Shown: positions 1 through 32,000 of the stretch, one piece after another
How the letters are laid out: each line of letters begins with the position of its first letter
How positions within the stretch are numbered: position 1 is the first letter of the stretch
NCBI GenBank assembly: GCA_963521185.1
Contig: CAUQTV010000013.1
Coordinates: 8,383-40,382 of the forward strand
Source: an uncultured Enterobacter sp.
Lineage (GTDB): Bacteria > Pseudomonadota > Gammaproteobacteria > Enterobacterales > Enterobacteriaceae
DNA: 32,000 bases
Direction: 5' to 3'
Notes under the pieces: model-generated
The model's input: only the letters and a program-made list of their open reading frames with translations
Databases searched by the model: none
What the model was told of the DNA's origin: nothing
Translations under genes and position numbers: made by a program

Positions 1-249
1 CCGATTGCCGGTACGCCTGTCCGGTCTTCTGTGACAGGCCGGACGGTTGTTAACACCCCGTCCGTGAAACCGGACACCGGTGCCGGGCGGGTGACCGCGC
101 AGCGTATTCCTGATGCCACGCAGCGCCTGTGGATCGCCCCCTGGGTTGACACTGACGACAACTTTCATCAGCCCGCTGTCGTGGAGTTTGTGAAAAACAA
201 ATCCCGCTGGGATGAAGGGTTTCGGGTTATTGGGGAGGGCGGGGAATAA
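1..249 (+). CDS. traV: TraV, C-terminal part (F-type T4SS outer-membrane core lipoprotein); ORF open to the window start
   Basis: Frame 1 has no stop from nt 1. LWIAPWVDTDDNFHQPAVVEFV resembles the conserved LWIAPYID..YHQPS C-terminal motif of F TraV. The stop overlaps the traC start (TAATG). Confidence 0.8.
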   Translation, partial: PIAGTPVRSSVTGRTVVNTPSVKPDTGAGRVTAQRIPDATQRLWIAPWVDTDDNFHQPAVVEFVKNKSRWDEGFRVIGEGGE

Positions 250-2858
250 TGAGTGATTTTCTCGACAGTGTGATGAGCCTCGTTCGCGGGCGTGGTGAGG
301 CTGACGGGGCGGCAAGAGCAAAAGCCAACCTGCAGCAGACGTGGGATTATCCCTCGCTTATCGCGTCCCTGCCGTACCGTTACTACGATGATGTGAACGA
401 TCTCTTTATTAATACCGGCACGGCGGGCTTCATTATGGAAGCCGCACCGCTGCCGGGTGCGAATGAACAGATTGTCGCCGCCCTGGATGACATGCTGCGT
501 AAGAAACTGCCCCGCAAGACACCGGTCACCGTGATAATGGTCGCCAGCAAGTGTGTTGGGGAGCGGATCAAGAACGGCGTCAGTGATGATATGTGGAAAG
601 GAGGGATGGCCGATCATCTCAATAAAATCACGCGCGCCTTCTGGGAACGTTCTGCGCTGAAAGGCCTGGCTAACAAGCGGGAATACCCACTATACCTGCG
701 CAATTACCGGGTGTTTATCGTCTACGGCAAGGCCATGAAGCGCCACAGCCAGCAGCTGACCGATGAGCTGATCCAGGTCCGCAACACCATCCGCGTCTCA
801 CTTGATGCCGCGCGCATTGAAACGGTCAACACCGGCGTGAACGAGTTTTTGTCTGTGATGCGGGAGCTGACCAACTACCGTCACGCACAGGTCATGCCGG
901 CCAGCCCGGAATATAACGAAGACGAGCTGCTTAACCGTCAGATAGTCGACCAGGGCATTGATGTTAATGTGCGCCCGTCGTATATCCGCCTTGAGCTGCC
1001 GGAAGAAGCTGGCCACAACGTCACGACCCGGCGTGAACCAGCGTCTGCCTGTCGTGTCGTCAACATGCAGCTGGCCAAAAACCCCAAACGCTTTGCGCTC
1101 TGGCAGGGCGCAGATAACCTGCAGAACCTGCGTTATCCCGATCTGGGTATTCCCTGTCCCTTCATGCTCACCTGGACCATCGAGCTTGAGGAACAGACTA
1201 AAAGCCAGGGTGAGGCGATGCGCAAGGACATGGATTTAAGTAAAAAGGCGGCGTCCGCTTACGGCCAGCTGTTCCCCGGCACAAAACGGGCCGCAGAGGA
1301 GTGGCGACGGACCCGCGAGCAGCTGCACAGCAATGAAATATCCCTCTGCCGCTTCTACTTTAACCTGACGCTGTTCACCCCCGACAATGATCAGGATGCG
1401 CTCTCCTGTGAACTGGCGGCAGTGAACGTCTTTCGTAAAAACGAGCTGGAGATGGTTGCGCCCCAGTATCAGCAGATGCGTAACTGGCTGGCCGGCTTCC
1501 CATTCGTGATTCAGGAAGGCATGTGGGAAGACCTCAAAGCCACGGGCGCGACGCTGCGCGCCAAGAGCTGGAATGCGGTCAATTTGATGCCGGTTGTGGG
1601 CGAGCGCCAGCTTTCCTATAAGGGCATGCCGCTGCCAACCTACCGGAACCAGGTGGCCTTCTTTGACATGTTCGGGGAGGAAAACGGCAGCACCAACTTT
1701 AACATCGCAGTCACCGGCACCTCCGGAGCAGGTAAGTCGTTCCTGACACAGGGCATACTGCGAGATGTGCTGAACGCCGGCGGGTTTGGCTGGGTGATTG
1801 ATATGGGTGACAGTTATAAGAACTACTGCCACCAGGCGGGCGGTGTGTACCTTGACGGCGCGAAACTGCGCTTTAACCCGTTTGCCAACGTGAAAAACAT
1901 TGATGAGTCTGCGGAAGGGATTGTCCGCCTGCTGGCAGTACTGGCCAGCCCGACGGCAGCCCTGGACGCGGTGTTTGAAGCCATTCTGCAAAAAGCGGTC
2001 GTACACGCATGGGAACTGAAGCAAAACGAGGCGCGCATTGATGACGTGCATAACTACCTGACCAGCACTGAGATAAATGAGGCGTTTGCCGACAAACCCA
2101 CCATTCTCTCGCGGCTGGCTGAACTGGCCATGCTGCTGGAAACCTACTGTACCTGGGGACCTGACGGCGAATACTTTAATGCGGCCACACCGACACTGGA
2201 CGGTGAAACCCGCTTTGCAGTTCTGGAGTTGCTGAGCCTGGAAGACAAGCCGAAGCTGCTCTCTGCGATCCTGTTTTCGCTCATTCTCGCGATTCAGGAA
2301 AAGATGTACCACAGCCCGAGAAACCTGAAAAAAGTCTGCATTATCGATGAGGCCTGGCGACTGCTCGGTGGCTCCAACCCGCACGCAGCACGGTTTATCG
2401 AAACCGGTTATCGTACCGTGCGCCGCCACCGCGGGGCGTTCGTCACCATCACCCAGGGCATCAGGGACTTCACCGCCAGTAAGGAAGCCGAAGCGGCCTG
2501 GAACAACAGCTCCACCAAAATCACCCTGCTGCAGGATGCGAAAGCCTTCAAACAGTACCTGTCTGACAACCCGGATCAGTTCCTCCCCGTTGAGCAGGAA
2601 GTTATCCGCTATTTCCAGAAAGCGCTCTCTACTGGTTTCAGTTCTCTGCTGATAACTGCAGGTGAATTCAGCTCCTTCCACCGGCTGTTCGTGGATCCGG
2701 TCACCCGCGCCATGTTCAGCTCGAAGGGGGAGGACTTTGCGTTTATGCAGGAGGCACAGAAAGCCGGGGCAACGGCGGAGGAAGCCGCATACCTGCTGGC
2801 AGAAAAAGAGTTTGGTGAAGAACTGAAGGAGCTTGAAGAATGGGTGAAAGCAGCATGA
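249..2858 (+). CDS. traC: TraC, VirB4-family T4SS ATPase
   Basis: 869 aa (F TraC is about 875 aa). Walker A GTSGAGKS lies at nt 1716-1739, and a Walker B-like CIIDEAW follows downstream. It sits between traV and trbI/traW. Confidence 0.95.
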   Translation: MSDFLDSVMSLVRGRGEADGAARAKANLQQTWDYPSLIASLPYRYYDDVNDLFINTGTAGFIMEAAPLPGANEQIVAALDDMLRKKLPRKTPVTVIMVASKCVGERIKNGVSDDMWKGGMADHLNKITRAFWERSALKGLANKREYPLYLRNYRVFIVYGKAMKRHSQQLTDELIQVRNTIRVSLDAARIETVNTGVNEFLSVMRELTNYRHAQVMPASPEYNEDELLNRQIVDQGIDVNVRPSYIRLELPEEAGHNVTTRREPASACRVVNMQLAKNPKRFALWQGADNLQNLRYPDLGIPCPFMLTWTIELEEQTKSQGEAMRKDMDLSKKAASAYGQLFPGTKRAAEEWRRTREQLHSNEISLCRFYFNLTLFTPDNDQDALSCELAAVNVFRKNELEMVAPQYQQMRNWLAGFPFVIQEGMWEDLKATGATLRAKSWNAVNLMPVVGERQLSYKGMPLPTYRNQVAFFDMFGEENGSTNFNIAVTGTSGAGKSFLTQGILRDVLNAGGFGWVIDMGDSYKNYCHQAGGVYLDGAKLRFNPFANVKNIDESAEGIVRLLAVLASPTAALDAVFEAILQKAVVHAWELKQNEARIDDVHNYLTSTEINEAFADKPTILSRLAELAMLLETYCTWGPDGEYFNAATPTLDGETRFAVLELLSLEDKPKLLSAILFSLILAIQEKMYHSPRNLKKVCIIDEAWRLLGGSNPHAARFIETGYRTVRRHRGAFVTITQGIRDFTASKEAEAAWNNSSTKITLLQDAKAFKQYLSDNPDQFLPVEQEVIRYFQKALSTGFSSLLITAGEFSSFHRLFVDPVTRAMFSSKGEDFAFMQEAQKAGATAEEAAYLLAEKEFGEELKELEEWVKAA

Positions 2859-3265
2859 CGACACCGGATGAATCAAACAGCGCCGGTGCGGTAGAGGAAG
2901 GTGAAGTCCGCATCAGCAGCGGGCGGAAATGGGGCGTGTGGGTGACGGGCATAACGGCTGCGCTGACGGCGACGGTCGCGATAAGTCTTCTCACGGTCCG
3001 GCTGGCCACGCCGGCCATCGTGACCTTCGATATGAAAGGCACAATGGACATGTTCATGCAGCAGTCGGCGCAGCAGAAACTGGATGAGGCCAGCGCGAAG
3101 GTGCTCACCCGACGGTTCAACGCGGCGCTGACGCAAAGCCTCAGTGACTGGCAGCAGGAGCATAACGTGATCATCCTGGTGTCCCCGGCCGTCGTCAGCG
3201 CGCAGCCCGATATTACGCCGCAAATACGTAATGAAATTGCGCAGCGCATGCAGGAGGCGAAATGA
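2840..3265 (+). CDS. trbI: TrbI-like bitopic inner-membrane protein (pilus retraction/assembly accessory)
   Basis: 141 aa with one hydrophobic helix (WVTGITAALTATVAISLLTV). It occupies the traC-traW position of F trbI. An alternative start at 2855 forms an ATGA overlap with the traC stop. Its own stop overlaps the traW ATG. Confidence 0.65.
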   Translation: MGESSMTTPDESNSAGAVEEGEVRISSGRKWGVWVTGITAALTATVAISLLTVRLATPAIVTFDMKGTMDMFMQQSAQQKLDEASAKVLTRRFNAALTQSLSDWQQEHNVIILVSPAVVSAQPDITPQIRNEIAQRMQEAK

Positions 3266-3897
3266 AGATGCACCGCGGGCTGGCTGGCGTAATGTTACTG
3301 GCGATAACGGCAACAGCAGGCGCAAAAGACCTCGGCACGTGGGGCGCAGTGTTCGAGCCGGCAGAACAGGATATGTTGGTCTTCATTCAGAACCGCCTGC
3401 AGACGATGGAGCAAAGCGGTGAACTGGACCGACTTAAAAACGAAGCCATTGATCGGGTGAAGAAAAACGCCGTCCGGCCACCGCCGGTGACCGGGCTGAC
3501 GCACGCCACCAAATACCGCACCTTCAGCTTTGATCCGACCTTCACCGTTAACGAAACCATCAGTGATACGAAGGGAAACATTATCGCCCGCAAAGGCGAC
3601 AGGGTTAACCCGTTCGATAAAGTACCCTTTAGTGAGACGCTTTACTTCCTCGATGGAGACAACCCTGACGAGCTGGCATGGGTTAAGAGGGAGATCACCG
3701 GCACGACAAACTTCAAGGTGATCCTGGTGAACGGCAACATTAAAGACACCAGTGACGCGCTCGATGAGCGGATTTATTTTGACCAGGCTGGCGTATTGAC
3801 CACAAAATTCGGGTTTGAACACACGCCTGTACGCATTACGCGAGACGATCGCGTAATGAAAATTGAAGAAATCCCGGTTAAGTCAGGTGGCAAATAA
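3262..3897 (+). CDS. traW: TraW, periplasmic pilus-assembly protein
   Basis: 211 aa with a signal peptide. DLGTWG..EPDML, ..LYF.DGD.P..AW.. and RIYFDQ.GVL motifs are collinear with F TraW (210 aa). Confidence 0.9.
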   Translation: MKMHRGLAGVMLLAITATAGAKDLGTWGAVFEPAEQDMLVFIQNRLQTMEQSGELDRLKNEAIDRVKKNAVRPPPVTGLTHATKYRTFSFDPTFTVNETISDTKGNIIARKGDRVNPFDKVPFSETLYFLDGDNPDELAWVKREITGTTNFKVILVNGNIKDTSDALDERIYFDQAGVLTTKFGFEHTPVRITRDDRVMKIEEIPVKSGGK

Positions 3898-3981
3898 ACG
3901 TTTCCGTTCCCCTCTGACCTCCCCTTAACGCGCATCCCACATACAGAAAACCGCACATCCACCGCAATTATGGAGCTGACC

Positions 3982-4263
3982 ATGTCAACAACATTAGGCG
4001 ATCTGTTCCCCCAGCTGAATAACTGTCGGCAGGAGCAGAAAAAGTCACAAAAGCCAGTCCGTAAAGGAACGGCTCAAAAACTTAAAGATCTCTATCCTGA
4101 AATTGAATCATGGAATTCTGTTTTCGTCACGCAGGCCTGGTTCCACTGGCTGAGATCAATCGGAATGGCACTGAAGGAGCCGGATAAACGCGATGAACGT
4201 TTCCCGACTTTCCTGATAGATAAAATCCAGGGGGAAATGCGGGAGACTGGACAATGGCGCTGA
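3982..4263 (+). CDS. Hypothetical 93-aa protein (first ORF of the traW-traU insertion)
   Basis: The ORF track starts at 3970, but GGAG at 3972-3975 sits 6 nt upstream of the ATG at 3982. The 3' end overlaps the next ORF by 10 nt. No recognisable motif. Confidence 0.5.
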   Translation: MSTTLGDLFPQLNNCRQEQKKSQKPVRKGTAQKLKDLYPEIESWNSVFVTQAWFHWLRSIGMALKEPDKRDERFPTFLIDKIQGEMRETGQWR

Positions 4264-5273
4264 CAAATAAGGAAGTGTTCGAGTTAATAAGCGCAGCCGC
4301 TATAGGTTTGGTGATTATCAGCATGCTGATACGGTGGTTTTTACACCGTCATCATCAGGCCGGTCCGTATACGGTGCCTCAGGAAGAGCTGATATTCAGC
4401 AGTACAGGGAATGGCCGTGCAGTATGGGAACATGCAAATGATGCTTTTTATGCTTATTTATTAAAGGAACTCCAGACTGCGCTTAAACGGGAGGGTTATT
4501 GCCTGACCCGCAAAGTGTCGGAACGCACGATGATGCCTGAACATGTCCGCAGGCGCATCAGTGAAACAATGGTACGCATGCGCGGACATTACCTGGCACC
4601 AAAGCAGGATGAAAAAGCGCTTCAGAACTGTGTCGAAATTAGCCTGACTGATGGATATGCTGATACCTTGCTGGAGTGGCTCTTTAAAGGATGTGAGGCT
4701 CAGGGCTGGCATATTGCCCTTTGTGCAGATGCCAGCGGGGCAGGTGAATATACTCCCTTTCAAACAACCTGGTCAGCGCATGCTTACCCGCTGCAACAGG
4801 TCATTATTCAGGTCACTGCGAGCAACCGTGCAATTACCAGCGACCTGACCCGCTGTCTTGAGACGATCGCCGGGACGCTGCGGGAAACACCTTTCCCGGC
4901 TTCAGGGGATAGCATGAAGCTTGCGGGGAATTATGGTTACACCGGTTCGACAAATCCATACCTGCCGGTGAACTACGAACTGCTTTGCCAGCACTGCGCG
5001 ATATCGCCTGGATTTTTTGTCGACGATTACGGCAGTGTACTACCGCATTATTTTGATGAAGAGCGCGAAAGACTGAAGTCTCTTCCGGGCCTTCATATCA
5101 CCGTCGTTGTGCAGGGAACGCGTCATACCTTTACTGAAACCCTGGCGCAGTTTGTTGAGCAGGCTGCGAAACGACTGCGTCTCGGAGAGCATGAAGGTGC
5201 GGAATATGATGACGATGCAGGCTATGCCTTCATTAAAGAGCGCATCGCTGTTCCTGAGGTCGAGTCAACATAG
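4254..5273 (+). CDS. Hypothetical 339-aa protein with one N-terminal TM helix
   Basis: Long ORF in tra orientation, coupled to the upstream ORF. Hydrophobic segment AAAIGLVIISMLIRWFL near the N-terminus. No family recognised. Confidence 0.65.
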   Translation: MALTNKEVFELISAAAIGLVIISMLIRWFLHRHHQAGPYTVPQEELIFSSTGNGRAVWEHANDAFYAYLLKELQTALKREGYCLTRKVSERTMMPEHVRRRISETMVRMRGHYLAPKQDEKALQNCVEISLTDGYADTLLEWLFKGCEAQGWHIALCADASGAGEYTPFQTTWSAHAYPLQQVIIQVTASNRAITSDLTRCLETIAGTLRETPFPASGDSMKLAGNYGYTGSTNPYLPVNYELLCQHCAISPGFFVDDYGSVLPHYFDEERERLKSLPGLHITVVVQGTRHTFTETLAQFVEQAAKRLRLGEHEGAEYDDDAGYAFIKERIAVPEVEST

Positions 5274-5369
5274 TCACCCCCCCGTTCTGGCTGAATATTC
5301 GTTGCTTACCGCGTTGCGCTCAGCATCATCCGGACGCCTCCTGATTACATCTTTTGAAAAGGTATCGCT

Positions 5370-5579
5370 ATGCAAAAAGACCCTGAAAGCAAAAGGGCCA
5401 GAACGACTGACATTTCTTCCATGCGCCTTGATGAGCAAGCGAAAGCTGAAATTATTGCCATCCTGGGTGAAAACCCGCTGTATAACCGGTCCGTTATCCT
5501 GCGTGGCGCCCTGCTTGTTCTGTCCCGTCTCCCCAAAAAAGAGCGCGAAGCTGCCATTCTCGAAGCCGCTGCCCGCTAA
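5370..5579 (+). CDS. Small ribbon-helix-helix-like protein (putative DNA-binding regulator)
   Basis: 69 aa. The pattern is a basic N-terminus, then a short beta-like segment (ISSMRLDEQ) followed by two helices, typical of CopG/Arc/MetJ-type RHH folds. AAGG lies 7 nt upstream of the ATG. The fold call comes from sequence pattern only. Confidence 0.45.
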   Translation: MQKDPESKRARTTDISSMRLDEQAKAEIIAILGENPLYNRSVILRGALLVLSRLPKKEREAAILEAAAR

Positions 5580-5647
5580 GTCTTCGCTCCCGTAATCAGC
5601 CCGCCCGCCTTTCCCGGTGGCCGTGGCACTCCATTAAGGTTTATTCC

Positions 5648-5989
5648 ATGTCCCAACCTGAAAAAATCGGGCCGGTGCCGGTTGTCCGCGATCGTTTCGG
5701 CTTCTTTTCACACCCGCTGTATTTCACTCCCGCTGACGATAGTGACTTTGGTCGTCCGGGCGAGTTTGATGCCTGGCTTGCGGCGAACCATCTTGAGATG
5801 GTGCTGACGTCAATGGATACAGAAGACGGGTCTGTCGCGGCGCTGCAGTTCGCGATGACCGGGGCCTTCACGCAGTGGAAACCGGAAAGCCCGGCAGGCG
5901 CAGGGTGGTTTGTCGGCTCCCTGCATGAAAATGAAGATGACGGCCCGGTGTGCATCTGGTTACGGGAGGTGACATGCGTCGCTATCTGA
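5648..5989 (+). CDS. Hypothetical strongly acidic 113-aa protein
   Basis: AAGG lies 8 nt upstream of the ATG. By hand count it has 17 Asp/Glu and 6 Lys/Arg. The 3' end overlaps the traU start by 16 nt. No family recognised. Confidence 0.55.
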   Translation: MSQPEKIGPVPVVRDRFGFFSHPLYFTPADDSDFGRPGEFDAWLAANHLEMVLTSMDTEDGSVAALQFAMTGAFTQWKPESPAGAGWFVGSLHENEDDGPVCIWLREVTCVAI

Positions 5990-6978
5990 GGTTGCTGCTG
6001 TTTTTGTCCGGGATGCTTGCGTTGCTTCTTTTCAGTGCGCCATCTTCTGCTGCTGCGAGTAACGCCGGTGATGGACGCTGGGTAAACCCTATCTCGGATG
6101 TCTGCTGGAAATGCCTGTTCCCTATGTCAGTCGGCAGTATCAAGCTTGCTTCCGGTCCTCAGCCGGACACCTCGAATCCTGCGTCGCCCATCCAGATTTG
6201 CTCATATGGTGTGCTTTATCGTATGGGCCTGGCCATTGGCTACTGGGAACCAGTAGCCATGACCGACGTTACGCGCGAACCGGGTGTGATGGTGAATATG
6301 GGCGGATTCAAAATTGACCTTGGGCGCACAGGAACCGGAACCGCAGGTCAAAGTGACCGACCGAATGCCGGCGCGTTCTACCATGTTCACTGGTACAAAT
6401 ATCCGCTCATCTCCTGGCTCAGCATCATGACCAGCACAGGATGTTTCCAGGGAGGAGATATGGACATTGCATATCTGTCCGAGGTCGATCCACTGTGGAA
6501 TGACTCGACGCTCTCAATGCTGATCAATCCCGAAGCGGCGCTGTTTGGCAATCTTATAGCACAGGCTGCATGTGCTGCAGACGCAGTAGCCAGTACAGCG
6601 GGTGTGCCGTTATCACCTCTGTTCTGGTGTGCCGGCAGTCAGGGTTCCATGTACCCATTTACCGGCTTTACCAGTGGTGAGTTTTCCCCGCTGGAGTCAT
6701 CTTTGCTGGTCAGTGAGCGCATGGCGTTCAAGTTACACCGGGAAGGACTTGTGATGAACACCGTCGGAGCTGACTTTGCGGTTTGTTATGAGTATCCATC
6801 GCCTATTGTACCCAAAGAGCGCTGGCGCTATCAGATGGTTAACATGTATCCCGAAACTTCCAGCTGTCATGCCTTTGGAGCGAGCACCCAGACCTGGGGT
6901 ACGCCCCATAACTCTCCTCAGTCGAAGAAAAACTTCGGTTATCTGCTCTGGCGCAAACGCAACTGCGTCTATTCGTGA
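5974..6978 (+). CDS. traU: TraU, periplasmic pilus-assembly/DNA-transfer protein
   Basis: The ORF track begins at GTG 5950, but GGGAGG (5964-5969) precedes the ATG at 5974, which opens a signal peptide (MRRYLRLLLFLSGMLALLLFSAPSSA). NPISDVCWKCLFPMSVG matches the conserved TraU N-terminal Cys motif. Confidence 0.9.
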   Translation: MRRYLRLLLFLSGMLALLLFSAPSSAAASNAGDGRWVNPISDVCWKCLFPMSVGSIKLASGPQPDTSNPASPIQICSYGVLYRMGLAIGYWEPVAMTDVTREPGVMVNMGGFKIDLGRTGTGTAGQSDRPNAGAFYHVHWYKYPLISWLSIMTSTGCFQGGDMDIAYLSEVDPLWNDSTLSMLINPEAALFGNLIAQAACAADAVASTAGVPLSPLFWCAGSQGSMYPFTGFTSGEFSPLESSLLVSERMAFKLHREGLVMNTVGADFAVCYEYPSPIVPKERWRYQMVNMYPETSSCHAFGASTQTWGTPHNSPQSKKNFGYLLWRKRNCVYS

Positions 6979-6987
6979 GGTCGGACA

Positions 6988-7608
6988 ATGAAAAATGCTT
7001 ATTTACAGGCCCTGTTTATCAGCGGCCTGTTTTTTTGCACGTCGGTGGTGGCCGCAAGTGAACAGGCCACGATATCCGGACGTGACAGGGACTGGATGAA
7101 ACAGCAGCAACAGGCACTGCAGGAATTCAAAAGCACCCTGCAGGAACAGCGTATGCAACTGCCACCCGCACAACGTGACCTGGTCAGTCGTTTGCAGGGA
7201 GACATCTCGGCCCGGCAGGCGGCGTCAGGACAGGGTGAAAAACCTGCTTTCCCGGCGCTGTATTTTGTGTCTCTGGGCATACCTCGGGAAGGATTGCTGC
7301 CGATGCTTAAGGACGCAACCCGCTATGGGATCCCGGCAACCATCCGGGGGCTGTTGAATAACGATTTACGCCAGACCGCATCAGCGATGTTTGAGCTGGC
7401 CAAAGAGGACAAAAATATCGGGGTTCAGATTGACCCGACCCTGTTCAGTGAATACCACATCAGCGCCGTACCCGCTCTGGTAGTGACCTGCCCGGGACAT
7501 TTTGATGTCATACGCGGCAGTTTGCCGCTGGCACAGGCACTGGAGAAAATTGCAAAAGCCGGTGATTGTGCCACTACTGCACGCAAGTTGCTGGAGGAGG
7601 CCAGATGA
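6988..7608 (+). CDS. trbC: TrbC, periplasmic pilus-assembly protein
   Basis: 206 aa with a signal peptide. ALYFVS.GIP.EGL..ML....YGIPATIRG..NNDL and VQIDPTLFS.Y.I..VPALVV are collinear with F TrbC. Confidence 0.9.
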   Translation: MKNAYLQALFISGLFFCTSVVAASEQATISGRDRDWMKQQQQALQEFKSTLQEQRMQLPPAQRDLVSRLQGDISARQAASGQGEKPAFPALYFVSLGIPREGLLPMLKDATRYGIPATIRGLLNNDLRQTASAMFELAKEDKNIGVQIDPTLFSEYHISAVPALVVTCPGHFDVIRGSLPLAQALEKIAKAGDCATTARKLLEEAR

Positions 7609-9416
7609 AATACCTGATTTTCATCGCTGCGCTGATGATGTCTTTACCGGCACTGGCTGATGCAAATAGTGACGCATTCAATGCCGGGGCGAGTTACGGA
7701 AAAGGCAATGCCTCACAGGGAACGGGAAGCCTGAGTAACCCTGGAGCCGTAACCAGTACGATCCCCGGTTACACCACAAACCCACCTCAAAGCAGTTATT
7801 ACGGAGGTGTGACCGGTGGCGACAGCGGATTGAGCAGTAGTGGGCAGACGGCGCTTGGTGCCAGTGAGGCTGGTCAGGCAATTATCAGTTCCGGCACAAC
7901 CAACCCACCCCCGGCTATCGATCCCAGTGCGCCTTACATCACTATTGGCAAGCAGGCTGAAGGGGGGGCGGGTTCTGTCCTGGATGGTACAGGCAAACAG
8001 TGCACACAAACCGGAATCTCAAAATCCACCTTTGAATCATACACATGCGAGCGTGATGTTTGGCTCGAGCAAAGTTGCTCCCGGACCGGGACCGCGAGCG
8101 GATCCATGGGCGCGCCGGTTGCCACAACGAAGACGGTAACTATTACAAATGAAAGTTTCATCGGGGATGGCCGGACGTTCAGAGTGACCATGCCTGAAAA
8201 TATGATCGTCACCAGTGCAAAGTTACTGGCCGATAAATCACTGTTCGGTGCCAGTGGCTCGTTTATGAATACCGGTATCAGTCTCGACGGTACGTCGTCA
8301 TATGACCTGAATTTTACCGGTAGTGTATCTGCCGGGCAGGTCTTCACCTCCAGTGAATTCTGTAGTAATCAATGTAATGCAGCCACTAAAAGCCTTATTT
8401 CTCAGTCATTTGAGAACCAGCATATAGGCTTCACTCTGATACTGAATACGGTGAGTTACGAACAGACGTTTGTGCCAGCTGTAAAATGGACGGAATCCTG
8501 CGCGATTAGCAAAACGGGTGCAGTGAAGACTGGCTCAACGTGTACAGCAGTTGGCGGTAGCCGTCCGGTCACCGTGGACGGCAATACGTATCAGGTCCAG
8601 AGCGATTGCTGGCAGTACACAGATACCTACCTGACGAAAGCAAATTCAAATGGTAACTGTGATGCGCTGATGAAAAATACGGCCTGTACCGTAAATTCAA
8701 CGACCTGTAATCAGAAAACGGGCAGCTACTGTGAGCATGAGACGCTGACGTATGAATGCCAGACAGTCCATTCATCTGTGGGCCTTGTGTGTGGTGGGCA
8801 GTATTTTTGCCAGTCTGGTGAATGCAGCGATACCGATGGTGCCGGGGACAGCGGGTTTGATACCGCTGTGGCCAAACTTGCTGGTCTTGCCTCAGCCGCT
8901 GATGACGTGAAAAGCGATACCGTCAACGTCAAAGCCTTTACCGGACAGGTGATGAGCTGTCGTAAGTCTGGTGCCGGATTTTCTAACTGCTGTAAGGACT
9001 CCGGCTGGGGACAGGATACCGGGCTGGCTTCCTGCAATAGTAATGAAATGGCGTTGGGTAAAGCCAAAGCAAAAAAAGTAACCGTCAGTCTGGGTGATCG
9101 GTGTGACCATTCAGTTCTCGGCGTTTGCATCCAGAAAAGCAAAGTGTACTGCGTCTTTGGCGGCATGCTGGCCCGCATCATTCAGGAGCAGGGCCGTCGC
9201 GATCAGCTGCACGTGTCATTTGGCAACGGCAACAGCCCGAACTGCCGGGGCATTACAGTACCGGAACTGCAGGGTATTAACTTCGACCTCATCAACTTCG
9301 CAGATTTCTACGACGATCTGATGGATAACCAGAAAATACCGGATTCAGCGGTGATGGTTAAACAGGTGAAAGACAGGATCGCCGCCCAGGTGAACCAGCA
9401 GACCGGAGGCAAATGA
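7605..9416 (+). CDS. traN: TraN, Cys-rich outer-membrane mating-pair stabilisation protein
   Basis: GGAGGAGG lies upstream of the ATG at 7605, which forms an ATGA overlap with the trbC stop. The ORF track start at 7566 is probably too early. About 603 aa with a signal peptide and many conserved Cys in the C-terminal half, positioned between trbC and traF. Confidence 0.9.
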   Translation: MKYLIFIAALMMSLPALADANSDAFNAGASYGKGNASQGTGSLSNPGAVTSTIPGYTTNPPQSSYYGGVTGGDSGLSSSGQTALGASEAGQAIISSGTTNPPPAIDPSAPYITIGKQAEGGAGSVLDGTGKQCTQTGISKSTFESYTCERDVWLEQSCSRTGTASGSMGAPVATTKTVTITNESFIGDGRTFRVTMPENMIVTSAKLLADKSLFGASGSFMNTGISLDGTSSYDLNFTGSVSAGQVFTSSEFCSNQCNAATKSLISQSFENQHIGFTLILNTVSYEQTFVPAVKWTESCAISKTGAVKTGSTCTAVGGSRPVTVDGNTYQVQSDCWQYTDTYLTKANSNGNCDALMKNTACTVNSTTCNQKTGSYCEHETLTYECQTVHSSVGLVCGGQYFCQSGECSDTDGAGDSGFDTAVAKLAGLASAADDVKSDTVNVKAFTGQVMSCRKSGAGFSNCCKDSGWGQDTGLASCNSNEMALGKAKAKKVTVSLGDRCDHSVLGVCIQKSKVYCVFGGMLARIIQEQGRRDQLHVSFGNGNSPNCRGITVPELQGINFDLINFADFYDDLMDNQKIPDSAVMVKQVKDRIAAQVNQQTGGK

Positions 9417-10198
9417 TGAAACGGCTGATCCCGCTTCTGCTATTGGGTGCCAGCTTGCCAGCGCTGGCGGAGGAAATCATTTCGCCGGCCCCGCCTTTTA
9501 CCGGCTGGTCCTGGTACAACGAGCCGAAAAAGAAACCGGAGGCACCGACACCCAAAGCGCCGGAACCTCCGCAGCCTGCCGTACCGGACTTGAGTAAAAT
9601 GTCCGCACTGGAGCAGGCGAAGGTGCTGAAGGGCTATACGATGGAGGCGCTAAACCGCGCCATTCTGTATCCGACCCGCGAGAACACGGCGACGTTCCTG
9701 AAGTGGCAGAAATTCTGGACCGACAGGGGGTCGATGTTCAGCCAGTCCTTTGCGGCGGCGCAGTTGTCGAATCCTGAGCTGGATTACAACCTGGAGTTTC
9801 CGCATTACAACTCCACCGCGCCGCTGGTTCAGTCACGCGATCAGCAGCTGCGTGACGAGGCCATAGCAAAACTGTCCTCGCAGTACGGTCTGTTTTACTT
9901 CTACCGGGGCAGTGACCCTATAGATGCGCAGATGGCCGGTGTGGTGGCCGATTTTGCAAAAACCAACCGCATTTCGCTGATACCGGTGTCCATCGATGGC
10001 CAGGTTGCACCATCGCTGCCGGACAGCCGCCCGGACAGCGGCCAGATCAAGGCGATGAATGTCAGTCATTTCCCGGCCCTGTTCCTTGTTGACCCGCGCA
10101 GTCGCCAGTTTCAGCCCCTCGCCTGGGGTTTCATGACGCAGGATGACCTGGCAAAACGCTTCCTTAATGTCTCAAACGGCTTCAAACCCAATTTCTGA
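9413..10198 (+). CDS. traF: TraF, thioredoxin-fold periplasmic pilus-assembly protein lacking CxxC
   Basis: YGLFYFYRGSDPID..., SLIPVSIDG, PDSR.D.GQ and FPALFLVDP....PL..GF..QDDLAK.FLNVS..FKPNF are near-collinear with F TraF. There is no Cys at the thioredoxin active-site position, as in F. Confidence 0.92.
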   Translation: MMKRLIPLLLLGASLPALAEEIISPAPPFTGWSWYNEPKKKPEAPTPKAPEPPQPAVPDLSKMSALEQAKVLKGYTMEALNRAILYPTRENTATFLKWQKFWTDRGSMFSQSFAAAQLSNPELDYNLEFPHYNSTAPLVQSRDQQLRDEAIAKLSSQYGLFYFYRGSDPIDAQMAGVVADFAKTNRISLIPVSIDGQVAPSLPDSRPDSGQIKAMNVSHFPALFLVDPRSRQFQPLAWGFMTQDDLAKRFLNVSNGFKPNF

Positions 10199-10208
10199 GG
10201 ACTCGATT

Positions 10209-10580
10209 GTGAACATAAAACGTCTTACCGGCATGGCAACGTCATGTCTCAGTGCGCTGATTTTTTGTAACATCACGGCACCCGGTGTGCTGTTGCTTGC
10301 CCTTATGTTATCCGTACCGTCTCCGTCTGCTCTGTTTGTTAACGCTGCCCGGACGTTTACCGCGACGGTCCCGGCACCGGCTGAACAGCCGCCCACTTCC
10401 TGCGCGATAACGCCAGTGGACGATCCTTACCCTCGCCCGTGCCTGCAGTTAGCGAAACCAGAATCTGACTTTATCCGCAACGTGGACAGGTTTCTGCTGA
10501 GGCTTTATCTGTTCATCGCCTTGTTGAGCTGTCCTTTCTGGTGTCTGTTAAGTTCCCGGCGATCAGCTGACCGGACGTGA
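10209..10580 (+). CDS. Hypothetical 123-aa protein with N-terminal signal/TM and C-terminal TM segments
   Basis: GAGGA (10197-10201) lies 7 nt upstream of GTG 10209. The ORF track start at 10143 lies inside traF. Hydrophobic N- and C-termini. It sits where F carries trbA/artA. No similarity recognised. Confidence 0.45.
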   Translation: MNIKRLTGMATSCLSALIFCNITAPGVLLLALMLSVPSPSALFVNAARTFTATVPAPAEQPPTSCAITPVDDPYPRPCLQLAKPESDFIRNVDRFLLRLYLFIALLSCPFWCLLSSRRSADRT

Positions 10581-10619
10581 GACACGTCAGGCCTCCATAC
10601 CCTTCTTCTGAGGTTCTCC

Positions 10620-11102
10620 ATGAATACCATCGTTACCGGGCGCACCCTGCGCTCGCTTCGTCGTGCCGTCTGGTTCAGTTTTGTCACTGCGCCGGCACTG
10701 GCGCTCTTTTGCGTGTTTATTTTCCTGACTTTCAACAACTCCCTCGCGGGGACGTTTCTGAACGAAGCCCGTGGTCTGGTTGCTGGTACGCCTGCAGACA
10801 AAGTACGGGTGTGTGCGCCGCCTCTTAACACAACAGGAGGCGGGCACGTTCAGCCGCCGCCCGTCCTGACGTCCCCGTGTGAGCCGGCACTGACGGATGC
10901 GCTCGACTGGCAACGGTCAGCCGACAGCAGTATCCGGGATGCCTACAAAATCCTGGTCATCATGGGCGCGTTCACATGGTTGTTATGCAACGGCATGGCC
11001 GGGTTTAAAGACACCAGGCGCTGGCTGAAGGGTAAAACCATGAAAATTAACGCTGTCCGGCGGGCAGTTCAGGGCGGGCATGGCAAACAGGATAAGGAAT
11101 GA
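10620..11102 (+). CDS. Hypothetical 160-aa membrane protein (two hydrophobic segments)
   Basis: GAGG lies 6 nt upstream of the ATG. Predicted TM segments are VWFSFVTAPALALFCVFIFLTF and ILVIMGAFTWLLCNGMAGF. The stop is 2 nt before the next start. Confidence 0.55.
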   Translation: MNTIVTGRTLRSLRRAVWFSFVTAPALALFCVFIFLTFNNSLAGTFLNEARGLVAGTPADKVRVCAPPLNTTGGGHVQPPPVLTSPCEPALTDALDWQRSADSSIRDAYKILVIMGAFTWLLCNGMAGFKDTRRWLKGKTMKINAVRRAVQGGHGKQDKE

Positions 11103-11103
11103 A

Positions 11104-11325
11104 ATGATGAGATCATTATCTGAAATCGTTGCGTTTTTTGCGGTCGGGATGGTGCTGAAAATACTCAGCGAAATTATCGCGGTATATCCGAATGTCGCGC
11201 AGCAGTTGGTTCTCTGGCTGGCGTACTTTTTGCTGGCCCTCTCAGCAGGGCTGCTTGCCTTCAACCGGTTCTGCTACTGGCGTCGCCGACACAACACCAC
11301 CCCGGAGGTGCCCCGTGAACGGTAA
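11104..11325 (+). CDS. traQ: TraQ-like small inner-membrane protein (pilin chaperone position)
   Basis: AAGGA lies 5 nt upstream of the ATG at 11104. 73 aa with two hydrophobic helices and a basic tail, immediately upstream of trbB as in F. Assigned by position and topology, not by clear sequence identity. Confidence 0.4.
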   Translation: MMRSLSEIVAFFAVGMVLKILSEIIAVYPNVAQQLVLWLAYFLLALSAGLLAFNRFCYWRRRHNTTPEVPRER

Positions 11326-11914
11326 AGCCCTGGTTTCATTGTTACTCCTGTTCCCTCTGCTGGCCTGTGCCGGGGCGCGGGAAGACATTGCGGCCCTTGA
11401 AGCGGGCAAAACGGGTGCAACGTCAATGCCTGCGCCGGTGGCCGCATCGCCTGTCAGTGCGCGAAACCTCATGTCGCTGCCTGATGGCCGCCAGGCCGAC
11501 ATGAAGGATTATGCCGTTGTCCTTTTTATGCAGTCGCACTGCCAGTACAGCGCGAAGTTTGATCCGGTCCTGAAAAGCTGGGCCGATCAGCATGGTGTTC
11601 GGGTGTATCCCTACACACTTGATGGCGGCGGTGACAGCGCTTATCCGGTGCCGCTGATACCCCGCAAGACAAGCCCGACATCGCCGCTGGCAGATGAGAT
11701 CATGACGTTCTTTGGTAACGGGCTGCCGATTGCCACGCCCACGGCTTTTATGGTCAATGTCCATACCCTGAAAGCGTACCCGTTGTCACAGGGGGTCATG
11801 GAGATCCCCGCGCTGGAAAACCGCTACGCCAGTCTGATCCAGGCAGATATGGACCAGGTCAGTCCGCAACAGCTTTCGCCGATGCCAGCGAATGCCCTGG
11901 TGACCCCCCAGTAA
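11315..11914 (+). CDS. trbB: TrbB, periplasmic thioredoxin-fold (DsbC-like) protein with active site reading C-Q-Y-S
   Basis: GGAGG (11304-11308) lies 6 nt upstream of GTG 11315, which opens a signal peptide (NGKALVSLLLLFPLLACAGA). VVLFMQSHCQYSAKFDPVLK and TPTAFMVNV.TL.A.PL.QG resemble F TrbB. The ORF track start at 11192 overlaps traQ out of frame. Confidence 0.8.
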   Translation: MNGKALVSLLLLFPLLACAGAREDIAALEAGKTGATSMPAPVAASPVSARNLMSLPDGRQADMKDYAVVLFMQSHCQYSAKFDPVLKSWADQHGVRVYPYTLDGGGDSAYPVPLIPRKTSPTSPLADEIMTFFGNGLPIATPTAFMVNVHTLKAYPLSQGVMEIPALENRYASLIQADMDQVSPQQLSPMPANALVTPQ

Positions 11915-11929
11915 TTTCCGGAATTCAAC

Positions 11930-12193
11930 ATGAACACATCTTTGTATGCACTTACGCATTCCGAGCGCTGCTGGCTGGTTTACAGCGTGGCGTTTCTGCT
12001 GTCCTCCGCGTTTTACGGCTCGCTGGCCGGGCGGGTTGTCAGTGCGATGTCCCGGCCAGATATCAGCATGATCCTGCGTGACTGCCCGGCCCTGCTGCTG
12101 ATTTCGCTTAGCGCGGGCTTCTTCTTTACCACTGTCGGACATTACGCCATCCGGCAGTCCCTGATCATTGCTCAAAAGGAGTCAGTTTCATGA
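11930..12193 (+). CDS. Small hydrophobic protein in the trbJ/trbF position
   Basis: 87 aa with 2-3 hydrophobic segments, lying between trbB and traH where F has trbJ/trbF. Weak SD. No sequence recognition. Confidence 0.45.
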   Translation: MNTSLYALTHSERCWLVYSVAFLLSSAFYGSLAGRVVSAMSRPDISMILRDCPALLLISLSAGFFFTTVGHYAIRQSLIIAQKESVS

Positions 12194-12238
12194 AAGTACG
12201 GCTAATTACCTTACTGAAAGATGGCCGGAAGGGGGCTG

Positions 12239-13606
12239 ATGATGATTAAACCTCTTTTGATGGCCGGTCTGGTATTTCTTTCTGGTCTCGCTGTGTCACC
12301 GGTGCGGGCTGATGTGAACAGTGACCTGAATGGCTTCTTTGGCAGTCTCGGCTACAGCGGCAACGTAACACAGGCTCAGGCATGGCAGGGGCAGGCCGCC
12401 GGCTACTTCACCGGCGGTTCTGTCTATCTGCGTAACCCGGTAAAAAACGTCCAGCTTATTTCAATGCAACTACCGTCGCTCAATGCCGGCTGCGGTGGGA
12501 TTGATGCATACCTCGGTTCGTTTTCAATGATAAGCGGGGAGGAAATCCAGCGCTTTGTGAAGCAGATCATGAGTAACGCCGCCGGGTACGCGTTTGACCT
12601 GGCGCTTCAGACGATGGTGCCGGAGCTGAAGCAGGCCAAAGACTTCCTGCAAAAGCTGGCCAGTGACGTGAATTCGTCAAATATGAGTTCATGTCAGGCT
12701 GCGCAGGGCATTATCGGCGGACTGTGGCCTGTTACGCAGGTATCCCAACAAAAAATCTGCCAGGACATTGCCGGTGAAACCAATATGTTTTCTGACTGGG
12801 CGGCGTCACGTCAGGGCTGTACGGTCGGAGGGCAGGGCGACAACGTTACCAGCAGAGCGTCTGATTCGGAGAAAGATCAGGTGCTGAAAAATAAAAACCT
12901 CATCTGGGATGCACTCAGTCGAAATCACCTGTTCGACAGTAATCAGCAGCTAAAAGAGCTGGTAATGAGTACGGTTGGTTCGATTATCTTCAACAGAACG
13001 GGGGACGTTACGATCCTGACGCCACTGGTTGATAACCGTGACCTCATAAAAGTGCTGATGCGCGGAGGTGCGGCAAAGGTGTACGGCTGTGATGAGGCAA
13101 CCCTGTGCCTGACACCTGTGGTGACCACCATCACCATTACGGAAAGCAATGGTCTGGTGACGCTGGTGAAAAATCTGATGCTCTCCATGCAGGCGAAGCT
13201 GACGGATGACACGGCGCTGACCGATCAGGAGAAAGGCTTCGTTAATACCACATCAGTCCCGGTACTGAAATATCTCACCAACGCCCAGAGTATGGGGCAG
13301 AGCGCGACTTACCTGATTCAGGTTGCTGATTTTATTGCTCAGGACCTGATGATCCAGTACCTGCAGGAGCTGGTCAAACAGGCCAGCCTGTCAATGGCCG
13401 GTAAAAACTGGCCAGAAGATGCCGCGGGGAAACTGCGCGACAATGTGATGCATGCGCAGGGCCTGCTGGCCGATATGAAGCTGCAGTCCGCAGCCGATCA
13501 GAACGCACTTGATGGCATTGACCGCAATATGCAGTACCTGCAGCAGCAGGTATCGACCATCGTATCCGGCTCGTACCAGAGCAACTACCACTGGGGCGAC
13601 CAATGA
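12239..13606 (+). CDS. traH: TraH, periplasmic/outer-membrane-associated pilus-assembly protein
   Basis: GGAAGGGGG lies upstream of ATG 12239/12242. Long collinear matches to F TraH include WQGQAAGY..GGS.Y, VQLISM.LP..NAGCGGIDAYLGSFS, FVKQIMSNAAGY.FDLALQT, SSCQAAQGIIGGL and QNNYHxG. Confidence 0.95.
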   Translation: MMIKPLLMAGLVFLSGLAVSPVRADVNSDLNGFFGSLGYSGNVTQAQAWQGQAAGYFTGGSVYLRNPVKNVQLISMQLPSLNAGCGGIDAYLGSFSMISGEEIQRFVKQIMSNAAGYAFDLALQTMVPELKQAKDFLQKLASDVNSSNMSSCQAAQGIIGGLWPVTQVSQQKICQDIAGETNMFSDWAASRQGCTVGGQGDNVTSRASDSEKDQVLKNKNLIWDALSRNHLFDSNQQLKELVMSTVGSIIFNRTGDVTILTPLVDNRDLIKVLMRGGAAKVYGCDEATLCLTPVVTTITITESNGLVTLVKNLMLSMQAKLTDDTALTDQEKGFVNTTSVPVLKYLTNAQSMGQSATYLIQVADFIAQDLMIQYLQELVKQASLSMAGKNWPEDAAGKLRDNVMHAQGLLADMKLQSAADQNALDGIDRNMQYLQQQVSTIVSGSYQSNYHWGDQ

Positions 13607-13645
13607 TGATTTCCTTACGTTGCGGCCACGCTTTGGGGAGGCAGC

Positions 13646-16600
13646 ATGCTTGAGATTTACACGATTTATGGCGGGGGAATGTGGAAATCCGCCCTCGATG
13701 CTGTGGTCGGTATTATGGGCAACAGCACCTGGCGAACCCTGATGCGTATTGCCGGCACCTTTGCAGTCGGTGGGGTGCTGATTATTTTTATCAAAACCCG
13801 TAACCCGATGGAGTTCGTGAAGTGGCTGGCGGTGTTTATGCTGGTCACCACGGTGCTGGTTGTCCCTAAACGGTCTGTTCAGATTATTGACATTACTGAC
13901 CCGGCCGCCGTGTGGAAGACAGATAATGTTCCTGTTGGCCTTGCGGCAATCGCCTCGCTGACCACGTCCATTGGATACCGGATCGCCAGCCTTTACGACA
14001 TGATGATGGCCCGGCCCGATTCAGTAACCTACACCAGAACGGGCATGCTGTTTGGCTCACAGATTGTGGCCGAAACCAGTGATTTCCGTACACAGAATCC
14101 GGATCTTGCACAGATGCTTCCCGACTATGTGGAAAACTGTGTCATCGGCGATATCCTGCTGAACCATAAGTACACCGTCAATCAGTTGCTTAACACGACC
14201 GATCCCCTGACGCTTATCACGAGTGATCCCAGTCCGCTGAGGGGGATATATAAGACTACCAGTGTCACCCGTGAGTTTTTGACCTGCGCGCAGGCAGCAG
14301 CGCAAATCAAAACGCTGGCCAACACCGATGCCCAGCCGGGTAGCGCCAGCTTTGCCTGGCTGACGCAGAAAGTGTTCGGTAACAAAGTGGGCGGGGCGAC
14401 GTTACTGGCCAATGCGATGGGGGAGAGTTACGGATTTTTCTACACCGGTGGCCTGACGGCGGCGCAGATCATGAAAAATAACGTCACCAACGGGGCTATC
14501 CGGCAGGGTGTGAAAGGCTTTGCGGCACGATCATCAGATACCGCCAACCTGCTCAATCTGGCGACAGAAAGTGCTGCCACAAAACAGCGTCTCAGCTGGG
14601 CGGCCGGCAGTGAGCTGGCCACCCGGACCCTGCCGTTTGCGCAGTCCCTGCTGATGCTGATCCTGGTGTGCCTCTTTCCTTTGGTTATCGCGCTGGCGGC
14701 TGCCAACCATACCCTTTTCGGCCTCAACACGCTGAAAATCTATGTCTGCGGCTTCCTGTATTTCCAGATGTGGCCGGTGATGTTTGCCATTCTCAATTAT
14801 GCGGCGACGTTCTGGCTGCAGACAAAGACTGGCGGTACGCCGCTTGTGCTGGCGAACAGTGACGTGGTGGCCCTGCAGCATTCCGATGTGGCAAATCTGG
14901 CCGGGTATCTGTCGATGTCCATACCCCTGCTGGCGTTTTACCTGACGCGCGGTGCCGCCTCCGTCGGTTCGCAGGTGGCGGGCAGCGTACTCAGTTCGGC
15001 TGCTTTTGGTTCTGCCGGCGTGGCAGCCTCCACTGCTGACGGAAACTGGTCGTTCAATAACATGTCCATGGATAACGTCTCGCAAAACAAAATGGACACA
15101 AACCTGTCGCAACGACAGGGGCAGCAGACCTGGCAGGCTGACAATGGTTCCACACAGACCATGACGGCCAGCGGTATGAACGTGATCGATGGTTCCGGAG
15201 CCATGTCCAACCTGCCGGTCAACATGCGGCTCAGCCAGCTGGCTAGCAGTGGCTTCCAGGAGCAGGCGAGACTGTCACAGACGCAGGCGCAGACGTCGCT
15301 CGATGGCTACAACCACAGCGTCACCAGCGGCTGGTCCCAGCTCTCGCAGCTGTCACACCAGAAAGGCAGCAGTGAAACGCTGACGCAGGGGGCTGAAAAC
15401 AGCCAGGCAATGAATGCGAGTCGCGGGGCCAGCATTATGATGTCGGCCGCAGAGAGTTACGCGAAGGCGAATAATATCTCGACGCAGGAGGCCTATAACA
15501 CCCTGATGAGTAAATCGAATGAAGAAAGCTTTAACGTCGGGATGGGAGGAAAAATTGATACCAGTAAAAGCCTGTGGGGCAAGGCCGGCGAGATGGCGAC
15601 CGGGGCCAGTGTCAATCTTCATGGTGGCGTAGACTATAAAGGCGCAATGTCAGCTTCGCACGGTACGCAGACCACTGTCGCCGATGGCATTGATAACCGT
15701 CACGATAAAAACAGCCAGATGGTGAACGATTTCCGCCAGGGCATGGATATGGTGACCAGCGCACGGGTGACCGACAGCGCAAGCCATGCTGAAAATGCCG
15801 GGACCAGCGACGTGCAGCAGCTGGCGGCCACGCTCAGTGATGCGAAAAGCCAGTATCATCAGTACACGACCAGCGCAACGAAAAGCGATGAGTTCAGCCG
15901 GATGGCCAGCCTGTCTCAGAACGAAAGTGCCAGCCTCGATGCGAACTACACCCAGGAGTTTGTTAACTGGTCTGCCAATAAATACGGTGATAAAGCCCAG
16001 GCCATGCTGACGAGCGCGCCGCAGGCCCGCGAAGCCGCAATGGAGTTTGTGAACGAGCGGCTGAAACCGGAAATTATGGGGGATTATCAGCAGGGCCGTT
16101 CAGACCTGCGGTCTGGTGACAGTCATGAGGCCTTCACGTCCCACAGTTCTACTCCGTCTGAAGCAGGAGACGCACCGATAATTCAGAGCGAAAACCGTGG
16201 CATCAGTCATAGTAGCGAAAGCGCGGCAGCGTCCACCTCGCAGGGCAATAACATCACCGGCGGGTATCAGCAACGTGGTGAGGTACAGTCTGGCTATCAA
16301 AGCAGTACTCTGTCCGGAGGGTATGCGCACAGTGGCGTATCGCAGTCCGGAGGCGTTCAAAGCAGTCAACCGCAGCCTGACGATCTGAGCCGTTCAGGAG
16401 CGGCTACCCGGCATGGCAGCGTCAACACGCGCGGTACAAATTCAGGAGGCACTTCCGGTCAGCTGTATGATCCGTCTCCGGCGCAAACACACGGAGATAG
16501 TGGTCACGTTGCTGTGGCAGGCCATGCAGCCGGCCAGGGGCAACACGATGGCGTACAGGGCCAGGCGGTTAATGTTAACGGGACGGACAACCTGCCGGGA

Positions 16601-16933
16601 AATAAACTGAAGGATGAATTTAAACAACACCAGGAGGCCCTGAAAGCACAGTCGGAAACAGGATTTAACGCGCAACAGGAAATGGCAGGTCGTGTCGCGG
16701 CAAAGCAAAACTGGAATGAAGAAGAAATTAAGAATAACTCAGACAATATTGATAAAAACCGATCCACTGTTGAAGCATCCAGTGGTATATTAAAAGGAGA
16801 ACATGCAGGTGCCCAGAGTCGGTTTGTTAAGGGCAATGAAGAAGCAAAAGGTAAACAGCATTTAATAACCCAGAAACCAGGCGAGCAGGACTTTCAGAGT
16901 AAGCTTGACGAACTGAGAAAAAAAGCAGGTTAA
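13646..16933 (+). CDS. traG: TraG (F-type; VirB6-like N-terminal polytopic domain plus periplasmic C-terminal mating-pair stabilisation/entry-exclusion domain)
   Basis: 1095 aa. The N-terminal half has multiple TM helices. It lies between traH and traS. The C-terminal part carries a long S/G/Q-rich low-complexity stretch that makes it longer than F TraG (938 aa). Confidence 0.9.
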   Translation: MLEIYTIYGGGMWKSALDAVVGIMGNSTWRTLMRIAGTFAVGGVLIIFIKTRNPMEFVKWLAVFMLVTTVLVVPKRSVQIIDITDPAAVWKTDNVPVGLAAIASLTTSIGYRIASLYDMMMARPDSVTYTRTGMLFGSQIVAETSDFRTQNPDLAQMLPDYVENCVIGDILLNHKYTVNQLLNTTDPLTLITSDPSPLRGIYKTTSVTREFLTCAQAAAQIKTLANTDAQPGSASFAWLTQKVFGNKVGGATLLANAMGESYGFFYTGGLTAAQIMKNNVTNGAIRQGVKGFAARSSDTANLLNLATESAATKQRLSWAAGSELATRTLPFAQSLLMLILVCLFPLVIALAAANHTLFGLNTLKIYVCGFLYFQMWPVMFAILNYAATFWLQTKTGGTPLVLANSDVVALQHSDVANLAGYLSMSIPLLAFYLTRGAASVGSQVAGSVLSSAAFGSAGVAASTADGNWSFNNMSMDNVSQNKMDTNLSQRQGQQTWQADNGSTQTMTASGMNVIDGSGAMSNLPVNMRLSQLASSGFQEQARLSQTQAQTSLDGYNHSVTSGWSQLSQLSHQKGSSETLTQGAENSQAMNASRGASIMMSAAESYAKANNISTQEAYNTLMSKSNEESFNVGMGGKIDTSKSLWGKAGEMATGASVNLHGGVDYKGAMSASHGTQTTVADGIDNRHDKNSQMVNDFRQGMDMVTSARVTDSASHAENAGTSDVQQLAATLSDAKSQYHQYTTSATKSDEFSRMASLSQNESASLDANYTQEFVNWSANKYGDKAQAMLTSAPQAREAAMEFVNERLKPEIMGDYQQGRSDLRSGDSHEAFTSHSSTPSEAGDAPIIQSENRGISHSSESAAASTSQGNNITGGYQQRGEVQSGYQSSTLSGGYAHSGVSQSGGVQSSQPQPDDLSRSGAATRHGSVNTRGTNSGGTSGQLYDPSPAQTHGDSGHVAVAGHAAGQGQHDGVQGQAVNVNGTDNLPGNKLKDEFKQHQEALKAQSETGFNAQQEMAGRVAAKQNWNEEEIKNNSDNIDKNRSTVEASSGILKGEHAGAQSRFVKGNEEAKGKQHLITQKPGEQDFQSKLDELRKKAG

Positions 16934-16945
16934 AGGAGCAGATAT

Positions 16946-17518
16946 ATGGTGATTACGCAAAATGATGTCGGCAACGACATTAAAATGATTACGGACAGTC
17001 TGTCTGATAAAAACAGACCACTTGTTGCCCCCGTCGCTGCCCTGAAAATAGCGATGCTTTGGCCCGGTCTGTGTTTGTTGGCTTATTTAACCGCTTTTAT
17101 CTTGGTAATTATATCTTATCCACCTGTTTATGATGCATGGGGTGATCCTGTCAGCATTTTCTGGGATTACAGCTTTGGATTTGCAGCCATGGGTCTAACA
17201 GTCGCGTTTGGTTTGGCGATCGGGGCAGGCATGTATGGTCCGGCTTTGTTTTACCTGACTATTCCGGAAGACATCAGAAGTAAGTCACTTGTTATCAGTA
17301 ACATGAAGATGCTAGTCAAAAAGTTGGGGGCATTTTTCATCATTTGTAATTTTATGCTTGCAGTGGCTGTTTGCTTTTATCGTGACTTAATGTTCGCCTC
17401 ACCATTATTGCTGATGTTTTCTTTCATCATTATGCAGGGCATCCTGAGTGCAGAGATGACCCGTTACGGTATCGCGCCGTTAATGAAGAAGATGGTATCG
17501 CTTGCCAGAAAGATCTAA
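16946..17518 (+). CDS. traS: TraS-like entry-exclusion inner-membrane protein
   Basis: AGGAG lies 7 nt upstream of the ATG. 190 aa, very hydrophobic with about 4 TM segments, and AT-richer than its neighbours. It sits between traG and traT. TraS families are too divergent to recognise by sequence. Confidence 0.6.
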   Translation: MVITQNDVGNDIKMITDSLSDKNRPLVAPVAALKIAMLWPGLCLLAYLTAFILVIISYPPVYDAWGDPVSIFWDYSFGFAAMGLTVAFGLAIGAGMYGPALFYLTIPEDIRSKSLVISNMKMLVKKLGAFFIICNFMLAVAVCFYRDLMFASPLLLMFSFIIMQGILSAEMTRYGIAPLMKKMVSLARKI

Positions 17519-17541
17519 CTCCGCTTGATTCAAATCAATAA

Positions 17542-17572
17542 AGCCTCGCTAAACCAGCGGGGCTTTATATTT
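17542..17572 (+). terminator. Rho-independent terminator-like hairpin after traS
   Basis: AGCCTCGC (17542-17549) pairs with GCGGGGCT (17557-17564), an 8-bp stem including one G-U pair and a 7-nt loop, followed by TTATATTT. Confidence 0.5.
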
Positions 17573-17609
17573 CCCGTAAAGAAAAATTCTCTACTGCCGA
17601 TAAGAGTCT

Positions 17610-17631
17610 GGTTAATGGTCTGCCATTAACC
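17610..17631. promoter_or_regulatory. Perfect 9-bp inverted repeat upstream of traT (operator or 5'-UTR hairpin candidate)
   Basis: GGTTAATGG-tctg-CCATTAACC, ending 31 nt upstream of the traT ATG. Confidence 0.3.
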
Positions 17632-17662
17632 GGGACGCTTTGGCTTATACAGGATAACTTCA

Positions 17663-18394
17663 ATGAAATTAAAAAATATTGCCGTAGCTGGCATCGTACT
17701 CTCTGTTTTCACCCTCTCCGGCTGTGGCGCAATGTCAACGGCAGTTAAAAAACGTAACCTCGATGTCAAAACGCAAATGAGTCAGACCATCTGGCTTGAG
17801 CCATCATCTGAGAAGACCGTTTATATTCAGGTCCGTAATACCTCCGATAAAGATATGTCCGGTCTGGAGGCATTAATTAACCGTGATTTGACGGCGAAAG
17901 GTTATAAAGTCAGTTCGTCCCCGGACACTGCCTATTACTGGGTGCAGGCCAACGTGCTGAAAGCCGATAAAATGGATCTGCGTCAGGCTCAGGGGTTCCT
18001 GAGCACGGGTTATGAAGGAGCCGCTTCTGCCGCCGCCCTGGGAGCCGGTATCACCGCCTACAACTCTTCATCTGCCGGTGCTACGCTGGGTGTCGGACTT
18101 GCCGCTGGCCTTGTAGGCCTGGCTGCAGATTCGATGGTTGAGGACGTGAACTTCACGATGGTGACCGATCTGCAGATTTCCGAACGCACCAAAGCCACCG
18201 TGACCACCGACAACGTGGCCGCGTTGCGTCAGGGGACTTCGGCAGTGAAAGTACAGACCAGCTCTGAAGAAGGCAACCGCCAGAAATACCAGACCCGCGT
18301 GGTGTCCAACGCCAACAAGGTCAACCTCAAATTCGAAGAAGCCAAACCTGAACTTGAAGCCCAGCTGGCGAAGTCCATCGCCGGTATTATGTAA
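17663..18394 (+). CDS. traT: TraT, surface-exclusion / serum-resistance outer-membrane lipoprotein
   Basis: Lipobox [30 protein letters not shown] is almost identical to F/R100 TraT. 243 aa, as in F. Confidence 0.97.
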
Positions 18395-18519
18395 TTCCCC
18401 CGGCGATAGCAGCACGCTGTCGCCGACATTCTCTGCCTTACCCTTCTTAAAGCATAACCCCCTCCGGGGATAAACCAGGATCCGGTGTGTATGTGCGTAA
18501 TGTTACTCCTGTGAAATTT

Positions 18520-18568
18520 CGCTTCCTCGCATGACTGCGCATGGCGCAGCCCTGTCTGCGGCGAGCGC
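18520..18568. repeat. GC-rich intergenic element, copy A (CGCTTCCTCG...CTGCGGCGAGCG family)
   Basis: It has the same termini as copy C at 28027-28078. An internal hairpin is CTGCGC-atg-GCGCAG. Upstream flanks are also similar (TTACTCCTGTG vs TTATTCCTGTG; CTTACCC...CTCCGGGGA vs CTTACCCC..CTCCGGGAA). Confidence 0.7.
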
Positions 18569-18660
18569 CTGATTATTAACTTCCTCACGCTACCTGTTCA
18601 GGTGGCGCGATGACTGCCGGAAAAATGCTTATGCACACTGCAGACAACTATTTTACTCAG
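18554..18660 (+). repeat. Direct repeat copy 1 of the traD leader, start codon and first ~17 codons
   Basis: It aligns ungapped with 19052-19158 at an offset of 498 bp. Examples: GTCTGCGGCG, CCTGATTATTAACTTCCTCACGCTACCTG and AGGTGGCGCGATGACTGCCGGAAAA are identical, and codons 6-17 are partly conserved. Confidence 0.85.
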
Positions 18661-18981
18661 GACAACAAACCCGATACCACCCGATCAGACACCCTCTGGT
18701 CGCTGATTTTACTGGAAAGCGACCTGGTGGAAGCGCTGGCAATGTTTCGTATTTTTGGGCCCTCTGTCGACAACCAGAGCCATGCCCTGGCGTCGTGGTG
18801 GGCCGGGTACAGATTTACCTGGTGGGGAACACAGGATGATTCAGACGTGTCAGCAGCCTGTGCTGATGTGGTGGTGTCCATCTGCCGCATGGCTGCTGAA
18901 CTGGATAACAAAGAGTGGCAGACCGGTGTCAGGCAGGCGCAATTTGAGCTTTCCCTGATGCAGGGCGATCTGCCGGAATAA
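18610..18981 (+). CDS. Hypothetical acidic, Trp-rich 123-aa protein whose first ~17 codons are a copy of the traD 5' end
   Basis: The ORF starts MTAGK.., identical to the traD ORF start. GGTGG lies 4 nt upstream. MTAGKMLMHTADNYFTQ compares with MTAGKFPMSFAGKNLTQ in TraD. The rest is unrelated to TraD and has no TM segment. Confidence 0.55.
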   Translation: MTAGKMLMHTADNYFTQDNKPDTTRSDTLWSLILLESDLVEALAMFRIFGPSVDNQSHALASWWAGYRFTWWGTQDDSDVSAACADVVVSICRMAAELDNKEWQTGVRQAQFELSLMQGDLPE

Positions 18982-19051
18982 AGTGCCGGGACAGCAACCT
19001 CCGCACGCCCCTTCTGTCCTGCCCCCGTACTGAATGTGCTGCCTTCCGCAG

Positions 19052-19158
19052 GTCTGCGGCGGGTACCTGATTATTAACTTCCTCACGCTACCTGCCCAGG
19101 TGGCGCGATGACTGCCGGAAAATTTCCTATGAGCTTTGCAGGCAAGAACCTTACTCAG
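19052..19158 (+). repeat. Direct repeat copy 2 (authentic traD leader and 5' end)
   Basis: See copy 1. It is preceded by a short hairpin, CCGCAG-gt-CTGCGG (19046-19059), a degenerate version of the copy A/C element. Confidence 0.85.
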
Positions 19159-21639
19159 GGCGGCCAGATGACCGCCTACCGCTGGCGCATGTTTATTCAG
19201 GTCAACAACTGGATCGGTTTCTGGGTATTTATCCTGTTCGTTCTGATCGCCTCATCCCTGTTCCTGTGGCGCACACCGCAGGAGATGCTGGATAACGGGG
19301 CACTTTACTGGTTCGCTAACCTGAATCAGAGCTTTATCGACCTCATGCCGGCCGGTGCCGGGCGGTTTTACGATGTTCATTATTACCACGCACCGACGCA
19401 GACAAATTATGTCCTCAAAATGACCCTGGTGCAGATTTATGGCGATCCGTACATGAATGCGATGGGGACGCAGGTGCTGGAGCAGCTGCAATGGGCAGCG
19501 CTGGCCAGTGGCATATTTTGCACCGGTGTGTTCGCCGCCATATCCTGGTATATTTCGCGTATCGGTAAGCAGGAGAGCGAAGATCAGTATATCTCCGGGA
19601 TGCAGCTGACGGATAAACCTGCTGACGTGAACCGGTTGCTGCGCCAGAACGGTGAGCTGTCCGATTTGCGCGTCGGGGAGCTGCATATGGTACAGCGCGC
19701 CGAGGTGATGAATTATCTCATTCACGGCACCATTGGCGTGGGGAAATCGACGATTATTCGCTGGCTGCTCGATTACATTCGCAAGCGCGGCGACCGGGCC
19801 ATTATTTACGATTCGGGCTGTACGTTTACCGAAACCCACTACGATCCCCGCACAGACATTATCCTGAACGCCCACGACGATCGCTGCGCCAACTGGCAGA
19901 TGTGGGGCGAGTGTGTGGATGCCGTCGATTACGACAACATGGCGGCCAGTCTTATCCCGGTTGAAGGGGATTCTGACCCGTTCTGGGTGTCCAGCTCGCG
20001 TACCATCTATGCCGACCTTGCCATCCGCATGTCCGCCGACCCCGATCGCAGTATCGAAAAATTCCTGAAAACCCTGCTGTCACTCAGCATGCAGAGCCTG
20101 CGTGAATACCTGGCGAACACGCCGGCCGCCAACCTCGTTGAGGAAAAAAACGAGAAAACGGCTATTTCGATCCGTTCCGTTGTCACCAACTACGCCAAAG
20201 CGCTGCGTTATCTGCAGGGCCTCGATGACGGTGTCAAACCGCCGTTCACCATCCGGGAATGGATGACCACGGAGAAATACGATAACAGCTGGTTATTTAT
20301 CTCCACGCAGGCCCGGCACCGTAAGAGCGTAAGGCCGCTGATTTCGCTCTGGGTATCGCTGGCCACCCTGATGCTGCAGAGCATGGGCGAGAACAGCGAC
20401 CGGCGCGTGTGGTTTATTTTTGACGAACTTCCCAGCCTGCAGCGCATTCCTGAATTCAACGAAACCCTGGCCGAAGGGCGAAAATTTGGTGGCTGCTTTG
20501 TCATCGGCGTACAGAACATGGCGCAGCTGGTTCACGCGTATGGCCGGGAGCTGGCGAAAAGTATGTTTGACCTGCTCAACACACGCATGTACGGCCGTTC
20601 CCCCAGTGCCGAAATGGCAGAAATTGTGCAGAAAGAGCTGGGCAATCAGCGCAAGCGCGAAATCCGGGAGCAGAACTCCTATGGCCTGGATACGGTGCGT
20701 GACGGCATCTCGCTCGGTAAGGACAAGGTTAACAACCCGATTGTCGATTACGAGCAGATTATGCGCCTGCCGAACCTGAATTTTTACGTGCGTCTGCCGG
20801 GGGAATATCCGGTGGTCAGACTGGGCCTGAAATACAAGAAACTGGTGAAACATAACACCGGCCTTATTGAGCGAAACATCCGTGATGTGCTGAGTCCGGA
20901 GCTGGAAAAAGTTATCCAGGAGAACGAGCGGGCGGCCACTGCGGCAGGCCTTAACTTCCCGACCGGGGATGAAGTGCTGGAAAGTAACAGCGCCACTCCC
21001 GAAACCGCGCCTGCTGTTGCCCCGCAGCCGGTGCCGGAAAAAGCAGAAAGCAAACCCGCAAGGCCTGAAGCGGCAAAAGCTCAGGCAACAGCGTCAGCAA
21101 AACCATTAACTCCAGGCCCGGTGCCAGAGAAGGTATCTGTACCGCTTACCCGTCCTCCTGCTGAACCTGTAACCGGTCCTGCCGTTAATTCCCGGACGCC
21201 TGAACCTGCGGCAACTGAAACGCCGGGCGGTAACGTTGTTTCCCTGCGTCCAGTGCTGATACGACCCACACCACCTGTATCTTCGGTCGCACCAGAAAAT
21301 GTTCGTACAACGCCTGGTAAAGGTAAAGACGCACTTGAGGTGCTTAATCGCCGGCTTCGCCAGCCCGTCTCCAGCGCAGCCAGTAATGGGGGTGACGAGG
21401 ACGTTTCCGGGGGCGGGGAGTCTATGAGCCTCGATATGCACGTCACCGCGCTGGCGGAGGGTGGCCTTGAGCTTTCCACCGCTGGTACGCATGAGCGAAG
21501 CGACGACTATCCCGCTGATCACCGCGCCAGCAAAAGCCTGGCACAGGACGAAGAAAACATTCTGCTGCACCGCCATCCTGACGATCCGGGTTACAGCGAG
21601 TACGACCTTAATTACGACGACGGAGAACGTGACCTATGA
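19108..21639 (+). CDS. traD: TraD, type IV coupling protein (VirD4/FtsK-like ATPase)
   Basis: MSFAGKNLTQGGQ resembles the F TraD N-terminus, so the start may be the ATG at 19129. There are two N-terminal TM helices. Walker A GTIGVGKST lies at nt 19726-19752. RRVWFIFDELPSL (Walker B) and KFGGC.V.G.Q are present. A long Pro-rich linker and an acidic C-terminus follow. Confidence 0.95.
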   Translation: MTAGKFPMSFAGKNLTQGGQMTAYRWRMFIQVNNWIGFWVFILFVLIASSLFLWRTPQEMLDNGALYWFANLNQSFIDLMPAGAGRFYDVHYYHAPTQTNYVLKMTLVQIYGDPYMNAMGTQVLEQLQWAALASGIFCTGVFAAISWYISRIGKQESEDQYISGMQLTDKPADVNRLLRQNGELSDLRVGELHMVQRAEVMNYLIHGTIGVGKSTIIRWLLDYIRKRGDRAIIYDSGCTFTETHYDPRTDIILNAHDDRCANWQMWGECVDAVDYDNMAASLIPVEGDSDPFWVSSSRTIYADLAIRMSADPDRSIEKFLKTLLSLSMQSLREYLANTPAANLVEEKNEKTAISIRSVVTNYAKALRYLQGLDDGVKPPFTIREWMTTEKYDNSWLFISTQARHRKSVRPLISLWVSLATLMLQSMGENSDRRVWFIFDELPSLQRIPEFNETLAEGRKFGGCFVIGVQNMAQLVHAYGRELAKSMFDLLNTRMYGRSPSAEMAEIVQKELGNQRKREIREQNSYGLDTVRDGISLGKDKVNNPIVDYEQIMRLPNLNFYVRLPGEYPVVRLGLKYKKLVKHNTGLIERNIRDVLSPELEKVIQENERAATAAGLNFPTGDEVLESNSATPETAPAVAPQPVPEKAESKPARPEAAKAQATASAKPLTPGPVPEKVSVPLTRPPAEPVTGPAVNSRTPEPAATETPGGNVVSLRPVLIRPTPPVSSVAPENVRTTPGKGKDALEVLNRRLRQPVSSAASNGGDEDVSGGGESMSLDMHVTALAEGGLELSTAGTHERSDDYPADHRASKSLAQDEENILLHRHPDDPGYSEYDLNYDDGERDL

Positions 21640-24600
21640 TGTCAGTCGCCCCCGTAGCCTCGGCAGGCACTGCCGCCGGTTATTACAGCCATTCTGATAA
21701 TTACTATTTCCTCGGCAATCTGCAGAGCCACTGGCTGGGTGAAGGATCCAGGGAGCTGGGCCTCGACGGGCCTGTCCGGAGTGACTCGCTGACGGCGGTG
21801 CTGGAAGGCCGTCTGCCGGACGGCGGACGGCTGGGGAAAGAAATTAACGGCAATCATGTCCACCGGCCGGGGCATGACCTGACGTTTTCTGCCCCCAAAA
21901 GCGTGTCCATTCTGGCGCTCATTGGCGGCGATAAACGCATGGTTGATGCGCACAACCATGCGGTGCAGGTGGCCGCCGGGTATGTGGAGAAGCTGATCTC
22001 GGCGCGGGAAACCAAAAATGGCGTCACCTCTATTGTGCATACCGGAAAAATGGTGGCCGCCGCGTTCACGCATGACACCTCACGCAATCTCGATCCGCAA
22101 CTGCACACGCACCTTATCGTCGCCAACATGACTGAGCTGGGTGGCAAGTGGAAAGCGCTGGCCACAGATTACATTCATGACGCGGGTTTTATCGAAACCG
22201 TGATGAAAATGCAGGTCACGCTCGGCAAAATCTACCGTACCGCGCTGCGTGAACAGGTCGAAGCGATGGGGCATAAGGTGGAGGAAGTCGGTAAGCACGG
22301 CATGTGGGAAATCCGGGGCGTACCGGAGGAGGTCCGGGAGGAATACTCCTCGCGCGGGCGCGAGGTGCAGGGGGCGGTCGGTGCTGAAGCCACCCTGCGA
22401 AGCCGGGATGTGGCGGCAAAAGACACCCGTCGTGCGAAAGTTGACCCGTCCCGCATCAGGCTGATGGAGCGCTGGCAGACACAGATGAAGGAGAAAGGCT
22501 TCGATCTGAAAGGCTATATGGACAGCGTGACGCAAGCTGAAAGCGACACGGCGAGTCTTCCGGAACAAATCCCGTCGACGGCAGACGTTCAGACACGGTC
22601 ACAGCCAGACAGCACACCTGAAAAAGTCCCTGCGCGGGACAGTATACCCGATGCGGGAAAAGTCACTGAACGTGATGTGGCGCGTGAAGAACCGTCCCGC
22701 CCTGTCACATCGACCCCGTCGGTGATGCAGACCGGAACGCACGCTGTGTCACCTGCTGCACAGGGGGCTAAAGCCGGACCTGAAAAACCGCACATCAGGG
22801 CGGAGGTATCCGACGCCGTGCGCCATGCCATTTCCCATTTAAGTAACGACAAAACCCGTTTTACCTGGGGTGAGCTGATGCTGACGGCCACCGAATTCAG
22901 TGATCAGCTGCCGGCCGTGGCCGAGGTCAAAATGGCTATCGATGCCTCCCTGAAGGAGGGCATGATCGTCCCGCTCGACAGTGAAAAGGGCGTGTTCACC
23001 TCGCGCATTCATCTCCTTGATGAGCTGTCCATCCAGGCACTGAGCCAGGAGCGGCTGAAAGACGGGAAGGTGGTGAGCTTTGCCAGGCCTGAGCAGTATG
23101 CGCCCCGTGCGCTTGAGGCCGTGGAGAAATCGCCTCTCGTGTTGATGAATGCCCCGACCGGCGTGGCCGGGATCCGGGAGCTGACTACACAGCTGACAGA
23201 TATTTCCACCGCGCACGGGCGTGAGGTGACGGTTCTGGCCAGTTCGGCGGAGCGGGCCACGTCTCTCGCGAAGTCCGATACGTTGCGCGATCGCCTCATC
23301 AGTCGTTCGCATGTGCTGAGCGGCGATTTCAGCCTGAAGCCGCAGGGCACGCTTATCATTGAAGGTGCCGAGCGTCTGGGCCTGAAAGAAACGCTGGTTC
23401 TGCTGGGGGAAGCGCGTGAAAAAGACGCGCAACTCGTTTTTCTCGACAGCGCGGGACGTCAGGCAAACGGAAACGCCATGTCGGTACTGGAGTCAGCCGG
23501 CGTGGAACGCAGCCGGCGAACTGAGCCTGCGCCGGGCCTTGAGACGGAAGTGGTCAGCATTGCCGACAAACGTGACCGCTATGCTGCCCTGGCCAGTCGG
23601 TTTGCTGAACTCAGCGCCGGCAGTGAGCCGGTCACGGCCGTCGTGCTGGGGCAGCGGGAGCAGAAGCACCTGACGGGGCTTATCCGGGATGCGCTGCAGA
23701 ATGCCGGACAGCTTGAGCGTGACGGTGTCACGGTTGAGGCGCGTTCCCCGGTCTGGCTGGACAATAAAACACGCCGAATGTCCGGCACGTACCGGGCCGG
23801 GCAGGTACTGGAAGATCGCAGTGATGCAAAGACCACCCGGCATTTCGTCATTGAGCGTATCCACGAAGACACCCGCGTCCTGTCCCTTATTGACAGTGAT
23901 GGTGTACTTTCCCGTATGAAAATGTCTGAACTGACTGCCGACTGGCGTCTGTATGACAGCGAGACGATCAGCATCAGCACAGGCGAGCAGCTGATCGCCA
24001 TCGCCGGTGACAGGGAGGCTGGCCTGAAAGCGAAAGACCGGTTGCAGGTCATCGGGTTCAGCGCAAAAGGTATTCAGGTGGAGCGCGATGGCCAGACAAT
24101 GACGCTGCCGGCGGATCGGCCTCTTTATGTGAAACATGCCTATGTGGCCGCGCCGGGCGGGCGGGATAATGATACCGGTGTGGTACTGGCCGCGCTGAAT
24201 TCACGTGATATTTCAGCACGCACCATGAATTCACTGGCGCAGTCCGGCACACGGGCTGAAGTGTTTACAGCTGAAACGCAGGACAGGGCTGAAGCCCGGT
24301 TGCAGCGTATGAACAGCAACAGCTCTCCGGTGCAGCTTGTTCGGCACCTCAGCGGGAAGGACGATGTCAGTGTTGCGATCAGTGCCCTGCATGATGGGGT
24401 GAAAAGTGAGGCAGGGCTTGCAGTCTGGCGCGCCATCAATGACCAGCGTGGGGTGACATTTAGCGAACTGACATTGCTTGCAAAGGCAGCAGAGTATCAT
24501 CCTGACATCGGTGCGGTGGGGCAGCATATCAGCACGATGGTCAGACAGGGCGATCTGCTGCCGGTGTCGGTCAGGGGTGAACCCGCCCTGGTCGCCCGCG

Positions 24601-27125
24601 CCACGTGGGAAATGGAGAAAGCCATTATCCGGGTGATCGATGAGGGTAAAAACACGCAGGAACAGCTGCTCGAGCAGGTTGATCCGCGTTTACTGGACGG
24701 CCTGACCGGCGGTCAGAAAGCCGCCGCCAGATTGGTGCTGGGCACAACCGATCAGTTTATCGGTATTCAGGGTTATGCCGGTGTCGGCAAGACCACACAG
24801 GTTAAAGCCGTTAAAGCCGCCATTGAAACTTTGCCTGTCGCCGGACGACCGGTGCTGAGCGGTCTTGCACCCACACACCAGGCCGTAAAGGAACTTAAGG
24901 ACACAGGGATGCCCGCGCAGACGGCGAAGTCTTTCTTGGTTGAGCATGACCAGCGTGTCAACTCCGGCGAAAAACCTGACTACCGTGAACGTGTCTTTCT
25001 TATCGATGAATCCTCCATGATCGGAAACCAGGATACCGCTGCCGTCTACCTTGCGATTCAGGCTGGCGGCGGACGCGGTGTCTCGATGGGGGATACTGAT
25101 CAGTTTGAATCGGTAGACTCCGGCGCGCCGTTTAAACTGGTGCAGGAGCGCAGCCCGATGGATGTGGCCATTATGAAAGAGATCGTCCGTCAGAAAGATG
25201 TCCAGCTGAAAGCTGCAGTACACGACATCATTGATAACCGTATCGATGCCGCCATCAGACGCATTGAGGCGCAGCCGGCCGGTAAAATCCCGCGTATGGC
25301 CGGGGCCACGCTTCCAGATTCCGGTATTGTCACCACAGAAGATGCCGTGGGCGACATTGTCCGCGACTGGACAGAGCGCACCCCGCAGGCCCGGCAGAAT
25401 ACGTTAATCATCACGCAACTGAACGCCGACCGGCAGGCCGTCAACGCAGGGATCCACGCGGAATTAGCCGGGCGCGGGGAACTGGGGGAGAAAAGCATCA
25501 CCGTCCCGGTGCTGGAAAAAATGTCCCATACCCGCCATCAGTTTAATAAAACCGCTGCGTGGCAGGCAGGCATGGTGGTGAAACGGGGCGACCGGTATCA
25601 GGATGTGGTTGCGGTGGACAAAAACGGCTCACTGGTCACGGTCAGGGATGAGGACGGCAGACTCGGTATGGTGTCCCCCCGCGAGCTTATTACCGCCGAC
25701 GTGGAGCTGTTTACCCGCAGCGGGATGACGGTAAACGCCGGTGATGAGCTTCGCTTTACCGCCACCGACCGGGAACGTGGCCAGACCGGTAATCAGCGGT
25801 TTACCGTACAGTCCGTGAACGATAACGGTGACATTGTCATGAAGGGCGCGGCCGGAACGAAGATCATCAATCCCGCGCAGGTGCGTGCAGAGCAGCATAT
25901 CGATTATGCCTGGGCGGTCACCGGTTACGGCGCACAGGGGGCAAGCAGCGAGTACGTGATCGCGCTGGAAGGCACGGAGGGCGGGCGTAAGTATCTTGCA
26001 TCACAGCGGGCCTTCTACATTTCTGCCTCCCGTGCAAAAGAGCATGTGCAGATCTACACCGACGAAAAGAGTAAGTGGGTGGCCGCCATGAAACAACCCG
26101 AAAAGGAGGTGAAAACCGCGCATGATGCCCTGAAACCCGAAACACAGCGCCAGCAGGCAAAAGCCATCTGGGCGATGGGGCAGCCGGTCACTAAAACCGC
26201 CATCGGACGGGCGTGGGCACGCCATCAGTCAATGGCTGAACACAGCCTGACGGCAAAAATCATCCCGGCCACCCGGCGTTTTCCGGAGCCGGCGCTGGCA
26301 TTACCGCTGTATGACAACAATGGCAAAGGGGCCGGGCTGGCCCTGATCTCCCTGATTGCCAGTCCTGAAGGGCGACTGACACAGGGTGATATACGCATGG
26401 TGGCCACGGAAGGTGCCAGCGCGGCCGTACTCCAGCGCAGTCAGACCGGTAACACCCATGTTGTCAGGCATCTCAGCGATGCCCTGACCGCCGTGCGTGA
26501 GCATCCGAAAGACGGGGTGGTGTGGCAGACCGGCGGGGAGAAACCGTCCGCACACCTGATGAAAGTCAGCCGGGGGGTACATCAGGAGGAGGATGCAGCC
26601 CGCATCAGAGCGGTGTCAGGCTTCGTTCCGGAAATTACGCTGCCCGTCACGCGGGACACGCCGGAACGGGAGGGGGAACAGCTGTTTGTGCTTCAGGCCG
26701 CAGAGGCGCTGCGCAGGGCGGCGGAACAGGAAAGAGCCGGCGCGGTTGTGGACACGCCGACGCCGAATGCCCGTGATAAACCAGAGTCTGTCACGCTGCC
26801 CGCCGAAGAAAGCATTATCCTGCCGGCCGACCTGACGCAGGCGCGCGGAATCCAGGCATTCACGCCGGACAGCAGCACGCTGCGCAAACTCACACACGAC
26901 CTGACCGGCAACACCGGAGAACGGATCCCCGCTGGGTTGATGCGCGACGAGAGCGGCACTGACCCGGAGCGCGCGGCGTCAGAACTCGCCAGTGCCGCTA
27001 AGGTGGTGAATGAACTGGCGGCAACCGAAAGAGATATGGTACGCCTGTCTGCCGAAGGCGATCGGGGTCGTGTCATCGAGCATGAAGAACCCGTTCATAC
27101 CCGCACGATCCAGAAAGAACGTTAA
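21636..27125 (+). CDS. traI: TraI, MOB-F relaxase / DNA helicase I
   Basis: The start forms an ATGA overlap with the traD stop. MMSVAPV.SAG.AAGYYS..DNYY carries the catalytic Tyr pairs. HDTSRNLDPQLHTHLIVANM is the His-triad motif. Helicase Walker A GYAGVGKTT lies at nt 24771-24797, and LIDESSM is present. 1829 aa against 1756 aa in F. Confidence 0.97.
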   Translation: MMSVAPVASAGTAAGYYSHSDNYYFLGNLQSHWLGEGSRELGLDGPVRSDSLTAVLEGRLPDGGRLGKEINGNHVHRPGHDLTFSAPKSVSILALIGGDKRMVDAHNHAVQVAAGYVEKLISARETKNGVTSIVHTGKMVAAAFTHDTSRNLDPQLHTHLIVANMTELGGKWKALATDYIHDAGFIETVMKMQVTLGKIYRTALREQVEAMGHKVEEVGKHGMWEIRGVPEEVREEYSSRGREVQGAVGAEATLRSRDVAAKDTRRAKVDPSRIRLMERWQTQMKEKGFDLKGYMDSVTQAESDTASLPEQIPSTADVQTRSQPDSTPEKVPARDSIPDAGKVTERDVAREEPSRPVTSTPSVMQTGTHAVSPAAQGAKAGPEKPHIRAEVSDAVRHAISHLSNDKTRFTWGELMLTATEFSDQLPAVAEVKMAIDASLKEGMIVPLDSEKGVFTSRIHLLDELSIQALSQERLKDGKVVSFARPEQYAPRALEAVEKSPLVLMNAPTGVAGIRELTTQLTDISTAHGREVTVLASSAERATSLAKSDTLRDRLISRSHVLSGDFSLKPQGTLIIEGAERLGLKETLVLLGEAREKDAQLVFLDSAGRQANGNAMSVLESAGVERSRRTEPAPGLETEVVSIADKRDRYAALASRFAELSAGSEPVTAVVLGQREQKHLTGLIRDALQNAGQLERDGVTVEARSPVWLDNKTRRMSGTYRAGQVLEDRSDAKTTRHFVIERIHEDTRVLSLIDSDGVLSRMKMSELTADWRLYDSETISISTGEQLIAIAGDREAGLKAKDRLQVIGFSAKGIQVERDGQTMTLPADRPLYVKHAYVAAPGGRDNDTGVVLAALNSRDISARTMNSLAQSGTRAEVFTAETQDRAEARLQRMNSNSSPVQLVRHLSGKDDVSVAISALHDGVKSEAGLAVWRAINDQRGVTFSELTLLAKAAEYHPDIGAVGQHISTMVRQGDLLPVSVRGEPALVARATWEMEKAIIRVIDEGKNTQEQLLEQVDPRLLDGLTGGQKAAARLVLGTTDQFIGIQGYAGVGKTTQVKAVKAAIETLPVAGRPVLSGLAPTHQAVKELKDTGMPAQTAKSFLVEHDQRVNSGEKPDYRERVFLIDESSMIGNQDTAAVYLAIQAGGGRGVSMGDTDQFESVDSGAPFKLVQERSPMDVAIMKEIVRQKDVQLKAAVHDIIDNRIDAAIRRIEAQPAGKIPRMAGATLPDSGIVTTEDAVGDIVRDWTERTPQARQNTLIITQLNADRQAVNAGIHAELAGRGELGEKSITVPVLEKMSHTRHQFNKTAAWQAGMVVKRGDRYQDVVAVDKNGSLVTVRDEDGRLGMVSPRELITADVELFTRSGMTVNAGDELRFTATDRERGQTGNQRFTVQSVNDNGDIVMKGAAGTKIINPAQVRAEQHIDYAWAVTGYGAQGASSEYVIALEGTEGGRKYLASQRAFYISASRAKEHVQIYTDEKSKWVAAMKQPEKEVKTAHDALKPETQRQQAKAIWAMGQPVTKTAIGRAWARHQSMAEHSLTAKIIPATRRFPEPALALPLYDNNGKGAGLALISLIASPEGRLTQGDIRMVATEGASAAVLQRSQTGNTHVVRHLSDALTAVREHPKDGVVWQTGGEKPSAHLMKVSRGVHQEEDAARIRAVSGFVPEITLPVTRDTPEREGEQLFVLQAAEALRRAAEQERAGAVVDTPTPNARDKPESVTLPAEESIILPADLTQARGIQAFTPDSSTLRKLTHDLTGNTGERIPAGLMRDESGTDPERAASELASAAKVVNELAATERDMVRLSAEGDRGRVIEHEEPVHTRTIQKER

Positions 27126-27140
27126 CAGGAGAATATACAC

Positions 27141-27926
27141 ATGGTTTTTAAACAGACCGTTATGCCCTTAATAGTTACAACATTCATTTTATTTTCAGAA
27201 AACACACTGTCTTCGACCCCGCCGACAACATTCACTGCAGACCAGGAAGCCCGGATTGGACAGATCGCGGGGGATTATCTCCTGGCTCACCCGGAAATAC
27301 TGGTTAAGGTCAGCCAGAAACTTCAGCAGCAACAGTATGAGCGAATGCAGCTGCGTTTCGCGATGAAGGCTATGGAGCACCAGAGCAACCTGCTTAACGA
27401 TCCGGACACACCGTCAGCAGGTCCTGACAGCGCGGGCGTTGCGGTGATTGAATTCTTTGATTATCAGTGCATCTTCTGCAGTCAGCAGGCACCGGTGATG
27501 GAGCAAATCATGGGGACCAGCGCGGATGTGCGTTTTATTTTTAAGGAGTGGCCTGTCTTCGCTCAGAAATGGCCGGCATCAGAAAACGCCGCGTTGCAGG
27601 GGATCAATATATGGAGACAGCACGGCAGCAAAGCCTACATGGCCTATCACAACGGCCTGTACCGGACTGGTCACAATGAAGGGAAGCTGACGACAGCGGA
27701 TATTGATGCCGTTACAGAGGCAACGGGCGTGAAGATGCAACCCGCAGCCGACCGTCATGACGTTCTGGCCAGAACAGATGCACTGGCTCAGGATCTGGGA
27801 CTGACCGGAACGCCAGGCATCATCGTCATGCCGGTAAAAAATGCGACGCCTGACGCCATTACCGTATTCCCCGGCATGGCAACAGCGGAACAGCTGCAGG
27901 CTGCGATTGTAAAAGCCAGGCGGTAG
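27141..27926 (+). CDS. DsbA-family periplasmic thiol:disulfide oxidoreductase with N-terminal extension (CxxC = CIFC)
   Basis: AGGAG lies upstream. It has a signal peptide. The thioredoxin-fold motif FFDYQCIFCSQ places the CxxC at nt 27468-27479, and a cis-Pro-type GTPGIIV motif is near the C-terminus. An N-terminal helical region precedes the fold, as in ScsC/DsbG-like proteins. It occupies the position of traX in F. Confidence 0.8.
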   Translation: MVFKQTVMPLIVTTFILFSENTLSSTPPTTFTADQEARIGQIAGDYLLAHPEILVKVSQKLQQQQYERMQLRFAMKAMEHQSNLLNDPDTPSAGPDSAGVAVIEFFDYQCIFCSQQAPVMEQIMGTSADVRFIFKEWPVFAQKWPASENAALQGINIWRQHGSKAYMAYHNGLYRTGHNEGKLTTADIDAVTEATGVKMQPAADRHDVLARTDALAQDLGLTGTPGIIVMPVKNATPDAITVFPGMATAEQLQAAIVKARR

Positions 27927-28026
27927 TGACTTACCCCATCTCCGGGAATGCGTGTGACTACCCGCCAGTAGCTCATGTCCCGTTCAGCCCGGAGCGTAAG
28001 GCGTCCCCGTTATTCCTGTGGCGTTG

Positions 28027-28078
28027 CGCTTCCTCGGTCGCTCGCGGGCTGTGCCCGGTCGCTGTCCTGCGGCGAGCG
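28027..28078. repeat. GC-rich intergenic element, copy C; resembles the ColE1/pMB1 sequence flanking ori
   Basis: CGCTTCCTCG-30 nt-CTGCGGCGAGCG. In an ungapped hand alignment, 41/52 positions match the pMB1/pUC sequence as I recall it (CGCTTCCTCGCTCACTGACTCGCTGCGCTCGGTCGTTCGGCTGCGGCGAGCG). Confidence 0.6.
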
Positions 28079-28167
28079 CTGTCTCAGAAATGCCCGGAAT
28101 TGAAATGTCAGGAAACCTGAGTACGTGCATTCTGGATTGTCATTAACGGGATATATTGTAAAAGTCG

Positions 28168-28197
28168 TTGCTTAAGAAGACGGTCGGACGGCATAAT
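28168..28197 (+). promoter_or_regulatory. Candidate sigma70 promoter for a short + strand RNA
   Basis: TTGCTT (28168-28173), an 18-bp spacer, then CATAAT (28192-28197). The predicted start near 28204 coincides with the first base of the 16-nt repeat R1. Confidence 0.3.
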
Positions 28198-28203
28198 CTT
28201 TCC

Positions 28204-28269
28204 GAGCAAAGCCTTACCAGTCACCTAAACCGGTGGCGCAAAAAAACCACCCTGGCAGGTGGTTTTTTT
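28204..28269 (+). ncRNA. Putative ~65-nt sRNA (or 3'-UTR-derived RNA of the traI-dsbA transcript): 16-nt 5' seed plus intrinsic terminator
   Basis: R1, GAGCAAAGCCTTACCA (28204-28219), is followed 20 nt later by the T1 hairpin and a 7-U tail. No ORF. Both R1 and T1 have exact second copies at 29391-29406 and 29165-29192. Confidence 0.35.
28240..28269. terminator. Bidirectional intrinsic terminator T1 between the convergent dsbA-like gene and the minus-strand 217-aa gene
   Basis: The sequence is A7-CCACC-ctggca-GGTGG-T7. The A and T runs can extend the stem to 11 bp and give a U tail on either strand. Confidence 0.8.
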
Positions 28270-28384
28270 GTTTTAAAAAGCCTGTCATGCAGAAGCTACT
28301 GCAGCGGAGTGTATTCTGCATACATCCAGCAAGCCACTGGCAGATCCTGCAGCCAGTTCAGCACGCCATACGTTCGCCGTTCTT

Positions 28385-29038
28385 TTATTCCTCGCCCTCT
28401 GCATTTGCGTGTTCCGGGTTTACAGTGAATGGAAAATTCGACGAAATCAGAGCCGAGATTTTTTCAATCCGCCGTCGTGCACGGCAGATAATGATAAACT
28501 GCAGAAAGAAGAAATACTCTGCGGCAATGAAAAAAACAATCTGAACCAGTGTCAAACCCAGCTTCAGTGCATGCAGCTTGCCAGTACTGTCCGGCCTTAA
28601 ATCAGGTGAAAGCAGTTCAAAAAAATACGTAAAGGCTGAAAAAAGTTCAGTCAGGAAAAAAAACGCCATCACAAGCGCCAGCAGCATTATTTTCACGCGG
28701 TCCCGTCGACAGCGAAAGCAGCGGGTGAACTGTACATCAAGTCCGGAAATCTCGAAAAGATCCAGAGTTCGCCGGCCCGTAGAAACGAGATAAATTATTT
28801 CAGCTGCATTGCTCAGCGGCAACACTTTTTGCAGGAAGGACCAGGGTAAAGGCCTGATGTTGTGTAGGCGTGAGACGCAGGATTCCACGAGATACGCCAC
28901 GGGATCATTCTTCGCCAGTTCCCGCGACAGCAATTCGGCGATCACTGTTTTGTTCTTTGCCGTCGTCTGGCAATAAACCAGGAATGGGCTGACAAACGCA
29001 ACCAGCAATGGCAAAACGCTCAATATAAAGGCTTTCAT
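28385..29038 (-). CDS. Hypothetical 217-aa membrane protein (about 3 TM segments)
   Basis: Strong SD GAGGTG lies 5 nt upstream of the ATG. A candidate promoter is CTGAGT-17 bp-CATAAT, with a GTGCC-g-GGCAC palindrome in the spacer. TM-like segments are FILSVLPLLVAFVSPFLVY, IMLLALVMAFFFLTELFSAFTYFF and LGLTLVQIVFFIAAEYFFFLQFIII. GC is lower than in the tra genes. No family recognised. Confidence 0.7.
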   Translation of the reverse strand: MKAFILSVLPLLVAFVSPFLVYCQTTAKNKTVIAELLSRELAKNDPVAYLVESCVSRLHNIRPLPWSFLQKVLPLSNAAEIIYLVSTGRRTLDLFEISGLDVQFTRCFRCRRDRVKIMLLALVMAFFFLTELFSAFTYFFELLSPDLRPDSTGKLHALKLGLTLVQIVFFIAAEYFFFLQFIIICRARRRIEKISALISSNFPFTVNPEHANAEGEE

Positions 29039-29164
29039 TGCTTCACCTCACACTCTTATCATCTGCTGGCTGTTACACCCGCAAAAACATTATGCGTGCC
29101 CGGCACTTAATACTCAGTGGGCCTGACGGAACAACATTCTGCCAGGCTCTGTTCGCAACGATGT

Positions 29165-29192
29165 AAAAAACCACCCTGGCAGGTGGTTTTTT
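29165..29192. terminator. Bidirectional intrinsic terminator T2, an exact 28-nt copy of the T1 core
   Basis: AAAAAACCACCCTGGCAGGTGGTTTTTT is identical to 28241-28268. It lies 14 nt downstream of the stop of the minus-strand small ORF. Confidence 0.75.
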
Positions 29193-29206
29193 AGTTTGTA
29201 CTTGAC

Positions 29207-29410
29207 CTAAACGCTGATGCTGATACTTATCTGGCTGACATTGATCAGCCAGTTGCTCTGTCCCGTGAGCAGTTGGCTGATCACGGCAAGAACAATCACA
29301 CACAGAAAGTGTCGTCTGTTCATCGACGGTTGTCCTGTGAGGGTGGCGTCCGCGGCTATCATCACTTCATGCACCGGACCGTCTTTCGTTGAGCAAAGCC
29401 TTACCACCAT
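29207..29410 (-). CDS. Candidate small ORF (67 codons from ATG 29410, or 38 codons from ATG 29323) encoding a basic-then-hydrophobic peptide
   Basis: GGGA lies 6 nt upstream of ATG 29410, and AGGA lies 9 nt upstream of ATG 29323. The C-terminal 38 aa are MNRRHFLCVIVLAVISQLLTGQSNWLINVSQISISISV. The ORF ends just before T2. The 85-aa version in the ORF track (start 29464) lacks an SD. Coding status is uncertain. Confidence 0.3.
   Translation of the reverse strand: MVVRLCSTKDGPVHEVMIAADATLTGQPSMNRRHFLCVIVLAVISQLLTGQSNWLINVSQISISISV
29391..29406. repeat. R2, the exact second copy of the 16-nt repeat GAGCAAAGCCTTACCA
   Basis: Identical to 28204-28219. Left flanks are partly similar (CGGAC..TCTTTC). 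On the minus strand it covers +5 to +20 of the ATG at 29410. Confidence 0.85.
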
Positions 29411-29667
29411 AAATGATCCCGGCAAACTGATGAGTGATTCTGGCAAAATCACCGGCCGGGGCATGAGAACTGTATATCAGAACCGCCAATATGTTGGGTC
29501 TGAAACATATTCTAAGGCCTATATATAGTGATTCACATCAATGAAGTTATCGATTTTATTGATGCAGGACAAAGTAAAACCCAAACCGTACAGAAGACGC
29601 GGATCAGGGGAAATGTAAATTTTCAGGAGCGATTGTTTTTGTTCGGAAATTCAGGCTTAAAGCGTCT

Positions 29668-30654
29668 TTACTCGGCCAGTCGAAGACGTTCCCGGGCCTG
29701 ACGAAGGCGATCGTCGCTGCGGTGATCATACTTTTGCGTGGTGTGAACACTTTCATGCCCCATCGCATCCCTGACGGTGATCAGGTCTTCCCCGTTATCC
29801 AGCATGGCGGTGGCGAAGGTGCGACGCAGATCATGGGGCGCGCAGGCGGCCACCCCGGCCTCACAACGTCGGGTCTGCAGAATATGGTAAATGGCCTGGT
29901 CGGTCATGCGCCGGTCAGTTACGTCATCAAAACGCCGGATTCGGGTAAACAGCGGGCCCTCCTGCTCGCCTCGCACCTGGTCGATCCACAGCTGAAGACG
30001 CTGCCACGTGCCCGCCGGCATAAACGCCAGTCTTTCCTTGTTCCCTTTGCCCAGAACCCGCAAGGCCTGATCCCCTGAGATAATGTCTGCCATGCTGAGG
30101 GCGACCACTTCAGACCGGCGCAGACCGCAGCCAAGCAGCACTCCAAAAATCGCCGCGTCCCGCAGGCCAAGGGCACGTTTATCCTGTTCGCAGGTCGTAA
30201 AAAGTGCCCGTATCTCGGCGTTACCGAGCGCGCGACCACGGGGAAGACGACTCCCGCGCACGGAGCGGATAAGGCGAATCTGCTGCCAGGTGTCCACATC
30301 CGTGAGCTTCTGCATCCAGCTTTCGGTGGCCACACCTTTCAGGGCGGACAGGTAGGTATTGATCGTTGCCGGAGCTTTCCCGGAATCACGCAGAAGCTCA
30401 ATGACCGCCTGGATGTGGTGGCGGCGCAGCAGCGGCCAGTTACAGGTATCAGGAGAATCAGCCCCGAGCATCCGGGCAACAATGCCCAGGAAAGACGCCA
30501 TGGTCTTCCGGCTGCGCGGCGAATTGAGACTCAGCAGATAGGCCCGTGCTGGATTGACCGGGTGCTGACCGTTCAGGGCTAATCCACCGGGACGCGGATC
30601 CTGTGCGGAGACCAGCTGGCCGGAAAGCGGCGCGTCATCGTGCAGCGGTGTCAT
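29668..30654 (-). CDS. Tyrosine site-specific recombinase (XerC/XerD / phage-integrase family)
   Basis: AGGAG lies 5 nt upstream of ATG 30654; the ORF track GTG at 30744 is probably too early. Catalytic signature: GLRRSE (Arg I), GKGNKER (Lys), HDLRRTFAT (His-x-x-Arg), GHESVHTTQKY (His and the Tyr nucleophile). An N-terminal SAM-like core-binding region is present (INTYLSALKGV). Confidence 0.9.
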   Translation of the reverse strand: MTPLHDDAPLSGQLVSAQDPRPGGLALNGQHPVNPARAYLLSLNSPRSRKTMASFLGIVARMLGADSPDTCNWPLLRRHHIQAVIELLRDSGKAPATINTYLSALKGVATESWMQKLTDVDTWQQIRLIRSVRGSRLPRGRALGNAEIRALFTTCEQDKRALGLRDAAIFGVLLGCGLRRSEVVALSMADIISGDQALRVLGKGNKERLAFMPAGTWQRLQLWIDQVRGEQEGPLFTRIRRFDDVTDRRMTDQAIYHILQTRRCEAGVAACAPHDLRRTFATAMLDNGEDLITVRDAMGHESVHTTQKYDHRSDDRLRQARERLRLAE

Positions 30655-30953
30655 GTCAGCTCCTGAAAAAGTGTCGTGAGTGCGGGTGAAGGGTTGTTCG
30701 GCCGGCTCAGGAAAGATGCGGTGCGCTACGCACGTTTCGGGCACAAATCCTCACGCAAATGATAAAACAAAGACTCTACTTTTTCAAAGATACATTTTAA
30801 TAAGTAGAATATTTATACATACTATTGGAATCTTAATGATAGAATCAGGACGTTTACAAAATTGGTTTCAAACAGAACAAGTTTTCAACTGCTTGGGGCG
30901 GTAGCATCCCTTTTCGACATTAAGAACTTTATTTTAATCAAAAGGTTATATTT

Positions 30954-32000
30954 ATGACTAACTTTCTTTTCGATTATGTGAATAATAATAAAATTAAAAT
31001 CATATTAGGGGTATATGGGAAAAACAAAGGCAAAGGTAATTTCGGAAAAATAAAGGCATTAAATAATTTATCAATTGAAACATCATCATTTCAAAAAGAG
31101 AAACTTAAAAGCTTTGCACATTCATGCTATAAAAATGTTTCGGTTAGGAATTTACTTAATCTTTCGGGTTTCAATAAAAAAACATATCTTGATTTAGTAA
31201 AAGAGAGGAATTTACCTAATGAATTTATATTAGAAATGTTGTTAGAGTTCGTTAAAGATAACAGAAATGATTTCAAGCATTTTGTTATGATAAAAAACAA
31301 ATTAGAAGAGCACTTTCTAAGGTCAGAGTTTTCTCAAGCAATCGAAGTACTCAAGCTAATCGAAGAAAAATTTGGAAAATCTATATGGTCAACTGATGTT
31401 GAAATGGCAATAGCCTCTACGCAAAAAAAGACAGCAAATAAAGAAAATTTCATTGATTCTTCATCTCCGCAGTTGTACCACATAACAAATTATCTTTATA
31501 ATAAACATACATCTCACAGCGCTCTTTCATTCAAACAAAAATCAAAAGTTAATATTATTGACTCAATAAGAATTAATAGCAACAGAAAAAATTACGCTGA
31601 TTTTCTTTCATTGCTGTTACTTCCATTTGGTATGGACAATGCTCGATCTTTAGATAATATTATACAATATTCACAAAAACTTTTCCCTATTGATAAATAT
31701 GTATTTATTAGGAAGGCTATTTCAGAGCATGTTTCCACTAAAATATCAAACAACAACCTTATAGAAGATGATGTAAAGAAATTTGTCATGTCAATGGCAG
31801 AAATAGATATTGATGAATCATGGACGGGAATGACAAATGTAATTAATAACAAACCCTTAACCAACACAGATATTAAAGTTCAAGAGATAATAATATCCTA
31901 CACCGAAGGTGATTATGATGCTGTTATAGTAAAATGCAAAGAGTATTTCACACAGCATCCGAGGCAGCTTATTTTAATAGATGTATTAGCGAGATCCATA
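30954..32000 (+). CDS. Large AT-rich ORF of unknown function, 5' part (349 codons, open at the window end)
   Basis: I translated it by hand from ATG 30954 (AAGG 8 nt upstream) and found no in-frame stop through nt 32000. It is absent from the ORF track, presumably because it has no stop. It is Lys/Asn/Ile-rich. Helical-repeat-like segments (FSQAIEVLKLIEEKFGKSIW; GDYDAVIVKCKEYFTQHP) suggest TPR-like repeats. No family recognised. Confidence 0.6.
   Translation, partial: MTNFLFDYVNNNKIKIILGVYGKNKGKGNFGKIKALNNLSIETSSFQKEKLKSFAHSCYKNVSVRNLLNLSGFNKKTYLDLVKERNLPNEFILEMLLEFVKDNRNDFKHFVMIKNKLEEHFLRSEFSQAIEVLKLIEEKFGKSIWSTDVEMAIASTQKKTANKENFIDSSSPQLYHITNYLYNKHTSHSALSFKQKSKVNIIDSIRINSNRKNYADFLSLLLLPFGMDNARSLDNIIQYSQKLFPIDKYVFIRKAISEHVSTKISNNNLIEDDVKKFVMSMAEIDIDESWTGMTNVINNKPLTNTDIKVQEIIISYTEGDYDAVIVKCKEYFTQHPRQLILIDVLARSI

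Follow-up and report, generated by a model that had tools for sequence, protein, structure and literature searches.

What purpose is served by two pairs of exact direct repeats that flank a membrane-protein gene in the 32,000-nt stretch of Enterobacter DNA analysed here (the window)? The 16-nt repeat R (GAGCAAAGCCTTACCA) occurs on the + strand at 28204-28219 (R1) and 29391-29406 (R2), and the 28-nt repeat T (AAAAAACCACCCTGGCAGGTGGTTTTTT) at 28241-28268 (T1) and 29165-29192 (T2). These are true direct repeats and not chance matches: with up to two mismatches allowed, 0.02 matches to R were expected and none of 100 shuffles contained two or more, and for T the expectation was 0.00. The similarity around T is longer than the exact core, reaching 33 nt with 97% identity (28241-28273 vs 29165-29197), and the flanks of R1 and R2 show no homology to each other. 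The preliminary description of this DNA had read the repeats as contact sites between a small RNA (sRNA) and the mRNA of a small hydrophobic peptide, arranged as a split, par-like type I toxin-antitoxin (TA) module. Its coordinates for the R and T copies, the promoter, the - strand open reading frame (ORF) and the ATG all proved correct when rechecked on the sequence. Judged from sequence comparison, there is a probability of about 70% that the locus belongs to a family of sRNA/small-peptide gene pairs built like a type I TA system, the peptide being a candidate membrane-active toxin.

Relatives of the locus have a simpler layout. In a compact module of ~460 bp, the sRNA and peptide genes are convergent with a single T between them. 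This compact module is found on ~390 Klebsiella plasmids (in PLSDB, 388 plasmids match over at least 80% of the Klebsiella module), among which are large resistance and virulence plasmids, on plasmids of Salmonella, Citrobacter and Leclercia and on one Kluyvera contig. Copies in P2-like prophages are present in 150 of 5,426 complete E. coli genomes (~3%), and 31 of the 33 T matches in IMG/VR are compact convergent modules with one T. The location of the module is exclusively on plasmids and phages or prophages. In K. pneumoniae MGH 78578, the single Klebsiella strain with dRNA-seq and RIL-seq data, the module was absent from pKPN3 (whole) and from pKPN4 (50-100 kb).

When the window was compared by BLAST with the Leclercia sequence L004, homology ended at 28273 and restarted at 29165. 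The 891 bp in between (28274..29164) separate the sRNA gene from the peptide gene and occur in no relative outside the window's own lineage; the Logan contigs L050 and L051 carry the same insert. It contains, on the - strand, the gene of a 217-aa orphan membrane protein (28385..29038), for which family searches in Pfam, NCBIfam, PADLOC and PHROG gave no match. The best plasmid relative of this protein is 39% identical, and hypothetical proteins encoded on Klebsiella plasmids match its N-terminal half with 49% identity. On a Leclercia plasmid with the same traI-dsbA-...-recombinase context the module is unsplit. The split arrangement, initially proposed as the design of the system, is by this comparison a lineage-specific event: the window locus is a compact module cut at its terminator by an 891-bp cassette, with T duplicated. 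The second copy of the bidirectional terminator (T2, 29165..29197), an exact copy of the 28-nt T1, was picked up by a terminator scan and on the - strand forms the 3' end of the predicted peptide mRNA. As T was duplicated at the insertion, both complementary sites survive and the sRNA, whose gene is kept despite the 0.9-kb split, would have to act in trans. The plasmids closest to the window, from E. kobei, are 91% identical over traD-traI-dsbA and lack the module at the equivalent site; the module is thus a mobile cassette outside the tra backbone.

The + strand promoter at 28168..28197 consists of the -35 element TTGCTT (28168-28173), an 18-nt spacer and the -10 element CATAAT (28192-28197), as had been described, and its predicted start at G28204 is the first base of R1. 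It is of the sigma-70 type and conserved, the pattern GTTGC..N17-18..GCATAAT, then 7 nt, then GAGC, being kept in all nine aligned variants, and a simple promoter scan finds the equivalent sRNA promoter in Leclercia L004. The predicted 66-nt sRNA, the candidate antitoxin (28204..28269, + strand), is composed of the seed R1 (28204-28219), stem-loop 1 (28220-28237) and the terminator T1 with its U tail (28240-28269), and folds with a single-stranded R1 followed by two hairpins (-22.9 kcal/mol, z = -2.9). Across relatives the sRNA is 66-75 nt long, its first 13-17 nt (R1) are unpaired, and a covarying hairpin and the Rho-independent terminator T follow. Both-sided changes were found in seven of the nine pairs of stem-loop 1 among 12 variants, with a covariation score that none of 500 shuffles matched. 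The relatives strongly support the short + strand sRNA with 5' seed R1 and terminator T1 proposed earlier, which is predicted to be non-coding and to be transcribed from a promoter of its own to a terminator of its own, as is characteristic of type I antitoxins.

On the other strand, the ORF 29207-29464 stops 14 nt short of T2, and the basic-then-hydrophobic peptide MNRRHFLCVIVLAVISQLLTGQSNWLINVSQISISISV is encoded by the final 38 codons; this frame and an ATG at 29410 within it had been reported before and were found again in the sequence. The conserved unit is the 38-codon ORF with its stop (29207..29323, - strand), the candidate toxin gene, which is preceded by an AGGA Shine-Dalgarno sequence at 29333-29336. 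The peptide ORF and a Shine-Dalgarno sequence, of GGAG type in most variants and AGGA in the window, are present in every variant, and across relatives the peptide is 37-39 aa long, basic at its N-terminus and hydrophobic in its core. The preliminary description had asked whether the small ORF is interrupted in relatives; all variants carry it intact with 37-39 codons. Counted by codon position, differences amounted to 15, 2 and 12, to 5, 0 and 9 and to 5, 0 and 4, so that second positions account for only 2 of 52, and this sparing shows the ORF to be under coding constraint. Kyte-Doolittle maxima of the peptide in an 11-residue window are 2.4-3.2; its N-terminal half is signal-peptide-like, and polar and hydrophobic residues alternate in its C-terminal part. 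By its coding pattern and composition, this is a truly coding gene for a small (<60 aa) hydrophobic peptide of the kind expected in a type I TA system.

The predicted mRNA of the peptide starts at 29501 (- strand), 7 nt 3' of a conserved -10 element, and runs from ~29501 to 29165 (~337 nt); among relatives the predicted transcript measures ~330 nt, is convergent with the sRNA and ends in T. In its 5' UTR lies the hairpin H1 (29418..29462, - strand), the loop of which (UUUGCCAGA) contains UGCCAG, complementary to the terminator loop CUGGCA of the sRNA. The H1 consensus fold shows both-sided changes in five of six outer-stem pairs and in one inner-stem pair, and the loop motif (U/A)GCCA(G/A/U) is present throughout the variants. 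A second conserved helix is formed in cis between GGUGGU at 29403-29408 and GCCACC at 29342..29347 (- strand). It was found in 12 of 12 variants, ends 16-19 nt before the ATG and shows compensatory changes, its strands being GGUGGU/GCCACC, GGUGGC/GCCGCC or AGGGCAA/UUGCCCU.

The complement of R2 had been assigned to the initiation site of a 67-codon frame that begins at ATG 29410. This assignment was not borne out: the frame has an early stop in the variants L021 and L006, and at the equivalent site of the P2-like clade a start codon is missing. Since neither the ATG nor the 67-codon frame is conserved, R2 does not act over a conserved initiation site; its core is located 76-79 nt upstream of the peptide ATG in all variants. 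A mok-like leader ORF from ATG 29410 was likewise rejected, as its frame relation to the peptide ORF varies among variants, it stops 39-42 nt short of the peptide start in L021 and L006, and it has no start codon in the P2-like clade.

To follow up the proposed RNA pairing, the sRNA seed target R2 (29391..29406, - strand; mRNA complement UGGUAAGGCUUUGCUC) was examined by duplex energy and covariation. The seed duplex of the window has a computed energy of -31.1 kcal/mol and those of variants -29 to -32, far below the -13.9 +/- 2.2 of shuffled seeds. Pairing depends on the allele, with only -15 kcal/mol for an A-type sRNA on a G-type mRNA; a G-type sRNA could still pair with an A-type mRNA through wobbles. 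The two repeats co-occur and change together across modules: 15 of the 16 R1/R2 positions pair in at least seven of eight haplotypes, both-sided change is seen at three pairs, and the one-sided transitions (positions 6, 13, 14 and 15, and position 9 in L070) are all G·U or U·G, although this covariation comes from related sequences with two main alleles that differ by transitions. This wobble pattern holds only on the predicted strands, + for R1 and - for R2. At the first position of the seed, a frequent P2-like haplotype shows a G·A mismatch. Because relatives share one bidirectional terminator, the two RNAs are also complementary at their 3' ends, and the complementarity at R and T that had been read from the window is in agreement with the compact relatives as well as with the covariation. 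Base-pairing of the sRNA with the peptide mRNA, a hallmark of type I systems, thus seems to have been maintained in evolution.

The same repeats could be explained at the DNA level, R1 and R2 being protein sites or gene-converted remnants of a duplication and T1 and T2 insertion scars, with no RNA-RNA regulation. That R alleles fall into two main types differing by transitions only would suit this explanation, and the duplication of T in the window is indeed a by-product of the insertion, in line with the scars considered in the preliminary description. For R such an origin is improbable, as R1 and R2 covary. Moreover, the predicted start of transcription from a conserved promoter coincides exactly with the first base of R1, a covarying hairpin and a terminator come next, and R2 keeps a fixed distance from the ORF and adjoins covarying mRNA helices. 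An identity of 13-17 nt is retained in R while the remaining module has diverged to 60-73% among relatives and the R1 and R2 flanks are non-homologous, and each of the five one-sided transitions is tolerated solely because it yields G·U on the strands predicted to be transcribed. We consider a purely DNA-level origin very improbable.

Under the type I reading, the sRNA seed R1 would pair with R2 and repress synthesis of the peptide. The first contact may be between loops, the CUGGCA loop of the sRNA (YUNR-type) meeting UGCCAG in the 5' hairpin or in the terminator loop of the mRNA. Repression would most likely proceed by blocking a standby or entry region for ribosomes further upstream, by cleavage and decay set off by the duplex, or by both, and in this respect most likely resembles, by analogy, tisB/IstR-1, zorO/OrzO and dinQ/AgrB. 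A block of the initiation codon is not expected, because the pairing site and the ribosome-binding site are far apart, no leader ORF is conserved and the predicted accessibility of the Shine-Dalgarno sequence does not change: when R2 was forced to be unpaired in silico, the predicted Shine-Dalgarno/AUG accessibility was unaltered in 12 variants. An sRNA-triggered switch that hides the Shine-Dalgarno sequence was rejected on these grounds. A role of the 3' strand of the cis helix as an anti-Shine-Dalgarno sequence was also considered and, on inspection, suits some clades only. The peptide would act as a membrane-active toxin, and the role of the pair would be to stabilise the plasmid or prophage that carries it, or to halt growth.

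The promoter of the peptide mRNA was not detected by a simple promoter scan and was placed by conservation and by homology to nrdDG. The region 29509..29625 (- strand) is 67-81% identical to the nrdD upstream DNA of E. coli and K. pneumoniae, and the alignment of ~130 bp spans both FNR boxes and the -10 region and extends over the first ~15-25 bases of the transcript; homology stops within the first ~25 nt. In nrdDG, the FNR sites are centred at -33.5 and -64.5, according to a published 54-mer (PMC10245656), and tandem NrdR boxes are 31-32 bp apart and overlap with an FNR site (PMC2892513). Alignment with the nrdD upstream DNA and the 54-mer located FNR site 1 (TTGATGTGAATCAC) at 29528-29541 and FNR site 2 (TTGTCCTGCATCAA) at 29559-29572 of the window, both on the - strand. 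Their centres are 31 bp apart, the same as in nrdDG, and the -10 element matches (TAGAAT, 29509-29514, - strand; conserved as TA(A/G)AAT among variants). The -35 region is poor, and the predicted start, with FNR site 1 centred at a distance of 33.5 bp, was assigned solely by homology with the mapped nrdDG promoter. The NrdR-box-like CACTATATATAG (box 1, 29519-29530, - strand) is well preserved in the window, as in most plasmids; box 2 (~+1 to +16) varies. Further upstream, a conserved block reaches AATTTACAT (about 29614-29622, - strand). On this alignment, the promoter of the peptide mRNA is homologous to the chromosomal nrdDG promoter, both FNR sites included.

A promoter copy of the nrdDG type implies that the toxin would be transcribed when FNR is active (anoxia) and NrdR is off (disturbed dATP/ATP pools); transcription is thus predicted to rise in anaerobiosis and probably also on release of NrdR. 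We tentatively propose, with the odds somewhat against it, that IncF-type plasmids and P2-like phages have armed a par-like type I toxin with the nrdDG promoter of their hosts, making it sensitive to anoxia and dATP/ATP with the constitutive sRNA as its sole check. In this reading, each module promoter is closer to the nrdD promoter of its host genus than to other module copies. If true, this would be the first type I TA system to sense oxygen and nucleotide pools, and it could serve as a gut-specific addiction module or as an abortive-infection trigger beside the P2 defence hotspot.

Condition-specific expression, as the nrdDG-type promoter suggests, would also fit a real RNA pair that controls something other than a toxin, namely a small protein, exported or located in the membrane, that is regulated by the sRNA and by oxygen and has a physiological function, for example in the anaerobic adaptation of host or element. 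The peptide is unlike any known toxin family, and its signal-peptide-like N-terminal half and the polar/hydrophobic alternation in the C-terminal part point in the same direction. However, its size, its basic-then-hydrophobic design and its tight pairing with a dedicated, constitutive-looking sRNA are hallmarks of type I TA systems, as are a terminator common to both genes and an occurrence confined to plasmids and prophages, and the sRNA gene is still present after the 0.9-kb split. We regard this non-toxic alternative as unlikely, while giving it clearly more weight than an origin of the repeats at the DNA level. Of the earlier toxin-antitoxin reading, the RNA pair and the small hydrophobic peptide are supported; the toxin-antitoxin label itself we infer.

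Searches for known families gave little. The peptide had no Pfam or NCBIfam match even at E <= 10 and none in PADLOC or PHROGs; phmmer against 1.84 billion representatives returned only two proteins, including the 67-aa protein called in the window itself, and that 67-aa protein was also the sole match in a word-index search. Nothing in the window reached an Rfam gathering score, and matches by E-value were driven by the terminator. The examined Rfam, Pfam, NCBIfam and PGAP annotations do not cover the module, and no description of it was found in the literature, either as a type I TA system or from P2-like prophages. The gene pair family is thus apparently undescribed in the literature and in databases.

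That the locus might instead be a diverged member of a described enterobacterial type I family (Hok/Sok, Ldr/Rdl, TisB/IstR, ZorO/OrzO, DinQ/AgrB or DqlB) is suggested by sub-threshold Rfam matches to OrzO-P and AgrB, by a DqlB toxin gene ~2.5 kb from the module on Salmonella plasmids and by the N-terminal half of the peptide, which we take to be loosely like the transmembrane segment of Hok. The OrzO-P match (21 bits vs a gathering score of 60) and the AgrB match (17.6 bits vs 40) cover the terminator only and were rejected, and the 'novel type I TA' of pOXA-48, which is DqlB/AgrB, is unrelated to the window module. Against such a membership stand the lack of any Pfam or NCBIfam match at E <= 10 and of any Rfam hit at gathering score, the absence of a conserved mok-like leader ORF, and the convergent order with a shared terminator, which differs from every family named. 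Membership in a described family is the least probable of the alternatives.

If the preferred reading, a gene pair with a candidate toxin controlled by an sRNA, is confirmed, it would add a new type I TA family in the best-studied bacteria and show the par/Fst design of convergent genes, shared terminator and short repeat also in Gram-negative elements. The split window copy would be a natural experiment on antitoxin action in trans. Through the captured nrdDG promoter, toxin transcription would be tied to oxygen and probably to nucleotide pools, which yields a testable hypothesis on the conditions under which such modules fire in the gut.

Among known systems, ralR/RalA of the rac prophage is different: RalR is a DNase and not a membrane peptide, and arrangement and sequences are unrelated. 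With hok/sok of plasmid R1 and its relatives the module shares a small membrane peptide encoded on plasmids or prophages, a long structured mRNA and regulation by an antisense RNA, whereas Sok, a cis-encoded RNA, overlaps the start of mok; the window module has no conserved leader ORF and no Hok/Gef domain (PF01848 absent, the leader frame closed or startless in several clades, no Rfam match). The 3' stem-loop of ColE1-type RNAI (RF00106) is a known kissing loop, and in several small plasmids it is identical to the 22-nt core of T, read in the direction of the peptide mRNA. The hairpin alone is shared, with no replication primer or ori context in the window, which scores 17.5-26.6 bits against a gathering score of 47 and 79-97 for true RNAIs with the hairpin.

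In tisB/IstR-1, zorO/OrzO and dinQ/AgrB of E. coli, the sRNA likewise pairs with a short 5' UTR segment that is well upstream of where the ribosome binds, the peptide is small and hydrophobic, and the toxin is under a stress regulon (LexA there, predicted FNR/NrdR here). Their genes, by contrast, are divergent and have no common terminator, and neither their RNAs nor their peptides are homologous to those of the module.

In layout, the module resembles par of pAD1 (Fst/RNA II, Enterococcus faecalis), as the preliminary description had suggested. Convergent genes for toxin mRNA and antitoxin RNA with one bidirectional terminator, as in par, are found in every relative, and in the window T is duplicated and the genes are 0.9 kb apart. 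In both systems a short DNA repeat makes the 5' parts of the antitoxin and the toxin mRNA complementary, the antitoxin is or would be able to act in trans, and a terminator loop of YUNR type (CUGG) possibly makes the first contact. This logic of convergence, shared terminator and short repeat is thus upheld by the relatives, but cover of the initiation region (R2 being 76-79 nt upstream of the conserved start) and the split layout are not part of it. The peptide lies outside the Fst/Ldr family, to which no Pfam or NCBIfam match was obtained at E <= 10, and one repeat of 13-17 nt takes the place of the two in par. Modules of the window type are carried by Gram-negative plasmids and P2-like phages and have a toxin promoter of the nrdDG type: while the chromosomal original serves the class III ribonucleotide reductase, the module copy is predicted to drive the mRNA of a small peptide on mobile elements.

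Comparison of related replicons shows a module in which a predicted sRNA gene, composed of repeat R1, a hairpin and terminator T, is convergent with a gene for a small hydrophobic peptide that carries repeat R2 in its mRNA 5' UTR. The predicted sRNA, the R1:R2 pairing, the predicted mRNA helices and the ORF are conserved or covary, and in the window the module is split by an insertion. The source of the window is an Enterobacter-type F-like plasmid sharing 91% identity with E. kobei plasmids over traD-traI-dsbA; it carries traI (21636-27125, +), a ScsC/DsbA-like thioredoxin gene (27141-27926, +) and a Xer-like tyrosine recombinase gene (29668-30744, -). The positions given for the two repeats in the preliminary description were confirmed: R, GAGCAAAGCCTTACCA, is present as exact copies at 28204-28219 and 29391-29406, and T, AAAAAACCACCCTGGCAGGTGGTTTTTT, as exact copies at 28241-28268 and 29165-29192, the T repeat lengthening to 33 nt at 97% identity. 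Chance does not account for them: shuffled windows gave 0.02 matches for R and 0.00 for T. No R/T feature was found at the corresponding site of the E. kobei plasmids closest over traD-traI-dsbA. Directly past the recombinase gene, at 30800-32000, the G+C content falls sharply from about 58% to 27-31%; this stretch is without a long ORF and is probably a foreign AT-rich segment.

Using megablast and blastn, about 300-460 bp homologous to 29165-29620 were detected in many other replicons, including one Citrobacter freundii plasmid, 67-kb Salmonella plasmids and Leclercia plasmids. In Klebsiella the module is on roughly 390 plasmids, 388 of them with coverage of the Klebsiella version of 80% or more. 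A search with the T core added a Kluyvera georgiana contig and a Leclercia tamurae contig, and 31 of the 33 IMG/VR contigs matching T carry the module. Two Peduovirus genomes have it too, as do P2-like prophages in 150 out of 5,426 complete E. coli genomes; there it is flanked on one side by replication gene A and on the other by the variable region ahead of the portal gene. R1, T, R2 and the small ORF are found together in every relative, with a single T, an R1-like sequence immediately upstream of it, and the small ORF and R2 on the opposite side. In the relatives, the module is unannotated apart from one phage record, which lists a 37-aa 'hypothetical protein'.

Some of these replicons showed further features. 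In the P2-like phages (loci L055-L059; NC_070905.1 30063-30619) gene A is always followed immediately by the module, and the module there borders the variable region, whose accessory genes (AAA ATPase, ImmA/IrrE peptidase and others) differ by prophage. The 67-kb Salmonella plasmids have dqlB, annotated as a DinQ-like type I toxin gene, about 2.5 kb from the module (region coordinates 6536-6631 in L002 and 5104-5199 in L045), and ccdB nearby, so several addiction systems are clustered there. On pKPN3 (NC_009649.1 50982-51224), KpnR_124 is an Hfq-bound 243-nt plasmid RNA from a RIL-seq study, in which it formed chimeras with ChiX and GcvB; it overlaps a 43-aa 'hypothetical protein'. The locus is unrelated to the module and could represent a further small-ORF/sRNA locus.

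The split layout, previously taken as the design of the system, is secondary, since the relatives have a compact module with a single T and the Leclercia plasmid pYUSHP29-2 is unsplit in the same traI-dsbA-module-recombinase context, without the 217-aa gene. Comparison with this plasmid places the insertion at 28274-29164, with T on either side, and T1 with its flanks is identical to Leclercia at 37/37 positions. The split form was also found in two Logan contigs. Because T is duplicated, both complementary sites outlive the split, and the sRNA in the window would have to act in trans. The insert, located at exactly the module terminator, carries a 217-aa predicted membrane protein (28385-29038, -) without a family match in Pfam, NCBIfam, PADLOC or PHROGs. 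Its N-terminal half has 49% identity to 'hypothetical proteins' on more than 100 Klebsiella/Serratia plasmids, and a full-length, unannotated relative (39%) is present on an Enterobacter plasmid.

The predicted sRNA promoter, GTTGC..N17-18..GCATAAT followed after 7 nt by GAGC, is kept in all aligned variants and was picked up by a promoter scan in the Leclercia relative L004. The predicted sRNA is 66 nt long in the window (28204-28269) and folds into an unpaired 5' end of 16 nt, one hairpin and the terminator. Among 12 distinct variants, this first hairpin has both-sided changes in 7 of 9 pairs; its covariation score was reached by 0/500 shuffles, and pairing was 95.5% in register vs 48-63% in slid registers.

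R has two main alleles. The window, Leclercia, Citrobacter and Salmonella have the A-type, GAGCAAAGCCTTACC; the G-type, GAGCGAAGTCTTGCC, is that of Klebsiella, Kluyvera and the P2-like elements. The three positions that distinguish them differ in R1 and R2 alike. Read as an intermolecular helix, R1:R2 is paired at 15 of 16 positions in at least 7 of 8 haplotypes, and the proposed pairing gains support from compensatory change, three pairs being altered on both sides among few independent R alleles. The one-sided transitions, at position 6 (one Salmonella plasmid), 13 (Kluyvera), 14 and 15 (P2-like), and 9 and 14 (L070, a related sequence), all give G·U or U·G, whereas the opposite transcribed strands would give A·C mismatches; the sole exception, at seed position 1 of a common P2-like haplotype, is a G·A mismatch. 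The proposed RNA-RNA interaction also held up in energy predictions, with seed duplexes of -29 to -32 kcal/mol vs -13.9 +/- 2.2 for shuffled seeds, and an A-type sRNA on a G-type mRNA drops to background. Since the R1 flanks are unrelated to the R2 flanks and, outside R, the clades share only 60-73% identity across the module, selection is what keeps R identical.

The 22-nt T core is identical to the RNAI 3' stem-loop of several ColE1-type small plasmids in the peptide-mRNA orientation, the likeness being confined to the hairpin; the small plasmids sharing it (L024, L030, L038) scored 79-97 bits with Rfam RNAI. This would make the sRNA terminator complementary to the RNAI hairpin, and cross-talk of the module with co-resident small plasmids is conceivable. 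Many 2.5-kb contigs with this RNAI belong to assemblies under names such as Streptomyces and Micromonospora, and look like contaminants.

Within the small ORF of the window (29207-29464, -), the conserved part is an ORF of 37-39 codons, preceded in every variant by a Shine-Dalgarno sequence, mostly GGAG-type and AGGA in the window. The N-terminus of the predicted peptide is basic; the peptide also has a hydrophobic core, the motif G-Q/S-x-S-(W/L), and a C-terminal stretch in which polar and hydrophobic residues alternate. Where clades differ, second codon positions are spared ([15,2,12], [5,0,9] and [5,0,4] by codon position), a pattern that marks a hydrophobic coding sequence under constraint. 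A 17-nt inverted repeat within the ORF (29242-29283; 88% complementary, 8-nt gap) coincides with a partly covarying hairpin in the consensus fold (alignment columns 243-270) and may influence the stability or translation of the mRNA.

In 12/12 variants, 76-79 nt separate the R2 core from the peptide start codon downstream of it. The preliminary description had the pairing block initiation at an ATG at 29410, a proposal that was abandoned: Leclercia and Klebsiella have UUG or GUG in its place, the reading frame it opens is not constant relative to the peptide ORF and in two variants ends 39-42 nt short of the peptide start, and the P2-like clade is without a start codon at the equivalent position. 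In the 5' UTR, the outer stem of a hairpin covaries in 5/6 pairs, while its loop keeps (U/A)GCCA(G/A/U), complementary to the sRNA terminator loop CUGGCA. A further helix pairs the 5' edge of R2's complement with a segment ending 16-19 nt before the ATG (GGUGGU/GCCACC, GGUGGC/GCCGCC or AGGGCAA/UUGCCCU). Predicted accessibility of the Shine-Dalgarno sequence was unchanged when R2 was forced unpaired, and a simple sequestration switch is thus unsupported.

The -10 hexamer of the peptide mRNA, TA(A/G)AAT, is invariant in position, and about 130 bp around and upstream of it are also found without the module, as the DNA upstream of nrdD on E. coli and K. pneumoniae chromosomes. The alignment spans the published nrdDG promoter 54-mer, both FNR sites and the NrdR box overlapping site 1. 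In nrdDG, FNR site 1, TTGATGCAAAGCAC, is centred at -33.5 and site 2, TTGAGCTACATCAA, at -64.5, and activation by FNR is established (PMC10245656), as are the NrdR box overlapping FNR site 1 and repression by NrdR (PMC2892513). By homology, FNR sites are predicted at 29528-29541 (site 1, -, TTGATGTGAATCAC) and 29559-29572 (site 2, -, TTGTCCTGCATCAA); placing site 1 at -33.5 gives a predicted mRNA start at 29501, the same base as from the -10. FNR and NrdR would thus be candidate regulators of the module. When promoters were compared with nrdD (window 29490-29640; related sequences L093 1490-1640 and L095 1495-1645), those of the module were at least as similar to nrdD promoters from the same host genus as to one another, with 81% identity to K. 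pneumoniae nrdD for the Klebsiella plasmid copy, and 72% to E. coli nrdD vs 61-63% to other modules for the E. coli P2-like version. This suggests either repeated exchange with the chromosome or host-specific tuning.

Taken as a mechanism, the sRNA would repress the peptide, a candidate membrane toxin, through pairing with R2, perhaps preceded by loop-loop contact. Repression would proceed by standby-site occlusion, duplex-dependent decay or both, with no start codon involved, and transcription of the peptide would track FNR and NrdR. No description of the module was found in the searchable literature, and its most novel part is the nrdDG-type promoter, an unusual regulatory feature. The module is like par of pAD1 in layout and like tisB/IstR-1, zorO/OrzO and dinQ/AgrB in target position. 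Tests for membership in these families and in Hok/Sok failed for each, and we rate the module, on comparative grounds, as a putative new family within a known kind of system.
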